Shown piece by piece: positions 1 through 64,000 of a stretch of 64,000 bases of DNA. Source of the stretch: Sulfolobales archaeon (GTDB lineage Archaea > Thermoproteota > Thermoprotei_A > Sulfolobales > NBVN01); NCBI GenBank assembly GCA_038831135.1, contig JAWBKW010000002.1, forward strand, positions 27,214-91,213, written 5' to 3'. The position numbers and the translations under genes were made by a program. How positions within the stretch are numbered: the stretch's first letter is position 1; each line of letters begins with the position of its first letter. The notes below the pieces were generated by a model. That model was given only the letters and a program-made list of their open reading frames with translations, had not been told where the DNA came from and did no database searches.

Positions 1-42
1 ACAACTCCTATAGAAGGTCTTGAAAGAGGTAGTTTATGTATG

Positions 43-609
43 CTACTCAGCCTCATACACATCATCATACGCTATCTTAACTGCCTTAACATTAAGCTCT
101 AATAACTCACTATGTAGGTACTCACTAATACTCTGGATTATATGCTCTAATCCAACTATTCCAGTTACTTTAGAAAACGCCCCCAACATAGGCATATTAA
201 CCAACGACCACCCAGCAAAGAATAACCCAAGTTTCCTCACTATCTCACCAGCATTTATGTAGAAGACTCTATACTTATCACTTCCCTTAATTTTGAAGGG
301 AGTATTAATGATCACTATTCCACCTTCTCTGACGCTTTGGTGAATATCGATGAGGTCATACAACTTATGATCTAAGATCATAACTACATCGGATCGTATA
401 TTAAAGTATCTAGATCTTATTCTATGTTTTGAGATCCTAACAGATGCGGTGACTGGGGCACCCCTTCTCTCTGCACCAAAAAATGGATACGTCTGACTCC
501 ACAAACCAGCTATACATGCGGCCCTAGCTAATACGTTCGCCGCAGTTACTACTCCCTGACCACCTCTACCATATAACCTTATACTAACCTCTTTCTGATC
601 ATTAACCAC
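43..609 (-). CDS. 2-oxoacid (pyruvate/2-ketoisovalerate):ferredoxin oxidoreductase, gamma subunit
   Basis: 188-aa ORF. The IRLYGRGGQGVVTAANVLA and FGAERRGAPV motifs are hallmarks of POR/VOR gamma subunits. Confidence 0.8.
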   Translation of the reverse strand: MVNDQKEVSIRLYGRGGQGVVTAANVLARAACIAGLWSQTYPFFGAERRGAPVTASVRISKHRIRSRYFNIRSDVVMILDHKLYDLIDIHQSVREGGIVIINTPFKIKGSDKYRVFYINAGEIVRKLGLFFAGWSLVNMPMLGAFSKVTGIVGLEHIIQSISEYLHSELLELNVKAVKIAYDDVYEAE

Positions 610-742
610 TACAAATGTGAGAGCACCGTTTACAACTATGTTACGTAGAGTAATAAGCAGTGATTTACTTAAACATTAATTATAAATTTAAATATATTAG
701 TAAGATTTAAACATAAATCAATTGATACAGGAGTGTACGTAA

Positions 743-1318
743 ATGTCTGTAATACCATCATCAGACGAGATTAAGAGGATGAGGTTAGCTGTTGGATTAA
801 CACAGAAAGAATTAGCTAAATTAGCTGGTGTGAGTCAATCACTAATAGCTAGAATTGAGAAGGGGAGTGTAAATCCACGAATGAATACATTGAGGAGAAT
901 CTTAGATGCTATCAATAAAACGGCAAAAACCAATGAAAATGTTGAAAAAATTATGACCACACCAGTAATATCTGTTTATGTGGATACCCCCCTATCGCAA
1001 GTAATAGATATTATGGATGCCAGAGGTATATCGCAAGTACCCGTACTAGATAAGAGTAATAGAATTGTTGGTATGATATATGAATCAACATTATTGAAGG
1101 TTCTGAAATCGAAGAAAGATCTAAGGAAGTTAATAGCTCTTGATGTTATTGAACCTCCCCCACCACAAATACCTAAAGAGACTCCAATATCATTAGTTGA
1201 GTCACTACTACTAATTTACCCTGCTATATTAATTGTAGATAAAGATGGTGTTAAAGGGATAACAACTAAAATAGATTTAATAAAATATTATATAAAATCA
1301 TCAAACATTAGTACGTAA
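743..1318 (+). CDS. transcriptional regulator, XRE-type HTH fused to a CBS domain pair
   Basis: N-terminal HTH (LTQKELAKLAGVSQSLIARIEKG) is followed by CBS-like segments (VISVYVDTPLSQVIDIMDARGISQVPVLD ... GITTKIDLIKY). Confidence 0.75.
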   Translation: MSVIPSSDEIKRMRLAVGLTQKELAKLAGVSQSLIARIEKGSVNPRMNTLRRILDAINKTAKTNENVEKIMTTPVISVYVDTPLSQVIDIMDARGISQVPVLDKSNRIVGMIYESTLLKVLKSKKDLRKLIALDVIEPPPPQIPKETPISLVESLLLIYPAILIVDKDGVKGITTKIDLIKYYIKSSNIST

Positions 1319-1379
1319 ACATAGATTATTCATTAAATCATTGTTAACATTTATTGTTAGTAGTGGGATATAAATCCTA

Positions 1380-1401
1380 CTCCAAAAGAAATAAAGGGGT
1401 C
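1380..1401 (+). repeat. ORB-like box a: CTCCAAAAGAAATAAAGGGGTC
   Basis: Read directly from the sequence. A TAGTGGGAT box (1361-1369) lies 10 nt upstream. Confidence 0.6.
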
Positions 1402-1466
1402 ATCATATTTCTAAAAATCTAGGCCTTCGTATAATTAGGTATATTATCTAAGTTATGGTTGGGAAG

Positions 1467-1488
1467 GACCCCTTAACTTCTTATGGAA
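1467..1488 (-). repeat. ORB-like box b (minus strand): TTCCATAAGAAGTTAAGGGGTC
   Basis: Reverse complement of gaccccttaacttcttatggaa. Same 5-3-5-2-6 spacing as boxes a, c and d. Confidence 0.6.
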
Positions 1489-1614
1489 AGTAAAGATAAA
1501 AACAGATAAATATTATGGTTAGCTTTCTGGAAAAGTTTGTATAATTATCTCTAAATTAATAATTATCATCATCTCAATATATAACCCAAGATATAGGAAA
1601 TCTTCATCATATCA

Positions 1615-1636
1615 CTCCAAATGAAATGTAGGGGTA
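1615..1636 (+). repeat. ORB-like box c: CTCCAAATGAAATGTAGGGGTA
   Basis: Read directly from the sequence. Inverted relative to box b across the AT-rich spacer. Confidence 0.6.
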
Positions 1637-1715
1637 CCTGTGTAGTTAACATTAATAAATACCTAACTCCATACCTTGATCTAGTGATTACTTAGTTTAG
1701 TGGGATTAAAGTGGG

Positions 1716-1737
1716 TTACATATGAAATAGAGGGGTT
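1716..1737 (+). repeat. ORB-like box d: TTACATATGAAATAGAGGGGTT
   Basis: Read directly from the sequence. A second TAGTGGGAT box (1698-1706) lies 9 nt upstream. Confidence 0.55.
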
Positions 1738-1784
1738 TAAATCATTATACCCGTTATAATTATTCTGATTATATTATTCATCTC

Positions 1785-3119
1785 TTAAGATATCCAAATA
1801 CTTGTTGGTTTAGTAAAATTGCATCGTTTTTCTCTTCCATATCTACATAAAGGTTTAGTGAGGTGTTTCATCGTATTTATTTTTGTTATAAATAACTTGT
1901 TTATCTCTTCGTTAACATTTATTATCTCCTTACTTACGCCTCTGCTTTTAAATCCACATTTTTCACATTTAAATCCTTTATTATTACCTGCGGATTTCAT
2001 TCGTTTACCGCAGATTGGGCATTTAGGGTTATGTATGTACGTTCTGTTTTTTCTCTTTATAAAAATCTTCTCAACATTTATAACATTAGTTAAATCACTC
2101 CATTGTTTTACTGAACCACATAGAAACGCTTCATCATTTTCGTTCAATTCCTTTACTATTGATGATAGTGATGTCTCTTTATAAAATACTGCATAAATGG
2201 GTGGATCTTTATTAATTTTTATAATAATATCACCACCTCTTAAAGTTGTGGGTTTGGATTTGAAGGACACATCAACACATAATGTCCTATAAGGACGCAC
2301 CTCATTTATATCTCTTTTAATTAAATGTGAATCTGTTCCTTGATTACTTCTGAAGATCATATAACCGCTATAAGTCTCACATATATTCAATTCATTAAAA
2401 TATTTTATAAGTACCTCAGGATTTTCCCCTCTAATGCCTAGTAATACTGGATTACTACCATGTGGTGTTATTAAAACTGAGTTGCTTTCATAGTCGTAAT
2501 TATTAAATACGTAATCCTTATACTTTAGGTCAGCTTCTTTAACTGAATCACTAACTACACACCTATTACTATCATTAATTAAGTTACGATAAGCGATCAA
2601 CTCATATGTACAGTCAGTGCCTTGCATCCACCCAATAGCTGCAAGGGCCCCAATAATACCCCTGGAAATCCCTACAGGAAGCCTTAAGTTATACGTTTTA
2701 TTTATGATGTTTTTCACATAGTCTATATGTACATAATCTGTTAATGCTCTCATATATAGTTTATTAAGTACTTCCGGAACGTCACCTTCAATAACTGTAA
2801 AACCAGGTTCGCAACCATCCCTACCCTCATAACTTGATATATACCTATCCAGCATCCTAGTTATAGAATCAATTACGAATTCCTCATAATTAATGGGGAC
2901 TTTAAACCTTAGAGCAACTGCGGCGTTCCCTCTAGTCTTAAACGGTATTGAGGGATTTAACCTAACTAGGTTTGGATAATCTATGAATTCTATATCATTA
3001 TTTAATGAATAAATTAATTCCTTAACTACTTTATATGTAAAATGTGTTGTACATCCATTAAATTGTGAGTCTATATCATCAAACCCTATATGGAGTACTA
3101 TTCTAGAATCATTAACCAT
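1785..3119 (-). CDS. tiaS: tRNA(Ile2) 2-agmatinylcytidine synthetase TiaS
   Basis: 444 aa. N-terminal LHIGFDDIDS...GCTTH motif and C-terminal zinc ribbon CPICGKRMKSAGNNKGFKCEKCG, as in archaeal TiaS. Confidence 0.8.
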   Translation of the reverse strand: MVNDSRIVLHIGFDDIDSQFNGCTTHFTYKVVKELIYSLNNDIEFIDYPNLVRLNPSIPFKTRGNAAVALRFKVPINYEEFVIDSITRMLDRYISSYEGRDGCEPGFTVIEGDVPEVLNKLYMRALTDYVHIDYVKNIINKTYNLRLPVGISRGIIGALAAIGWMQGTDCTYELIAYRNLINDSNRCVVSDSVKEADLKYKDYVFNNYDYESNSVLITPHGSNPVLLGIRGENPEVLIKYFNELNICETYSGYMIFRSNQGTDSHLIKRDINEVRPYRTLCVDVSFKSKPTTLRGGDIIIKINKDPPIYAVFYKETSLSSIVKELNENDEAFLCGSVKQWSDLTNVINVEKIFIKRKNRTYIHNPKCPICGKRMKSAGNNKGFKCEKCGFKSRGVSKEIINVNEEINKLFITKINTMKHLTKPLCRYGREKRCNFTKPTSIWIS

Positions 3120-3135
3120 TCAATATCATCTAAAG

Positions 3136-3411
3136 CTACTTACGAACTCTGCCTTCAACAACAATCATCGTGAGTGTAGATCTAACCTTAGGTATTTTCC
3201 TTATCTTACTTGAAATTATATCCTTGAGTTCCTCAGTTGTAGGAGCATTCACCTTAATGACTAGGTCATATACGCCGTAGACGACATAAGCTTCAGTAAC
3301 ACCTTCTATGTTTGATAATAAATTAAGGACTTCCTCCTCTGAACCTATGTCTGTGTTAACAAGAACTATGGCTTCAGGCATTAGATCCCTATATACTCTA
3401 CACCTATTCAT
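3136..3411 (-). CDS. stand-alone Lrp/AsnC-type ligand-binding (RAM) domain protein
   Basis: 91 aa. The pattern AIVLVNTDIGSEEEVLNLLSNIEGVTEAYVVYGVYDLVIKV...STLTMIVVE matches the AsnC-type C-terminal domain. No HTH is present. Confidence 0.6.
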   Translation of the reverse strand: MNRCRVYRDLMPEAIVLVNTDIGSEEEVLNLLSNIEGVTEAYVVYGVYDLVIKVNAPTTEELKDIISSKIRKIPKVRSTLTMIVVEGRVRK

Positions 3412-3440
3412 TTATAAGTTTTTTAATAATTAAGAATTAG

Positions 3441-3968
3441 ATGGTTAGGATATTTGTAATTACTTACGGACATGATGATCCAAGGAAATGCTCAGCCCTA
3501 AAGATGATTAAATTAGGTTATGCTACTAAGGTAAGCGACATCCGTTTCCTCCCTAAGAATTGTCTAATCCTAAACCCCTACTCCAATAACATATTAACAC
3601 CTCTTGATGCAGAAATTATAAATAATTATGGTATCGCGGTAGTGGATGTTTCATGGAAGAATGGGTTAGAAGTTCTTAAGAAATTAAGCTATAGTAAAAG
3701 ACCTCAAAGGGTTCTACCATTGTTATTTGCAGGAAATCCGATAAACTATGCAGTTGCAACAAGATTAAGTAGTATGGAGGCAGTCGCAGCTGCCTTATAT
3801 ATAACTGGATTTAAGGACCACTCCCTAAGGATCTTATCAACGTTTAAGTGGGGGCAAACATTCTATAATTTAAATAAGGACTTACTGAACCTATATTCGC
3901 AATGCACATCGGTTGATGAGGTAATTAAAATACAGAATCAAATTCTTAGAAAATTCAATGATGGTTAA
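3441..3968 (+). CDS. tsr3: 16S rRNA aminocarboxypropyltransferase Tsr3 (DUF367)
   Basis: 175 aa. DDPRKCSALKM near the N-terminus and AVVDVSW ... LLFAGNPINY are typical of Tsr3. Confidence 0.8.
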   Translation: MVRIFVITYGHDDPRKCSALKMIKLGYATKVSDIRFLPKNCLILNPYSNNILTPLDAEIINNYGIAVVDVSWKNGLEVLKKLSYSKRPQRVLPLLFAGNPINYAVATRLSSMEAVAAALYITGFKDHSLRILSTFKWGQTFYNLNKDLLNLYSQCTSVDEVIKIQNQILRKFNDG

Positions 3969-4000
3969 GGTTTATCTGCTTCGATAAAACTTAGAAAATA

Positions 4001-4326
4001 GGTCCGGAGCCGGCTGGTGGTTACGGGGTGTAATCCCTGAGGAAACTCCGTCCTCCTCACGGCACCGGGACCTCGTAAGAGGTGCGGGGAGACCCGCGGC
4101 AACGGCACAGAAACGACACGCCCCACATCAAATGTCTATGATATGGTGAGGGTTAAGTAGTAATACTTGACCAGTAACCCATTGAGTATGATGTGGGGTG
4201 CGTTGAAACGGCCGACCCCCGGGGAGTAAGGCCAAGCAGTGTCTATGAATGCCGTGTGAGGCACGGGTAGGCCGCTAAGCCTAATCCACCTTAATACAGA
4301 AGACGGGTTATAGCCGGCACCGGACC
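4001..4326 (+). ncRNA. rnpB: RNase P RNA
   Basis: GC-rich island. The termini pair (ggtccggagccggc / gccggcaccggacc). CR-I-like gaggaaactccg, acggcacagaaacg and CR-V-like acagaagacgggttata are present. An internal AT-rich extended hairpin is closed by ccccacatca/tgatgtgggg. Confidence 0.8.
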
Positions 4327-4337
4327 AAATCCACTCT

Positions 4338-4568
4338 TTATTTAAGAATTATCCTGTTTCCCTTAATCTCTGCAGAACCCTCTAAAACTTCGCAAATCAA
4401 CATAATAGTTCCACTAGTATAAGATTTAACAACTTTAATCCCGGATACCGCTTTCAATATCTCCAATAATTTACCGCTTTCAAATTCTATACGATTCAAT
4501 AATTTACCATAATTATCATAGATATTTAATTCAACGTCATTATTAATAAACGCTATACATGTTGGCAC
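4338..4568 (-). CDS. hypothetical protein (76 aa)
   Basis: ORF only. No motif recognised. Confidence 0.35.
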   Translation of the reverse strand: MPTCIAFINNDVELNIYDNYGKLLNRIEFESGKLLEILKAVSGIKVVKSYTSGTIMLICEVLEGSAEIKGNRIILK

Positions 4569-4683
4569 GTCTAATACACCTAATCCTATAACACCATCAA
4601 TATATATAAACTCACTACTAATTTAATCTAGGTGTACAGTAGTAGTGGATACGTTCGTAAGTCACGGGTGTATGTAATGGGTA

Positions 4684-5013
4684 GTGAAGTCCAAGATCCT
4701 ATCAAAACATATGGTTATTATTTTATCCAATGGTGATATGTTGACTAAATACAGAAACTATAGAAACGTATATAATGTTGATGTGAAGCGTTTCAGTATA
4801 TACAACAACAACAGCATTAGTAAGGGGGAAATAAACGTAGGTGATGAGATAGATGTAATAGTGAGGGAGATGGATGAAAGTGGTAGGGGTGTAGGATTCT
4901 ACAGGGATTATAAAGTTTTAATACCTAAGGGATTCATAAACGAGAAGGTTAGGGTTAGGATCGTCAGGATCACTAATGAGGGACTTCAAGGTGTTATAGT
5001 TCATAGATACTAA
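4684..5013 (+). CDS. TRAM domain protein
   Basis: The C-terminal 65 aa (VGDEIDVIVREMDESGRGVGFYRDYKVLIPKGFINEKVRVRIVRI) fit a TRAM/OB fold. The true start may be an internal Met. Confidence 0.6.
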   Translation: MKSKILSKHMVIILSNGDMLTKYRNYRNVYNVDVKRFSIYNNNSISKGEINVGDEIDVIVREMDESGRGVGFYRDYKVLIPKGFINEKVRVRIVRITNEGLQGVIVHRY

Positions 5014-5037
5014 TTTTCTTAGTTAATTCATAAATTT

Positions 5038-5338
5038 AGCCTCACGTGGCTGTTTCGGGCTTCATAAAGGTTTACAAGGTTTGATGTAGGACGGTTTATC
5101 GTGGGTTGAGCCTGCCCGCAATGTAGGTAGGTGGTGAAGAACTGCGTGAGTAGGGCATCCAACACCAGGATGTGGGGGTTTCCCCGCAGTGATGAGCTCA
5201 ATGAAGGGGAGCTACGGGTTGGGGTTACCCCGAATGGGTGGGGGCCAATAACATGGGCGCCGATGAAAGGTGCCTCGAGATCTGTGAAGCCAAGGATTGA
5301 CAACAAACTACATCAACCAACATGGAACCCAAACCCCT
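5038..5338 (+). ncRNA. GC-rich structured RNA, unclassified (SRP/7S RNA is the leading guess)
   Basis: Roughly 300-nt GC-rich island in an AT-rich background, open in frames on both strands (track ORFs 5028-5306 and 5131-5340). A long-range helix pairs 5078-5089 with 5308-5318. Several local hairpins contain G-U pairs that work only on the + strand (ggcgcc/ggtgcc, cctgc/gtagg). I could not find the canonical SRP helix-8 motif. Confidence 0.45.
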
Positions 5339-5442
5339 GATCTTACACATTTATGTGAGTCTTAAATACGTAGGAATTATTTTTAATTGGGGTAGCAATT
5401 AAAAATAAGTTTTAGGAATTATGATTAAATAGGTATAAGTAA

Positions 5443-6441
5443 ATGTCTAATCAAGCACTCATAGAATTATTGTGGGTCGAGAAATATAGACCGAAGACCC
5501 TATCTGAAATCGTTAATCATGAAGATATTATTAAAAGATTGCAACAGTTTATTAAAGAGAAGAACATGCCTCACCTCCTCTTTGCAGGACCTCCAGGCAC
5601 AGGAAAGACTACGGCAGCACATGCGTTTGCTCATGACCTTTACGGATCTGATTACAGGATGTATATGTTGGAGCTTAATGCCTCTGACGAACGCGGTATC
5701 GATATCATTAGGGGTAAGGTTAAGGAGTTTTCTAGGAGTAAATTACCTACCAACATACCCTTCAAGATAGTATTACTTGATGAGTCAGATAATATGACTG
5801 CGGATGCTCAGCAAGCACTTAGGAGGCTTATGGAAATGTATGTTGATGTAACTCGTTTTATCTTAATAGCTAATTACCCGAGTAAAATCATAGAACCTAT
5901 CCAGTCTAGGTGTGCTGTATTTAGATTCATACCCCTTAGGAAGGAGGATGTGGTTAAGAGGTTGAAATGGATCTGTATGAATGAGGGTATTAGATGTGAT
6001 GAGGAGGGTTTGGAAGTTATTCATGAGATCTCCGAAGGTGATATGAGGAAAGCCATAAACATCCTACAAGCATCAGCTAGCATAGGCGATGTTAACGTAT
6101 CAAACGTACTTAAAGTGGTTGGGCTAGCTCATCCGAGAGAGATTAGGGAGATGATACAATTAGCTTTAGAAGGTAAGTTTATTGAGGCTAGAGATAAACT
6201 TCGTGAACTTATGATTTCTTACGGCATCTCAGGAACCGATATAGTTAAGCAAGTCCATAAAGAGATATTCGGATCAGAGTTAACTATACCTGAACCTCTA
6301 AGAGTTGAAATTGCTGACTACCTAGGTGAGATACAGTTCAGATTAGTTGAAGGTGCTGATGAGGAGATTCAGTTAAATACGTTGATCGCTAAGTTAGTCT
6401 TACTTGGGAGGGCAGCTAAGAGTATTAAGCCTATGAAGTAA
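5443..6441 (+). CDS. rfcS: replication factor C small subunit
   Basis: 332 aa. WVEKYRP box, Walker A GPPGTGKTT, DEAD-like LLDESD and SRC motif (IQSRCAVFRF). Confidence 0.95.
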   Translation: MSNQALIELLWVEKYRPKTLSEIVNHEDIIKRLQQFIKEKNMPHLLFAGPPGTGKTTAAHAFAHDLYGSDYRMYMLELNASDERGIDIIRGKVKEFSRSKLPTNIPFKIVLLDESDNMTADAQQALRRLMEMYVDVTRFILIANYPSKIIEPIQSRCAVFRFIPLRKEDVVKRLKWICMNEGIRCDEEGLEVIHEISEGDMRKAINILQASASIGDVNVSNVLKVVGLAHPREIREMIQLALEGKFIEARDKLRELMISYGISGTDIVKQVHKEIFGSELTIPEPLRVEIADYLGEIQFRLVEGADEEIQLNTLIAKLVLLGRAAKSIKPMK

Positions 6442-6453
6442 TGGGGTTAAAGT

Positions 6454-7845
6454 TTGAGGAAGCTACCTTGGGTAATAAAGTATAGACCTAAGAAATTAAT
6501 TGATGTAGTTAATCAAGAAAAAGCTAAAGAAGAACTTACTGAGTGGATAGAATCATGGCTTAAAGGTACTCCTAAAGAACGTGCAGTACTTCTCTACGGC
6601 CCACCGGGATGTGGAAAGACGAGCTTAACAGAAGCTCTAGCAAACGAGTACGGATTTGATTTTATTGAGATGAATGCTAGCGATTATAGAAGGAAGGTTG
6701 ACCTCGATCGTATTGCACGGGTCGCGGCACTTCAGAGAAGTATAACAGGTAGGGGTAAGCTAATACTACTAGATGAGGTTGATGGGATCTCAGGTACAGC
6801 AGATGTTGGTGCTCTAGAAACCATCCTAGACATAATTAAAATCACTTTTAACCCCATCATGATGACTGCTAACGATCCTTGGGACCCTAAGTTGAGACCT
6901 CTGAGAGATGCTGTAAAGCTAGTTGAGTTTCGAAGACTTACTAAAACAGATGTGAAGAAAGTACTCACGCGAATATGTAATGATGAGAAATTAGTGTGTG
7001 ATGAGGATGCCTTAGACTTCATTGCTGAGAGATGTGAGGGTGACTTAAGATCGGCGATCAATGATGTGGAAGCTGTTGCCGAGGGTTATGGTAAGGTCAC
7101 TCTCGAATTGGTTAAAAGTATATTAAGGCAAAGGGATAGAGAATACGAACCATTCGAAATTGTTAGGAAGATCTTCATATCTAAGTATGCATGGCAGGCT
7201 AAGCAAGTGACTCAGCAGACAGACCTAACACCTGACGAACTCATTCAATGGATTAATGAGAATTTACCTAGGCAAATTTCAGATCCTGAGGACTTATGGC
7301 GTGCATACGATTATCTCTCAAAAGCTGACGTTTATATGGGTAGGATAGTTAAAACAGGTAATTGGGACCTACTTTCATACGCTGTTGAATTAATGTCTGC
7401 GGGAGTATCACTATCAATAATCAATGATGTGAAAAGTAAGTATAGATGGGTTAAATACAGCTTCCCACAGAAAGTGTTGATAACGGCTAGAACTAAGGAA
7501 ACCAGACAATTAAGAGATGAATTATCTGAAGTAATAGCTAAGCATTTAAACATATCTAAGTCTGTATCTAAATCTGACGTTATTCCGTACATTAGGGTAA
7601 TTTTCAATTCTAATGCTGAGGTCGCAGCTAAGTTAGCTTTAAGTTTAAACCTGTCAGAAAGTATGATTAGGTACCTCTCACCTCAAAACTCATCTAGGAT
7701 TCTTGAAGTCATGAATAAACTTAAGACAGAACTTAGTAAAACTGGTGGGAAATCTAAGGAAGAGAAAATGAGTGAGAAGAGAAAAGACGTTAAAAGTGGT
7801 AGAGCTGGGACTCTAGACAGTTACTTCAGAAATAAATCCCGTTAG
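6454..7845 (+). CDS. rfcL: replication factor C large subunit
   Basis: 463 aa. PWVIKYRP box, GPPGCGKTS, LLDEVD and a basic C-terminal tail. TTG start. Confidence 0.9.
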   Translation: MRKLPWVIKYRPKKLIDVVNQEKAKEELTEWIESWLKGTPKERAVLLYGPPGCGKTSLTEALANEYGFDFIEMNASDYRRKVDLDRIARVAALQRSITGRGKLILLDEVDGISGTADVGALETILDIIKITFNPIMMTANDPWDPKLRPLRDAVKLVEFRRLTKTDVKKVLTRICNDEKLVCDEDALDFIAERCEGDLRSAINDVEAVAEGYGKVTLELVKSILRQRDREYEPFEIVRKIFISKYAWQAKQVTQQTDLTPDELIQWINENLPRQISDPEDLWRAYDYLSKADVYMGRIVKTGNWDLLSYAVELMSAGVSLSIINDVKSKYRWVKYSFPQKVLITARTKETRQLRDELSEVIAKHLNISKSVSKSDVIPYIRVIFNSNAEVAAKLALSLNLSESMIRYLSPQNSSRILEVMNKLKTELSKTGGKSKEEKMSEKRKDVKSGRAGTLDSYFRNKSR

Positions 7846-7859
7846 AGAAAGCTCCATCT

Positions 7860-8132
7860 TTAGTTGTTAAGTTCTCCGTTAAGGGTCCTTAACATTTCAT
7901 CTATATACCTCACACGTGGATTGACCCAATTAGGTCTGTAGATCTTAACCCTACCTAAGACGATCTCTTCGATAATATTACACGATTTTAAGTAATTAAT
8001 ATGTTTAGTAACTAATGTATAGTTAAGTCCCGTCTCTCTTATTATGGATGTTATGTTGATCTCACCATGAAGTAGGATAACTTTAAGTACCTTAACTCTA
8101 CCCTTGCTTGAGAATATATCTTCAAAACTCAT
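7860..8132 (-). CDS. small winged-helix (ArsR-like) DNA-binding protein
   Basis: 90 aa. RVKVLKVILLHGEINITSIIRETGLNYTLVTKHINYLKSCNIIEE fits a wHTH. Its start overlaps the orc1/cdc6 stop by 1 nt, so the two are likely co-transcribed. Confidence 0.55.
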   Translation of the reverse strand: MSFEDIFSSKGRVKVLKVILLHGEINITSIIRETGLNYTLVTKHINYLKSCNIIEEIVLGRVKIYRPNWVNPRVRYIDEMLRTLNGELNN

Positions 8133-9385
8133 TAACCGCCACTACCTTCATAGGCTATCTTAACCTTAAGTAGCTCATCAACTTTAGACTTAATAATGTT
8201 TAGAGGTATTAGGCTTATAGATATGTACGTACTTCTTCCTTTCCTACCTTTCAGTGATGTTGAAGATATTAGAATTCCTAACTTCTTTAAATTTACTATA
8301 TATTCATAAAGCTTTGTATGTTTCCTAGGTTCGACGCCGTACTCCTCACATAACTTATTATATATTTCTTCAACTATGCCAGTATTTACGTAAGGATCTC
8401 CACTCTCCATCAGTGCAGTTACTACGGCCTTTAATGTAAGTAATTCATGGAAACTTAGGTATGGTAGAGCATCATTCAGCATCACCGTGTTAGGTTCAAC
8501 TATCGAGCAGGCCTTCCTAACATGATCTAGTGAAATAGTCATAACACCTTCTCTCTCAGCTATTTCACCAGCTATTAAGAGTATTTCAAGAGCGGCCCTA
8601 GCGTTTCCGGGGCCACCTTTATCACTACCTATAGTATCTGATATATACTTCAGTACATCATCAGAAACCGCCCCTTCAAATATTGATTCATCAGCTCTAA
8701 ACTTAAGTATGTCGTATAACTCGCGTGATGTATAGGGATTAAACATCACTAGGTTCTTCATTAGGTACGATTCCGTCGTTGGATCTAGCATCGATAGTGA
8801 GGTAGCGGACTTGCTTATGAATATGAAGTTCAACCTCTTGACTTTATCTGGGAACTCATCATAAACCCTGATCAAGAAGTAGATGGCATCGCTTCCGGCA
8901 ACATTAATGAAATAATCGAACTCATCTAATGCAAGTATTACGTACAAGTTCTCACTATCTATTAAGTCTAACATATAATTAAGGACTTCTCTAACAGATA
9001 AGCCTCTTTGAGGTACTGGAAGTCTTAACTGTCTTACAGCCTCATTTACTACTTCAAATAATGTACGGTCCCTATGACAATTTACATGGACGTAACTTAT
9101 GTTTAAACCTCTTCTCTTAGCTATTTGTGTGAACTCCTTACCAAATATTCTTGCGGTGACGGTTTTACCAGTACCTATACCACCCACAATCATAGCTTTA
9201 TGGCTTATGCTTCCAGGCGTTAGAAGCATAGGTTTAAATATATTTGTCAATGTTTTCAGTTCGTTTTCCCTATGCGGGAGTGAGTTAGGTAGATATTCCG
9301 GATATAATTTCTCCTTACTTTTAAATAATGACGCCCTATTCAATTCACTTTCAATTATGTTACGAATATCACTCAATAATTTCAC
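8132..9385 (-). CDS. cdc6: Orc1/Cdc6 replication initiator
   Basis: 417 aa. LPHRENE motif, Walker A GGIGTGKTV, Walker B LDEFD and a C-terminal winged helix. Confidence 0.95.
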   Translation of the reverse strand: MKLLSDIRNIIESELNRASLFKSKEKLYPEYLPNSLPHRENELKTLTNIFKPMLLTPGSISHKAMIVGGIGTGKTVTARIFGKEFTQIAKRRGLNISYVHVNCHRDRTLFEVVNEAVRQLRLPVPQRGLSVREVLNYMLDLIDSENLYVILALDEFDYFINVAGSDAIYFLIRVYDEFPDKVKRLNFIFISKSATSLSMLDPTTESYLMKNLVMFNPYTSRELYDILKFRADESIFEGAVSDDVLKYISDTIGSDKGGPGNARAALEILLIAGEIAEREGVMTISLDHVRKACSIVEPNTVMLNDALPYLSFHELLTLKAVVTALMESGDPYVNTGIVEEIYNKLCEEYGVEPRKHTKLYEYIVNLKKLGILISSTSLKGRKGRSTYISISLIPLNIIKSKVDELLKVKIAYEGSGG

Positions 9386-9590
9386 CTAACTCAACTATCA
9401 TATTAATCTTCTACGGTAATACTATATTAACTATACAGTTCATTAACTTTAGTAAATAATTAAAGAACCTATACCTAACACATAGAACAAAAGACACCGC
9501 TAAATTCTACTGATGCGAAACTATTTTTGATAATACTCATAAATACGATTTTATGCGAAGAGTAACGAGTTAGTTAATGAAAATAGAGGG

Positions 9591-10802
9591 TTACTTCCTC
9601 CTAGGTCTTTGCTCTCTAGGTCTTTCAACTTTAGTTGGTTTTGGCGGTGGTTTGGTATATGTGGTCTTGATTTCATTGATCCTTTCTTCAAGATCGGCCT
9701 TTAATTTATCCGCAATGAATCTACCGGTGAAGTAGTCGGCTTTAACAGCAATTGCTAATTTAGTGGCTAAGGACCTCGCTATCTTACCTCTTTGCCACCT
9801 AGGTGCTTTATGGATCTCAGGGTATTGGAAGATTACTCCGTGTTTGGGTGGTTTACCACCAGTCCTTAAGGCTCTGAATAACGCTTTTTCAGCACCTAAT
9901 ACCTGTATTGTACTAGCTGGTAGTTTAGCTAATGTTTCTAGGCTTCCAGTTAGGCTTAAAAGCCTAGCACCTAGTAAAGGTCCTACTAACTCTGTGGTAT
10001 TGGGTGCGACTTCCTTCATCACAGAGCTTAAGTAGGAGGTCAACTCATCACGTAACCTATCAAGTTCTAACATAATGTTGGCTAAGGTCTGTATAGGCTC
10101 TATATCGTGGTTTGAGAGTTCGGCGCCCATACTCTTTCCTGAGATGCTTATAATACGTTTCGCCTTCCCCTCACTAAACCCTAGTTTCTTCAATCCTTTC
10201 TCATCTACGTAATCCCTACTGCCTAACTCAGCTACTATTTTAGCATAGTCTATATGTTCCTTAACCAAATCATCGAGTTCAGGGAAATGTATGCTATACC
10301 ATTCCCTAAGTCTCGATGCAAATAAGTTGAAAACCTTATCAATATCGTCTATTGCTCTAATAGCCTGAACAGCTAATAAGTCCCTCTTTTGTGCTACCTT
10401 CCTTAACTTACTTCTTGTCACAGTTAGTGATAACATATGTAAGAACTCGTGATATTCTTCTTCAGATTTTATGAAACCAAGCTCAACGAAATACCTCGGT
10501 AATTCATTCTTAAACTTTAATAGAACCTCACTATCAGGTTCCGCCACCGACTTCAAGCCTAAATCACTTAGATGCTTTACATAACCTTCAATATCTACAA
10601 CAACATCTAACTCCTTACCGTAATTACCTATAATATCATTTACAAGGCTTAGAAACTCATCTGTAGGTTGATCATTCTCTATCTTTAAGACTCTTTCAAC
10701 TAACTTATTAATATCATTAGGTGCTATAACTCTATGTATGATTTTACCATTAACGTCTATAGCGAATGCACCTATTACTGTATCGGTGAGAAACACCTTC
10801 AT
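9591..10802 (-). CDS. nop5: C/D box sRNP core protein Nop5 (Nop56/58)
   Basis: 403 aa. Nop domain (LVGPLLGARLLSLTGSLETLAKLPASTIQVLGAEKALFRAL...PKHGVIFQ) and a basic KP-rich tail. Confidence 0.9.
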   Translation of the reverse strand: MKVFLTDTVIGAFAIDVNGKIIHRVIAPNDINKLVERVLKIENDQPTDEFLSLVNDIIGNYGKELDVVVDIEGYVKHLSDLGLKSVAEPDSEVLLKFKNELPRYFVELGFIKSEEEYHEFLHMLSLTVTRSKLRKVAQKRDLLAVQAIRAIDDIDKVFNLFASRLREWYSIHFPELDDLVKEHIDYAKIVAELGSRDYVDEKGLKKLGFSEGKAKRIISISGKSMGAELSNHDIEPIQTLANIMLELDRLRDELTSYLSSVMKEVAPNTTELVGPLLGARLLSLTGSLETLAKLPASTIQVLGAEKALFRALRTGGKPPKHGVIFQYPEIHKAPRWQRGKIARSLATKLAIAVKADYFTGRFIADKLKADLEERINEIKTTYTKPPPKPTKVERPREQRPRRK

Positions 10803-10994
10803 ATTGACACCTTTGATTAACTACGCTAAGGAATTTAAAAACATATTTTAAATTATATAGATAAGGTTTCACCTCCTCTAGGGGTCCAACTAAGAAGAGG
10901 AAAAGAAATCAAATCTGATAACCTCATAAATCATAATAGAGCTCAGCTCATTAAATTTTATATATCTTCATACTATCATAACGTAGGTGTATAG

Positions 10995-11189
10995 ATGCCA
11001 ACACACGGATCGATGACTAAAGCCGGTAAGGTAAGAAGTTCGACCCCTAAAATACCTCCTAAACCTAGAAGGAATTTAGTTCCTAGGGTTAGAAATAGGA
11101 GGGAATTCTGGATCAGAAAGAGAAAAGAATCAGGTCTGCCGGTGCCTATCGTAGTTCCACCATCATCAGTTCCTAGGAAGAGTAAGTGA
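10995..11189 (+). CDS. rps30e: ribosomal protein S30e (eS30)
   Basis: 64 aa. [23 protein letters not shown] is typical of eS30. Confidence 0.8.
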
Positions 11190-11236
11190 CCAATTTAATA
11201 TTTTAACATTGTTTAGGTGGTATTACGGTTACGAAT

Positions 11237-12547
11237 TTGAAGCCTGGAGATTTAATTAGGGTTATTAAGGATGGTCATATAATTGAAGGAGTTTTAATGC
11301 CTTCAACGGAATTAAGTTCTAAGGATGGCGTAGTTGTTGTGAAGCTTGCTAACGGATATAACGTGGGTATATCAATAAATAATGCCCGCGTTGAAGTCGT
11401 AAAAGAGAATTATGTGGCGATGGGGATCTCTGAGGATAGAGTCACTTCAACATATGTTAAGGGTGAAGTAGGTAAGTTAATCTCCATAGTAAGTACTGGC
11501 GGCACAATAGTTAGTAAGGTGGAATACGAGACCGGTGCCGTCAGACCAGCACTAACTGCTGAGGATTTGATAAACTTTGTTCCAGAAATTAAGGAGATGG
11601 GTAGTGTTGAGGTAGTAGACCTCTATAGAATATTAAGCGAGAACATGACCCCAGATCATTGGACCTCAATATCCAGAGTAGTGGGGGAAAAAATAGTCAG
11701 TGGCGCTGACGGCGTTATAGTGGCGCATGGCACTGACACACTCTCCTATACGTCCTCCGCTTTAGCTTTCGCTCTTAGGAATTTACCGCTACCTATAGTA
11801 TTAGTCGGCTCTCAAAGGAGTAGCGATAGACCCAGCTCCGACTCAGCACTAAATTTATTAGCGTCAATTATAGTCGCGCTTAATGCACCCTTCGGCGAAG
11901 TAGTTGTAGCGATGCATGGAAGTATTTCAGACAATTACGTCTTAGTACATCGAGGTGTTAAGGTTAGGAAGACACATTCCAGTAGAAGAGATGCGTTTCA
12001 AACAATAAACGATGTGCCCTTGGCTAGGGTGGTTTTCCCTGAAAAGAAATTACTAATAATTAATAGCAAGTACTTAAGCAGATGCGGAAAGGAAGATCTA
12101 ATAATGATGCCTAATTTCGAGAGAAGGGTGGCAATCATTAAGGCTTACCCAGGACTAGACCCTGAGATAATAGACTTTCTCGTTGATAGAAAGTATAGAG
12201 GGATAGTTATTGAGGGTACCGGTTTAGGGCATATAAACGATTCATGCATACCATCCATTAAGAGAGCGGTTGAGGAAGGTATAGTTATCGCTATGGCGAC
12301 GCAGACCATTTTCGGAAGAGTTAACATGAACGTCTACACAACAGGTAGGAAGTTACTAATGGCAGGTGTTCTACCAGCTTCTGACATGTTGGCTGAAACA
12401 GCTTATGTTAAACTTTCATGGTTATTAGCAAACTTCAGTAACTTAGCGGATGTCAAGGAATTATTTATGAAGAACTTAGTTCATGAGATAAACGATGTTC
12501 ATGAAGAACACACGTATCCTAGGTGGTACCATGGAGATAAATTATGA
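11237..12547 (+). CDS. gatD: Glu-tRNA(Gln) amidotransferase subunit D
   Basis: 436 aa. Asparaginase-type core (STGGTI ... HGTDTLSYTSSAL) directly precedes gatE. Confidence 0.9.
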   Translation: MKPGDLIRVIKDGHIIEGVLMPSTELSSKDGVVVVKLANGYNVGISINNARVEVVKENYVAMGISEDRVTSTYVKGEVGKLISIVSTGGTIVSKVEYETGAVRPALTAEDLINFVPEIKEMGSVEVVDLYRILSENMTPDHWTSISRVVGEKIVSGADGVIVAHGTDTLSYTSSALAFALRNLPLPIVLVGSQRSSDRPSSDSALNLLASIIVALNAPFGEVVVAMHGSISDNYVLVHRGVKVRKTHSSRRDAFQTINDVPLARVVFPEKKLLIINSKYLSRCGKEDLIMMPNFERRVAIIKAYPGLDPEIIDFLVDRKYRGIVIEGTGLGHINDSCIPSIKRAVEEGIVIAMATQTIFGRVNMNVYTTGRKLLMAGVLPASDMLAETAYVKLSWLLANFSNLADVKELFMKNLVHEINDVHEEHTYPRWYHGDKL

Positions 12548-14444
12548 CGAAGTAGGACTTCAGGTGGGTTTAGAAGTTCATCAACAATTAGATACTAGCA
12601 GTAAGTTATTCTGTAGATGCCCTACAAAACTTTTTGAAGGTTCTGATGAAGATATCGCTAAGATTGAGAGGTATTTACGTATTGCTAGGAGTGAGACTGG
12701 TGAAGTAGATCCAGCAGCTCTCTATGAATATATGAAAGGTAAAAAGATGGTTTACCTAATACCTAAAGGTCATGTATGTGCTGTGGAACTCGATGAAGAA
12801 CCTCCGCATGAATTAAATAGGGAGGCATTAAGCATAGCAGTAGGTATTTCCATAGGATTTAAGTCTAAGATAGTTGATGAAGTACACGTTATGAGGAAGA
12901 TTGTTGTAGATGGTTCTAATACAACGGGGTTTCAGAGAACTGCTATTATAGCCTTAGGCGGTGAGATGCCGGATGATGAAGGTGTAGTTAGAATACAAAC
13001 GATATGTTTGGAGGAAGACGCTGCGAGAAAGGTAAAGGAAATAGATGGTTCCATCATCTACAACTTAGACCGATTAGGTATTCCACTTATTGAAATTTCT
13101 ACAGCACCCGATATTAGGACTCCCGAACAGACTCTTAGAGTTGCTTCTAGGATAGGTCTAATGCTTAGGCTTACTGGTAAGGCTAAGAGGGGATTAGGGA
13201 CCATTAGGCAAGATATAAACGTATCTATTAGGGGTGGGTCGAAGATAGAGATTAAAGGTATTCAAAATCTCGAAATAATCGATAAGGTTGTAGAGTATGA
13301 GGTTATGAGACAGCTATCGCTTCTTAGGATAAGAGATGAGGCTATTATGAGAGGTATTAAAGATGAGGATATATGGAATAAAGTTTTTGACGTTAGTGAG
13401 GTATTCAAAGACTCTAAAAGTAAATTAATATTGAGTAATTTAAGGGAAGGATATAAAGTATATGCCTGCGTTTTAAAGGGGTTTAAGGGATTATTGAAGG
13501 TTGAGGTACAACCAGGCAGGCGCTTCGGTACAGAACTAGCTGATTACGCTCGTGAATGGGGTGGTGTCCCAGGAATTATACATACTGATGAATTGCCTGG
13601 ATACGGTATAAGTATTGATGAAGTCAAAAAATTGTATAGGTTCTTGGGAGCCGATGAGGAGAGAGACGCAGTAGTTATGGTTGTAGGGACCGAGGACAAA
13701 TGCGTTAGGTCTCTAAACGCTGTTATAAGTAGAGCTAGGGACGCTCTCCACGGGGTACCTAAGGAGACTAGAGTAGCTAATGATGATGGAACTACTAGGT
13801 ATATGAGACCGCAACCAGGTGCTGCTAGGATGTATCCAGAGACTGATATACCTCCAGTAAGGATTGATGAAAGCATAATTAAGGATGCATTAAGATACGT
13901 ACCCAGGGACCCTTCTACAGTTTATGATGAGCTGCTCAATAAATACTCCTTGAGTCCTGAACTAGGCAAGCAACTACTGAGGAGTCCCTATATAATTCAT
14001 TTCTATGACTTAGTAAGAGAGTTTTCAAGCGATACAATATCACCTCAATACATAGCGTCATTGCTAACTATTCAGCTCAAAGGCCTAAAGACTGAAGGAA
14101 TACCAATAGAAAATATAAATATTGAGGTTATAAGGGAGGTACTCAATCTGTTAAGAAGCGGTAACTTATCAAGGGATGGGGTGATTGAGGTTTTACGTGA
14201 ATACGCGTTGGACCCTAAGAAACCTATTAATGATTTAGTAAAGAAATACGCAAAGAAAGACTTAGACGAGGTTATTAAGATAATATCTAGAATTATAGAA
14301 TTAAATCGGCAAGAACTAATGATGAAGAAAGAGAAAGCTTTCAATATAGTTATGGGGCTTGCAATGAAGGAATTACGAGGTAAAGTTGATGGTAAGGTAG
14401 TTGCTGATCTAGTTAGGACACTACTAAACGAGTTATTATTGTAA
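12531..14444 (+). CDS. gatE: Glu-tRNA(Gln) amidotransferase subunit E
   Basis: ORF is open from 12495. The homologous N-terminus (MEINYDEVGLQVGLEVHQQL) starts at 12531, overlapping the gatD stop. Confidence 0.9.
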   Translation: MEINYDEVGLQVGLEVHQQLDTSSKLFCRCPTKLFEGSDEDIAKIERYLRIARSETGEVDPAALYEYMKGKKMVYLIPKGHVCAVELDEEPPHELNREALSIAVGISIGFKSKIVDEVHVMRKIVVDGSNTTGFQRTAIIALGGEMPDDEGVVRIQTICLEEDAARKVKEIDGSIIYNLDRLGIPLIEISTAPDIRTPEQTLRVASRIGLMLRLTGKAKRGLGTIRQDINVSIRGGSKIEIKGIQNLEIIDKVVEYEVMRQLSLLRIRDEAIMRGIKDEDIWNKVFDVSEVFKDSKSKLILSNLREGYKVYACVLKGFKGLLKVEVQPGRRFGTELADYAREWGGVPGIIHTDELPGYGISIDEVKKLYRFLGADEERDAVVMVVGTEDKCVRSLNAVISRARDALHGVPKETRVANDDGTTRYMRPQPGAARMYPETDIPPVRIDESIIKDALRYVPRDPSTVYDELLNKYSLSPELGKQLLRSPYIIHFYDLVREFSSDTISPQYIASLLTIQLKGLKTEGIPIENINIEVIREVLNLLRSGNLSRDGVIEVLREYALDPKKPINDLVKKYAKKDLDEVIKIISRIIELNRQELMMKKEKAFNIVMGLAMKELRGKVDGKVVADLVRTLLNELLL

Positions 14445-14468
14445 ATTTTAAACGTAAAAAGGATTATT

Positions 14469-14807
14469 TTACTCTGAAGCCTCTATGAATATTATATTTT
14501 CTGGCGGGATGTTGAACTCGTTAACTAATATATTCCTCACCTTAACTCTATGATCTCCTTGAAGCTCAACATGTCCATCCTTTACTGTCCCTCCAGTAGC
14601 TAACTTACTCTTAAGGTGTGACGCAACCTTCCATAAATCAAATACTGCCTGATCTAATCCTTCAATAACTGTAACTTCTTTACCGAACTTCCTTTTTTCA
14701 ACCTTAATCTTTACAACCTGTTGCTCAGCACCTAACTGAACACATAATTCAGGGGGTAAGCCACCGCATAAGGCTTCTATATCAACCCTACTATTTCTTC
14801 CTTTCAT
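14469..14807 (-). CDS. translation initiation factor aIF1 / SUI1
   Basis: 112 aa. [20 protein letters not shown] ... [23 protein letters not shown] is the SUI1 fold signature. Confidence 0.85.
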
Positions 14808-14905
14808 CTCACACCCTTACAATATGGATGTTTTACATAGACGTTAATAAACTTTTTCGAATAACCATACCATCTAAAACCTTTACCTGTGAAGTAAGGA
14901 GGAGG

Positions 14906-15061
14906 TTACTCAGCCTTAACCCTCTTCCACACATCCTTCCTAATTTTAACTATAACCCTAGATGAACAGTAAGGACAGCTTATTCTTTCTATCAACTCTA
15001 TCTCTTTATTTGAAAATGTCCGTCCACACATCCAGCACTTATATAGTATTTCTCCACTCAT
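14906..15061 (-). CDS. rpoP: RNA polymerase subunit P (Rpo12)
   Basis: Not in the ORF track; I translated it by hand. The 51-aa product is MSGEILYKCWMCGRTFSNKEIELIERISCPYCSSRVIVKIRKDVWKRVKAE. The zinc ribbon YKCxxCG...CPYC closely resembles Sulfolobus RpoP. Confidence 0.8.
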   Translation of the reverse strand: MSGEILYKCWMCGRTFSNKEIELIERISCPYCSSRVIVKIRKDVWKRVKAE

Positions 15062-15168
15062 ACTTCATCTCACTACTGATCTAGGAAGCATTTAAACATT
15101 TAAAAATATCCATTAATTCATATTAAAGCTTTAAAATCCTAGTACATTAGTAGAAATAAGGGATCGTA

Positions 15169-15246
15169 GCGCCGGGGTAGCTCAGCCTGGTAGAGCGCCG
15201 GGCTGTTAACCCGGTGGTCGGAGGTTCGAGTCCTCCCCCCGGCGCC
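15169..15246 (+). tRNA. tRNA-Asn (GTT)
   Basis: Cloverleaf read by eye. Acceptor GCGCCGG/CCGGCGC, anticodon loop CTGTTAA, T-arm GGAGGTTCGAGTCCTCC. Confidence 0.9.
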
Positions 15247-15340
15247 ATTAACGAAGTCCTCCACATTGGAAAACTTATCTATAATTACCTTACCTTTAGA
15301 AGAGTTCTTAATCCTAAGACCTCAAATATTGGTGGGAAGT

Positions 15341-17368
15341 TTAATAGTTGCTATTATTGATTGTAAGTAGATAGTCAATAACATCTTTCGAGAATTTCCC
15401 TAAGTACTTAATTTTACTTAATTTCTTCAAGTACTCGTTCCAATCGATCCCTAATTTACGTTTCCACACTCCATATAATTGTTTAAGGTTTTTATAAGCT
15501 ATTAAATGATATTCACATAAGTGAATACCGTCAACTACTTCGTAGCTACTTCTTTCGCATATTTGGCATTTGACCCTATTATTCGATCCTATTATTTTGA
15601 GTACTTCTTCATTGTTTTCTTTATTTATTCTCTCTTTAAAAACATCTAACTTATTCTTAAGCAATTGCTTCGCCTCAGAAATCACAAATATCCGAGTAGT
15701 AGTACCTTTAATAATATTGTTTAGTAATTCCTCGAACTTCCTAGTTAAGTCAACACTAGTTAAGTCGCTGAAGAAATTGCTTAAGACTTTAACTACTTGA
15801 AATCCCAATTCTGTTACCTCTACATACTTAGATGATGTTTTCAAGTACTCCCTCCTGAATAGATTCTCTATAATTTCTGCTCTAGTTGCCTCAGTGCCGA
15901 TGCCTACGGACTCCATCCACTTAAGCATAGATGTTTTAGTATATCCTTGAGGAGGCCTACTATAGGTAGTTAATACCTTAACATCCGCGACATCAATGAA
16001 GTCTCCTGCCTTAAGTAGGGGTACCTCCTTACTTGCAAATCTTATGTATGGGTAGTACCTCGACCAGCCATTACTTATTACCTTAGAACCACTTAATGAA
16101 AATCTGTACGTATCAAAGACGATGATGTTTTTAACTCTCCTTAAGTGAATTGAGTCAGCGAACGAGGCTAGGTATCTCCTTACAATTAAGTCGTATACTT
16201 TAGCAGCATCATTCCTTAAACCTTTTGATGGTTTATATCCTGTAGGATATATTGCTGGGTGGGCAGGATCGTCCTTCTCCCCCTCGCTGGGGATTAACCT
16301 ATCCTTAGCTAGCAGCTCATTGGATAATAGACTATATTCTCTAATCTTAGCTAAATTAGATATTATCTCTCTATTATTTAAATTCCTAGGGAGTTTCTGA
16401 CTATTAGTTCTTGGATAACTAATCAGTGAGTCTAAGTATAATTCCTCAGCTATCGAAAGTGTCTTAGAGGGTGAATATCCGTAAATCCTTGAAGCCTCGT
16501 ACTGAAGGTCAGGCAGGTTAAACGGTGATGGCGGATGTATATAAACATCACGAACTTCAGACTCATTAACCTTTAACTGTTTGTTTTTCTTTATTCGCTC
16601 CGATAACGACCTAACCAGACCTAAATCATCAAACGGATCAAATAAATTTTCTAGTAAGTATTTACTGCCATCAATAACTACCTTAACGCTTAATGAGAAC
16701 TTCACATCAGGTACGAAAGTACTAATGTCTAAGAAGTTACGGACAACCTCAACAAGTGTTGGGGATTGAACCCTCCCAGCACTCAATACCAGCCTTCTCT
16801 TATAAATCCTCCCAAATACATCAGATAAAGCTCTGCTGACGTTGATGCCCCATAACCAGTCAAGCTCATGTCTACATAGACCAGCTTCAATCATATCCCA
16901 ATCAATAGGTTTTAAATCATTAAATGCTTGTCTTAACTCGTCCATGGTTAAGCTTGAGAACTTCATCCTCTTAGACTTCTTAGGGTCTCCGAAGTTAGAT
17001 ATAATCATATAACCTATTACGGAACCCTCAATATCATAATCACATGCATTAATGTACTCAGAAGCATCCCTCGATAACTTATTCAGTAATTTAAAATAAT
17101 TCGTTAGGAACTTCGCATTGCGGTCTTCAACCCATCTAGGGACCCATCTATAATTAAATACTGGGTAACTACCCTCATTACCGGATAAAGTGAATAAGTG
17201 ACCCGCAGCACCTACTACAACTATTAATTTACCTCTGACCCGTCCAACCCAGTACGGGATTCCGTAGTCTCTATGCTTCTCATTTAGGCCTAATGCCATA
17301 GCTATTTTAGCAGCAGCCCTAGGTTTCTCAGCAATTATAAGGGTATGATCCTTAATCTGCGCATTCAT
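15341..17368 (-). CDS. topA: DNA topoisomerase IA (topoisomerase III-like)
   Basis: 675 aa. N-terminal TOPRIM (LIIAEKPRAA, DYDIEGS), type IA core (SAGRVQSPTL) and a C-terminal zinc ribbon. Confidence 0.9.
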   Translation of the reverse strand: MNAQIKDHTLIIAEKPRAAAKIAMALGLNEKHRDYGIPYWVGRVRGKLIVVVGAAGHLFTLSGNEGSYPVFNYRWVPRWVEDRNAKFLTNYFKLLNKLSRDASEYINACDYDIEGSVIGYMIISNFGDPKKSKRMKFSSLTMDELRQAFNDLKPIDWDMIEAGLCRHELDWLWGINVSRALSDVFGRIYKRRLVLSAGRVQSPTLVEVVRNFLDISTFVPDVKFSLSVKVVIDGSKYLLENLFDPFDDLGLVRSLSERIKKNKQLKVNESEVRDVYIHPPSPFNLPDLQYEASRIYGYSPSKTLSIAEELYLDSLISYPRTNSQKLPRNLNNREIISNLAKIREYSLLSNELLAKDRLIPSEGEKDDPAHPAIYPTGYKPSKGLRNDAAKVYDLIVRRYLASFADSIHLRRVKNIIVFDTYRFSLSGSKVISNGWSRYYPYIRFASKEVPLLKAGDFIDVADVKVLTTYSRPPQGYTKTSMLKWMESVGIGTEATRAEIIENLFRREYLKTSSKYVEVTELGFQVVKVLSNFFSDLTSVDLTRKFEELLNNIIKGTTTRIFVISEAKQLLKNKLDVFKERINKENNEEVLKIIGSNNRVKCQICERSSYEVVDGIHLCEYHLIAYKNLKQLYGVWKRKLGIDWNEYLKKLSKIKYLGKFSKDVIDYLLTINNSNY

Positions 17369-17378
17369 AGCAGTAGAC

Positions 17379-18554
17379 CTATATAGGAGGTAATGGTGTT
17401 GAGAGAGTTAAGATTAAGAAGTAAATTATGAGGATTCTAGTCTTAATGCTTATTGGTGCGGAAGTCTCAAGCATGTTAGCCACCCCAATATGTGGTTTAA
17501 ACCCTGACAAGAATAATGCGAGGATAGAGAAAACCCCTAGCCAGACTAAGGCACCGTTTAAAAATAGGGTAGACATTAATGAGAAGATAACCATGATTAA
17601 TACAGTAACGAGACTTATCATAGAATGTGTTTTAACTGATGTAACTCCTCTAATAACATGACCACCATCTAATTGCCCTATCGGGAGTAAGTTAATGAAA
17701 TGTATTAGAATCATTATCAGAGACGCATACGCTGCTGGATTAAGTACCGTCACGAATCTCCCATCAGACAGCATCTCTATTAAGTTCATAATGAGGTACA
17801 CCGATACAGGAACTATCTCTATATATCCTAGTAGTCCCTCACTTAGAGCGGCCTGCGCTACCTCTATAGGGATTCTAGGTGATAGTGAGTAACTAATTGA
17901 GAATATAATTAATGACGTGATGAATCCCATAAGCGGTCCTGAAATCCCTAACCTCAGTAGTGCTGTTAAATTCTTCGGTAAGAACTCCATCCTAACTATT
18001 GCGCCGAAAGTACCTAATGGTGAGATGATAGGTGCTGGAATAAAGATGGGGTATGAGGCCGGAATATTAGATTCTTTAACAATCAGTAAATGACCTACTT
18101 CATGCATTATTAAAGGAATAAGCACGCTTAATGCGAAAAGACTCATTTCATAGATAATTCTACTCTGGGCAACCCTACTCCCTAACAAACTTAAGTTATT
18201 GCAAAAGTTAAGAGATATAAAATAACCAGTAATTAATACCGAAATTAGAGTTAACCCGAAAAGAATGGATGAAAGTCTGTAAACGTTGAGGCGGGCCTTA
18301 CCACCATTTATAACTCTTAAAACAGTGACGTCTCCAGTATTATATAGTATTGGGTAATAGTTCATTACAACTAACTCATCATATAATTTACTAAAGGATT
18401 TCTCCATATCTTCCTTACTAGAGATAACCACATACTCTGTGAAGGTATTATTTCTAAAACTCTCAATTACACTGAAAAACTTATTTATAATTGTCATTAG
18501 TTCTAAGGCATTACTTTTTTCATTACTATTCAAGGCCGAAGACACAAAATTCAC
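17379..18554 (-). CDS. M50-family (site-2 protease-like) membrane metalloprotease
   Basis: 391 aa, polytopic. HEVGH zinc motif and LLPIGQLDGGH second motif. Confidence 0.7.
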   Translation of the reverse strand: MNFVSSALNSNEKSNALELMTIINKFFSVIESFRNNTFTEYVVISSKEDMEKSFSKLYDELVVMNYYPILYNTGDVTVLRVINGGKARLNVYRLSSILFGLTLISVLITGYFISLNFCNNLSLLGSRVAQSRIIYEMSLFALSVLIPLIMHEVGHLLIVKESNIPASYPIFIPAPIISPLGTFGAIVRMEFLPKNLTALLRLGISGPLMGFITSLIIFSISYSLSPRIPIEVAQAALSEGLLGYIEIVPVSVYLIMNLIEMLSDGRFVTVLNPAAYASLIMILIHFINLLPIGQLDGGHVIRGVTSVKTHSMISLVTVLIMVIFSLMSTLFLNGALVWLGVFSILALFLSGFKPHIGVANMLETSAPISIKTRILIIYFLILTLSTPLPPI

Positions 18555-18565
18555 TACTCGGAGTT

Positions 18566-18871
18566 TTAAACTGCCACCGTCTTATAAAACTTTTCTTCAA
18601 GCTCTAAAAGCTTTTTAACAGGTATTAGTTCTCTCTCACCGTTAGGTTTAACCCTAATTATAGTTATTGGTAATACACCCCTCTTCAATTCTTCAATAGC
18701 TATAATTACGTTATCTCTAGGTAGTTTACTTACATCGATCAGTGGAGGAGCTCCTAAAGATAACTGAAGAGCTCTCGCACTAACTATACGTGCCTTCTCA
18801 TACCGTGTGAGCTTAGGAGGTCCGACCTTAACCCCTGTAAATTCCTTTAATTTCTCCGATACTGTCTGCAT
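18566..18871 (-). CDS. rpoK: RNA polymerase subunit K (Rpo6)
   Basis: 101 aa. [25 protein letters not shown] is the Rpo6/omega-like signature. Confidence 0.85.
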
Positions 18872-18970
18872 ACACTCAACACCGCAAGTAGAAAATCATA
18901 TTTAGAGATAAAAAATATTTATTGTGTAGTATATATTAGTTCCTATCTCTTCATTTCTTTGTTAATGGTG

Positions 18971-20668
18971 TTAATCAAAATCGAATTTACCCTTCTCCTC
19001 TTCTCCAAATTCTCCAGCTTTTCCGCCCTTACCCTCTTCCCTCTTCATGGGTGATGCAGCTATTATATCATCCACCTTCAACACCGCCGCAGCAGCCTCG
19101 GTTGATGCCTTAATGATCTGTTTCTTGACTATGACTGGTTCAGCAACATTTATAGTTAGGATGTTCTCAACAACTTTTCCATTCAACACATCGATACCGG
19201 AATATAACCTCCCTTCTGTATGTAATTTCCTAAGTTCCATTAATGTTTCTAACGTATCCATCCCTGAAGTTGAAGCTAGCACAACAGCTATCTCCTCTAA
19301 GGCTTCACTAAATGATTGAATAGCTAATTGTTCCTTACCCCCAACACTTTCTGCATACTTCCTCAGTCTTAAGGCGATTTCTATCTCTGGTGCAGCACCT
19401 CCAGGAATTAATTTAGGATCTCTTAAGACGTTCCTAACAGCATGTAGCGCGTCGTTTAAGCTCCTCTCAGCTTCATCTATAATCATGTCGTTAGCTCCTC
19501 TTACTAATATAGTTACTGCTTTGGGATTCTTGCACCCTTCGATGAAGACCATCTTATCATTACCGACTTTCCTCTCCTCTACTAGTTCTGCGTAACCTAA
19601 GTCCTTCTCAGTTAGATCTCTGATGCTTGTAACTATTCTTCCTCCTGTTGCTCTCTCTAATTTCTCCATGTCTGACCTCTTAACCCTCCTCACTGCTAGG
19701 ATTCCCTTCTTTGCTAGGAAGTGTTGGGCGACGTCATCAATTCCTTTCTGACAAACAACTACGTTAGCACCAACAGCAACTATCTTATCAACCATATCTT
19801 TAAGCATCTTCGCTTCTTCATCTAAGAACGATCTAATCTGTTCGGGAGAAGTTATATTGATTTTAGCAGTTATTTCAGGTTTTTCAATCTCTAGTGGGGC
19901 ATCTATTAATGCTATTTTCGCTTTCTCAACTCTCTTAGGCATGCCTGGGTGTACTACCTCCTTATCTAGCACTACACCGTAAACTAATTGAGAATCAGCT
20001 AATGAAGCACCTTTCTTCTTCTCGATCTTGATGTTATCTAATCTAACTTCGTAGGCCCCATCACCTCTTTTCTCAGAAGCAACTACTGCTGCTGATATCA
20101 CCATATCTATCAACTTATCTATTATGTCTGGAGTCGCTAGGTACTTACTGGCTAGAGTTGTGTAGAGAACCTTAACTAATTCTGGCTTGATCTTAGCCAA
20201 GCCCTCAGGAGTCTCAATCCCGCTTATGTCTAATTTAGTAGCTATCTCATCAAGTATCTCTAATGCTTTAGTAGCTGCTTTCTTGTAACCCTCAATAATT
20301 ATGGTTGGATGTATGTTCTGATCTAATAAGGACTCTGCCCTACTTAATAAGGCTCCCGCTAAGACAACAGCTGATGTAGTTCCATCACCTACCTCAGCAT
20401 CGACAGCCTTAGCAGTCTCAACTAATAGTTTAGCAGCAGGGTGCTGTACCTCCATCTCCTTAACTATTGAAGCGCCATCATTAGTAACAGTTATGTCGCC
20501 AAAACTGTCGACAAGCATCTTATCCAGACCTTTAGGTCCTAAACTCGTCTTTAGTACTTCAGCTAACGCTCTAGCTGCTATTATATTATTCCTTAACGCG
20601 TCCCTGCCTTGAGTCCTTGAAGTACCTTCCTTTAGTATCACAACAGGTATTCCATATAGTGCAGTCAT
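18971..20668 (-). CDS. ths: thermosome (group II chaperonin) subunit
   Basis: 565 aa. [18 protein letters not shown] and [12 protein letters not shown] motifs, with a charged C-terminal tail. Confidence 0.95.
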
Positions 20669-20845
20669 ACTCTAATCCCTTGAATTCTATTTCAGTGACT
20701 TCTATATAAGCTTTAATGAACATTCTAACAACTTAGAAACCATCAACTAAGCAGCTTACAAGTATAATTTCCTGCTTAGTGAGATACGTCCTAATAAATA
20801 ACAAGGTCTTTTAAATTTATAAAGGTTAGATCATCTGGTGTCTGC

Positions 20846-21172
20846 ATGAAGTTAGATTTAAAGGACGTCATAAGGATTTATGAAGAGCATATATCCCTTG
20901 GTGATGTAGATAAAGCAAATCTTTTCATAGCATTTATTACGGGGGTTTTGACCTTCATTAAATATCATAAAGTTGTTGATGAGGATTTTATATCTAGGTT
21001 TGCAGGGAGTTTAAGGCATGAACTCATTGAAGGTCCTAATTACTTAAATCCCTACGTAATGGAGTTACTGGGAATCTTAGAAGAAGAAATTAATGAAGTT
21101 ACATTTAACGAATTAATAACTAAGTTAAGAGCTTTACTTAGGGAGGAACGGCTTGATAGACTTGAAGTCTGA
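20846..21172 (+). CDS. hypothetical protein (108 aa)
   Basis: ORF only. It overlaps the next gene by 20 nt, which suggests translational coupling. Confidence 0.35.
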   Translation: MKLDLKDVIRIYEEHISLGDVDKANLFIAFITGVLTFIKYHKVVDEDFISRFAGSLRHELIEGPNYLNPYVMELLGILEEEINEVTFNELITKLRALLREERLDRLEV

Positions 21173-21995
21173 TTCATCTGTTTTATGTACTTCATGTGGT
21201 AAGAGAAAAGCAATTTATTTAAGGAGAACATCAGGGGAGAAGTTATGTGTTTTATGTTATGAGAAGGCCTTGATTAAGTCTATTAAAAAGACCTTGAGGG
21301 ATATTAAGGAGTTACGTCCAGGCATAACACTTACATCCGTTATAATGCTTGAGAGGCTCGTTCCTAGTCTTACTTTGCTATATCTTTTAAATAAGGTTGA
21401 ACGGAGATACGGATGTAATGTTTCAGCCTTAATAATTAGTTTAAGGGGGTATGAGAAATTTGTTGAAGGTATAGTTAATTCGATTATTATAGATAAATTT
21501 GGTCTTGAGAAGAACGCAGCAAAAGTGATAGATATTGAAGGAAATTTGAAATGCATGCCAACTGAGATGATAAATAGTTATTTAGTAACACTCTCTACTA
21601 AAGCTGATTCCTACTCTAACATAATAGTGCTTCCCTTCACTCTAAATGATGTTAATGAAATCATTCTAACCTCTTTATTAGATGGTGATTTAAACACTGC
21701 ACTAATTCTACAGTCCTTCAGGATCGGCAATATAACATATATCTTACCCTTTTACAGCATCCCTAACTATGATATCTACATATTCTCATATTTGAGAGGG
21801 ATTTATACCTCCTCCTTATGTAACTTAATATTAGAGCTTAACGGGTGTAAAGAACATTCTTCTTATAGAGATTACTTAATAATTAAAGAGTTAGTTAAGG
21901 ATCTTAGCTACAATAATCCAGAATTAAGTCAAACGTTAATTAAGTCAATTAATAAGTTATTTAGAAGAGATCTATCATTAAGTCCCGAAACGTAA
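21153..21995 (+). CDS. TtuA/NcsA-like paralog lacking the PP-loop (function unknown)
   Basis: The N-terminus CTSCGKRKAIYLRRTSGEKLCVLCYEKALIKSIKKTLRDIKELRP aligns with the zinc finger and linker of the thiolase at 38005-39084. At the SGGKDS position this protein has VIMLERLV. Confidence 0.45.
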   Translation: MIDLKSDSSVLCTSCGKRKAIYLRRTSGEKLCVLCYEKALIKSIKKTLRDIKELRPGITLTSVIMLERLVPSLTLLYLLNKVERRYGCNVSALIISLRGYEKFVEGIVNSIIIDKFGLEKNAAKVIDIEGNLKCMPTEMINSYLVTLSTKADSYSNIIVLPFTLNDVNEIILTSLLDGDLNTALILQSFRIGNITYILPFYSIPNYDIYIFSYLRGIYTSSLCNLILELNGCKEHSSYRDYLIIKELVKDLSYNNPELSQTLIKSINKLFRRDLSLSPET

Positions 21996-22355
21996 AGTTA
22001 ATCTAATACCGTATTGTTGAAGTATGTTCCTCATACTTGATTTTAAGACATAATAATCTACCTGTACATCCTTAAAACAGTCTTCCTGTTCTAGCACATT
22101 CCTACCCCTAAAGTATAATCTTATTAAGGGTAAGGTGTTTATACCCTCACTCTCCCTAAACATAGCTTCGGATGGTACGTCATCAACATTAAATAACGCA
22201 AAATCTATTAAATGCCCAAGCCTAGATTCAAGTTTTTGAAAAAGACTTATCATATAGTTTCTTGTGCTGAAATCGCGCCCTACAAAACCTACCATAACTA
22301 TCTCGTTAATCGAAACAGTCTTCTTAAACTCCTCAACACTATTAAGTATTTTCAA
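21978..22355 (-). CDS. thioredoxin-fold-like protein without CxxC
   Basis: 125 aa. The pattern VMVGFVGRDFSTRN...FALFNVDDVP...LPLIRLYFRGRNV resembles a Trx fold with the active-site cysteines absent. Weak call. Confidence 0.35.
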   Translation of the reverse strand: MKILNSVEEFKKTVSINEIVMVGFVGRDFSTRNYMISLFQKLESRLGHLIDFALFNVDDVPSEAMFRESEGINTLPLIRLYFRGRNVLEQEDCFKDVQVDYYVLKSSMRNILQQYGIRLTLRFGT

Positions 22356-23208
22356 GACTTACTCCGTCCTCGCATAATTCTCTGTAAGAATCCCTAATTA
22401 ATGTTTTATCATTACTATCTAAGAGTACCTCAATATCTACAACCTCCTCCCTCAAGTCTATAGGGTGTTTAATGCCGTTCCCATTAATTATCACGTAGTC
22501 ATATTTCATTAGCTGGCTTAACTCATCGCATGTTAATGAACGAACATAATTCTTAAGTATCTCGCTAAACCCTAGGAACTCCTTCAACTGTTTCTCAGTA
22601 ATTACGCTTCCACATACTATACAGTGCATATCCTTAGTTAATGCGTTAAATAGACAGACGGGGCACATGGCGGGTAATGTCTTAGAGCGCTGCTCTATCC
22701 ACGACGTCCTCCATAACCTTCTAAGTAATGGTAGCGTATCCTCACGACCTAACCTTACTACTTCTTTATATATTCTAGGGGCTACACCTAATATTGCCTT
22801 ACCTATATTACCAACCACAAAATCTATATGTTCAGGGTTTAGCCGTTCTCTAATATTCAGTAATGCTAAAGCTATAAATGGGTTTACGTTATCGGAAAAT
22901 CTCCTAAATCTCTTAGCTATTGTTTGAACATCAGGTCTTGAAGAAGGAGAACCATACAATAACTCTACCGGGTGCTTAAGTATTTCAAGATATTCTTCTT
23001 TACTCAGGGAGAGGAAATCTAATCCTAAGGAGTTGACTAATTCCTCAACGTTCTTCTCCAGCCAAGAATCTATATCAACATCCTTTTTAACTTTGGTAAC
23101 GCTTCTGCCTTTCTCATCAGCGCTTTTTTTAGAAACTTCTCTACCATTAACTCCACCATTAGCTCCTCTACCGCCCTCCTTCTCAACTTCTTTCCTCTTT
23201 TTAGGCAA
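22342..23208 (-). CDS. hypothetical protein with basic N-terminal tail and a zinc ribbon
   Basis: 288 aa. K/E/G-rich N-terminus and CPVCLFNALTKDMHCIVCGS. No family recognised. Confidence 0.4.
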   Translation of the reverse strand: MPKKRKEVEKEGGRGANGGVNGREVSKKSADEKGRSVTKVKKDVDIDSWLEKNVEELVNSLGLDFLSLSKEEYLEILKHPVELLYGSPSSRPDVQTIAKRFRRFSDNVNPFIALALLNIRERLNPEHIDFVVGNIGKAILGVAPRIYKEVVRLGREDTLPLLRRLWRTSWIEQRSKTLPAMCPVCLFNALTKDMHCIVCGSVITEKQLKEFLGFSEILKNYVRSLTCDELSQLMKYDYVIINGNGIKHPIDLREEVVDIEVLLDSNDKTLIRDSYRELCEDGVSLENT

Positions 23209-23361
23209 TATTCCCCCTACTAAGTTTTATTTCCTCGTCTAGTACCTGCTAAATCAGTGATTCATTACTGTCTCTATAGAGCTTCTATAGTGAATCGCCA
23301 TCAGTAAACCGACCCATCATCACGTTATTAGATTCAGACCCGGTTTCAAACATCATCTACT

Positions 23362-24597
23362 TTAAAATATGTTGACCTGCCCCTCTATTATCAGATCCGT
23401 AAGTTTAGTTATATTGTTTAATTCATGCCTAACTAACTCCTCAACATCTGACTTAACTGCCTGGAAATTCGAGTTATCGTCGACTATTAACTTAACAACA
23501 GCAACTAAGGGTTCATTAATTGGTTTCCCAATCTGACTTAAGATTTCCATATAGACCTCCTTAACCTTAGGTACTTCATTAACTACTTTATCACATAAGT
23601 ATCTAGCTAGGACGTTATACAGTTTGCCGACATGGCTTACGGGGTTCTTCCCTGCAGTAGCCTCAAGACTCATAGGCCTTAAAGGAGTTATTAAACCATT
23701 CACTCTATTACCTCTTCCAGTAGCACCATCATCACCATGTTCCGCTGACGTTCCAGTTACTGATAAGTAAATTACACCTTTTTCAGGATTGTCGGCTGTG
23801 TTAACGTATACCTCAACATCATAGTCTTTAGCTATTTTAGACGCTAGATCAGCCACTCTATTAACTACTTCTTCCTTCACGGATATATAATGACTTAAGT
23901 CTGGTATTAGGCTCGATATCATAGCAGCAGCTATCGTTAACTTAATCTTATTACCCACACGTAAACCCATAACTTTAACATCCTCCCCTACCTCAGGCAA
24001 CACCTTCTTAGTATCACTGCTGTTTAAGTATCTCTCAACACTATACACTAACTTTTCAAGAGATGAAAGCGGTGCATAACTAACTCCGAAACTAGTATCG
24101 TTAGAGAGAGGTATGGACTTAAGTCCTAACCTATAAGTTTGGACTAAGTCGGTACTACCGCTTCTAATCTTATAATCAACAACAACATGTCTTTCTGGGT
24201 CTAAAAACCTAAAGTTTTTCTTTATCCAGTCTCTAACTGCTTCAACAACTATAGTCCCCATGGGAACATACTCTAATGAATTATTGCTATTGATAATGAC
24301 TTCAGTACCCCTACCAGCTACTATGATATATATGGGGTGTAGTACCTCGCCACCGCCGAACTTAGGGGCTGATTGTCCGCCTACAAGAAGAACTTTATCT
24401 AAGTTATGATGAAGTATTAGACCATACCTCTTTAAATAATATTTAGATAACGCAACACTTGACGCTTCAGCAACAGCGTCTGCTATATAGTCCGGATGTC
24501 CCAACCCCTTCCTCTCCACTAACTCAACGTTCTGCTCCTCTACAGGTACGAACCTCAATTTCTCTACTACTATATTTGCCTGCATCTGCCATACCAC
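23362..24597 (-). CDS. mat: archaeal-type S-adenosylmethionine synthetase
   Basis: 411 aa. VELVERKGLGHPDYIADAVAE and GTSAEHGDDGATGRGNR are typical of archaeal MAT. Confidence 0.9.
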   Translation of the reverse strand: MVWQMQANIVVEKLRFVPVEEQNVELVERKGLGHPDYIADAVAEASSVALSKYYLKRYGLILHHNLDKVLLVGGQSAPKFGGGEVLHPIYIIVAGRGTEVIINSNNSLEYVPMGTIVVEAVRDWIKKNFRFLDPERHVVVDYKIRSGSTDLVQTYRLGLKSIPLSNDTSFGVSYAPLSSLEKLVYSVERYLNSSDTKKVLPEVGEDVKVMGLRVGNKIKLTIAAAMISSLIPDLSHYISVKEEVVNRVADLASKIAKDYDVEVYVNTADNPEKGVIYLSVTGTSAEHGDDGATGRGNRVNGLITPLRPMSLEATAGKNPVSHVGKLYNVLARYLCDKVVNEVPKVKEVYMEILSQIGKPINEPLVAVVKLIVDDNSNFQAVKSDVEELVRHELNNITKLTDLIIEGQVNIF

Positions 24598-24698
24598 TTA
24601 ATTGGTGTTATATGTCGTTATTAAATTTAATAAACAGTTAATGTAATCTTATATTACTCGTAGTAATATTATGCTAACTTCAGCAACAACTTATGAGG

Positions 24699-24950
24699 TT
24701 ATCCACCGCTGTAGTCAACGGCTATGTAAAGTATTTGACTACCTCTTATGAAGACTGTACCATATTTAGCTATAGGAGACTTTCCATCATCAGAAAATTC
24801 CATACATCCACTTAGTACCACGTTCATTGTTAAGTCCACCATAACTAGTTTACCTACGTATTCATATCCATCCTTAACTTTCACCAATACATTCTTATTT
24901 ATGGCAGTCTTCAATGCCCTAAACGGATTATCGATCTTAGTGGTCCCCAT
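24699..24950 (-). CDS. Sm-like (LSm/SmAP) RNA-binding protein
   Basis: 83 aa. Sm1 (VLVKVKDGYEYVGKLVMVDLTMNVVL) and Sm2 (VFIRGSQILYI) motifs. Confidence 0.85.
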   Translation of the reverse strand: MGTTKIDNPFRALKTAINKNVLVKVKDGYEYVGKLVMVDLTMNVVLSGCMEFSDDGKSPIAKYGTVFIRGSQILYIAVDYSGG

Positions 24951-25176
24951 TAATCTTTTACCCTCAAGAACTAGCTTCTTGCGTTTTTAAATTTATAAGT
25001 TTTTCCGGAGGCTGCTAAGTCCCTTAGCATTCTATAGTTTGTGGATTTCTATTTTTCCGTGTACGTGTTCCCCTAATGTTTAAATTATTATCTCATGAAC
25101 ACTATAAGTTATTAACTTAGATAAGAATTAACTTACGCGGATGGCGTAGCTAGACTTAATACTGAGGTAGTTTGGG

Positions 25177-27198
25177 GTGGGCGAACAAACCGATGTGATA
25201 GTCGGTATTGATGTTGTAACTTCCGGTTCTAAATTAAGTGATTACCTGTATGCGCTAGCTGTATTAAAGGGTACAGAGTTAGTTGTTCATGAGAATGTAA
25301 GCCTTAGCAGGCTTATAAGATTCCTTTGGGAACTCAGACCAAAATTAATAGCTTTAGACAACATCATGGAATTAGGTGGGAATAAAAGAAACCTCATTAA
25401 GGTGCTTAAACTCCTACCCCCTGAAAGCAGAATAGTGCAAGTGACTCTAAATGATAATGAGTTAGTCGATCTACGTAGACTTGCTATTAGTGCTGGTCTC
25501 CAACTAGAACAAGGTAAGTTATCGCCTCAAAAAACGGCTGAGATCTTAGCCATCCTCTGTAGTAAAGGGTTTGGTACAACGTTGAAGCTCTTCGAGGATA
25601 AGGTTAAAGTTGTAATAAGTCGAGGTAGGGTTCCGGGGTCCGGAGGGTCAAGCTCAGATAGATTTAAGAGAAGTTTAAGGACATCAGTTTCGAGCTTAGC
25701 TAAGAAGTTTAAGGAGGAATTAGATAGAAGGGGGCTAGACTACGATTTAACTTTTAGGAAGAGTGAGGGTGGCATTGATAGTGCCTTATTCACTATTTAT
25801 GCGCCAAGGCACGAACTCAGTGGTATTTTAAGGTCTATGAGGGGTTACGATGTAAATATAAAAGTTAAACCAGTCATTAGGAAGAAGTTAATTAGTACTA
25901 TTTTCAACTTACCTCTTAACAGATATTTAATAGTTGGTGTCGATCCTGGTATTGAGACAGGGTTAACCGTAATCGATCTAGATCTTAAACCATTAGTTGT
26001 CACTAGTGGTAAAAACTTTGATAGGGAGGAAATTATTCAAACAATCCTTAAGTACGGAACACCAGTTTTAGTCGCTACTGATAAAAATCCGCCGCCTGAA
26101 ATGGTTGAAAAAATAGCTGCTAACTTAAACACCACATTATATTACCCCCCAAAAAGTCTAAGTAGTAGTGAGAAAGACGCACTAGTATACGAATACTTAT
26201 CAACGCATGGGTTGAATTTAAGGACAACCCATGAGAGAGACTCCCTAGCTTCATGTATAAAGGCGTACAAAGAATTTGAGGAGAAATTCCGACAACTTAC
26301 CGCTAAACTTAACGAGATAGGATTACCTGTGTCGAAGCTTCAAAGGTTTAAAGCTGAGATAATTAAGGGTAGGAGTATTGCAGATGTTATTGAGGAGGTA
26401 ATAAGTAACTACATCAGTAAGGAAAGTACGCATAATAAGGATAGTATAGTCCGCGTTATTAAACAACTAGCTAATGAGGAAATCAGTAAGAAAGATAGGG
26501 AGCTTCTTAATCAGCTCGAGAGGATTTCTAAAGAACGTGACATCCTACGTGGACGTATTAAGGAGTTGGAGAGACGTCTTTCGGAATTAGAGACGGAGTT
26601 AACGATAAGGAATATGGAATTCGATGTCGAGGTAGCTAAGGATAGGGAAGTCTCGGAGTTAAAGCATAGGTTAAGAAAACTTGGCGATTACGCAAAAAAA
26701 TTAGAAGAGCAGATGTTGAACGCTGCAAGGCTTTTAGATCGTTATAGGGACTTATTCCAGTCAATCTTTGACGGTAAGTATATGTTGGTCAGATATTTAC
26801 GTAGATTAACAATAGATGAATTAACTAAACTAACAGAGGAATTAGGAAGAACGTTACGTGAGGGTGACGTAATATTTGTAAGGGAGTTTCATGAACCTGT
26901 AGAGGAGGTTTTAAAGAAACTTAGCGATTTAAAGTTGAAGGTGGTGACCCCTAAATTTGCTGATATTCCTTCATATATTACGGATAAATTTGATTTAGTG
27001 ATCTATCGTTGCGAGGACTTCATAGAGATTAGCGATGGTTTAGTGGCGTTACCTACCTCCGTTATTTCAGAGTTATCGAGATTAGAGAAAGAAATTCGTG
27101 AGAGGATTAAGAGGAGGTTAGAAATAGATCCTGATAAACTACTAAATCTAATAATGGAGTACAGGAATGAGAGGATTGCTGAAGCCGACGAGAATTGA
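25177..27198 (+). CDS. DUF460/COG2433-type protein: two RNase H-fold-like modules plus a long coiled coil
   Basis: 673 aa, GTG start. IVGIDVVTSGS and IVGVDPGIETGLTVIDL...VATDKNPPP resemble RuvC/YqgF-like folds. A heptad-rich segment (KDRELLNQLERISKERDILRGRIKELERRLSELETEL) follows. Confidence 0.55.
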   Translation: MGEQTDVIVGIDVVTSGSKLSDYLYALAVLKGTELVVHENVSLSRLIRFLWELRPKLIALDNIMELGGNKRNLIKVLKLLPPESRIVQVTLNDNELVDLRRLAISAGLQLEQGKLSPQKTAEILAILCSKGFGTTLKLFEDKVKVVISRGRVPGSGGSSSDRFKRSLRTSVSSLAKKFKEELDRRGLDYDLTFRKSEGGIDSALFTIYAPRHELSGILRSMRGYDVNIKVKPVIRKKLISTIFNLPLNRYLIVGVDPGIETGLTVIDLDLKPLVVTSGKNFDREEIIQTILKYGTPVLVATDKNPPPEMVEKIAANLNTTLYYPPKSLSSSEKDALVYEYLSTHGLNLRTTHERDSLASCIKAYKEFEEKFRQLTAKLNEIGLPVSKLQRFKAEIIKGRSIADVIEEVISNYISKESTHNKDSIVRVIKQLANEEISKKDRELLNQLERISKERDILRGRIKELERRLSELETELTIRNMEFDVEVAKDREVSELKHRLRKLGDYAKKLEEQMLNAARLLDRYRDLFQSIFDGKYMLVRYLRRLTIDELTKLTEELGRTLREGDVIFVREFHEPVEEVLKKLSDLKLKVVTPKFADIPSYITDKFDLVIYRCEDFIEISDGLVALPTSVISELSRLEKEIRERIKRRLEIDPDKLLNLIMEYRNERIAEADEN

Positions 27199-27266
27199 TT
27201 GACTTTAGAAATATTTCATCTCATTCATTGATACGTGTAAGGGATGATTTAATACTGAAACTATGA

Positions 27267-27731
27267 TTACCAAACATCCTCAATCATATAATTAGGTTGA
27301 GAAAATAATTTACGTGTTAGAAGTGATAGGTAGCCTACTACCGGGATCTTAAGTGGTAAGTCATTAATCTCCAACACCTTTCCAACAACTCTGGAAGATG
27401 GTACACCTACTAACTCAAATTCCTGGTAGTCAGGTAGGGCATTGTTATCACCCTTAGTCACATAATACTGTTCATCCCTGATACTATGTATCTCAACAAC
27501 TCTATGTATTATGAATCCATCCCCTAATTTCTTCTTATATATTATTACATCTCCTACATTGATGTCCTTAGATTTAATTATTATGACTAGGTCTCCCGTC
27601 TGAAATAGCGGCTCCATACTAGGACCTTCAACGGTCCCTAAGACAACAAATCCTAATGTATTAAGTAGTATAGCTATCAGTAATAATACCGCTATAATAT
27701 TGCCTAAAATTGATAGTAGATTATATCTCAT
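27267..27731 (-). CDS. signal peptidase I (archaeal/ER type)
   Basis: 154 aa. N-terminal TM helix, catalytic-Ser box VEGPSMEPLFQTGDLV and IIHRV box. Confidence 0.75.
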   Translation of the reverse strand: MRYNLLSILGNIIAVLLLIAILLNTLGFVVLGTVEGPSMEPLFQTGDLVIIIKSKDINVGDVIIYKKKLGDGFIIHRVVEIHSIRDEQYYVTKGDNNALPDYQEFELVGVPSSRVVGKVLEINDLPLKIPVVGYLSLLTRKLFSQPNYMIEDVW

Positions 27732-27739
27732 GTATTAAG

Positions 27740-28030
27740 TCACTCTTCCTCTAAATCACTCAGATCAACTTCTATTATCTGACCTACACGTTTCTCTTTT
27801 TCTGACTTCCCCTTCAGAACCTTCTTAGAGGTACTGCCCTCAACCTCAACCTCATCACCTCCAGTTTTTATCTTACTTACGACACCTCTCCATCTATACC
27901 CGCAGTTACCGCAGTTAAATGACCCCATAATAGTTATAGTTATTCTACCTTCAGAATCCGGCAGAGGCGATATTAACTGCCATGTCTTTTCAGGTTTAAC
28001 TTCTGAATTACATTTAGGGCACTTAACCAT
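27740..28030 (-). CDS. zinc-ribbon protein, function unknown
   Basis: 96 aa. CPKC...CGNCG and an acidic C-terminus. Confidence 0.4.
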   Translation of the reverse strand: MVKCPKCNSEVKPEKTWQLISPLPDSEGRITITIMGSFNCGNCGYRWRGVVSKIKTGGDEVEVEGSTSKKVLKGKSEKEKRVGQIIEVDLSDLEEE

Positions 28031-28076
28031 TCGATCACACCTTCTGAGGAATTATAAGTTGGCGATAAATTAAACT

Positions 28077-28646
28077 TTAAACAATTCTTACATTACTCCA
28101 ATCTAATTTTTTAATGATAGTATTTAGTTGAATGTCGATTATTGCTAAATCACGTTCCTCGGTATTAAGGAGGGCTAAAGTCGGTGACTCTGCTAGATAA
28201 CCCGAGAACGCACCTGGATTAATGACTAACGCATTATTTATTATCTCAGCCCTAGGTGTATGAGTATGCCCATACATTATTAACTCGTAATGCCCGCTTA
28301 ATGCTAATGAATTAACGAATCTATCGGTTAGTTCCTTAGGGCCGAATCCATGCAGAATTAACGCCTTCATACGATCTATTTCAATTTCAACCGGTGGTTC
28401 AGAAAGTTGACCTAAATTAGTGACGGTCTTCATCATTAACACCTTATCCCCGTCATTATTACCAAATATTCCTAAGAACTTAATACTACTTTTTTCCAGG
28501 ACCTTAAGTAAGTTCTTCAACGTAAATGGCGATACATAATCTCCTAGATGTATTAAGGTCTCAATATCTAACTTAGATACATACATAAATAACCTATCAA
28601 TAAGCGAAATATTGTCATGCGTATCCGAGATAAGCAGAATCTTCAA
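28077..28646 (-). CDS. metallophosphoesterase (MJ0936/YfcE family)
   Basis: 189 aa. ISDTHDN, HLGDY, GNNDGD and GHTH motifs. Confidence 0.8.
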   Translation of the reverse strand: MKILLISDTHDNISLIDRLFMYVSKLDIETLIHLGDYVSPFTLKNLLKVLEKSSIKFLGIFGNNDGDKVLMMKTVTNLGQLSEPPVEIEIDRMKALILHGFGPKELTDRFVNSLALSGHYELIMYGHTHTPRAEIINNALVINPGAFSGYLAESPTLALLNTEERDLAIIDIQLNTIIKKLDWSNVRIV

Positions 28647-28745
28647 TTTAAACCCCTTAAAAGAAGAACTAACTCTACCATTTTATTTTAATATAAAAAA
28701 TAATGTATTTAGTGTTTGACTAGTACTTAAAGATTACTTAGTATC

Positions 28746-28928
28746 TTAGGCTGGGTATTCGTCTGGAACTTTAGCTCTGAAATACTTACCTGATTCAGGG
28801 CTCTTGAAGAGACCTATTTTAACCCCTTTCCTACCCTTAGGTGCTAAAGTCCATACCTTCTCAGGTACTAGTGATACTTCTTTACCGGTTGTAGGGTCTT
28901 TCACCTTTATAGATGACTTCTTTGACAT
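28746..28928 (-). CDS. cren7: chromatin protein Cren7
   Basis: 60 aa. [40 protein letters not shown] is near-identical in pattern to Sulfolobus Cren7. Confidence 0.9.
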
Positions 28929-29180
28929 GGTCTATATCACCATGATAGTAATGGCTAATCATTGTTTAAAAGTTACGTAGGACCTTTAAAATATGATGAT
29001 TATCATAAATAAAAAATTACTTCAAATATTTTAAAGGATTATTTTAATATTAAATTCATTAAATAGTCTTTAACTCATTTAATAATAATGAAAATTTTAA
29101 CTGAATGATTAAAATACTCAAGGAATTTAAACAAAGGTAATACATAATAATCGCGAACTCCATAAACTTCTACACTACGT

Positions 29181-29228
29181 TCAGAACCCAGCTACTAATC
29201 ACTGCTCATAGCTTTTAACCGTCATCAT
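29181..29228 (-). ncRNA. candidate C/D box sRNA (second, weaker)
   Basis: Minus-strand parse: C ATGATGA, 12-nt cggttaaaagct, D' ATGA, linker gca, C' GTGATTA, 11-nt gtagctgggtt, D CTGA. Confidence 0.4.
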
Positions 29229-29283
29229 CAATTTGAATTTTTTATTAATGGTTATAACTATTAATCAAGGCCTTAATGAATTT

Positions 29284-29333
29284 TCAGACAAATGCCTTAA
29301 CATCATTAACTCAGTTCCGGAGGTACTCATCAC
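29284..29333 (-). ncRNA. candidate C/D box sRNA
   Basis: Minus-strand parse: C GTGATGA, 12-nt gtacctccggaa, D' CTGA, linker gtta, C' ATGATGT, 12-nt taaggcatttgt, D CTGA. This is the textbook 50-nt archaeal architecture. Confidence 0.6.
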
Positions 29334-29435
29334 CTTACCTAGTCAATTATTAAATATGTTCATTTAATTAATATTTTATTTTAATTTATAGAAAGAATAA
29401 CTCAATATTATGCATAATGTTAGGTAAGTAACTCT

Positions 29436-30458
29436 TTAAGTATGTGTTCTGGTGTTATTAACTCGTTTGAAGGCGTCCTTAATAACCTCTTCGAGTCCTA
29501 ATCCGTGGAGAGCGCTTATACAATAGGTCGGCACTTCATTGAATTCTTTTAATATCATCTCTTTAATTGTCTTTATACGTTCTGCATCGGCGCTATCTAT
29601 TTTATTAATAAGAACCATAACTTTATGGCTTCCGAACTCATTAATTATGTTTGAGAGTAATTTAAGTTGGCTTCTTAGACTGTAGTAAGTTTCTAAAGGA
29701 TCTACGAGGAATAATATTAAGTCGGCTAAGTACTTTACTGCTATATATGCTTTTCTCTCTATAGGGTTTAATTCATTAAGAGGTCTATCTAAAATTCCTG
29801 GAGTGTCAACGATCTGGATTTTAACCCCATCTACTACTTTATGGCCTAATATAATATCTTTAGTTGTGAAAGGAAATTGCGATACCTTAGGTTTAGCTGA
29901 AGAAACCTTACCAACGAATGTTGATTTCCCTGTTTGCGGCATGCCAGCAACCACAATCGTCGAAACGTCTTCAAAGCAGGGAGTCTTAGATAGTACAACT
30001 ATGGCTTCTCTTACCCTATTTAACTCCTTGTCAGACCTCCTAATTATTGAGAGTACTCTACCCACATATTCTCTAAATACTTTCTCAACCTCCTCGCTAT
30101 CCAGGGAAGACTTTACCTTAGCTCTGTAATGTTTAAATAACTTATCAATGACTCTGAGCCTCCTACTCAACCTACTAACGAGTTCAGAGTAGTCGTTGAT
30201 ACCTGCTACCTTAACTACTTCTAGGTAGAAATCCTCTAGGGGGGTTTTAGAAAGTACTTCCAGATTAGATATTAATGCCCTCCTAACATAATTATAAATT
30301 TTATCTACCTTAACGATGTACGTGAATACGTGCTTCCTTTTTATCCCTTTAGGGACTCCAATACTTGATGAACATATATTAAGGACGTATTTTCTGACCT
30401 CACCAAAGCTTGGTATACGTATGTTTTTTACTTTCTCTGAAAGACATTCCTGCTCCAA
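29436..30458 (-). CDS. NOG1-family GTPase
   Basis: 340 aa. G1 GMPQTGKST, G2 FPFTT, G3 DTPGILDRP and G4 LINKID. Confidence 0.8.
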   Translation of the reverse strand: MEQECLSEKVKNIRIPSFGEVRKYVLNICSSSIGVPKGIKRKHVFTYIVKVDKIYNYVRRALISNLEVLSKTPLEDFYLEVVKVAGINDYSELVSRLSRRLRVIDKLFKHYRAKVKSSLDSEEVEKVFREYVGRVLSIIRRSDKELNRVREAIVVLSKTPCFEDVSTIVVAGMPQTGKSTFVGKVSSAKPKVSQFPFTTKDIILGHKVVDGVKIQIVDTPGILDRPLNELNPIERKAYIAVKYLADLILFLVDPLETYYSLRSQLKLLSNIINEFGSHKVMVLINKIDSADAERIKTIKEMILKEFNEVPTYCISALHGLGLEEVIKDAFKRVNNTRTHT

Positions 30459-30691
30459 ATAACTTCACCATCTCTTAAGATAGCCACTACTCTATGGAAG
30501 GGTATTATAGCATCCCCAACAATTAATCTATCACTTAATATTTTCACAGCATCCCCTAAAGGATATTCTCTTAAACCATTACTGCTTAATCTATCGATAA
30601 CTACTACTGAATACTTACCTCGATCTGACGCATCTCTCCAGTATATCTTATTTAACTCATTCCTTATGGTGTTGGTCTTCAAATACCGCAT
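30428..30691 (-). CDS. DUF504 / MJ1316-like RNA 2',3'-cyclic-phosphate end recognition domain protein
   Basis: 87 aa. IPFHRVVAILRDGEVIW is the family's C-terminal signature as I recall it. Confidence 0.5.
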   Translation of the reverse strand: MRYLKTNTIRNELNKIYWRDASDRGKYSVVVIDRLSSNGLREYPLGDAVKILSDRLIVGDAIIPFHRVVAILRDGEVIWSRNVFQRK

Positions 30692-30754
30692 CCAACCTAA
30701 CTATGTTACTAAACCTTATATTTCTGAAAAGCATGATTAATTGGTTGGTATTAA

Positions 30755-31360
30755 ATGGCATATAGGGAGATAGGAACTGGTGCTACAGCGGTAGGTCTTA
30801 GAGTTAATGAAGGGGTAGTACTTGCAGCAGAGAAGAGGGTCGTATATGGAGGCTACGTATTGAGTAGGGTGGGGAAGAAAGTTTTCCTCATTAAGGATAG
30901 GTTCGGACTAGCTTGTGCTGGATTATTTGCAGATATTCAGACCATAAGCAGGTTAATGAATGTTGAAATACATAGGTATGAAGTAGAGACTTCCAGAGCT
31001 ATGAATGTTAAAACCGCTGCTAAGTTACTCTCAATTATACTCTATCAGTATAAATACATGCCTTTTCTCTCCGAAGTAATCTTCGGCGGCATAGATGATA
31101 GCGGCCCTCATATATTCATAATGGATCCTTTAGGCTCGCTTATAGAGGATGACTATGCTGCGGTAGGTACAGGTGCACCCGTAGCTATTGGTGTTATAGA
31201 GAGTGAATATAAGAAAGAATCAAGCCTAGAGGATGCTGAGAAATTAGCTATTAAAGCTATCAAAGCAGCGATTTCTAGGGACGCCGTATCAGGCGATGGC
31301 GTAGATGTTGCAGTTATAGCTACGAATAAGTCCTATGAGAAATTTTATCAGGTAGTTTAA
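30755..31360 (+). CDS. psmB: proteasome beta subunit
   Basis: 201 aa. [21 protein letters not shown] ... [10 protein letters not shown] ... GTGAP is the Ntn-hydrolase beta-subunit pattern. Confidence 0.85.
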
Positions 31361-31362
31361 CT

Positions 31363-31998
31363 ACGACTGACTACTTCAGTATTGAGAGAGCTAAGGAAGT
31401 ACAGAAACTATTAGCTAAAAAAGTTGACAGAACCAGTAAATTAGATAAGATTAACAGCGTAGTAGGGCTAGACCTATCATATTCCAAGAATGTAGGTATC
31501 GCTGTAGCGGTCCTCCTCGATTTCCCCCAGCTAAACCTAAGGGAGTACGCAGTTGTTAAGGGGGTTGTAGAAATTCCTTACATACCTGGTTTACTAGCAT
31601 TCAGAGAGGCACCACTCATGGTTAAGGCGTATGAAAAACTCGGTCATGAGGCCGACTTAATCGTTGTAGACGGTCATGGCGTCACTCATCCAAGAGAATT
31701 TGGAGTAGCTTCTCACGTGGGATTAATGCTAGATCGACCAACGATTGGTGTGGCTAAGAATTTATTATACGGTAATATCATAAGAGGATCTGATGGTACA
31801 GAATATATAGTAGTGAACAATAATATTGGGGGATTTATCTACATCAGCTTAGGAAAGAAGCTCTATATTTCAATAGGCCATAAAATATCTATAGAGTCAT
31901 TAAAGTCTATAACTCCTCAGCTTTTTAAATCGCATTACCTACCGGAACCTACTTATATAGCTGATGTAATCTCTAAAAAGTTTAGGAGATCTCAGTGA
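31363..31998 (+). CDS. nfi: endonuclease V
   Basis: The frame is open from 31339. Upstream of the track's first ATG (31618) it encodes FSIERAKEVQKLLAKKV...VVGLDLSY...YIPGLLAFREAPL, the conserved EndoV N-terminal half. No ATG/GTG/TTG lies in frame there. The start shown is a candidate ACG. Confidence 0.75.
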   Translation, partial: TTDYFSIERAKEVQKLLAKKVDRTSKLDKINSVVGLDLSYSKNVGIAVAVLLDFPQLNLREYAVVKGVVEIPYIPGLLAFREAPLMVKAYEKLGHEADLIVVDGHGVTHPREFGVASHVGLMLDRPTIGVAKNLLYGNIIRGSDGTEYIVVNNNIGGFIYISLGKKLYISIGHKISIESLKSITPQLFKSHYLPEPTYIADVISKKFRRSQ

Positions 31999-32402
31999 TA
32001 AGATTAAAAGGGGCAGTCACCTCAGGTAATGGAGTAGGGAAAAAATATGTAAGTATGCCCGTATACAATGGTATACTCACAAATATACTGAAAGCCAAAC
32101 CTTTTGAAGGAACGCTCAACATAGTATTAAACAATTTATGTGTTGAGGAGTTAATATCTCGTTGCGCCCCAAACATAGTTAACGATATCTCTTTCGAGGG
32201 CAACACGTATGGAGGTTTTTACTATTGGAACTGTAGAATAATTAATGAACGTAAGGGGATCTCCGAGGATGTAATTGTTTTAAGACCCTTCAGAACTAGG
32301 AACCCTAAAAACGTTGTGGAATTGATCTCTAGTAAGTATTTGAGGGAGAGATTAATGTTAGAAGATGGTGATGCGGTCCTCCTCGAGTTCTTATGTGGGT
32401 GA
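31995..32402 (+). CDS. ribK: archaeal CTP-dependent riboflavin kinase
   Basis: 135 aa. GAVTSGNGVGKKY and PFEGTLNIVL motifs. Confidence 0.75.
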   Translation: MIRLKGAVTSGNGVGKKYVSMPVYNGILTNILKAKPFEGTLNIVLNNLCVEELISRCAPNIVNDISFEGNTYGGFYYWNCRIINERKGISEDVIVLRPFRTRNPKNVVELISSKYLRERLMLEDGDAVLLEFLCG

Positions 32403-32409
32403 AGTACTA

Positions 32410-32838
32410 ATGATCAATAAATTAAGATTTGAATGCTATCGCTGTCCTCATTGTTGTTTCTTCAAAAGCGAGGATGAGTCACCGATAGTGTTTGAAGATG
32501 AAACCACTGATCTTAGATTAGAAGCTACTAGATTCGGTGTAGAGCTTAAGTTTGTAGACATGGGTGGAGGCCTTTTTAGATGGGTGATAAACGGGTTCTG
32601 CCCTTTTTATAATACCTCAGAACATTATTGTAGTATTCATTCGAAGAAGCCGTTATCCTGCAAAATATATCCTCTACTTCTAAATATAAAGACAGGGAAT
32701 ATACATATATCAACAGCCTGTGAGTGGGTAGTTAGAAACTTAAGTAATTTACTTAATGAAGAGATCAATTTAGAGGAAGTATTTAAAGATGAAGTGAATT
32801 GGATTATAATACTATATAAGAAGTTACTTAGTAGTTGA
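32410..32838 (+). CDS. YkgJ-family zinc/iron-chelating (CxxCxxCC) protein
   Basis: ORF is open from 32365; the likely start is MINKLRFECYRCPHCC. A second Cys cluster is CPFY...CSIH...CKIYP. Confidence 0.55.
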   Translation: MINKLRFECYRCPHCCFFKSEDESPIVFEDETTDLRLEATRFGVELKFVDMGGGLFRWVINGFCPFYNTSEHYCSIHSKKPLSCKIYPLLLNIKTGNIHISTACEWVVRNLSNLLNEEINLEEVFKDEVNWIIILYKKLLSS

Positions 32839-32851
32839 ATTAGGTGCTACA

Positions 32852-33094
32852 ATGCTTCCTGGACATAAGGGTTACATAAAGACTTCAATCCTATATGCTA
32901 CATACGACGAATCTCTTGCCAATGAAATATGCAATACCATCTCATCAAAGTATAAGGTAATTTCCTCTAATAGGAGTAAGGTGGTCAAGGAACTCTATTA
33001 CGTAGAAGTCGAAGGTGATGTTAAGAGAAGTATGGAAGAACTCCTTAGAGATAAAACCATTTGGTATAAGGTTGAGGTCCTTGAGTTTAAATGA
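32852..33094 (+). CDS. hypothetical protein (80 aa)
   Basis: ORF only. Confidence 0.3.
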   Translation: MLPGHKGYIKTSILYATYDESLANEICNTISSKYKVISSNRSKVVKELYYVEVEGDVKRSMEELLRDKTIWYKVEVLEFK

Positions 33095-33105
33095 TGACTC
33101 TAGTC

Positions 33106-33309
33106 TCACGCTTCCTTCTTAAAGAGATTTAAGTCTTTTATCAGCTCAATCATCAACGTTATAACTAAAACCGTTATTGTTAGGATTTTAATCATATATG
33201 ATGCGGAGGTCATCACTATCAAAAATATCCCTAAAAATAATACCAAGTAAAGGATTCTGAAATCCATGGCAGAACCTTTAGGTAATTTTGAGTGGGATAC
33301 CTCTACCAC
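33106..33309 (-). CDS. small two-TM membrane protein (CedA2-like position)
   Basis: 67 aa and almost entirely hydrophobic (FRILYLVLFLGIFLIVMTSASYMIKILTITVLVITLMIELI). Overlaps the upstream gene by 32 nt. Confidence 0.4.
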   Translation of the reverse strand: MVEVSHSKLPKGSAMDFRILYLVLFLGIFLIVMTSASYMIKILTITVLVITLMIELIKDLNLFKKEA

Positions 33310-34699
33310 CTAAGAACCTAGCCAGCGACGCTGAGATCGATAGTAATAACGTCATATATAGTGATGGTAAGAATACCAACGAGAAAATCAATGCCATGCC
33401 TAAGGACACACTGTTTGCTAAGATGGTATTTACGTTTTCCACACTTATAATCCGTTTTTCATTAACTATTGGTTTCTCAAAATAAACTGATTCATATGCG
33501 ATGTCAACGTATGCGGAAGAGTTCATGGAAATCAATTCACAAACGTTTACTTGGATTCCGTACCAGTCGAAATTCTCGGTAAAACTACAATTAGTTTTTT
33601 CTCCATTAATAAATAAATAATGAATTGTGGTTCCTTTAGGATATATAATTAATAACTTAATATTTGAGGCATCAGAATAAGTGTTTAAGGTGAAACCCAC
33701 TTCATCCTCACTCACTTTAATAACGTTAGCTACGGTATTAGCCGGTCGCAATACCAATAACTTACCATATGCCGCAGTTAACACTCCTGGAATTGTTAGG
33801 TTTAAATTACAAACACCCTTAGGGATGCAAACCTCACTACTAATGTTTTCAGGCTGTGTAGCGAAAATGACACCATATAATTCTACCCGAATATCGTAAT
33901 TAAAATCTCTAGGTAGTAGGTCGTACCCGCCTCCTAAATTATACCTTCCCTGATCATCCGTTAGGAGTGTTCCCTCTAACTCGCTATGGGAGTAAAGGTG
34001 AATTACTGCGTTAGGAATAACCATCCCCGAAGAATCTAATACATAACCATATATGCTAGTGGTTTCGGGACTGATATCACTTAGTGATGCCTGAAAATTT
34101 TCGACGAAAGCGGGCATTAAGGGCAACCCTATATAAAAAACTAAAGACATAGCTATTAGGTAAGCCCCTGCGTTCTTACCTATGCGCATAGGTAATGAGT
34201 AAAGTACGACACCTAATACTATTAAGTACCTATAGTAGTTAAGTATAAAGGAACCTAGGAACGCTAGTAACCTCAGGGCTGAGAAAGCAGCTGATAGGTA
34301 ACCAAGTACTATATTAATTGGTGATGAAAGAATTGATGTATAGCTTTTTATTAGTCCCGATATGTAGGTCAGTGCAGAAAACGCTGAAAAAACCATCGCT
34401 ATCCTACTACCTACCCATGTAAAGTAGGCATTCCAATCAGCATTAAGTAAACTCTGCAATAAGTTAGCGAGACCTAATATTAACGTAAAACTTGAAATCA
34501 ATATAGATGTTGAAATACCATCAATTATTAGGTTAGTTCCCCACCTCTTAACGGATTTTAATGGAATAGGTAGTGAGTAAAGAACTACGCCTAAATTATA
34601 AGTTAGTATTGCTAGATCGAAAGCTATCAATAGTAGGTCGTCACCACTCATTGAGATAATCCACCTATGGTTGAGGTGGTGGCGGCATCGGTTGCGCAA
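33278..34699 (-). CDS. polytopic membrane protein with extracellular beta-rich domain (CedA/VirB6-like architecture)
   Basis: Probable start is MSGDD at 34651. It has about six N-terminal TM helices, a soluble region of about 210 aa with a carboxypeptidase-regulatory-like stretch (YGYVLDSSGMVIPNAVIHLYS...LLTDDQGRYNL), and a C-terminal TM anchor. Confidence 0.5.
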   Translation of the reverse strand: MRNRCRHHLNHRWIISMSGDDLLLIAFDLAILTYNLGVVLYSLPIPLKSVKRWGTNLIIDGISTSILISSFTLILGLANLLQSLLNADWNAYFTWVGSRIAMVFSAFSALTYISGLIKSYTSILSSPINIVLGYLSAAFSALRLLAFLGSFILNYYRYLIVLGVVLYSLPMRIGKNAGAYLIAMSLVFYIGLPLMPAFVENFQASLSDISPETTSIYGYVLDSSGMVIPNAVIHLYSHSELEGTLLTDDQGRYNLGGGYDLLPRDFNYDIRVELYGVIFATQPENISSEVCIPKGVCNLNLTIPGVLTAAYGKLLVLRPANTVANVIKVSEDEVGFTLNTYSDASNIKLLIIYPKGTTIHYLFINGEKTNCSFTENFDWYGIQVNVCELISMNSSAYVDIAYESVYFEKPIVNEKRIISVENVNTILANSVSLGMALIFSLVFLPSLYMTLLLSISASLARFLGGRGIPLKIT

Positions 34700-34928
34700 T
34701 ATTTGAGGTTATATACGAAATTAGTGAGAATATCGAACTACCTAAGGCCAACCAAAACGCCGCCATAATAGCGTCCTCTATTAAAGATTGTCCAGTCCGC
34801 TTCAATCTATAGAAAGGTATAGGCGAACCCTTCAATGCCCAACCAACAAACCAAGCTAGTAAGAAAATAAACCATGCAATAGCTACTACCTGAACCGTTA
34901 AATCTCTTACGAAATCAGCTATATTCAT
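34665..34928 (-). CDS. small two-helix membrane protein (CedA1/VirB2-like architecture)
   Basis: 87 aa. Two hydrophobic helices are joined by a basic loop (KGSPIPFYRLKRTG), followed by a Pro-rich tail PMPPPPQP. Confidence 0.45.
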   Translation of the reverse strand: MNIADFVRDLTVQVVAIAWFIFLLAWFVGWALKGSPIPFYRLKRTGQSLIEDAIMAAFWLALGSSIFSLISYITSNIAQPMPPPPQP

Positions 34929-35237
34929 CTATCTCCCTAAAACCTAAATAACTTATAAAGTGTTCATTAGCTGATAATCGGGGCTTAGTTTCGATGACGG
35001 CTTAACGATTCAGTATTGCTAATTTAATTTCTATTTACGCTTCATCAATAATTATAGCGGTCGTAACTTTAAGGGCTCTGCGAAGCATATAATCGATCAT
35101 TTTTCCTAAGTAATTCCACAAGCATGTTTTACAAACATCATGTTTTGTTGGAAGTCCTTTCCTAAGCGTGGGGGAAATCTAGCGGGGTTAAATTTAAAAG
35201 GTTTAAGTCCCTCATAACTAGAGGGGTTGGAGGGCTA

Positions 35238-35636
35238 ATGATGGGGGTACATACTCTATTAAAATATGAAGGGGTGCAGTCTTCCTACAAAGTAATTGGT
35301 AAGCACGTCTACGGTAATTTATATGAGTGCGACCCAAATCTTTTATCCGATAGTGAGTACTTAACAGATGTTGTTGTTGGAGCAGCTAAAGAGGGTAATA
35401 TGACCTTATTAGATGTTAAGTGCTGGAAGATAGAACCGGGCGTAAGTGTAGTTGCAATAATTCTAGAGTCACATATAACCATACATACATGGCCTGAATA
35501 CAACTTCGCAACGGTTGACGTCTATTCCTGCGGCCTACACACAGACCCTGAAGTCGCCTTCAAATATATTGTGAAGGCATTAAAAGCAGAAAGATGTGAG
35601 TATAAGGTCGTTGATAGATCTCTGCATCAAACATAA
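35238..35636 (+). CDS. speH: pyruvoyl-dependent S-adenosylmethionine decarboxylase family proenzyme (AdoMetDC or crenarchaeal arginine decarboxylase paralog)
   Basis: 132 aa. [12 protein letters not shown] and the self-cleavage region [13 protein letters not shown]. Confidence 0.8.
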
Positions 35637-35796
35637 TTAAATTTATTTTCATGCTCACTATAAATGATGTTATTAATGTAAGAGTTTATTAACCTCAAAA
35701 TAAATCTTACTTAGGGAGGGTCTGTAAGGGAGTGATAGGAAGGCCCTCCAACCCCGCGGTGATTGGGGTTTATCCTAATTAGCGTCCCCAACACCG

Positions 35797-36894
35797 CTAC
35801 ATCTTCTCTATCTCATTTCTCACGCTCTTTAGGAATCTTAAGGCTACTTCATTATTGCCGTAGGTTGATATATAGTATCCATTGCTTAAATCTTTAACTC
35901 CCTCTAAAATCTCTTTAAACATTACCTCATTTGCAGTTATGAAATCATTTGTTCTTAAAAGATTTATTATTCGTTCCCTTTCAGAACTACTTAAATTAAT
36001 CCCTAAATTACTTAAGGAATTTAATTTTCCAATACTATCAATAACTGCGTAAGTAATCACTAACTTAACATCTACATTATATGTTTTTAGTAACTTCACG
36101 AATTGTTTAAACCTATTAACGTCGTAGATAGGTTGCGTTACAATAAACTCAGCCCCAGCTCTCAATTTCCTTACACACCTCAACACTTCAAGTTCTAAGT
36201 AATTACTGTATTGATTTACTGCCACACCTATGTGAGCTGGCTTACTTCCTAGATTAACCTTTTTGCCGTTATGGTCAATACCTAAATCACTCAATAATCT
36301 AGATAAGTACACTAATTGCGTAGAATCTAATTCAAAGAAAGCCTTCACATCGTTTCTGGGCCAATCACCAGTTATGAAGATATAGTTACGTATGTTGCAG
36401 TTTAATGAAGTAATTAAGTACGGAATAAATTCCTCCACACGTTTATTACGTGATGCTATATTTATTATTACATCAGAGTTCATTATGTTGTTCTTAATTA
36501 GTAGTGCTAGAGCAAGCTGATCATACGTTCTCAACCCCATCGGCGAATCTACTATGGTATAAGCGTCTACGTAAGGCGATAATCTACCCAATAAATCAAT
36601 TAATTTAGGTATGTCTTGATTATTAGGTTGGCTGAAGACCTCATACGCTACTGCCTTACCCTTACTCAGCAGGCTCATAAATTTTGAGAGATCCCTCCTA
36701 GGTGGTGGGTAGTAATCCCTTAATTTAAAATAAGGCCTTAGGTTTACCTTAGTAAATACATCATAGCGTTTGTTAGGGGAGCCTATCTTACTGTATATTT
36801 TAACCCATACGCATTCCCCTGATACCTCGCATTGAGTATCCCTATATCCACCGCAGGGGCCGTTCAACATGTTCTTAAAACAGCCGCCCACCAT
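35797..36894 (-). CDS. methylenetetrahydrofolate reductase-like protein with N-terminal GPCGG zinc module
   Basis: 365 aa. N-terminal LNGPCGG...C..C. MTHFR-like core: IASRNKR, IFITGDWP and KLRAGAEFIVTQPIYD. Confidence 0.6.
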   Translation of the reverse strand: MVGGCFKNMLNGPCGGYRDTQCEVSGECVWVKIYSKIGSPNKRYDVFTKVNLRPYFKLRDYYPPPRRDLSKFMSLLSKGKAVAYEVFSQPNNQDIPKLIDLLGRLSPYVDAYTIVDSPMGLRTYDQLALALLIKNNIMNSDVIINIASRNKRVEEFIPYLITSLNCNIRNYIFITGDWPRNDVKAFFELDSTQLVYLSRLLSDLGIDHNGKKVNLGSKPAHIGVAVNQYSNYLELEVLRCVRKLRAGAEFIVTQPIYDVNRFKQFVKLLKTYNVDVKLVITYAVIDSIGKLNSLSNLGINLSSSERERIINLLRTNDFITANEVMFKEILEGVKDLSNGYYISTYGNNEVALRFLKSVRNEIEKM

Positions 36895-36941
36895 TCATTC
36901 CTAATCGTAGTAAAATGCTTAAAGTATTAAAATATTAGTAA

Positions 36942-38066
36942 TTGACGGTTAAGATGAGGATTGGTGTAGTAGGAGGCGGTATTGGAGGGTTACTCGCTGG
37001 TGTTAAGATCTCTGACTCATGCGATGTAGATTTGTATGAGGAGCATTACTCGGTAGGATATCCTAAACACTGTACTGGATTAATCAGTGAGAGGGTCCTT
37101 AACTACTTAGGTAGTGAGGTCAGGAACTACGTACTAAACAGTTTCGATAATTATGTTCTTATTCATACGCTGAGGCCTGCTAAAGAGTTGAGGCTTAAGT
37201 TTAGGGACACTATTCACTTGATTGACAGACCCGCAACTGAGAAGTACTTAAGCGAAGAGTTTCAAGGCCGTAGAGGTTCACTGAAGTTAGGTTTAAAGGT
37301 CAACTCAATAAATTCGGAGACTACTTCATTGATTGTAGGGGATGGATCAACTCTTAAATATGATGTTATAATCGTTGCTGAAGGTGCCAGGGCAATATTA
37401 ACGAAGTCTCTAGGGATGTGTAGTAACGTAACCTACCTTGTAGGGATACAGTCGCTTATCAAGCTTAATAACGATCTAGACAGTCCTTACGTTTTTTTCG
37501 GTGACGATATCAGTCATGAATTCTTTGGGTGGGCTGTCCCCGCAAACGGTAAAGAATTAATTGTTGGATTCGCAGACCGTTACGTAAGTTATTCAAGATT
37601 AAATCACTTAATAAAAACTTACCTAATTAGGAAATTAGGGATTAATGAGTTAACAATTAAGGAGGTCTTCGGTGGGTTAATACCTATATCAAAACCATGT
37701 AAACAAACCTTAGGTAGTATTATAGGTATCGGTGACGCTGTTTCTGTGGTGAAGCCCTTAAGTGGTGGTGGTGTATACGGTATCGCTAATCAGGTAAAAG
37801 TATTGAAGGAATCGCTGAGTAGTGATTCACTCGAACTTGTATTTGAGAGGTATAATAAGGGATTAATAAACTTAATAACGACTCTTAAGATACAGCACAT
37901 ACTTAGGAGATTTATTAGTAAGAGATTTAATAGTTTAAGTAATTTTGTCATGAAGCTTATAGATTCTGGGATTAACGAAATCACAATATCGAATTACGAT
38001 AAATATGTACCTAACTTATTGGACCTTAGAAATAATCTCAAAATTTTTAGCTCCTTCATTATATAG
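36942..38066 (+). CDS. FAD-dependent oxidoreductase, geranylgeranyl reductase family
   Basis: 374 aa. Dinucleotide fold MRIGVVGGGIGGLLAG and GDA motif IIGIGDAVSVVKPLSGGG. Confidence 0.65.
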   Translation: MTVKMRIGVVGGGIGGLLAGVKISDSCDVDLYEEHYSVGYPKHCTGLISERVLNYLGSEVRNYVLNSFDNYVLIHTLRPAKELRLKFRDTIHLIDRPATEKYLSEEFQGRRGSLKLGLKVNSINSETTSLIVGDGSTLKYDVIIVAEGARAILTKSLGMCSNVTYLVGIQSLIKLNNDLDSPYVFFGDDISHEFFGWAVPANGKELIVGFADRYVSYSRLNHLIKTYLIRKLGINELTIKEVFGGLIPISKPCKQTLGSIIGIGDAVSVVKPLSGGGVYGIANQVKVLKESLSSDSLELVFERYNKGLINLITTLKIQHILRRFISKRFNSLSNFVMKLIDSGINEITISNYDKYVPNLLDLRNNLKIFSSFII

Positions 38067-39084
38067 GTCGCTACATCGTCCGCAAACTCTTTCGTTTTTA
38101 AACGGCCTTACCCACGATCATTGTGGTGGACTGAAGATAGCGGTATGTAGTGAATGCGGTAGTGGCACTGCTACGGTATTTCAGAAACACAGTGGTAAGT
38201 TATTGTGTAGTAAGTGTTTCATAGAAGATTTAATACTTCGTGTATCTAATGAAGTTCGCAAATATGATATGTTTCGCCCTAACGATAGGTTACTACTCGC
38301 CGTTTCTGGTGGTAAGGACAGTTTCGTACTCCTAAATATTATTTCGAGGATGCACGAACCAAGTAGGTTAGGAGTTATTACGGTATCTGAAGGTATAGAA
38401 GGTTATAATAGGGATGAGGACGTTTATTGGGCTCTAAAGAGTAGTAAGGAATTAGGCGTAGATTATATTAAGACGTCGTTTAAGGAGGTAGTGGGCTATA
38501 GCCTTAACGATTTAGTAGATATGTCGCTCAGGTCGAATTTTAATGTAAGTCCGTGCACCTTCTGCGGTATGTTGAGGCGGAGAATAATTAATAAATTTGC
38601 CAGAGAATTAGGGTATGATAAAGTGTTAACGGCTCATAACTTAGATGATGAATCTCAAACAGCATTCATAAATATATTAAGGGGTGACCTAAGTAGGCTA
38701 CTTCAGTCACACCCCAGAGGTCCGAGATTAAGCGAACTATTCATTAGGAGGGTGAAGCCTCTTAGGAAAATCTATGAATGGGAATGCGCTCTATACGCGT
38801 ACTTAAACGGATTTAAATTTCAAGAAGTTGAGTGCCCGTACATAATTAACAGACCTACTCTGAGGGCTAAGGTAAGAGAGTACTTATATAGGTTAGAGAG
38901 TGTTAAGCCAGGGACCCTTCTAAAATTCCTAAACTTCGTAGATGGTTTAATGATTAAATACTTCGACTTCTCTAACACATTACCGAATCTTCCCTTATGT
39001 AGTATTTGCGGGGAACCTACAGCTTACGGAAGAACTATATGCAAGACCTGCGAATTACTTATTAAGGTGGGTATCATTTTATGA
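38005..39084 (+). CDS. tRNA 2-thiolation PP-loop ATPase (TtuA/NcsA/Ctu1-like)
   Basis: N-terminal zinc finger CSECG...CSKCF, PP-loop LLAVSGGKDS, and C-terminal CSICG...CKTCE. The ATG at 38005 overlaps the upstream gene by 62 nt. The homologous N-terminus begins near 38131-38146. Confidence 0.8.
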   Translation: MYLTYWTLEIISKFLAPSLYRSLHRPQTLSFLNGLTHDHCGGLKIAVCSECGSGTATVFQKHSGKLLCSKCFIEDLILRVSNEVRKYDMFRPNDRLLLAVSGGKDSFVLLNIISRMHEPSRLGVITVSEGIEGYNRDEDVYWALKSSKELGVDYIKTSFKEVVGYSLNDLVDMSLRSNFNVSPCTFCGMLRRRIINKFARELGYDKVLTAHNLDDESQTAFINILRGDLSRLLQSHPRGPRLSELFIRRVKPLRKIYEWECALYAYLNGFKFQEVECPYIINRPTLRAKVREYLYRLESVKPGTLLKFLNFVDGLMIKYFDFSNTLPNLPLCSICGEPTAYGRTICKTCELLIKVGIIL

Positions 39085-39668
39085 AGGTTGATAGGGAGTT
39101 ATGGATTAAGAGGAAGGAAATAATGTATAAGAGGTTGTTAGAAGATCTCCACATAGGTTACTTAGATGAGGATATATCGGATTTACTCATAAAGATCTTT
39201 GAGAGAGAGAACGCTTTTACTATCAGTTCATGTAGCGGTAGGATAATATTCGTTGATGCTCAACTGCCTTGGGTGAGAAAGACTTCTACGGTAATCTTTA
39301 AGAAGCATAAACCTATAACTATTGAGGAATATCTAGAGGCTCTCAATAAGCCTGTTCTATATAAATTATGGGTAATTGTTACAGGCCCCATACTCCACAT
39401 ATCAACAGCAACTTTAAAGGAAGCGCTTAAGTTAATCTCCGTAGGTAGGGCTGCAGGATTCAAACATAGCGGCATTATAAGTTTTAGGAGGGATGGAATA
39501 GTGTTAGAACTAAAGGGTGGTATAGGACTTACCTACATTATTAAGAGCGGTAATAAGCTATTAATAGACCTTAACAACGTAGCTGAGGTGGTAAACACCT
39601 GCAACAACGTCTTGATGAAGGGTAAGGAAAGGCTTAACCGTCTTATGGAGATGCTTAGTAAGCTCTAA
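39081..39668 (+). CDS. taw3: tRNA wyosine-derivative methyltransferase Taw3 (TYW3 homolog)
   Basis: 195 aa. TISSCSGRI motif and GFKHSGII. Confidence 0.7.
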   Translation: MKVDRELWIKRKEIMYKRLLEDLHIGYLDEDISDLLIKIFERENAFTISSCSGRIIFVDAQLPWVRKTSTVIFKKHKPITIEEYLEALNKPVLYKLWVIVTGPILHISTATLKEALKLISVGRAAGFKHSGIISFRRDGIVLELKGGIGLTYIIKSGNKLLIDLNNVAEVVNTCNNVLMKGKERLNRLMEMLSKL

Positions 39669-39698
39669 ACATATATGTCATGCCAGATGATGTCCTCT

Positions 39699-41516
39699 CT
39701 AGTCTTCAGATTCTTCAATAGGTGCCTCGTAGAAGTACTCACCTATGGATTTTTGGTACCTATCTAAGTAGCTATTAGGTTTATTTATTCTAGGCCTCCC
39801 AGTCCTCCGGTCTCTTCTGAAGGTTATCTCCAAATCCCTAAGGAAGGTGTTCATGCCACGTTTAAGGCTTGTTGGACTAGATGCCTTGCCTTGTACGCCG
39901 GGAGTACCGCTAAATACTATTATATTATCGGCTATATTATCTATTATTGTTAGGTCATGATCTACGACGAAAGCCACAGCCTTCCTAACCTCTACTACCT
40001 TCTTAATCGCCTTACATATAGTTAATCTCTCCTCAACGTCTATGAAGGCTGAAGGCTCATCTAGAAGGTAGATATCTGCATCCTTAGCCAAAGCAGCAGC
40101 TATGGCGAATTTCTGTAACTCACCGCCACTTAATTCGTTAATACCTCTTAGATAAAGTTTATGTAGGTTCAACCTCTTAATAACGTCATTTTGGAACCAG
40201 TCACTACATGCTAGTTGTGAGGATTTGCAGAGTTCTTTAAAAGCTTCTTCAACATTACTCCATTCAAAAAGTTCTGTCTTAACGTACTGGGGTTTATGGC
40301 TTATCCTGAGGTTGTTCATCGTTAAGTAACCCTCATCAGGTTCAATCTCCCCAGCAAGTAATTTTATGAAAGTTGTTTTACCTATAGCATTAGGTCCAAC
40401 TATGCCTAAAACCTCCCCCTTACTGACGTTGCCTTCCTCCACATTTAACTCAAATCCGTTTAATAATTTCCTCAACTTTGGCCATTTAATGAATTCTTCC
40501 TCAGGTCTTTCACTAACTCCCACCCCGAATTTGTTGAATGTTATTGGTTCTGGTCGTATTCTCATATTCTCTGATGGGAGATAACCTGTTAAGAAGTTAT
40601 TAACTCCAGACCCTACGGAGTAAACCTTAGAAAATATACCGAAGACTCCAGGCTCACCGTAAACTATTGATACGTAATCGGATACGTAATCAAGTATGGT
40701 TAGATCATGTTCAACAACGATTACGTATTTATTCTTAATGATCTCCCTAATAGCTCTAGATATTCTTAATCTCTCGTAGATGTCTAAATAGCTTGAAGGT
40801 TCATCAAAGAAAAAGACGTCAGCATCTCGTAATAACGCTGCGGCTATGGCGAATTTCTGTAACTCACCGCCACTCAGGGTGGATACATTATTATTCCAAC
40901 AACTATCTAAGTTTATATACTTACGTACTTCTTGCGCCACACCCTTTTCATCAATTCTATTTATGACGTCTTTTACGACACCCTTCACATACTTTCTAAT
41001 TATATCTACATGTTGAATTTTATGAACAACTCGTAGTTCCTTATTAACTAACTTACTTAAGTATTGGTACATTTCACTTCCTCTATAAAATTTGAGGGCA
41101 GAATCCCACGATGGTGGAGAATCTAAATTACCTAAATTAGGTATAACTTCTCCTGAAAGTATTTTAATAGCTGTAGTTTTACCTATACCGTTCTTTCCAA
41201 CAATACCTAAGACTTTACCACTTATTGGTGTTGGGAGTCCGTAAAGCTTGAAGGAATTAACACCATATCTATGAACAAGCTTCTTCTCAAACTCGTCAGG
41301 TAGATTAGTGACCGTTATAGCAGTGTATGGGCATTTCCTAACACATATGCCGCAACCCACACATACTAGTTCATAGATAACTGGTTTACCTTCCTTAGAC
41401 TGAGAGAGTTCTATAGCTTTAGAACCAGATCTGTTTATAGGGCAAAACCTAACGCACTCTAAGTTGCATTTATCAGGTCTACACAGGTCGTAGTCTATTA
41501 CTGCAATCCTAACCAT
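39699..41516 (-). CDS. ABCE1 / RNase L inhibitor ribosome-recycling ATPase
   Basis: 605 aa. N-terminal double 4Fe-4S domain (CRPDKCNLECVRFCP, CVGCGICVRKCP) and two ABC cassettes (GKNGIGKTT, GPNAIGKTT, and LSGGELQ twice). Confidence 0.95.
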   Translation of the reverse strand: MVRIAVIDYDLCRPDKCNLECVRFCPINRSGSKAIELSQSKEGKPVIYELVCVGCGICVRKCPYTAITVTNLPDEFEKKLVHRYGVNSFKLYGLPTPISGKVLGIVGKNGIGKTTAIKILSGEVIPNLGNLDSPPSWDSALKFYRGSEMYQYLSKLVNKELRVVHKIQHVDIIRKYVKGVVKDVINRIDEKGVAQEVRKYINLDSCWNNNVSTLSGGELQKFAIAAALLRDADVFFFDEPSSYLDIYERLRISRAIREIIKNKYVIVVEHDLTILDYVSDYVSIVYGEPGVFGIFSKVYSVGSGVNNFLTGYLPSENMRIRPEPITFNKFGVGVSERPEEEFIKWPKLRKLLNGFELNVEEGNVSKGEVLGIVGPNAIGKTTFIKLLAGEIEPDEGYLTMNNLRISHKPQYVKTELFEWSNVEEAFKELCKSSQLACSDWFQNDVIKRLNLHKLYLRGINELSGGELQKFAIAAALAKDADIYLLDEPSAFIDVEERLTICKAIKKVVEVRKAVAFVVDHDLTIIDNIADNIIVFSGTPGVQGKASSPTSLKRGMNTFLRDLEITFRRDRRTGRPRINKPNSYLDRYQKSIGEYFYEAPIEESED

Positions 41517-41566
41517 TGCTACCTCCGTAACAACTTATAAGCATTCCTACTAAATATAGTTAGTAG

Positions 41567-41620
41567 ATGATGAATGGTGACGGCTTGGACCTTAGATGGC
41601 ATTAAATAAATCACCACTGA
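41567..41620 (+). ncRNA. possible C/D box sRNA (weak internal boxes)
   Basis: C ATGATGA, 12-nt atggtgacggct, D' TGGA, degenerate C' region ccttagatggcat, then D CTGA. 54 nt in total. Confidence 0.3.
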
Positions 41621-41694
41621 CCGACTATTATTTCTCTTTTTAGAATATGGGTAATTTAAATACTTTAATAAAAAGAACCTAAGGTTTCACTTAC

Positions 41695-41781
41695 CTACCA
41701 CTCTTCTTCCTCCCACTCTTCCTCTTCTTCCTCCCACCACTCTTCCTCCTCTTCTTCCTCCCACCACTCCTCTTCAAACAT
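41695..41781 (-). repeat. purine-rich (GAR/TGG) tandem repeat that is also a 28-aa Glu/Trp micro-ORF
   Basis: The minus strand reads ATG TTT (GAR)n TGG TGG ... TAG, giving MFEEEWWEEEEEEEWWEEEEEEWEEEEW. About three imperfect units of 24-30 nt. A TATA-like ttatatattt lies about 30-38 nt upstream and a T-tract follows the stop. Confidence 0.5.
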
Positions 41782-41983
41782 TTAAATCACTCACACCTAA
41801 CTACAAACTCAAATATATAAGTTTTTACTAAGTGGGGATCTGTGTTGACCAACGCTTCACACCTTTAGAAGTGGTACACGAATTATAATACTTATTGTAG
41901 GTCTCCGAACCTAGTCCACCAACTCTAACTTATAAGGTATATAAACCACACCAACGAATGTTATCAGGTAATACTAAAGGTGC

Positions 41984-42157
41984 ATGCCTATGCCTGTCAC
42001 GGACCCGTTCAAGAGTAAGATAGTTGAGGAGAGGTTGCTAAATAAGTCTATCTGTAGAAGATGTGGTGCTAGAAATCCGCCGGGAGCTGTCAAATGCCGT
42101 AGATGTAAAAGTAGGAATTTAAGACCTAAGAAGAGATTCGGAGGTAAGAAGAGTTAG
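41984..42157 (+). CDS. rpl40e: ribosomal protein L40e (eL40)
   Basis: Not in the ORF track; hand-translated to [57 protein letters not shown]. The CRRCG...CRRC zinc ribbon is typical of L40e. The start may be 41990. Confidence 0.8.
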
Positions 42158-42219
42158 TAAGCTTGTTTCCTGTTTTAAGTTATCCTTAATTTAGTAGGCT
42201 CGATATCTTATCATTAAGA

Positions 42220-42840
42220 TCATACTTTAAGACCTGCATTTCTAAGCCTACTTAATAGTAATTTTTCCTCTTCAGGGAATTCATTCCTAATTCTCTCTTT
42301 AATGAAGTTTATATCTAGCTTTAGTTTCCCAACCTTAACTAAGTCAGCCACCACACTTAGATCCTCTAAGTCATGATCCCTACCTGCCCTCGCCTTCAGA
42401 GCCACATAATCCTCAATACTTATACATCTAACCCTAATATCCATCAGTTTAGCCTCCTTAGCCGATTTTATGATGTTTTCAGGTATGTAGAGATCTAAAA
42501 CGTTTTCATGAAGCTCTATAATCACCTCATTATTGTTGAAGATGCAGTACAATGCAGGAGTCCCCCACTCATTTTGAGATAACTCACAACCGAGTTTAGC
42601 GCTAATGCTTCTAACTAAGTCTTCATCAGCATATGGGCTGAAATTAGTCACAAAAACATCTACATCGTCCTCGAACTCGTCAACACCTAAATGGAGTAAT
42701 AAAACAGTACTACCGATTAAAACACCATCAACACCTAAGTCCTTCAACCTAAGAAGTACGTTCCTTAAGACACCCTTATCATACCCCAAATAATTATCCC
42801 CAACACCTAAATGATGTGAGGGATTATAAGCTGCGATCAA
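42220..42840 (-). CDS. predicted nucleotidyltransferase-fold protein
   Basis: 206 aa. The GS...DxD pattern (VLIGSTVLLLHLGVDEFEDDVDVFV) is typical of minimal NTases. The family is not resolved. Confidence 0.45.
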   Translation of the reverse strand: MIAAYNPSHHLGVGDNYLGYDKGVLRNVLLRLKDLGVDGVLIGSTVLLLHLGVDEFEDDVDVFVTNFSPYADEDLVRSISAKLGCELSQNEWGTPALYCIFNNNEVIIELHENVLDLYIPENIIKSAKEAKLMDIRVRCISIEDYVALKARAGRDHDLEDLSVVADLVKVGKLKLDINFIKERIRNEFPEEEKLLLSRLRNAGLKV

Positions 42841-42888
42841 ATTAAAGGCTTAAAAGATTTAAAATCTTAGAAACTCTTACATCTTAGA

Positions 42889-42978
42889 GCCGGGGTGGCC
42901 GAGCGGCCTAAGGCGGCGGGCTGCAGTGATCGTTAGAAACCCGTTAATTCGCGGGTTCGAATCCCGCCCCCGGCTCCA
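42889..42978 (+). tRNA. tRNA-Cys (GCA) with 12-nt canonical (37/38) intron, CCA encoded
   Basis: Acceptor GCCGGGG/CCCCGGC, discriminator T (the Cys identity element), anticodon stem GCGGG/CCCGT. The loop is CTGCAG[tgatcgttagaa]A. T-arm GCGGGTTCGAATCCCGC. Confidence 0.8.
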
Positions 42979-43095
42979 TACTTTATTTCATAGAATTATC
43001 AGATCAGTGCTTCAAGAACTCTTCTTTATGGGTTAGGTAATACAGAATATAGATATAAAGCAGGTCTTAGGTCTCTTTTAACAAATTTATTTGAT

Positions 43096-43347
43096 TTAAG
43101 GCATTAACACAGCTATTGCTATTAATGTAAATCCAATCACAGCCAAAGCTATGGTAAACTCTTTAACCTTCAAATTAACTAACCACCTACCCAACGATAT
43201 GATGCCCTTACCCACATATATGAAAGCAACGAACCCGACGAGGATAAAGCCTATAATCGCTAGAACTTCGGAACCTGCATTTATTGCAGTAACCCAATTA
43301 AATAAACTAGCGATCTTTGAAAGTACTTCAATCCCCATCATTAACAC
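43096..43347 (-). CDS. small membrane protein (83 aa, 2-3 TM)
   Basis: Hydrophobic ORF only. Confidence 0.4.
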   Translation of the reverse strand: MLMMGIEVLSKIASLFNWVTAINAGSEVLAIIGFILVGFVAFIYVGKGIISLGRWLVNLKVKEFTIALAVIGFTLIAIAVLMP

Positions 43348-43456
43348 CGAAGTTTTAGTTAGTTCTTCATATATTTAAAAGAATGTAGCCTAAACATAGT
43401 CTGCAGTAATGATTAACATTAATTATTATAACGTCTTTATCTTTAAGGCGATCTCT

Positions 43457-43930
43457 CTAACTCCTTGAGCCTCTTACCTTCCTAGCACTTAAGTCAGCCT
43501 CAGCATCTATAGAACTTGTCTTACTCTTTAACTCGTCGACACTAGCTAATAATGTTTTTAACTCATCGTTGCTTAATCCATGCTTTTCTAAGAACTCTAT
43601 ACCATTGCTAGTCAATTTCAGTTTTCTACTAACGGCATCAGTCTCTACTAAACCTAGGTAGAGTAGTACGTTAATGTCATCTCTTAACTGCTTACTGCAA
43701 GGGACTCCACCAATGTTTATGAAGTTATACTTAAGTTGTACCTTCGCTTCATTCTGAAGAAGGTGTATTAGATGTGTGAGAGCTTTTTCAGATACACTGT
43801 TTAAATGTTTTATAATATGCAGAAGCTTTAATTTGGTTGCATCACTCTTAACACTATCTATAGTTACTACAGGTCTTGTAACTATCTTAAGTTCTTTAGA
43901 CTGTTTCTGCGGTTGGCTCAGTAGAGTCAC
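43457..43930 (-). CDS. hypothetical protein, possible winged-helix regulator
   Basis: 157 aa. Divergent from the pilus-like operon. Helical wHTH-like segments (LKLLHIIKHLNSVSEKALTHLIHLL). Weak call. Confidence 0.35.
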   Translation of the reverse strand: MTLLSQPQKQSKELKIVTRPVVTIDSVKSDATKLKLLHIIKHLNSVSEKALTHLIHLLQNEAKVQLKYNFINIGGVPCSKQLRDDINVLLYLGLVETDAVSRKLKLTSNGIEFLEKHGLSNDELKTLLASVDELKSKTSSIDAEADLSARKVRGSRS

Positions 43931-43990
43931 CCCATAACTACTAGGTAGAAGGATATTAAGCTTTAATTTAGAAATTGGAGTAGGTAATTA

Positions 43991-44305
43991 ATGAATAACG
44001 TTTATTTTTGCGGAGTCGTATTATTTTGGAGGGTAACTGTGGACTTTGATTATTATAAATTTAAAGAAATTTTAAGCACACTTACTAAGGAGGAATATAC
44101 TGTTCTTAATTACTTCATAAGATACCGCTCCGTCGGTGAGTTAATAGCGTTAAAGGAGTTAAAGGCGTTATACGGTATTCAAGAACCTTCTAAGGTCGTT
44201 AATAAGTTAATGTATAAGGGATTAGTAGAAAGGGGGGTTGGATGTTATAATGCCTCTCCCAATTTATTGAAAGTTCTTAAGGAACATAAGACTACTTTAA
44301 AGTGA
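43991..44305 (+). CDS. small winged-helix (MarR/TrmB-like) protein
   Basis: 104 aa. [51 protein letters not shown]. Confidence 0.4.
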
Positions 44306-44329
44306 AGTACCTTAATTTGACTTTAATAG

Positions 44330-44920
44330 GTGTTTAATATGATGGTGGACCCTTTAACAGCTATGTTACGACAACTACCGAAGTCAGCATTAATAGTAAT
44401 CATAGGAAATCCTTATACGTATTCATTTCATATCGGTTTAGAATTAATTAAGAGGGCATACCTAAACTTTAGGTGGTATTTATTCATTAACGACGTTACG
44501 CAAAGATATGCTGAAATTATAAGACAATATGGAATTATTAAGAGTGACATAAACTTCATAAATGATTTATGTAGAGGTGCAATCACTTTAGATAATGTGT
44601 TGAGAGTTGACGGTAATTTAGCTTATGTAGTCATTAATAGTGACTCATCATGCATTGATGATTATAATAAGGTTTTATCGAAAAGGGATCCATCAGTAGA
44701 GTCTACAGTAGTAATTCAAATTGATGAAGCATATTATAAGTCTATAGCGTACTTAGCAGATTTGATAATTAAGTTAGGAATAGTTGAAGATGCTTACTCA
44801 TTTAAGACTATATCTAGATTAGCAAAACTAACTTTAGTGAGAGGAGGTGCTACGGAATTATCAGTAAGTTACTCAATAATGCCTAATGAGGTACTCTTCA
44901 AGGAATTTACTAGGATTTAA
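44330..44920 (+). CDS. KaiC/RecA-superfamily (FlaH-like) protein with degenerate Walker A
   Basis: 196 aa. It has ALIVIIGNPYTYSFHIGLELIKRA where GxxGxGK[ST] is expected. The C-terminal LAKLTLVRGGATELSVSYSI resembles the KaiC/RadA-like end. Confidence 0.45.
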   Translation: MFNMMVDPLTAMLRQLPKSALIVIIGNPYTYSFHIGLELIKRAYLNFRWYLFINDVTQRYAEIIRQYGIIKSDINFINDLCRGAITLDNVLRVDGNLAYVVINSDSSCIDDYNKVLSKRDPSVESTVVIQIDEAYYKSIAYLADLIIKLGIVEDAYSFKTISRLAKLTLVRGGATELSVSYSIMPNEVLFKEFTRI

Positions 44921-44968
44921 GAGGAATGATAGAACAATTAAGATTATATTGTTCGAATATATTAGTCT

Positions 44969-45388
44969 TTGGTGTATTTAGTGAGGGGGGTCTCACCTCT
45001 AGTTGCAACAGTTTTATTAATACTCATCTCTATAGCTACCTCAGTGATCCTCTGGACCTGGGTATCATCAATGGTTTCTCAAACATCCTCTGAAGTACCG
45101 TTCTTGACGGAAAGGATAAAGATTGAGGCCGTCAGTGTGAGTGAGAACATTGTAAGAATATTTGTTAGGAATTTAGTAGATAATGAGGTTAAAATAGGTT
45201 CGTCCTACATCATCAATGGTTCTTCAGGCCTAACTATAGCACAAAACTTGAATAGCTTCCGCATTAACGGTGGTAGCGTTGTCGAGATAGATATCGAGTT
45301 AAAGACCATACTACCTAAGGGGGTTTACATAGCTAAAGTAACAACTATTAAGGGGTATGAGGCTTCATACGTATTTGCAGTGACTTAA
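44969..45388 (+). CDS. archaeal type IV pilin-like protein (class III signal peptide)
   Basis: 139 aa. VRG|VSPLVATVLLILISIATSVILW is the prepilin-peptidase motif and hydrophobic helix, followed by a beta-rich globular part. TTG/GTG start. Confidence 0.7.
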   Translation: MVYLVRGVSPLVATVLLILISIATSVILWTWVSSMVSQTSSEVPFLTERIKIEAVSVSENIVRIFVRNLVDNEVKIGSSYIINGSSGLTIAQNLNSFRINGGSVVEIDIELKTILPKGVYIAKVTTIKGYEASYVFAVT

Positions 45389-45397
45389 GGGAGTCCG

Positions 45398-46984
45398 ATG
45401 TTCAGCCTACTTAGAAAAAGGTTTAAAGATATTGATGTTCCTTCATCTAGTGAGGGTCAGTCCCAAAACGTTATTAGTGAATCCTCAATAACAAACATAA
45501 TTGATTTCTATCCTTTAATGGAAAACTACTCGTATGCCTTAATATATATGGATACTTCTGGACAGAAAGTGTATAACATCATAGAACCTACCTTAACCAA
45601 TTACGAGGTCTTCCTAACGGATTTAATCAAAAAGAGAATATTTGAAAGAGGAGCTATTGCCAAGAAGTTAAGGGAAGTTACGGACGTTAAATTAGGCTTA
45701 GGGTTCATCAAGGAAATTATTAGGGACGGTTCTTTAGGAATTAAAGCTAAAGGAGCTAATGAGGCATCATTAGATAAGATCTCATATTATGTTGCTAGGG
45801 ATTTAATAGGTTACTCGATATTGGACCCGTTGATAAGGGATATAAGGCTTGAAGACATAGTCTGTAGCGGTATTAACTTACCAATATATGTTTTCCATAA
45901 CGTATATGAATGGTTGAGGACCAACATAATATTCAATGATTTAAAGTCGTTAGAGTTAATAATTAATCGTCTAGCATTTAGGGCAGGTGTAGAAATTAGT
46001 ATTGCTAAACCAATAGTTGAAGGTATGTTACTGCCTGAAGGTTATAGGGTACATATAGTTGTTGATATAGTTTCTAGAAGGGGCTCTACCTTCACTATAA
46101 GAAAGTTTAAGACGGAGCCCTTCACATTACCTCAGCTTATTAATCTAGGTACCTTAGACCCTCTCGTTGCTGCCTATCTATGGATCTTAGTAGAGAATCT
46201 GCAGAGCGCCCTCATATTAGGGCCAACAGCTTCAGGTAAGACAACCCTCCTTAACGCTATATCACTTCTAATACCTCCAGAGATTAAGGTAGTTACTGTA
46301 GAGGAGAGTCCGGAACTGAATTTAATGGGGCATGAGAATTGGGTCTCACTAGTTACTAGATTAAGTTCTGAGTCAGGTGTTGCGAACGTAACTTTATATG
46401 AGTTGTTGAAAAGTGCTTTACGACAAAGACCTGACGTTATAGTGGTTGGTGAGATTAGGGGTGAGGAAGCATATACCTTCTTCCAGGCTGTTAGTTTAGG
46501 TCATGGTGGTTTAGCAACTATTCACGCAGAGAATACTGAGTCAGTTATACAGCGCCTCCTAGCTGAACCTTTCAATATACCCAAAAGTCTTCTACATTTG
46601 GTTAAGGTGTATATATGTTTAGGGAGGGTTCAAATAAGTGAGGGGGTAGTAAGTAGGAAGGTCTTAGAAATACGAGAAATAGAGGGGATAGACCCTAGGA
46701 CCGGTGAGTTAATAGTTGGGACACCCTTTAAATGGAATCGGGATAAGGACTTAATGCAGTTTTCAGGTTATAGTCACTTGATTAAGTTGATAGCGGATAA
46801 GAAGCAAGTCGATTATTATGAGGTATTTGATGACCTACTTAAAAGGGCTACTATTATGAAGTGGGCCGCTAAGCGTAAAGCTGGTGCTAGAGAATTACAG
46901 AGCATTATTAGGGGATTTAGGAGTAACTGGTTAACTATCTACTCAATAGCTGAGTCTGAGGTAGGAGCTTACGTTGTTTCTTAA
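45398..46984 (+). CDS. type IV pilus/archaellum-type secretion ATPase (FlaI/TadA/VirB11 superfamily)
   Basis: 528 aa. Walker A GPTASGKTTLLNA, Walker B PDVIVVGEIRGEEA and His box GHGGLATIHA. Confidence 0.85.
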   Translation: MFSLLRKRFKDIDVPSSSEGQSQNVISESSITNIIDFYPLMENYSYALIYMDTSGQKVYNIIEPTLTNYEVFLTDLIKKRIFERGAIAKKLREVTDVKLGLGFIKEIIRDGSLGIKAKGANEASLDKISYYVARDLIGYSILDPLIRDIRLEDIVCSGINLPIYVFHNVYEWLRTNIIFNDLKSLELIINRLAFRAGVEISIAKPIVEGMLLPEGYRVHIVVDIVSRRGSTFTIRKFKTEPFTLPQLINLGTLDPLVAAYLWILVENLQSALILGPTASGKTTLLNAISLLIPPEIKVVTVEESPELNLMGHENWVSLVTRLSSESGVANVTLYELLKSALRQRPDVIVVGEIRGEEAYTFFQAVSLGHGGLATIHAENTESVIQRLLAEPFNIPKSLLHLVKVYICLGRVQISEGVVSRKVLEIREIEGIDPRTGELIVGTPFKWNRDKDLMQFSGYSHLIKLIADKKQVDYYEVFDDLLKRATIMKWAAKRKAGARELQSIIRGFRSNWLTIYSIAESEVGAYVVS

Positions 46985-47819
46985 TGAATTAGCTGACGGT
47001 CTTGCCAAACGATTTAATGTGTTGGAGAAGTACGTAGTAGGTTCTGGATTAGCTATTTCCTTAAGTAGCTATTTTAACGTTTCAATTAAATTAACTTTAT
47101 TAATCCTAACATTAACTTTTACGGTTTCATCAATAATTACTACTCAAATATTCAAGCTGGAACTAGTGAAAGGTACTGCAGCTGTATTAAGCGTAGTCTT
47201 AATAGTGTTTTCTCTATCTATTTTAACTTTCTTAGCCCTTCCCAAAATACTACATGCTAATAGAGGATATAAGTTGGAGGCAAAGTATCCAGCATTCTTA
47301 TATTTTTTCTCTACATTAATGGTTTCCGGTCTTGGCTCTATTAAGGCTTTACTCGAACTCAACAACTTTAGGGAGTTGAACGAGTTTAGGATAGAGCTGG
47401 AACAAATTATTAATGGTCTACATCTTGGTAAAAGTTTAGATGACGTTATAAATTATGTAATAACTATAACACCATGTAGGTCCTTAGCCTCGCTTCTAAC
47501 ATATTTATTAGGTGTTATAAAAAGTGGTCACGACCCTCTACCAATAATTAATTATTTAATAGAGAGTTATTTCGTAACCATTCGTTCAAGGATTGAAGAA
47601 GTTGTTAACTCTATGGGTGTTCTGACGGAGGCATTCATTGCCCTTGCATTAGTGTTCCCGCTAGTTGTTTCGGTTTTATCATCTACTACATCATTAATTC
47701 CTATAGGGGTCTTAAACCCCTACTTACTTCTAATAATTACGGCCTTAGTAATAGTGCCGGCAACATCTTTAACATATTACATATTAATAGATTATATGAT
47801 GAGTAGTGTCAGTATATGA
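46974..47819 (+). CDS. pilus platform membrane protein, single T2SSF domain (TadB/TadC-like, FlaJ N-half equivalent)
   Basis: 281 aa. TM helices plus a cytoplasmic helical domain (AKYPAFLYFFSTLMVSGLGSIKAL...GKSLDDVINYV). Overlaps the ATPase gene by 11 nt. Confidence 0.65.
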   Translation: MFLNELADGLAKRFNVLEKYVVGSGLAISLSSYFNVSIKLTLLILTLTFTVSSIITTQIFKLELVKGTAAVLSVVLIVFSLSILTFLALPKILHANRGYKLEAKYPAFLYFFSTLMVSGLGSIKALLELNNFRELNEFRIELEQIINGLHLGKSLDDVINYVITITPCRSLASLLTYLLGVIKSGHDPLPIINYLIESYFVTIRSRIEEVVNSMGVLTEAFIALALVFPLVVSVLSSTTSLIPIGVLNPYLLLIITALVIVPATSLTYYILIDYMMSSVSI

Positions 47820-48685
47820 CCGCATCTGAGAAGACTAAAATAATAGTGATTATAATCATTTTTTCGAGCTTGTTCTTCGTTCTTATTCAATATCTAGCAG
47901 TGAGTGGTTACGTTAAGTTTTATACGATAGCTTTCCTTAACATTCCCTACGGCTACTCATTCACTACCATGTTGTCGATGTCTTTACTCTTGCTTTATTC
48001 GTTGTTAACTATAGCGACTCTACCGGATATGAGGAAATTTAAATCAGTAGAATCCCAAATAAGTAATTTCATCAGTAATGTCGCAGTATATTTAAAATCC
48101 GGTACTACGCTTTATCAAGCAATATCGTTAGCTAAGCGAGACTTAAGAGGGTACTTTAAAGACGTTGTCGAAAAAATGGATACCATGATTAGCTTAGGTG
48201 CGAGTTTAGACGATGCTATAGATTCTGTGTTGAGAGACTTAGGTCACGAGTATGGGTATACCATTAGAATTCTCTCAGTTGCTATGAGAAGTGGTGGGAA
48301 GTCCGTAGATGTTGTGGAGAAAGCTTCTAACTTACTAAGTTATTTCCAGTCATACAGAGATTATAGGAGGAGAGTCTTTAGGCAGTATTTGTTCTTACTC
48401 GTACTTGTTGTGATAGTATATGATTTTACTGTTGCCTTCATATATTTGATCTTAAATTCGTTAGCAATGACTGAAGCCCTCTTTATCATAAAACCCGATA
48501 CTGAGCTCATCTACACATTGCTTTGTTACATCTCAGTAATAGTCTCCTTAGTCTCAGGTATATCTTATGGTAAGAGTATTGAAGGTAGTGTTGTTAGAGC
48601 CTTTCATTACGTCCTCTTATTCTCGACCTTAAACTTCATATTAATACATATATTACCGATATTTGTAAGCGGATTTCAGTTTTAG
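47816..48685 (+). CDS. pilus platform membrane protein, single T2SSF domain (TadB/TadC-like, FlaJ C-half equivalent)
   Basis: 289 aa. ISNFISNVAVYLKSGTTLYQAISLA...GASLDDAIDSV plus flanking TM helices. Overlaps the previous gene by 4 nt. Confidence 0.65.
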   Translation: MTASEKTKIIVIIIIFSSLFFVLIQYLAVSGYVKFYTIAFLNIPYGYSFTTMLSMSLLLLYSLLTIATLPDMRKFKSVESQISNFISNVAVYLKSGTTLYQAISLAKRDLRGYFKDVVEKMDTMISLGASLDDAIDSVLRDLGHEYGYTIRILSVAMRSGGKSVDVVEKASNLLSYFQSYRDYRRRVFRQYLFLLVLVVIVYDFTVAFIYLILNSLAMTEALFIIKPDTELIYTLLCYISVIVSLVSGISYGKSIEGSVVRAFHYVLLFSTLNFILIHILPIFVSGFQF

Positions 48686-49272
48686 GATGTTTTTTCTTGC
48701 ATAGCTATGCTAAGGCCCTTATCAGTTAATTCATACGAGTGTAAAGGTTTTAATGATGCGTCACTTGATTTGAACATGTTATCGCATTTATGGCATCTAT
48801 ACATGATGTTAGGTGTTGATGTCCTGGAATGACACGTTAAGCATTCGAAGAATGTAGCGTAAATTCTTAATTGTTTTTCATCGCTTATCTCATTACCGCA
48901 TTTCGGACATAATAGATTTCCGCTCTCATTCCTAGGGAATTTGATTTCACTATCTGTATACCCGCAATTTATGTGCTGGATGAGTCTGGATTTCTCGATA
49001 TTCACGCTTGAGCATGAAGGACAAACATATCTAGTGGAAAGAGCTAAGGAACCGCACTTCGGACATGAGACAGCCCTATCAATTATTTTCTTTTTTAACA
49101 GACCTACCTTAACAAGTTCATCAAGTTTAGGGACGTCGACCTCATTAAAACTCGGGTACTCTAATGAGGCAGAAACTTTAACATTAGGTGTTAAGACACC
49201 GACCTTGGCTACTTTATTAAGTATTTCTCGAAGACTCTTAACACTTTCTGACATGGTTACATCACATAACAT
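48682..49272 (-). CDS. multi-zinc-ribbon protein with N-terminal wHTH-like region
   Basis: 196 aa. Four CxxC pairs (CPKCG..CPSC, CPKCG, CLTC..CHKC). Convergent with the pilus operon, overlapping it by 4 nt. Confidence 0.45.
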   Translation of the reverse strand: MLCDVTMSESVKSLREILNKVAKVGVLTPNVKVSASLEYPSFNEVDVPKLDELVKVGLLKKKIIDRAVSCPKCGSLALSTRYVCPSCSSVNIEKSRLIQHINCGYTDSEIKFPRNESGNLLCPKCGNEISDEKQLRIYATFFECLTCHSRTSTPNIMYRCHKCDNMFKSSDASLKPLHSYELTDKGLSIAMQEKTS

Positions 49273-49363
49273 TAATCGAATCGATAATTTTAATATTTCC
49301 TAACAATGGAGTTGCAAGATATCTAACGGACTATATAATATTTTAGATGATAATATTTGAGTG

Positions 49364-49460
<97 letters not shown>

Positions 49461-49670
49461 GTCTACATATTCAGTTATAACTCGGATTTAAAAATACTAA
49501 TTTAGTTTAAAGGTCTTTCCCTAGCTTATGTCTCATCTTAAAACATGGGGTCATCTTCATTCATAAATTCTTAAATCGTTAGATGTAAAAATTTTTTATC
49601 CTTAAAGCTTAAAATAACTCAGAACATCTACTACTTATGAACCTAATACTTACGTGGAGATGTACACAAG

Positions 49671-49928
49671 ATGAGTGGAAAATCTGTAAAGAAGAGAATT
49701 AACGTATTAGAGCATGAACTAGTGCCTAAGCATGAGGTATTACGGCCTGAGGAGGTTGTTGAGTTGTTGAAAAATCTCGGTATTAGGCCTGAGCAGCTAC
49801 CGTGGATTAGGGCTTCAGATCCTGTAGCTAGGGAATTAGGAGTTAAGCCTGGAGATATTGTCAGGATTATTAGGAAGTCACCAACTGCTGGGGAATCTAT
49901 AGCTTATAGATTTGTAGTTAGTGGGTAA
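49671..49928 (+). CDS. rpoH: RNA polymerase subunit H (Rpo5)
   Basis: 85 aa. [10 protein letters not shown]...[12 protein letters not shown]...[14 protein letters not shown]. Confidence 0.9.
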
Positions 49929-49963
49929 GGGGTGGGAAAATAACGAACGAAGATCTATGGGTT

Positions 49964-52900
49964 TTGATGGAATCGTTCATTAATGAGAAAGGTTTAGTTA
50001 GGCAGCATCTAGACTCTTTTAATTCTTTCATACTAAAAGGTATTAAGGAAATAATTAAGGAGAATAACGTTATACCTACTTCAGACCCTAACGTATACGT
50101 AGTTATAAAGGATATAGAAGTTGGAGAACCCCAATTTAGGGAAGTTGAAGGTACATTAGTTGAGGTCTCACCGACTTTATGTAGGATTAGGAACCTAACA
50201 TATTCAGCCCCTATGTACTTAACTATGAGTTTAGTTGAGAACGGGATTGAAGTATCTGTTCAGAACGTATTTATTGGCGATATACCGGTAATGGTTAAGT
50301 CAGTTAAAGATCCTCTCTCAAGGAAAAGTAAAGAAGAACTTATAAAGCTTGGTGAGGATTGGAGAGACCCGGGAGGATACTTCATAATAAATGGTTCTGA
50401 AAAAGTTATAGTGACTCAGGAAGATTTAGCACCGAATAGGGTTTTCGTGGACTTCGCTAAGGAAGGAACAAACATTACGCACACCGCTAAAGTTATTTCA
50501 TCAGCTGCTGGTTATAGAGTCCCCATAATATTAGATAGGTTAAAAGATTCGACTTTAGTCTTGAACTTCCCACCAATTCCGGGGAAGATACCCTTCGTTA
50601 TAATGATGAGGGCTTTAGGATTAGAGAGTGATAGGGATATAATGTTTGCGGTCTCCTTAGACCCAGAGATTCAGAAGGAGTTAATACCTTCCATAATTCA
50701 AGCATCTGAGGTCACTACCGTTGAAGACGCCTTAGATTACATAGGTTCTAGGGTTGCTATTGGTCAAGCCAGAGATGCTAGGATAGAGAGAGCCAGACAA
50801 ATAATAGATACGTACTTCCTACGTCACTTAGGTGGTTCAACACCTGAATCAAGGCTTAAGAAGGCACTCTACTTAGGTTATATGGCGAATAAGTTATTAG
50901 AGTTGGTTTTAGGGAGGAGGGAACCGGACGATAAAGATCATTACGCCAATAGAAGATTGAGGTTGGCGGGCGATTTACTAGCGCAATTGTTTAGGGTGGC
51001 GTTCAGGCAATTCCTTAAGGATTTCAAATACCAGTTAGAGAAGGCTAGAGTTAAGGGTAGAAGAATAAACCTAGCCGCCTTAGTAAGGCCGGACCTAATC
51101 ACTGAAAGGATTAAGCAGGCATTAGCTACTGGTAACTGGGTTGGCGGCAGAACAGGAGTTAGTCAGATAATCGATAGAACTAACTGGATCTCACTTCATA
51201 GCCATCTAAGGAGGGTGGTAGCCCCCTTAAGTAGGGGGCAACCTCATTTCGAGGCCAGAGACCTGCACCCAACTCAGTGGGGTAGGATGTGTCCGTTCGA
51301 AACTCCTGAAGGACCTAACTGTGGACTTGTTAAGAACTTAGCTTTAAGTTCTTATATATCGGTGGGTATTGATGAGGCTGAGGTAGAGAGACTTCTTTAT
51401 AGCTTAGGTGTGATACCAGTGACTAAGATCTATGAAGAGTTGGTGAGTGGGAACCAAGAATTACTGCAAGAAGTGTTAAGCTATACTAAAGTTTTCTTAA
51501 ATGGCACATTAATAGGTTATTACCCATATAATGATGCAAGCGAACTCGTTAATGAGATACGGAGGAGGAGGAGGGCTGGCCTGGTACATCACGAGGTTAA
51601 CGTAGCGTATAAACGTAGTGAACATATTAATGAGGTATACATCAATTGCGACTCTGGAAGGGTTAGAAGACCTCTACTCATAGTTGAGGATGGGAGAATT
51701 AAATTAGACTCTGAAACAATTAATAAGGTTAAGAAAGGGAAACATACGTTCTCGGACTTAGTTAGGCTGGGGTATATAGAGTATTTAGATGCTGAGGAAG
51801 AAGGTAACGCGTATATAGCATTAAACATAAATGATTTGACGGTCGAGCATACGCACTTAGAGTTATGGACCCCATCAATGCTTGGAATAACGGCTGCAAT
51901 TATACCTTATCCGGAACATAACCAGTCTCCTAGGAATTCTTACCAGTCTGCGATGGCTAAGCAGGCAGTAGGTATATACGCAACTAATTTCCAGTTAAGG
52001 TTTGATAGTAGGGGACACTTCCTACATTATCCGCAGAAACCTTTAGTGCAAACGAGGTTTATGGATGTTTTAGGTTATAATGATAGACCTTCCGGACAGA
52101 ACTTCGTGGTGGCTATACTTTCCTATACCGGCTATAACATGGAGGACGCCTTAATAATTAATAAATCATCCATAGAGAGAGGCTTGGCTAGATCTACCTT
52201 CTTCAGAGAATACTCCACGGAAGAGAGAAAATACCTCGGAGGTCAAGAAGACCGTATCGAAGTACCTGACTCAAACGTTAGGGGATATAGAGGAAGGGAT
52301 AACTACTCACTGCTCGATGAAGACGGTATTGTGGCCCCCGAGATTGAGGTCTTAGGGGGACATGCTTTAGTAGGTAAGACATCACCCCCCAGGTTCCTCG
52401 AAGAATATAAGGAATTCGGTATAGCAGGAGGTTCTAGAAGGGATACCTCACTAACCTTAAGATATGGTGAGAAAGGCATAGTAGATTCTGTAGTAATAAC
52501 AGTTAGTGGTGAGGGTAATAAACTGGTTAGAGTTAGGGTAAGAGACCTGAGAATCCCTGAAATAGGCGATAAGTTTGCCTCAAGGCATGGGCAAAAAGGT
52601 GTTATAGGATTAACTGTACCTCAATATGATATGCCATACACTTTCGATGGCATAACTCCAGACCTAATTGTTAATCCCCACGCTCTACCTTCTAGAATGA
52701 CCATCGGCCAATTGATAGAGTCTATAGCCGGTAAGGTAGCTGCATTAAGTGGTAAGTTCGTTGACGGAACACCATTCTATGGTGAGAAGGTCGAAGAACT
52801 CAGTAAGGAGTTAGTAGTTCGTGGGTACCCCATGGATGGTACAGAACCGATGTATGATGGTAGGACGGGTGAACTCATACACACACCTGTATTTATAGGT

Positions 52901-53311
52901 CTCATCTATTATCAGAGATTACATCATATGGTTGCCGATAAAATACATGCAAGGCCGAGGGGACCCGTACAGATACTTACTAGACAACCTACTGAAGGTA
53001 GGGCTAGGGAGGGAGGTTTAAGGTTTGGTGAAATGGAGAGAGATTGTATAATAGGTCATGGAGCTGCAGCACTACTTAGAGAGAGACTTACAGAGAGTTC
53101 TGATAGAGCTGTTGTTTACGTATGTGAGGAGTGCGGTTTAATAGGGTGGTATGATAGGAGGAAAGGCAGATATATGTGCCCCATCCACGGTGAGAAGGGT
53201 AAGTTATATCCAGTAACTATTTCTTACGCCTTTAAGCTCCTGCTTCAGGAGTTGATGAGTATGTTGATCTATCCTAAGATAATTATGGGAAGTAAATATG
53301 AGGTGAAGTAG
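49964..53311 (+). CDS. rpoB: RNA polymerase subunit B (Rpo2), unsplit
   Basis: 1115 aa with all conserved RpoB blocks. The frame is open from 49922, and the conserved EDLWVL lies upstream of the TTG at 49964. Confidence 0.95.
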
Positions 53312-53312
53312 G

Positions 53313-55958
53313 ATGAGTGAGGAGAAAATTATTAAGGGAATTAAGTTCGGTATCCTCTCACCTGAAATCATTAGAAAGATATCGGTTACTGCAGTGGTAA
53401 CAGCAGATGTTTATGATGAGGACGGACTCCCATTTGAAGGAGGTATAATGGACCCACGTTTAGGTGTTATTGAACCTGGTCAGAAGTGCGTTACCTGCGG
53501 TAATTCAATAATAGCATGTCCTGGGCACTTCGGTCATCTAGAATTAGCTAAGCCCGTAATTCATGCAGGATTCGTCAAGCATATATACGATATATTAAGA
53601 GCTACATGCAGACACTGCGGTAGGTTGAAGCTCCCTGATGAGGAATTAAATAGATATTTAGACCTGCTTAAGAGGCTTGAAGGTAGATGGCCCATACTTG
53701 CTAGGGGTCTTACAGACTACGTGAAAAGGAAAGCAATGAAGGTTATGGAATGCCCTCACTGCGGCAGCAGGCAGTTCAAGATAAAGTTAGAGAAGCCGAC
53801 ATCATTTATAGAGGAGGGATTCGAAGGACCTAGGAGGCTTTGGCCTACAGACGTTCGTGCTAGATTAGAGATGGTCAACGATAAGGATTTAAGGCTTATT
53901 GGATACAACCCGGAGCTTGCTAGACCTGAATGGATGGTTATTACAGTCCTCCCGATTCCTCCAATAAGTGTTAGACCATCAATTCTTTTAGAGACGGGTA
54001 TTAGGTCCGAAGATGACTTAACCCATAAGCTTGTAGACATTATAAGGACTAATGATAGGTTAAGGGAGAGCATAAATGCTGGGGCCCCCGAAGTAATTGT
54101 AGAGGATTTATGGGACTTACTTCAGTACCACGTCACAACTTACTTCGATAATGAAGTTCCTGGAGTACCTCCTGCTAAACATAGGTCTGGGAGGGCCTTA
54201 AGAACATTGGCTCAGAGACTTAGGGGTAAAGAAGGAAGGTTTAGAGGTAACCTCTCTGGGAAACGTGTAGACTTCTCAGCTAGGACTGTAATCAGTCCCG
54301 ACCCTAATTTAAGCATTAACGAGGTGGGGGTCCCGGAGGAAGTTGCTAAAGTATTGACGGTACCTGAGCGTGTCACGCGTTGGAATATAGATGAGTTAAG
54401 AATGCATGTATTAAACGGTCCCTACAAGCATCCTGGAGCAAACTATGTTATAGATCCTGCTGGGAGGAGAATAGATTTAAGGTATATTAAGGATTTGAAG
54501 GCTGTTGCTGAGAATTTAAAGCCTGGCTACATCGTTGAGAGGCATTTGAAGGATGGCGACATAGTACTCTTCAATAGACAGCCATCATTACATAGAATGT
54601 CAATAATGGCTCATATAGTTAAGGTATTGCCTGGGAGGACTTTTAGGTTACACTTAGCTGTTTGCCCGCCGTACAATGCTGACTTCGATGGTGATGAGAT
54701 GAACCTGCATGTACCCCAAAGTGAGGAAGCTAGGGCGGAAGCTAGGGTATTACTACTTGTTCAAGAACATATATTATCCCCTAGATATGGAGGCCCTATA
54801 ATAGGTGGTATTCAAGACTACATAAGTGGTGCTTATCTACTCTCATCTAAGACTACTTTACTTACTAAGGAACAGGTTTCAGATTTACTAGCAGGCTCCG
54901 GTTATGAAGGACCTATACCGGAGCCGGCGATCCTATCACCGAAGGTTTTATGGAGTGGAAAGCAGATCATAAGTCTATTATTACCTCCGGACTTTAACTT
55001 CAGAGGTAAGGCTAATATATCAGCAGGTCCATTAAGATGTGAAGACTATGAGTGTTTCTGGGACTCCTACGTTGTTGTTAAGATGGGTAAATTACTTATG
55101 GGTGTATTAGATAAGAAGACTTTAGGTTCTCAACAATCTGAGAGTTTACTTCATTGGATTACTAAGGAGTACGGCAACAGTTTCAGTAGAAGGTTCATGG
55201 ATAATATATTCAAGATGTTCTTAAGGTTTATCGAGATGCGTGGATTCACTATGACATTAGGTGATGTCGCACCTCCAGTTAAGGCTGTAGAGGAAATTAA
55301 CGAGATCGTTGAGGAGGCTAAGAGGAAAGTCTTCGAACTCATCGAACAGTATAAGGAGGGTAAGTTGGAGCCTATCCCAGGTAGGACTTTAGAGGAATCA
55401 CTTGAGATTAGGATCATGGAAGTATTAGCTGATGCTAGGGATAATGCAGGTGAAGTAGCTACGCAATATTTAGACCCGTTTAATAATGTATTCATTATGG
55501 CTAGAACAGGTGCTAGGGGAAATATATTAAACATAACACAGATGGCGGCGCTGCTAGGGCAACAATCTGTTAGGGGGGAAAGAATAAGGAGGGGATACGA
55601 TGTTAGGACACTACCACACTTTAAACCCGGTGATATAGGTCCTGAGGCTAGGGGGTTTGTAAGGAATTCATTTGTTAAAGGTCTAACACCTATAGAGGTC
55701 TTCTTCCATGCTGCTGGAGGTCGTGAGGGTCTAGTAGATACGGCGGTTCGCACATCTCAGAGCGGATATATGCAGAGGAGGTTAATCAACGCATTACAGG
55801 ACCTTAGAATAGATTATGACTTAACCGTGAGAACACCTAATAATTCAGTAGTTCAATTCTTATATGGTGATGATGGAGTAGACCCAGGTAAGTCCTCCTA
55901 CGGAAACGCTATCAATATTGATAGAATAATTGAGAGAGTTATCGGGTGGAGGTTGTAG
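53313..55958 (+). CDS. rpoA1: RNA polymerase subunit A' (Rpo1N)
   Basis: 881 aa. Zinc motifs and the [10 protein letters not shown] active site. A GAGGTGA Shine-Dalgarno sequence lies upstream. Confidence 0.95.
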
Positions 55959-57142
55959 GTATGGCTGTTAATGAAAGGGAATTACTTGAAGTTCTAGAAC
56001 CTGCTAAGCAGATACTACCACCTAAGATATTTAACGAACTTTACGAGAGGGTGAAAGATCTATCTCTAACTAAGGATGAGTTAATTAAGGTAGTTGAGCT
56101 AACAATTAACGAGTATTTGAACGTATTAGTAGAACCCGGGGAACCTATAGGTACAGTGGCGGCTCAATCTGTTGGCGAGCCTGGCACTCAGATGACTCTA
56201 CGTACATTCCATTACGCTGGTGTTAGGGAGTTAAACGTTACCTTAGGGTTGCCGAGACTCATCGAGTTAGTAGATGCTAGAAAATTGCCTGAAACACCCA
56301 TAATGGTCATATATTTAGATGAGGAACATAGATATGAAAGAGAGAAAGCCTTAGAAGTTGCTAGGAGAATTGAAGCGACAAGACTTGAAAACATAATTGC
56401 TAGAGTTGATATAGATCTAGTCTCATCTACCATGGTTATAGATTTAGACCCCGAGATGATGGAAGATAAAGGTGTAACTACGAACGACGTCGTTAAGGCA
56501 TTAAGTAAGGTTAAGGTAATATCTCAAGGCATAAGTGTTGATGAGAGTGATAGTAATAGGATCTACATTCAGGTACCGACGAGCTACGACTTCATGAAGA
56601 TCCAGAAGTTAAGGGATAGGGTACTAAAGATTAAGTTAAAAGGTATTAAAGGGATTAATAGAGTTATAGTTCAACGGAGGGGCAACGAATACGTGTTAAT
56701 AACTGATGGTACTAACTTAGAAACCGTACTTAAAGTTGATGGTGTGGATGTTAGGAGAGTTTTCACTAACAGTATCTACGAAGTTGAGAACGTGCTTGGT
56801 ATAGAGGCGGCTAGGCAGTCTTTAATTAACGAAATACATAACGTTCTTGAGGAGCAGGGATTAGATGTTGATATGAGGCATGTTATGTTAATTGCAGATA
56901 TGATGACATTAACAGGTTCTGTGAAACAGATCGGTAGACACGGTATAGCAGGTGAGAAAACAAGCGTTCTAGCTAGGGCATCATTCGAGGTTACGGTGAA
57001 ACACTTGTTTGATGCGTCTGCTAGAGGAGAAGTAGATGAGCTTAAAGGCGTTGCAGAAAATGTTATAATAGGGCAATTAGTCCCTATAGGTACAAACCTA
57101 GTCAACCTAACTATGAATCCAACACTAGCTAGACCGAAATGA
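55946..57142 (+). CDS. rpoA2: RNA polymerase subunit A'' (Rpo1C)
   Basis: 398 aa. [17 protein letters not shown] trigger-loop region. The start may be the MAVNE Met at 55961. Confidence 0.95.
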
Positions 57143-57153
57143 GGTGAAATAGA

Positions 57154-57471
57154 ATGTCATCCGTTTCAAGGGATTTAGAAAATGAAATAAAGAACGTATT
57201 GAAGTCAGGTAAGGCAGTATTAGGAATAAATAACTCTTTGAAGGCATTAATGTTAGGTAAGGCTAAGGCAGTCATAATAGCTGGTAAAATACCGAAAAGT
57301 TATGATGAAGATATTAGGAGGTATGCTAGCCTAAGTAATACACCGATAATAAACTTCCCAGGGAGTAGTAGGGACTTAGGTTTAGTATGTGGTAAGCCTT
57401 TCCCAGTAACAGCCATTGCTATATTAGATCTAGGAAGTAGTAGATTATTAGACCTTTCGCAATCAGGGTGA
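57154..57471 (+). CDS. rpl30e: ribosomal protein L30e (eL30)
   Basis: 105 aa. It holds the canonical position in the rpo operon and has an L7Ae/L30e fold pattern. Confidence 0.85.
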   Translation: MSSVSRDLENEIKNVLKSGKAVLGINNSLKALMLGKAKAVIIAGKIPKSYDEDIRRYASLSNTPIINFPGSSRDLGLVCGKPFPVTAIAILDLGSSRLLDLSQSG

Positions 57472-57477
57472 TGAACG

Positions 57478-57912
57478 TTGCCTGAAGTTAAGATAACTTC
57501 TGAAGAGTTAAGATATATAGCATTACTTCAGGACTTGACCGGTGTTTCAGTAAATGACTGCGTAGTTGATGAAGAAGGTAACTCAATAATATATATAGTT
57601 TCACCAGGTCATGCAGGTCTCGCGGTTGGTAAGGGTGGAGTAAACGTTAAGAGGCTCTCTAAGATTCTAGGTAAGAGAATAGAGATTGTTGAGTATGCGG
57701 ATAACCTTGAAGATCTAGTTCGTAACATCTTCTTACCAGCTAGAGTTTTAGGTACTCGACTCGTAACTTCCTTAAACGGTAAGAAGATATTATACGTTAC
57801 TGTAGACCCTAAGGATAAGGGTATTGCTATAGGTAAGGATGGAAGAAACGTAACTAAAGCTAAGTTAGTTCTGAAGAGGTACTACGACATTGAATCAGTT
57901 AGTATTGTCTAA
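57478..57912 (+). CDS. nusA: NusA-like transcription termination/antitermination factor (two KH domains)
   Basis: 144 aa. Two GxxG KH motifs (VGKGGVNVKRL, IGKDGRNVTKA). TTG start. Confidence 0.85.
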   Translation: MPEVKITSEELRYIALLQDLTGVSVNDCVVDEEGNSIIYIVSPGHAGLAVGKGGVNVKRLSKILGKRIEIVEYADNLEDLVRNIFLPARVLGTRLVTSLNGKKILYVTVDPKDKGIAIGKDGRNVTKAKLVLKRYYDIESVSIV

Positions 57913-57957
57913 AAATCTTTTTAAGACAGTAGTAAGAAGTCCTAAAGGTAGTTAGGA

Positions 57958-58401
57958 ATGCCAGGTAAGAAAGCACCAAGTGGTCTGTACGCAGCTAGGA
58001 AGTTATCGATAAAGAGGCTTAAGTTTAGATGGAGTCAGAGAGAGTTTAGGGTTAGAATGATGAAGATCAAGAAGAAGTACGATCCTTTAGAAGGTTCTCC
58101 AATGGCTAGAGGTATAGTTCTAGAGAAGGTTGGTGTTGAATCGCGTCAGCCGAATTCAGCCCTTAGGAAATGCGTTAGAGTTCAGTTAGTTAAGAATGGT
58201 AAGGTGGTGACGGCATTCGTGCCTTACGACGGTGGTATAACGTTCATCGACGAGCATGATGAGGTTTTAATTGCTGGCATAGGTGGTACCAGAGGTAAAT
58301 CTATGGGTGACTTACCAGGGGTTAGATATAAAGTTGTTGCCGTTAATGGTGTTTCCCTAACTGAGTTATTGAAGGGGAAGAAACAAAAACCGGTTAGGTA
58401 A
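57958..58401 (+). CDS. rps12: ribosomal protein S12 (uS12)
   Basis: 147 aa. [15 protein letters not shown] signature. Confidence 0.95.
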
Positions 58402-58416
58402 CTGAGCTGATGGGCT

Positions 58417-59016
58417 ATGAGTAACCAATTAGATACAACTGCTTCACCACCGCAACCCCCTCTAGTATTTGGTAAGTGGTCTTACGAAGGAGTAATAGTT
58501 AGAGACCCAAGCCTTAAGAAGTATATATCTTTAAAACCTGTTTACTTGCCGCATACCGGAGGAAGACACGAGCACAGGAGATTCGGTAAGGCTGAGGTAC
58601 CAATCGTTGAGAGATTAATTAATAAGCTCATGAGGCCTGGAAGAAATACTGGTAAGAAGCATCTAGCATACAACATCGTAAAAATGGCATTTGAGTTAGT
58701 CCACTTAAAAACTGGTGAGAATCCCATCCAAGTCCTTGTAAGGGCTATTGAGAACGTAGCGCCACGTGAAGAGACTACTAGAATCATGTATGGTGGTATA
58801 ATTTACCATGTTGCTGTTGACGTATCACCGCAGAGGAGAGTGGATATAGCCTTGAAGAATCTCGTAGATGGAGCTAAGTCCGCCTCCTTCAGGAGTCAGA
58901 AATCTATTGAGGAATGCTTAGCTGATGAGTTAGTGGCAGCAGCTAGTAATGACCCTAAGAGCTACGCAGTTGCTAAGAAGGAGGAAGTGGAGAGAATAGC
59001 GCTTAGCTCAAGGTAA
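58417..59016 (+). CDS. rps7: ribosomal protein S7 (uS7)
   Basis: 199 aa. [18 protein letters not shown] and the S7 core. Confidence 0.95.
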
Positions 59017-59058
59017 GGAATTTAAAGAGAACCTGACCTTTTATTTAGCTGATAATAG

Positions 59059-59445
59059 ATGGTGGATTGTATTAAGGCTGTAGTTAAAATAGATAATAAG
59101 GGTAGGGTAACTATACCGCAGCATATAAGGGAACCCCTAGGTATAGGTTTAGGTATGTATTTTGAGGTCGTCGCGGATTTAAAGAACAGGCAAGTAGTTC
59201 TAAAACCTTTGTTTAAGGGTAGGACTGAGGGTCTAGTCGTTGAAGTTAAAGTAATGTTGGAAGATCTTAAAGAATTAGGAGACTTAATTAAAACATGTGT
59301 AGGAGGCGGATACGACATAATATCTTTGAACTGCATATATGGGGAAAAGCATGAATGCGTATTAAATATATATGCCATAGACGATGTTCAGGTAAATAAG
59401 TTGAAGGAATTGCTAGAAAAGTACGCAGTATCTATCAACTTCTAA
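59059..59445 (+). CDS. AbrB/SpoVT-family DNA-binding protein with extra C-terminal domain
   Basis: 128 aa. The N-terminal VKIDNKGRVTIPQHIREPLGIGLGMYFEV is the swapped-hairpin AbrB motif. Confidence 0.6.
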   Translation: MVDCIKAVVKIDNKGRVTIPQHIREPLGIGLGMYFEVVADLKNRQVVLKPLFKGRTEGLVVEVKVMLEDLKELGDLIKTCVGGGYDIISLNCIYGEKHECVLNIYAIDDVQVNKLKELLEKYAVSINF

Positions 59446-59544
59446 TAATCTTAGGTAAACTATTTTTAATTAATGTTAGGTAAGCATCCTCCCATTAACA
59501 TATTTATATTTACTCAGTATTTCATAAATCGGTGACTAAGTCAT

Positions 59545-60756
59545 ATGTATTCAGTGTATAAGTTAATTTCAACTCCGACGTTCTTCTTTATGCCTAAGAG
59601 GATAGTGTTTGAAGTCAACGGCGCATTAAAGCTAAGTAATGAGCTCCAATTACTTGGTGTAGGAAAAGGTTCTAAGATCTTCTTAGTCCTAGATCCTGCT
59701 ATTAAGGGGTTAGAACACCCTATTAAGACTGTTAAGAGTTTAGAGGAAAACGGTTATGTAGTTGACGTGTACACTGATGTTGAATATGAGCCGAGCATAG
59801 ATTGTTTGAAGAGAGCGGTTAGTTATGTAAGGAAGGACGACTTCAAAGCTGTTATAGGTATTGGAGGCGGCTCTACATTAGATATAGCTAAAGTTAGTGC
59901 CGCTGCTAAGGATAACCCCGGCAGAGATGTTGAGGAGTTCATCGGGATGGATAAAATACCTAAGAGGTTAACTCCCGTGATTGCCTTACCAACAACTGCA
60001 GGTACTGCTTCTGAAGTAAGCCGTTTCACAGTATTTACTAGGGGTGTAGGTAAGGTAGGAATCAACGGATATAGTGTGCTCCCAGACATAGCTGTAGTTG
60101 ATCCCGTATTCACATATACGTTACCGCCGAAAGTAACTGCAGGCACAGGTCTTGACGCGTTAAGTCATGCGGTAGAAGGTATGATATCGCTTGACGCGAC
60201 CCCGATGTCGGACGCGTTAGGTCTAGTCACAGTAGAGCTTGTGTTTAAGTACTTGAGGAGGGCCTACTATAGAGGTAGCGATGTTGAGGCAAGGTACTTT
60301 ATGTCATTAGCAGCTACATCTGCTGGTGCGCCGTTAAACATTGGAAGGGCTGTGTTAGGCCATAGTATTTCACAAACCTTCGGACCCCAGTATAAAGTTC
60401 ATCATGGAACAGCATGTGGTATGGTGCTACCGTATATAATGGAGTTTTACTTACTAGCTGTGCCGGAGAAGTTAGCAGCAATGGCTAAGGCCGCAGGTAT
60501 AGACACCTCCGGGTTGAAAGTAAAGGAGGCGGCTGAGGAAGTTATCAAGGCTACCTGGAAATTAGTAGAAGACTTAGATGTACCACTAAGCCTCAGAGAT
60601 ATAGGGATTTCGAAATCGGAGGTAGAAACCATAGCAGAAAGAAGTGTTAAAGAATGGCCTAGACCTAACAGTCCTATAGAGCTTACTAAGGAGAGAGTTA
60701 CGAAAGTGGTTGAAGCAATGTATGAAGGAAGATTAATGAAGATTAAAGTATATTAA
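59545..60756 (+). CDS. iron-containing (group III) alcohol dehydrogenase
   Basis: 403 aa. GIGGGSTLDIAK and ALPTTAGTASE motifs plus a His-rich metal site (LSHAVEG ... HGTACG). The start may be the MPKRIVFE Met. Confidence 0.8.
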   Translation: MYSVYKLISTPTFFFMPKRIVFEVNGALKLSNELQLLGVGKGSKIFLVLDPAIKGLEHPIKTVKSLEENGYVVDVYTDVEYEPSIDCLKRAVSYVRKDDFKAVIGIGGGSTLDIAKVSAAAKDNPGRDVEEFIGMDKIPKRLTPVIALPTTAGTASEVSRFTVFTRGVGKVGINGYSVLPDIAVVDPVFTYTLPPKVTAGTGLDALSHAVEGMISLDATPMSDALGLVTVELVFKYLRRAYYRGSDVEARYFMSLAATSAGAPLNIGRAVLGHSISQTFGPQYKVHHGTACGMVLPYIMEFYLLAVPEKLAAMAKAAGIDTSGLKVKEAAEEVIKATWKLVEDLDVPLSLRDIGISKSEVETIAERSVKEWPRPNSPIELTKERVTKVVEAMYEGRLMKIKVY

Positions 60757-60921
60757 GAAAGTACTTCCTCACCAAACAATAAACATAAATGATTTTTACT
60801 TCGTAAATCTTTCACCTAACTCAAATACTTAATAACTCATGGACGTGATTTAAAGCATTGCTATTGATTATTGAGATAAAAATCTTTTCTTAATCTTTTT
60901 ATTAATAGTTATAATTTAATG

Positions 60922-61149
60922 CTAACTTGTTGATATTGAGAATGTTGGGCATGAATTCTTAGCTGTCTCTACGCAATCCTTTAACGATTCATCTACATTT
61001 CCTTCCGTAGCCTTCCCCTCTACTCTGTATTGACTCACTACTTGGGACTTACCATCTTCTCCAGCCTCAAATACCTGCGGACAGAGCGAATAACAGACAC
61101 CACATGCTATACATGTATCTTGATTTATGCTTAATTTTAGGGATGCCAT
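60922..61149 (-). CDS. small single-cluster ferredoxin
   Basis: 75 aa. CIACGVCYSLCP plus a distal CP. Confidence 0.75.
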   Translation of the reverse strand: MASLKLSINQDTCIACGVCYSLCPQVFEAGEDGKSQVVSQYRVEGKATEGNVDESLKDCVETAKNSCPTFSISTS

Positions 61150-61255
61150 ACCAAACTACCTCAAATTACTAGATGAGTTAGGTAAAATAAATTTTATCTC
61201 TATTTAGCTAAAACACTCTAAAATTTAAAAGGTGTAATTATTAAATACTTAGTTA

Positions 61256-61332
61256 GGGCCCGTAGCTCAGCCAGGTAGAGCGCCGGGCTCATAACCCGGT
61301 GGTCCGGGGTTCGAATCCCCGCGGGCCCACCA
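61256..61332 (+). tRNA. tRNA with CAT anticodon (elongator Met or Ile2), CCA encoded
   Basis: Acceptor GGGCCCG/CGGGCCC, anticodon loop CTCATAA. G1:C72 argues against an initiator. Confidence 0.85.
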
Positions 61333-61335
61333 ATA

Positions 61336-62250
61336 TTAAGTCGTTGATACGATAAGTCTGATCTTCTCAAGCAATTTTAGGGAATCCTCAGCAAATAAGT
61401 ATATTAAGTGTTCAAATCCTGGAGGACCCAGATCTATTATTGCGTCTGGGTAGGACTTCAGCTTCCTCAATTCTCTAGAGATCAACTCAATTACTGTTTC
61501 TATAGTTCTGTTCTCGTAAGGATCTAACCTTACGGTATTCAAATTAAGTTTACTTAAGGAGTTTTCTAGTTCCTTGGAGTACCTTATATTTGCTGCACTT
61601 TTAATGTTGGGGAAGTACTTCATCACCTCTAAAAGTACTGAAGCCATGAACCTACTACTTCCGTAGGTTGGTTGTGAGACAGCTTTAACTGTATTAAATA
61701 CCTTAACTATACGTCCAGGTATTCCGGCAACTTCGTAAATAGTCTTCGCATTAGGTCTGGCCTCAACTATGTTCATCCCAACTTCAGGAACTAATGTATG
61801 GGCATCACGCATAGTCTCTAAGGTTTCTAGAGCATATTTAACTCTCTGAATGATTTCGTCATTAACACCAGGTGTTAAGTAATAACATATGTTGCAATTT
61901 GACAGTCCACGAACTAATTTTCGATGCGCATTACATAATTTACCATCTTTAAGTTTAGTTAGTAGGAATATAGTTAGGTATGATGTGGCATCACCCAATC
62001 TCCTACCTACGATATAGTTGGTAACAACTTCAATAACATCTTTCACCTCAGCCTCATCAAGACCTAATTCCTTAAGTCTTATTAAGTAGTAATTTCGGTT
62101 CTTAGAAAGGTATTTAGATATTAATGCCTGAGACACGTATAACGTCTTAGCCACCTGTCTCTGGCTTAAACCCTTATCACTTAGGTTCCAAGCAACTAAT
62201 GCTTTAATATAGGGTAATACGTTATTCACTACGTCAAATGGTGTTGACAA
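61336..62250 (-). CDS. HTH + ThiN-like domain protein (ThiR-type thiamine regulator candidate)
   Basis: 304 aa. N-terminal HTH (LSQRQVAKTLYVSQALISKYLS). C-terminal ThiN-like region (VPEVGMNIVEA...VAGIPGRIVKV...YGSSRFMASVLLE). Confidence 0.55.
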   Translation of the reverse strand: MSTPFDVVNNVLPYIKALVAWNLSDKGLSQRQVAKTLYVSQALISKYLSKNRNYYLIRLKELGLDEAEVKDVIEVVTNYIVGRRLGDATSYLTIFLLTKLKDGKLCNAHRKLVRGLSNCNICYYLTPGVNDEIIQRVKYALETLETMRDAHTLVPEVGMNIVEARPNAKTIYEVAGIPGRIVKVFNTVKAVSQPTYGSSRFMASVLLEVMKYFPNIKSAANIRYSKELENSLSKLNLNTVRLDPYENRTIETVIELISRELRKLKSYPDAIIDLGPPGFEHLIYLFAEDSLKLLEKIRLIVSTT

Positions 62251-62278
62251 TTACAACACCGAGTTCTGTTAAAGTTAA

Positions 62279-63199
62279 TTATTGAGGAACATCAATCTTT
62301 AAGTAAGTGGTTAGTTCTTTATATCTATTCCTAACAGTTACTTCGGTGACTCCAGCTACCTGAGCTACATCTTTTTGGGTCCTTCTTTCATCAAGCATCT
62401 GAGCAGCTATGTAGACAGCAGCAGCTGCTAGCCCTGCAGGGTCCTTACCAGCCGTTAAACCCGACTCCTTAGCCTCTTCTATTAAGTCTGTAGCCTTCTT
62501 GACTACACTACCGCTTAACCCTAGGGCTGAAGCAATCCTAGGAACGAAATCAGCAGGATCAGAGATAGGTATCTTTATGCCTAGCTCTCTGACTAAGAGT
62601 CTATAACATCTGGCAACCTCCTTCTTACTTGTCTTAGTATACTGAGATATCTCATCTAAAGTTCTGGGTATTTTATAAACCCTACATGCAACGTATAATG
62701 CGGCGGCAACTATGGACTCTATTGCCCTACCTCTAACAGCTCCTTTCTCAACAGCCTTCCTATAGATAGACGCTGCATGCTCTTTAACAGCCCTAGGAAG
62801 ACCTAACTGATCAGCGATCCTCTCAAGTTCAGCAGCTGCTTGAGTTATATTCCTATCAATACTGTCCTGTATTCTAGTCCTAATCTGCCACTTCCTCCAC
62901 CTCATAACCTCTAACCTCCTCTTCAGCTCTAACCTCTTACCCATAGCGTCTCTATCTCTCCAATCAATAACTGTCGATAAACCTCCGTCATGGATGGTAG
63001 GCGATAAGGGCGAGCCGGTCCTACTCCTCTTATCCCTCTCCTCAGGTGTGAAAGCCCTCCACTCAGGGCCCTGATCTATGACCCTCTCTTCAATAACCTC
63101 ACCAGTATTTATACAAATATACTCACCCCTACTCTCATCGTAAATTATTTTATCAGGCGGACACTTAGAGTCTACAACCTTCTCAGGCATAAACCTCAC
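62279..63199 (-). CDS. tfb: transcription initiation factor B (TFB)
   Basis: 306 aa. N-terminal zinc ribbon, B-finger and two cyclin repeats. Confidence 0.95.
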
Positions 63200-63321
63200 C
63201 TCATATAAGTAACGTTTTTAAACTTTACTATCTACCTTTTTAAACTTTACGCTAAACCATTTATAAATCTTAATGAAAATAAGAAATACTTAAAAACACT
63301 TAACCTAAAAAATTACGGGGA

Positions 63322-63398
63322 GCCGCCGTAGCTCAGCCTGGTAGAGCGCCGGCCTTGTAAGCCGGAAGTCGCGGGTTCGAATCCCGCCGGCGGCTCCA
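63322..63398 (+). tRNA. tRNA-Thr (TGT), CCA encoded
   Basis: Acceptor GCCGCCG/CGGCGGC, anticodon loop CTTGTAA, T-arm GCGGGTTCGAATCCCGC, discriminator T. Confidence 0.9.
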
Positions 63399-63718
63399 AT
63401 TCTAAGTAATTTAGTAATTAAGCCTACCATATCGGTTTTAATCAACTTAATTCAACACCTATTACTGCTAAAGTGATTACGTATCCTTCCTCCGAAGTTT
63501 TACTGTGGTTTAGGGATATCTGCTAGAGTGCTGTAATGTCGATATATTCGTTACGGACCTTAGTTAATTTACATAAATAATATTCAGTAGGGGTTGAACA
63601 GCTTCCACATTAAGCGGGGTAGGTTAATATATTCAAGGTTGTCTTAGTCCTTAAAGATTGGAAGATGAGTAGCAGGGGTTCGAAAAGTCCAATATTGGTA
63701 TCGCATTATTTATGTTAT

Positions 63719-64000
63719 TCAGTAGTTGGATTTCAGGAGGTCCTTTCTGTTAATTATGTTGTTTAGAATCCTGTAAACGTATTCATCAATCATTACATCG
63801 TTATTACTTGCTATTATCTTAAGTCCTTCAAATGGGTTTATAGGCGGTTCTGGAAGACTCGGGTCAGGCTTCTCCCTACCGATATAAATCCATTTAATCT
63901 TGCCGTGGGATCCTTTAGTTATTCTGTACCAGTATCTTCCAAAGTAGAGATACTTCAGATTAGAGTCTTTCTTAACTATGAGATGTAGGGGTTTTAGGTA
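63719..64000 (-). CDS. C-terminal 93 aa of an unidentified protein (5' end outside the window)
   Basis: Hand-translated open frame running into the window edge. It reads ...KYLYFGRYWYRITKGSHGKIKWIYIGREKPDPSLPEPPINPF...RKDLLKSNY, with the stop at 63719-63721. No family recognised. Confidence 0.4.
   Translation of the reverse strand, partial: YLKPLHLIVKKDSNLKYLYFGRYWYRITKGSHGKIKWIYIGREKPDPSLPEPPINPFEGLKIIASNNDVMIDEYVYRILNNIINRKDLLKSNY

Follow-up and report, generated by a model that had tools for sequence, protein, structure and literature searches.

A predicted oriC1-type replication origin downstream of tiaS in an uncultured Sulfolobales archaeon

RESULTS

A non-coding gap between two convergent genes contains four ORB-like boxes

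The window, by which we mean the whole 64-kb stretch of DNA that was analysed, contains close to its left edge a non-coding gap of 466 bp (1319-1784) that is bordered by a gene for an HTH-CBS protein and by tiaS. A preliminary description of this DNA had singled out this gap, and its length and borders were confirmed here; moreover, both genes have their 3' ends facing the gap. Because the two flanking genes converge and end there, no promoter is required in the gap, which makes 466 bp of non-coding DNA conspicuous. The features of the locus, together with the nearest Orc1/Cdc6 gene, are as follows (ORB, origin recognition box; DUE, DNA-unwinding element; ucm and the ORB matrix, or PWM, are described below; a dot denotes features without an assigned strand).

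743-1318, + strand: gene for a protein with HTH_3 and CBS domains (Pfam), left flank; 3' end towards the predicted origin; a neighbour, at most a candidate part of the mechanism
1363-1380, dot: accessory palindrome GTGGG-N8-CCTAC; abuts the TCCA end of ORB a with a 1-nt overlap; contains TAGTGGGAT
1380-1401, + strand: ORB a, outer left, CTCCAAAAGAAATAAAGGGGTC; predicted Orc1-1 site; PWM score 31.1 bits; counterpart in all relatives
1425-1435, - strand: weak ucm-like site between ORB a and ORB b, ATTATACGAAG; two mismatches to ucm; uncertain status
1467-1488, - strand: ORB b, inner left, TTCCATAAGAAGTTAAGGGGTC; PWM score 30.0 bits; TCCA end towards the DUE; conserved
1489-1614, dot: predicted DUE, the AT-rich spacer between ORB b and ORB c; 126 bp, 77% AT
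1535-1545, - strand: ucm, predicted UBP site, ATTATACAAAC (GTTTGTATAAT on the + strand); exact 11-bp match
1615-1636, + strand: ORB c, inner right, CTCCAAATGAAATGTAGGGGTA; PWM score 29.8 bits; TCCA end towards the DUE
1700-1715, + strand: accessory direct repeat GTGGG-N6-GTGGG (period, 11 bp); abuts the TCCA end of ORB d; contains the second TAGTGGGAT
1716-1737, + strand: ORB d, outer right, TTACATATGAAATAGAGGGGTT; PWM score 27.9 bits; degenerate TCCA core (TACA)
1785-3119, - strand: tiaS, for tRNA-Ile2 agmatidine synthetase (Pfam), right flank; 3' end towards the predicted origin; conserved positional marker
8132-9385, - strand: Orc1/Cdc6 paralog of the Orc1-2/ORC2 type; 6.35 kb from the gap

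Upon re-extraction from the window, the four boxes, which are 21-22 nt long, had exactly the coordinates and sequences assigned to them in the preliminary description. T2, C4, A5, A7, GAA9-11, T13, and AGGGGT16-21 are invariant in boxes a-d. The preliminary description had proposed a search for the box in the whole genome; in the 64-kb window, a degenerate pattern, allowing up to two mismatches, matched boxes a-d and no other site (0.05 matches expected), and none of 100 shuffled windows reached four matches. Similarly, a permissive PWM scan of the 64-kb window with a threshold of 13 bits returned only boxes a-d.

Boxes b and c are inverted and bracket the AT-rich spacer, for which a length of about 125 bp had been proposed and which is borne out as a stretch of 126 bp. 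With its 77% AT, the spacer is among the top 0.4% of 126-bp windows; other spots in the window are more AT-rich, and the least stable DNA of the window lies elsewhere. An AT-rich region at 28.6-29.4 kb, which was considered as a second origin, contains neither an ORB nor a ucm and adjoins a gene that appears Cren7-like by eye, and we rejected it. The GC and AT skews of the window track the strand of the genes, and the locus lies 1.3 kb from the window edge; for these two reasons, the skew gives no usable inflection here.

The boxes and a ucm in the spacer match experimentally defined elements of Sulfolobus islandicus oriC1

As the reference for S. islandicus oriC1, we used oligo P23, which spans ORB3-DUE-ORB2 and consists of ACCCCTTCGGTTCCATTGGAGA, followed by 93 bp with 78% AT that include the ucm, and then ORB2 with the sequence CTCCAAATGAAATACTGGGGTA (PMC12141716). 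Compared with ORB2, box c is identical at 19/22 positions and box a at 18/22, and the four boxes together span 14-19/22. Box c also shares with ORB2 a run of 13 bases, CTCCAAATGAAAT, that includes the stretches altered in the linker-scan mutants M12 and M13. In S. islandicus, these ORB2 mutants, as well as the ORB3 linker-scan mutants M1 and M2, abolish the marker-frequency peak at oriC1 in vivo (Dhanaraju et al. 2025, PMC12141716). Thus, the likeness of the boxes to ORBs, which the preliminary description had pointed out, is upheld by a 19/22 match of box c to an ORB2 that is experimentally essential.

A second element had been overlooked in the preliminary description: the ucm ATTATACAAAC within the AT-rich spacer. 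We defined the 11-bp ucm by comparing oligo UCM30TOP with its mutated control (PMC12141716). In the 64-kb window, the exact ucm is present in one copy, which lies inside the spacer between boxes b and c. In S. islandicus oriC1, the ucm mutants M6 and M7 abolish firing, and UBP, an abundant nucleoid protein that binds the ucm, also contacts MCM (PMC12141716). The weak ucm-like site between boxes a and b forms a direct repeat with the ucm region; in the alignment, relatives keep only its TAATTAT core, and this in part.

The layout of the predicted origin is conserved downstream of tiaS in related genomes

The TiaS protein of the window shares 100% identity with a protein from a MAG labelled "Sulfolobales archaeon"; its nearest relatives are ∼70% identical to it, and all of them are from uncultured organisms. 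Based on TiaS, we assembled a close set, i.e., the tiaS neighbourhoods of seven lineages (loci L081-L088; TiaS identity, 72-57%). All seven have the convergent tiaS/HTH-CBS pair with a gap of 400-590 bp, and all seven gaps contain four ORB-like boxes in the same pattern of orientations together with a ucm between the inverted pair, which is exact or has one mismatch. The homologues of box d read CTCCAGATGAAAC... in L085, L086, and L001 and CTCCAAATGAAAT... in L088.

When the gaps were aligned, the ORBs, ucm, and accessory elements (see below) proved to be 73-82% identical to the window, and the columns of these features are 78% identical overall versus 34% for the other 334 columns. Consistently, the features, which comprise 132 columns, account for 72 of the 80 invariant ones (Mann-Whitney P = 2e-32). 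The ucm is the only part of the spacer whose sequence is conserved among the relatives.

Next to the preferred reading of the gap as an origin, we considered that the boxes are operators of a transcription factor, e.g., the HTH-CBS protein, or that the gap contains a gene for a small RNA or peptide. Along these lines, the gap directly adjoins an HTH_3-CBS regulator gene in most close relatives, the inverted repeat formed by boxes a and b gives weak matches to hairpin-type Rfam families, and a 60-aa ORF is called in the gap of one relative. However, neither flanking gene starts at the gap, leaving no promoter to regulate, and the match of the boxes to a validated Orc1-1 site (19/22) comes with a ucm. 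Moreover, because the gap outside the boxes is only ∼34% identical among the relatives, it contains no conserved ORF or RNA. In Rfam searches of the gap, there were no matches at the gathering thresholds, and a relaxed E-value gave only sub-threshold hairpins of plastid families (27 bits versus gathering thresholds of 55-62), which arise because boxes a and b form an inverted repeat. Finally, the boxes persist in L002-L004, where MazG replaces HTH-CBS, while HTH-CBS is the left neighbour in L081-L088, L001, and L005. Altogether, we regard a function as operators or as a small gene as very improbable.

To extend the comparison, an ORB matrix was built from the 28 boxes of the close set, and 1.46 Mb in 89 sequences was scanned with it. 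Matches of at least 23 bits occurred only in gaps downstream of tiaS, except in L004 and L061, in which the ORB cluster is displaced by a few kb from tiaS. Among the loci not used for building the matrix, the tiaS stop codon is immediately followed by two to four ORBs in L001, L002, L003, L005, L006, L007, and L008; in these loci, one of which is from an Ignisphaera MAG, TiaS identity is 60-39%. Exact copies of the ucm are present in L001, L002, L007, and L008 and also in the displaced cluster of L061. In the more distant lineages, the boxes come close to the classic form CTCCACAGGAAGTAGAGGGGT. By contrast with these loci, the Bathyarchaeia, Nitrososphaeria, and Asgard loci in the scanned set contain no ORBs. 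Thus, an ORB cluster immediately downstream of the tiaS stop codon is found in at least 14 lineages.

The conservation also bears on the provenance of the locus. It could in principle be an origin from an integrated extrachromosomal element, i.e., a plasmid or virus, rather than an ancestral chromosomal origin. However, its surroundings consist of core housekeeping genes (tiaS, the POR operon, RNase P RNA, RFC, and Nop5), the synteny is shared across deeply diverged lineages, and no integrase or other mobile-element gene lies nearby; accordingly, we consider such a provenance scarcely credible.

The outer ORBs are accompanied by conserved GTGGG/CCCAC elements

The preliminary description had noted a shared box, TAGTGGGAT, upstream of boxes a and d. 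We recovered both copies at the positions given (1361-1369 and 1698-1706); however, two copies alone are not significant (they were reached in 13 of 100 shuffles of the 64 kb), and rather than being a separate box, TAGTGGGAT is a fragment of two larger conserved accessory elements, the palindrome at ORB a and the direct repeat at ORB d. The inner boxes b and c have no such elements.

In the palindrome, the arm CCTAC of the window is degenerate and reads CCCAC in the relatives. In the 1.46 Mb of related loci, GTGGG-N8-CCCAC was found only beside the position of ORB a, namely in L001-L003 and L081-L088, and 9 of 17 columns of the palindrome are invariant across the seven lineages. At the position of ORB d, CCAC-N6-CCCAC is shared by every close lineage as well as L002 and L007, and there were ∼6 chance matches elsewhere in the 1.46 Mb; 10 of 16 columns of the direct repeat are invariant, and the GTGGG/CCCAC cores are invariant in the seven lineages.

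The HTH-CBS protein was considered as the protein that binds the accessory motifs; this idea lacks support from synteny because the motifs persist in L002-L004, in which MazG is the neighbour instead of HTH-CBS, and we abandoned it. Because the pentamers are similar to the GTGGA/TCCAC half-site of the classic ORB dyad, we speculate that they might provide additional contacts for the winged helix of Orc1. More generally, the accessory elements may be sites for a new origin factor, for extra Orc1 protomers, or for Orc1-2, a proposal that we put forward tentatively and consider less likely to be right than wrong.

The nearby Orc1/Cdc6 gene is of the Orc1-2 type

The preliminary description had correctly placed an orc1/cdc6 gene ∼6.4 kb from the gap, not adjacent to it; the distance is 6.35 kb. 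It had also proposed the product of this gene as the protein whose binding to boxes a-d should be assayed, and here our data point in a different direction. In comparisons with proteins of known structure, the product of 8132-9385 scored highest with Pyrobaculum aerophilum Cdc6 (1FNN; 188 bits) and Aeropyrum pernix ORC2/Orc1-2 (1W5S; 182 bits), followed by Sso Orc1-1 (159 bits), Ape ORC1 (153 bits), and Sso Orc1-3 (71 bits). Over its full length, the protein can be aligned with A. camini Orc2 (32% identity), and downstream of orc1-2, both here and in Aeropyrum, lies a gene for a wHTH protein of 88-90 aa, with clear homology between the two products (local score, 199; ∼45% identity). Based on the PDB scores, the alignment with A. 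camini Orc2, and the homologous downstream winged-helix gene, sequence comparison identifies 8132-9385 as an Orc1-2 ortholog. For A. pernix, a review states that oriC1 was not bound by Cdc6-2 (PMC5333045), and in S. islandicus, deletion of orc1-2 affected no origin (PMC3607249). Because the protein is an ortholog of the non-initiator type Orc1-2, it is unlikely to be the protein that binds the boxes and is probably not the initiator of this origin.

The Orc1-2 gene is the sole Orc1 gene in the 64-kb window, which contains neither a second paralog nor orc1-1; in the neighbourhoods of L081-L088, there is no Orc1 gene within 10 kb on the other side of the gap. Therefore, we expect the initiator to be an Orc1-1 ortholog that is encoded outside the window. 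The locus thus lacks an adjacent cognate orc1-1; however, this adjacency, which is found in most but not all archaea, does not define the family because the validated origins of A. pernix do not have it either. Likewise, the distance to an orc1 gene is not an anomaly, since neither of the cdc6 genes of A. pernix adjoins an origin (PMC5333045). The proximity of the predicted origin to orc1-2 is itself not conserved: the block with RFC and orc1-2 is missing near the origin in L088, and the 10 kb to either side of A. camini orc1-2 (locus L089) contain neither tiaS nor an ORB or a ucm.

These observations bear on the possibility that the locus has the architecture of an origin and depends on another initiator, such as WhiP at a locus resembling oriC3 or the nearby Orc1-2, or that it is a dormant or relic origin. 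Indeed, oriC3 of S. islandicus, in the cdc6-2/whiP region, has ORB-like "nORB" sites together with a ucm (PMC3718332), S. solfataricus Cdc6-2 binds origins in vitro (PMC5333045), the Orc1-2 gene lies 6.4 kb away, and dormant origins exist in haloarchaea. Nevertheless, the boxes match ORB2 of oriC1 and not a divergent type, the 64-kb window contains no second Orc1 gene, and the linkage to orc1-2 is not conserved, being absent in L088 and, for A. camini orc1-2, without an ORB or a ucm within 10 kb. That the four boxes and the ucm are under strong purifying selection in 14 lineages speaks against a relic. In some relatives, a gene of 354 aa with no assigned Pfam family lies 4 kb from the origin and was considered as a WhiP-like initiator; we discarded it because it encodes a tandem Lrp-like HTH protein and is missing from L002 and L003. 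Taken together, we find it unlikely, albeit less so than the readings as operators or as an integrated element, that the locus uses another initiator or is a dormant or relic origin.

DISCUSSION

Here, we describe a locus in an uncultured archaeon with several features of an oriC1-type origin: it contains multiple ORBs, has an inverted pair of ORBs at a predicted DUE, has a ucm in the DUE, and is conserved in synteny. Based on comparative sequence analysis, we suggest, with a probability of roughly 0.86, that the region at 1363-1737 is an Orc1-1-dependent chromosomal replication origin of the crenarchaeal oriC1 type. The interpretation as an oriC with a DNA-unwinding element, which the preliminary description had arrived at from the boxes and the AT-rich spacer, is in this way supported by the match to ORB2, the polarity of the boxes, the exact ucm, and a layout that is kept in relatives.

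Homology to oriC1 of S. islandicus, S. solfataricus, and A. pernix suggests that each ORB would be occupied in a fixed polarity by a monomer of an Orc1-1 ortholog, with the winged helix predicted to lie on the TCCA..GAA part and the ISM of the AAA+ domain on the GGGGT part of the ORB. As in the homologous systems, ATP-bound Orc1-1 would then recruit MCM to the AT-rich spacer, the departure of MCM from the origin may be aided by a UBP homolog on the ucm, and bidirectional synthesis would begin at a junction between the spacer and an ORB.

The predicted origin is an element of a known kind, as mapped in Sulfolobus and Aeropyrum, and the locus leaves the current picture of archaeal replication initiation unchanged. 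It brings two modest additions, the anchoring to tiaS across a broad uncultured clade and the conserved accessory motifs. Our findings provide a precise annotation of a predicted origin for an uncultured Sulfolobales/Desulfurococcales-type lineage and suggest that, across a large uncultured clade, the anchor of oriC1 is tiaS and not orc1-1. They also suggest a simple rule for finding this origin in at least 14 related lineages, in which four ORBs and a ucm are to be sought in the DNA that follows tiaS. In this group, origins without linkage to orc1-1, of which A. pernix provides an example, are widespread. The range of the known ucm/UBP element would be extended beyond the Sulfolobales and Aeropyrum. 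The accessory motifs, for their part, could point to a further protein that binds the origin; crenarchaeal origins would then have a new cis-element, comparable to the "uncharacterized motif" (ucm) before the discovery of UBP in 2025.

The closest parallels are with oriC1 of Sulfolobus. In S. islandicus oriC1, ORB3 and ORB2 are inverted around a DUE of 93 bp with 78% AT, compared with 126 bp and 77% AT here, and the polarity is the same (ACCCC..TGGA-[DUE]-TCCA..GGGGT), with the TCCA ends pointing inward and the GGGGT ends outward. As in oriC1 of S. islandicus and S. solfataricus, the ucm lies inside the DUE, and one or more extra ORBs lie outside the inverted pair. Unlike Sulfolobus oriC1, which has three ORBs and an immediately adjacent orc1-1, the locus described here has four ORBs and no orc1-1 in the window. 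The GTGGG/CCCAC elements are found at the outer ORBs here, and the Sulfolobus sequence to which we compared the locus comprises ORB3-DUE-ORB2 only.

The resemblance to the other Sulfolobus origins is more limited. Similar to oriC2 and oriC3, the locus has an AT-rich region with a ucm between initiator sites. However, oriC2, which depends on Orc1-3, has short mORBs (GATTTTCAGATGAAACG) and C3 sites beside orc1-3, whereas the ORBs here are full-length and of the oriC1 type; the oriC2 combination of an adjacent orc1-3, C3 sites, and mini-ORBs was not found, and the Orc1 of the window scored 71 bits with Sso Orc1-3 versus 182-188 bits with proteins of the Orc1-2 type. The WhiP-dependent type, which comprises Sulfolobus oriC3 and A. 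pernix oriC2, has an adjacent whiP (Cdt1-like) gene and is without classic ORBs, whereas the locus here has classic ORBs and is flanked by HTH-CBS and tiaS.

The locus also resembles oriC1 of A. pernix, which has four 22-bp ORBs that are paired around an AT-rich region and have a CTCCACAGGAAACGGAGGGGT-like sequence. The boxes of L006 and L007, CTCCACAGGAAGTAGAGGGGT, closely resemble this sequence. A search with TiaS that was seeded with an "Acidilobales" protein gave no Aeropyrum match. A. pernix oriC1 is bound by ORC1/Orc1-1 and was confirmed by two-dimensional gels and marker frequency analysis, and the ucm is reported to be conserved in both A. pernix origins (PMC12141716). As for the locus described here, the host is of the Desulfurococcales type, and the origin does not adjoin a cdc6 gene; A. 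pernix oriC1 lies next to neither of the two and is not bound by ORC2/Orc1-2 (PMC5333045), just as the Orc1-2 ortholog is probably not the initiator here.

Surroundings of the origin in related lineages

In two of the more distant loci, the cluster of origin recognition boxes (ORBs) and ucm motifs (11-bp UBP-binding motifs) does not adjoin tiaS:

L004 1-900: ORB/ucm cluster not adjoining tiaS
L061 4500-5100: ORB/ucm cluster not adjoining tiaS

The cluster in L004 is located upstream of tiaS, at a distance of 4.2 kb, and adjoins the gene for MazG; in L061, tiaS is separated by an ABC-transporter pair from the cluster, beyond which there is a CBS-only gene. The separation of the cluster from tiaS in these more distant lineages shows that the surroundings of the origin have been locally rearranged in both.

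In some relatives, a gene for a 354-aa protein is found ~4 kb away from the origin:

L082 15942-17006 (-), outside the window: 354-aa protein gene

Homologs are encoded in L083, L086-L088, and L001, and are absent from L002 and L003. The protein matches no Pfam family above threshold; it contains two weak winged-helix regions and has a weak match to LrpA (1I1G).

RNA genes and the RFC small subunit

4005-4322 (+): archaeal RNase P RNA, 227 bits
49367-49460 (-): tRNA match, 94 nt
42889-42975 (+): tRNA match, 87 nt

The RNase P RNA gene is located between a Tsr3-like gene and the RFC gene, and is followed by ~1 kb (4338-5340) with only short ORFs (76-109 aa) that match no Pfam family. Relatives have called ORFs of similar size (63-95 aa) at the equivalent positions. 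Both tRNA matches exceed the usual length; either an intron or a long variable arm could be present.

5443-6441: intein-free RFC small-subunit gene, 332 aa
L085 6305-8095; L086/L087 6304-8094: intein-bearing RFC small-subunit gene, Intein_splicing

The RFC small subunit lacks an intein in the window and in L081-L083; in two related lineages, the gene carries one and is 596 aa long.

An AT-rich region at 28.6-29.4 kb

28647-29435: AT-rich stretch without long ORFs, 789 bp
about 28745-28930 (-): short ORF inside this stretch

No DNA in the window is less stable than this stretch, which reaches an AT content of 87% (28988-29113) and contains neither ORBs nor ucm motifs. Judged by eye, the translation of the short ORF is what we take to be a Cren7-like protein, and the AT-rich part is probably the promoter region of this ORF.

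orc1-2 and its small partner gene

8132-9385 (-): orc1-2, encoding an Orc1-2-type Orc1/Cdc6 paralog
7860-8132 (-): winged-helix protein gene, 90 aa, directly downstream of orc1-2

The 90-aa gene overlaps the orc1-2 stop codon, and its product matches HTH_45, TrmB, and HTH_5, all weakly. Based on this arrangement and its recurrence, orc1-2 and the small winged-helix gene look like a conserved two-gene unit: orc1-2 is paired with a gene of 86-88 aa in all relatives and also in Aeropyrum camini, whose small partner protein is about 45% identical to that encoded in the window.

Follow-up and report, generated by a model that had tools for sequence, protein, structure and literature searches.

A previously unannotated Glu/Asp- and Trp-rich micro-gene is a conserved genomic partner of ABCE1 in Sulfolobales and Bathyarchaeia

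ABCE1 (RLI), the ribosome-recycling ATPase, ranks among the most highly conserved proteins of archaea and eukaryotes, and among the most essential. Several described peptides and protein tails come close to the ABCE1-linked micro-gene reported here, in composition, in position or in their tie to ABCE1. MgtL lies inside the mgtA leader transcript and acts through alternative RNA structures and Rho, and TnaC depends on Trp. Acidic disordered polyanions such as prothymosin-alpha are suited to highly basic partners. In ORFs with N-terminal D/E runs, bulky residues modulate the effect of the run (PMC9718836; bioRxiv 10.1101/2021.02.02.429294). The archaeal ribosomal stalk protein aP1 has an acidic C-terminal tail whose last L, L and F residues enter a cavity of ABCE1 nucleotide-binding domain 1 (NBD1), which activates the ATPase (PMC6125642). 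This tail also binds the translational GTPases. Maturation of Rli1 depends on the conserved Trp at the C-terminus of Lto1, a Phe in some organisms (PMC4523923).

In the present analysis we describe a micro-gene located 5' of ABCE1 in a 64-kb window (the whole stretch of DNA analysed, 64,000 nucleotides) of a Sulfolobales archaeon. It is a member of a family with Glu/Asp and Trp composition that is previously unannotated and fits no known family or system. We compared its relatives in archaeal genomes and in metagenomes, asked whether the open frame or the underlying nucleic acid is conserved, and weighed the functions that such a peptide could have.

A Glu/Trp micro-ORF between ABCE1 and L40e

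A sequence-only reading of the window had noted an intact ATG...TAG frame of Glu and Trp codons on the minus strand, and the frame is confirmed with a length of 28 aa (Table 1). After ATG and TTT it consists of GAA/GAG and TGG codons only, followed by TAG, and the product contains one M, one F, 20 E and 6 W. An in-frame TAA stands immediately 5' of the ATG. Tandem Repeats Finder reports a repeat with a period of 27 at 41701-41773 (3.0 copies, 84% matches, score 95). Purines make up 87% of the DNA of the ORF, their longest uninterrupted stretch measures 23 nt, and GGAGG occurs four times. No second ORF of like Glu/Trp composition is found within the 64-kb window, and the tail pattern [DE][DE]W[DE]4W-stop matches once in the window and not at all in 100 dinucleotide shuffles.

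Table 1. Positions of the micro-ORF, its candidate signals and its neighbours in the window
Feature	Position	Strand	Remarks
Micro-ORF encoding MFEEEWWEEEEEEEWWEEEEEEWEEEEW, then stop	41695..41781	-	ATG to TAG; 28 aa
BRE/TATA-like putative promoter of the micro-gene (gtaaaaac ttatatattt)	41811..41828	-	30-47 nt 5' of ATG; read from sequence
Shine-Dalgarno-like GGTGTGAGTGAT	41786..41797	-	5-16 nt before micro-ORF ATG
Short hairpin (aacct t aggtt), then cTTTTTatt; likely archaeal T-tract terminator	41667..41686	-	predicted from sequence
ABCE1's own TATA-like boxes (ctatattta, cttataag) and GGAGG 5' of its ATG	41533..41558	-	
ABCE1 (RLI), ribosome-recycling ATPase	39699..41516	-	conserved downstream neighbour; sequence and structure matches
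L40e	41984-42157	+	divergent, 5' of micro-gene
Probable C/D-box sRNA in the micro-gene/ABCE1 spacer	41560..41622	+	opposite strand; neighbour, not part of peptide gene

The TATA-like element, GGTG and T-tract that had been reported to flank the ORF were each found where described, with ttatatattt at 41820-41811 and GGTG at 41797-41794. A promoter block, GTAAAAACTTATATATT, is near-invariant across loci L001-L005, L012 and L013. The proposal that the ORF forms an independent small transcription unit is supported by these promoter, Shine-Dalgarno (SD) and T-tract signals, of which the promoter and terminator are putative assignments.

ABCE1 starts 178 nt 3' of the micro-ORF on the same strand. 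Its product is 100% identical to an RLI protein listed by NCBI for 'Sulfolobales archaeon' and matches the ABCE1 structures of S. solfataricus and P. abyssi. The sRNA candidate in the spacer combines the C box AUGAUGA with an invariant guide (GGUGACGGC) and the D box CUGA. Its conservation extends over loci L001-3, L006, L012-14 and L143-146, and its only Rfam match, to sR33, is sub-threshold (12.3 bits, E 6.9). The first description of the locus had placed the ORF between ABCE1 and L40e. Of this setting, the tie to ABCE1 is conserved, whereas L40e adjoins the micro-gene only in the closest relatives of the window.

The conserved neighbourhood is confined to the ABCE1 side of the micro-gene. 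L40e was considered as a functional partner and rejected, as it is a divergent neighbour in the closest clade (L001-L005) only. Genes 5' of the micro-gene vary by lineage, with Asparaginase_2 in many Bathyarchaeia, and Cgi121, Urm1 and S17e in several Thermoprotei.

Coding evidence, distribution and linkage to ABCE1

Four orthologues encode an identical 28-aa peptide, while their ABCE1 proteins are 84-88% identical. Any two of these four differ by 5-13 nt, and all 59 of the 59 pairwise differences fall at codon position 3, with no amino-acid change. A constraint on purine content would also permit G/A changes at positions 1 and 2, and none is seen; selection therefore acts on the peptide. In distant relatives, E is replaced by D, L, T or G, and the purine tract is interrupted by GAT, GAC, TTA, ACT and GGN codons. 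The frame, the acidity, the spacing of W and the aromatic residue next to the stop are all retained in these relatives. The peptides are 16 to 39 aa long, their ORFs differ in length by multiples of 3 only, and every member ends with an aromatic residue and a stop.

The comparison thus bears out the suggestion of a hyper-acidic, Trp-rich micropeptide. It also carries through the coding check that the sequence-only reading had proposed, in that changes between GAA and GAG are synonymous, indels are in frame, and relatives preserve both the start and the Trp-stop end. Taken together, these observations show that the micro-ORF is a genuine protein-coding gene under purifying selection, with translation signals.

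The family is absent from the resources searched. Three divergent members gave no Pfam or NCBIfam match at E up to 10, a search in which HMMER composition filters may hide weak matches. There was no match in the PDB, and a 49-aa variant had no Pfam match. In the searchable literature we found no description of a Glu/Trp micro-gene or of an ABCE1-linked small ORF, and the string WEEEEW was unmatched. The earlier statement that no such family is described agrees with these results. An exact look-up of seven peptide variants in a collection of 15 billion proteins recovered only the 30-aa Saccharolobus variant; the variants present in the collection are all of at least 30 aa and unnamed. The family has been overlooked because gene callers discard ORFs under 30 codons, and with most members below this rough cut-off it illustrates a blind spot in archaeal annotation.

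The distribution of the micro-gene was first assessed from ABCE1 itself. The ABCE1 loci of species-representative genomes, together with five further loci, were collected, and the DNA 5' of each was inspected. The micro-ORF is present in 18 of the 20 Thermoproteota loci anchored in this way, and lies upstream on the same strand in 17. Nearly all Sulfolobales and Desulfurococcaceae-type loci carry the same type of ORF in the same place, including Acidianus hospitalis (MEEDWEEDLEEEEWEDETEEDWEEDEW) and a Saccharolobus metagenome-assembled genome (MAG; MIFEEEFEEDWEEELDEDWEEEDLLEEEEW). The two remaining Thermoproteota loci, from a Fervidicoccaceae MAG and a Thermofilaceae MAG, have no micro-ORF within 4 kb of ABCE1. 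Seven Euryarchaeota and Asgard genomes (Pyrococcus abyssi, Thermococcus kodakarensis, Methanotorris igneus, Methanopyrus, Methanofastidiosum, a Methanomicrobia MAG and a Baldrarchaeia (Asgard) MAG) have none within 2.5 kb of ABCE1, a result that refers to the ABCE1 neighbourhood only and leaves room for a copy elsewhere. Nitrososphaeria, Korarchaeia, Thermoproteales, Thermofilales and Asgard were outside the survey or were covered around ABCE1 only.

A metagenome scan used the back-translated tail [DE][DE]W[DE]4W-stop as the query, without any ABCE1 information. It yielded at least 93 micro-ORFs of 16-39 aa (examples are MIFEEEDEWEEGEDEEWEEEEW, MPEEEEWEEEEEEEEWEEEEW and MEEEWEEEGGEEEGFEEEEWEEEEW), and at least 80 distinct peptides are represented over all loci. 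Among the matches listed, 78 micro-ORFs have at least 450 nt of downstream sequence. ABCE1 starts within 400 nt on the same strand in 52 of these 78, at a median spacing of 127 nt; in nine it lies further downstream on the same strand, with other genes inserted, and in 17 it is on the other strand or outside the available sequence. The modal spacing in the linked cases among these matches is 119-131 nt. Long proteins that end in ..DEDDWDDEDW were also retrieved by the scan (bacterial multihaem-cytochrome-like proteins and a DnaK) and were set aside as unrelated background. A scan of viral contigs with the tail pattern gave no match.

The ABCE1 proteins of the metagenomic loci are 46-55% identical to that of the window and form a single clade with a mean internal identity of 74%. 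NCBI names members of this clade Candidatus Bathyarchaeia, and most of the metagenomic loci listed are from Bathyarchaeia. Since both these loci and those on the Sulfolobales side carry the pair, it occurs in at least two classes of Thermoproteota. ABCE1 and the micro-gene form a conserved genomic pair in Sulfolobales sensu lato, with Desulfurococcaceae included, and in Bathyarchaeia; we consider this association solid.

Across lineages the unit has a common order, as read from the sequences: BRE/TATA, leader, SD, start, ORF, T-tract and ABCE1's own TATA. In Bathyarchaeia a near-palindrome, CGACAnnTGACGAAT, precedes the BRE/TATA box of the micro-gene. The leader is short or roughly 45 nt long, and the start codon is ATG, GTG or TTG. 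An SD-like motif lies 5' of the start in 93 of the 107 members listed, with the full GGAGGTG in 61 of the 107. In 83 of the 107 a tract of T5 or longer occurs within 70 nt past the stop, typically 20-40 nt after it. The box RTTTATAAC lies 35-50 nt 5' of every ABCE1 ATG in Bathyarchaeia, and the longer spacer of Thermoprotei also holds the opposite-strand C/D-box sRNA candidate.

The peptide has a regular layout, with an acidic run, W, 7-9 acidic residues, W, 4 acidic residues and then W (rarely F) at a free C-terminus. In the ABCE1-anchored set, 17 loci end in ..EW-COOH and one, L145, in ..EF-COOH. The C-terminal ..EEWEEEEW-stop is the best-conserved part. The N-terminus is variable, and its D/E-rich character is directly visible in the peptide sequences.

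Possible functions of the peptide

We tentatively favour, as the most likely reading, a polyanionic, Trp-anchored peptide that would act in trans on ABCE1 or on ribosome recycling. The peptide itself would then be the functional product, working on the ribosome-recycling machinery. A disordered polyanion could occupy a cationic surface whose usual ligand is RNA or an acidic tail, and ABCE1 or a factor acting alongside it are candidates for providing this surface. Hydrophobic pockets would take up the spaced Trp side chains and the Trp-carboxylate at the C-terminus; a candidate is the NBD1 cavity to which aP1 binds through its acidic tail with a hydrophobic end. The outcome would be modulated recruitment, ATPase activation or maturation of ABCE1. 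The earlier suggestion of a nucleic-acid mimic or a partner of a basic protein is plausible in this context.

The aP1 tail is a documented precedent for such binding on ABCE1 (PMC6125642), and the AIAAALLR segment of its pocket is conserved in an alignment with the ABCE1 of the window. Comparison of ABCE1 from lineages with and without the micro-ORF revealed no shared extra basic or aromatic patch, and K90, P314 and E496 alone discriminate between them, weakly. As no patch on ABCE1 co-varies with the micro-gene, the putative binding partner of the peptide is proposed from synteny, and action in trans is likewise suggested by the arrangement of the loci.

The close rival is a leader peptide that would control ABCE1 in cis by destabilising the ribosome or by sensing termination, a possibility that we find rather doubtful. 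According to this model, the poly-acidic N-terminus would destabilise the ribosome, or the Trp-stop end would resist termination or recycling. Ribosome abortion, stalling at the stop codon or unrecycled subunits could then report on recycling capacity or ribosome stability. How much read-through passes the T-tract, or how much re-initiation reaches ABCE1, would depend on the fate of the ribosome, in an autoregulatory loop like RF2 frameshifting, SecM-secA or MgtL-mgtA. The trans-acting micro-protein ranks first, and the two readings are close to each other.

The position of the ORF favours the leader. Nearly every linked locus has it upstream of ABCE1 and in the same orientation, at the modal spacing given above for the matches listed, and this immediate-upstream placement is kept far more strictly than a separately transcribed trans partner needs. 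The gene downstream encodes the very factor that splits ribosomes. In archaea, T-tract terminators are leaky, and such read-through, or re-initiation by unrecycled subunits, could close the loop. A peptide of 16-39 aa fits wholly in the exit tunnel, and conservation that is best in the C-terminal half, with a variable N-terminus, is also typical of regulatory nascent peptides. In bacteria and eukaryotes, D/E runs at the N-terminus lead to abortion of translation (PMC9718836; bioRxiv 10.1101/2021.02.02.429294), and bulky residues counteract this abortion (PMC9718836; bioRxiv 10.1101/2021.02.02.429294; PMC12673854), which would explain the interspersed Trp. By analogy, the N-terminal acidic run may also make production of the peptide inefficient, which counts against a function in trans.

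Other features argue for the trans-acting peptide and against the leader. T-tracts follow the ORF, and a conserved TATA box belonging to ABCE1 is present in every lineage. Both make a shared transcript less likely, although some read-through may occur, and in Thermoprotei the spacer is occupied by the antisense C/D-box sRNA candidate. The peptide stays conserved where toxin-antitoxin cassettes, a Zn-ribbon gene or a convergent ORF of roughly 170 aa lie between the micro-ORF and ABCE1, where the micro-ORF is inverted (L014 and L050), and in the roughly one fifth of loci listed (17 of 78) that have no ABCE1 nearby. In a Desulfurococcaceae clade (L014, L049, L115 and L117) the ORF is convergent with another gene and is thus left without a cis target. 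No conserved alternative RNA pairing was seen (z = 0.25), and intrinsic destabilisation of the ribosome is not known in archaea.

An improbable alternative is that the peptide serves ABCE1 as a minimal adaptor for Fe-S maturation or as a targeting tag. Its acidic body would attach to the cationic apo Fe-S domain and its C-terminal [DE]-[WF]-COOH would dock on a cluster-delivery protein, by analogy with eukaryotic Lto1, whose C-terminal Trp links Rli1/ABCE1 to the CIA targeting complex. The linked gene does encode a protein with two [4Fe-4S] clusters, and every locus of the ABCE1-anchored set has an aromatic residue at the C-terminus (W in 17 loci, F in one), but the peptide has neither a deca-GX3 motif nor a Gly-X3 repeat, and its position -3 is E or D in all members, not L, I or M. 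The neighbourhoods examined contain no Fe-S assembly genes, and we know of no Cia1-Cia2-Met18 targeting complex in archaea. Moreover, Lto1 is dispensable under anaerobiosis (PMC4523923), yet the anaerobic Bathyarchaeia keep the micro-gene.

It is very improbable that the selected feature is the nucleic acid, be it a purine-rich small RNA with SD sites, its CCUCC complement or a tract forming H-DNA. The copy in the window, with its four GGAGG sites, 87% purine and 23-nt purine run, invites such a view, and the sequence-only reading had offered both the repeated SD-like sites and H-DNA. Neither withstands comparison. The number of GGAGG sites varies from 0 to 6 among orthologues of identical peptide, and the longest purine run is only 13-14 nt in L007, L009, L014 and L030, the runs being interrupted by the T of each TGG. 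Substitutions are confined to codon position 3, and distant members break the purine tract and keep the peptide pattern. The RNA folds no better than shuffled sequences (z = 0.25 for the 148-nt unit). There is no Rfam match at the gathering threshold on either strand over the ORF, where one lncRNA match is at chance level (E = 9.1).

A functionless chance frame in a recently expanded tandem repeat is hardly credible, since despite the low complexity and the resemblance to a 27-nt repeat there are at least 80 distinct peptides over two archaeal classes, in which start, SD site, stop and synteny are all conserved, and shuffled sequences contain no match to the tail pattern.

Significance and comparison with known systems

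Returning to the two leading readings, the micro-gene could be an ancient, Thermoproteota-specific component of ribosome recycling. It may encode a micro-protein that tunes ABCE1 through recruitment, ATPase gating or Fe-S maturation, or else the first archaeal nascent-peptide sensor, through which ribosome stability or recycling capacity would feed back on ABCE1 expression; we regard this wider view as possible rather than probable. If the leader peptide proves true, its kind is already known and the finding is less new. In either case the micro-gene offers a concrete handle on the regulation and accessory factors of ABCE1 in archaea. The peptide can be synthesised, and the gene is carried by Saccharolobus and Acidianus loci, relatives of genetically tractable organisms. 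The micro-gene also runs against the proposed avoidance of ribosome-destabilising N-terminal acidic runs, in that it has such a run punctuated by the bulkiest residue. It is a natural test case for intrinsic ribosome destabilisation in archaea, which to our knowledge are without ABCF factors.

Acidic disordered proteins of the prothymosin-alpha type and nucleic-acid mimics share with the micro-peptide a polyanionic and probably disordered nature. They are much longer, are eukaryotic or phage-encoded and lack regular Trp anchors, and there is no sequence relationship. Lto1 (ORAOV1) and the CIA recognition tail have in common with it the terminal [DE]-[WF]-COOH and a functional tie to Rli1/ABCE1 (PMC4523923). 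Lto1, however, is a eukaryotic protein of roughly 150 aa that contains a deca-GX3 motif and pairs with Yae1, whereas the micro-peptide has no such motif.

TnaC, the fungal AAP and the plant CPuORFs are alike in having a peptide of tunnel length, conserved in its C-terminal part up to the stop codon. They are encoded in the mRNA of their own target, and none is purely Glu/Trp. MgtL of E. coli and Salmonella and other ORFs with N-terminal D/E runs resemble it as very short frames with an acidic opening, located 5' of a regulated gene. The micro-gene differs from MgtL in its T-tract and separate downstream promoter, in the absence of any alternative structure found, in its unlinked loci and in its archaeal host.

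The aP1 tail is the described element that also binds ABCE1. It ends in L-x-x-L-F-G and is tethered to a ribosome-bound protein of roughly 100 aa. The micro-peptide has no N-terminal dimerisation or P0-binding domain, and its tail is W-E4-W instead of L-x-x-L-F-(G), which sets it apart from the aP1 family. It is free-standing, with 3-6 Trp spaced 5-9 residues apart and a W-COOH end, and its binding to ABCE1 is putative. What the two share is a flexible poly-acidic stretch with a hydrophobic or aromatic end, which in aP1 binds ABCE1 and activates its ATPase (PMC6125642).

An antisense sRNA candidate and other RNA genes

The spacer between the Glu/Trp micro-gene and ABCE1, the ribosome-recycling ATPase gene, probably holds an antisense C/D-box sRNA, as judged from boxes and guide read in the sequence (Table). 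The C box of this candidate is AUGAUGA, the D box CUGA, and the D' box UGGA in the window versus CUGA in the compared locus L145, from a Thermoprotei MAG. The guide, GGUGACGGC(U), is invariant, and a methylation target would carry its complement, AGCCGUCACCAC. The candidate also occurs upstream of ABCE1 in loci L001-L003, L006, L012-L014 and L143-L146; its only Rfam match, sR33, is sub-threshold (12.3 bits, E 6.9). The window also holds genes for an archaeal RNase P RNA, a TtuA-like PP-loop protein and the tRNA-modification protein TYW3, and two over-long tRNA genes, both of which probably contain introns; for one of the two, no anticodon could be assigned by ARAGORN.

Features in the window and in compared loci
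Feature	Sequence	Position	Strand	Remark
C/D-box sRNA candidate	window	41560-41622	+	C box, guide, D' box and D box read from sequence
Over-long tRNA gene	window	42889-42978	+	
Over-long tRNA gene	window	49364-49460	-	
Archaeal RNase P RNA	window	4005-4322	+	226.7 bits
TtuA-like PP-loop gene and TYW3 tRNA-modification gene	window	38005-39668		just 3' of ABCE1
Zinc-ribbon gene	L117	~6345-6650		
Zinc-ribbon gene	L146	2105-2356		
Asparaginase_2 gene	L138	1553-2491		directly adjoins ABCE1
Longer relative MDWEDLKRRLGELRMESEEDEDEDWDEDFGEEDWGESEDWEEDWEEEEW	L036	end ~9641	-	
Longer relative MDWEDLKRRLGELRMESEEDEDEDWDEDFGEEDWGESEDWEEDWEEEEW	L079	2113-2139 region		
Micro-protein variant	L145	2135-2227		

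Gene order and promoter region around the micro-gene

In a Baldrarchaeia (Asgard) MAG, L138, ABCE1 is directly adjoined by a gene for Asparaginase_2 (isoaspartyl peptidase), and a copy of this gene is found ~130 nt 5' of the micro-ORF in many Bathyarchaeia (L020, L031, L043, L074, L089, L106, L121, L127). The micro-gene therefore looks like a later insertion into an older Asparaginase_2-ABCE1 pair. In Bathyarchaeia, small mobile modules seem to have a hotspot in the interval between micro-gene and ABCE1, where small RHH-plus-PIN (VapBC-like) cassettes and pairs of ~70-aa and ~133-aa ORFs are repeatedly inserted (L065, L066, L068, L098, L100; upstream instead in L103). Several Thermoproteota (L011, L014, L117, L146, L113) carry, directly 5' of ABCE1, a gene for a zinc-ribbon protein of the RPB9/TFIIB type, ~85-100 aa long with an acidic C-terminal tail (..EYYEVFLE..EE..), which either replaces the micro-ORF or separates it from ABCE1, depending on the locus.

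A near-palindrome, CGACAnnTGACGAAT, is conserved ~60-90 nt 5' of the micro-ORF start in Bathyarchaeia loci (e.g. L020, L028, L030, L090, L091), where it stands directly 5' of the micro-gene's AAAATGTTTAAA TATA box, and may be a transcription-factor operator. The leader of ~45 nt in these loci carries a small conserved hairpin, GCTT-TCATT-AAGC, in either orientation.

Relatives and similar C-terminal tails

The L145 variant, 30 aa long and picked up by the gene caller without annotation, ends in ..WEEF; what closes the micro-protein is thus an aromatic residue, W or F, and not strictly Trp. A longer relative of 49 aa, MDWEDLKRRLGELRMESEEDEDEDWDEDFGEEDWGESEDWEEDWEEEEW, from hot-spring metagenomes with a GC content of 25% (L036, L079), lies 32 nt 5' of aIF1A and ArgRS, not ABCE1, again a neighbourhood of translation factors. 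Similar acidic-Trp tails (..GYDF..EDEDDWDDEDW) also end unrelated bacterial proteins, namely CxxCH-rich, multihaem-cytochrome-like proteins of 450-1000 aa (L037, L053, L056, L064, L107, L122, L132) and a DnaK (L108). The finding points to a C-terminal module, an acidic tail with W-COOH at its end, that recurs beyond the archaea as well.
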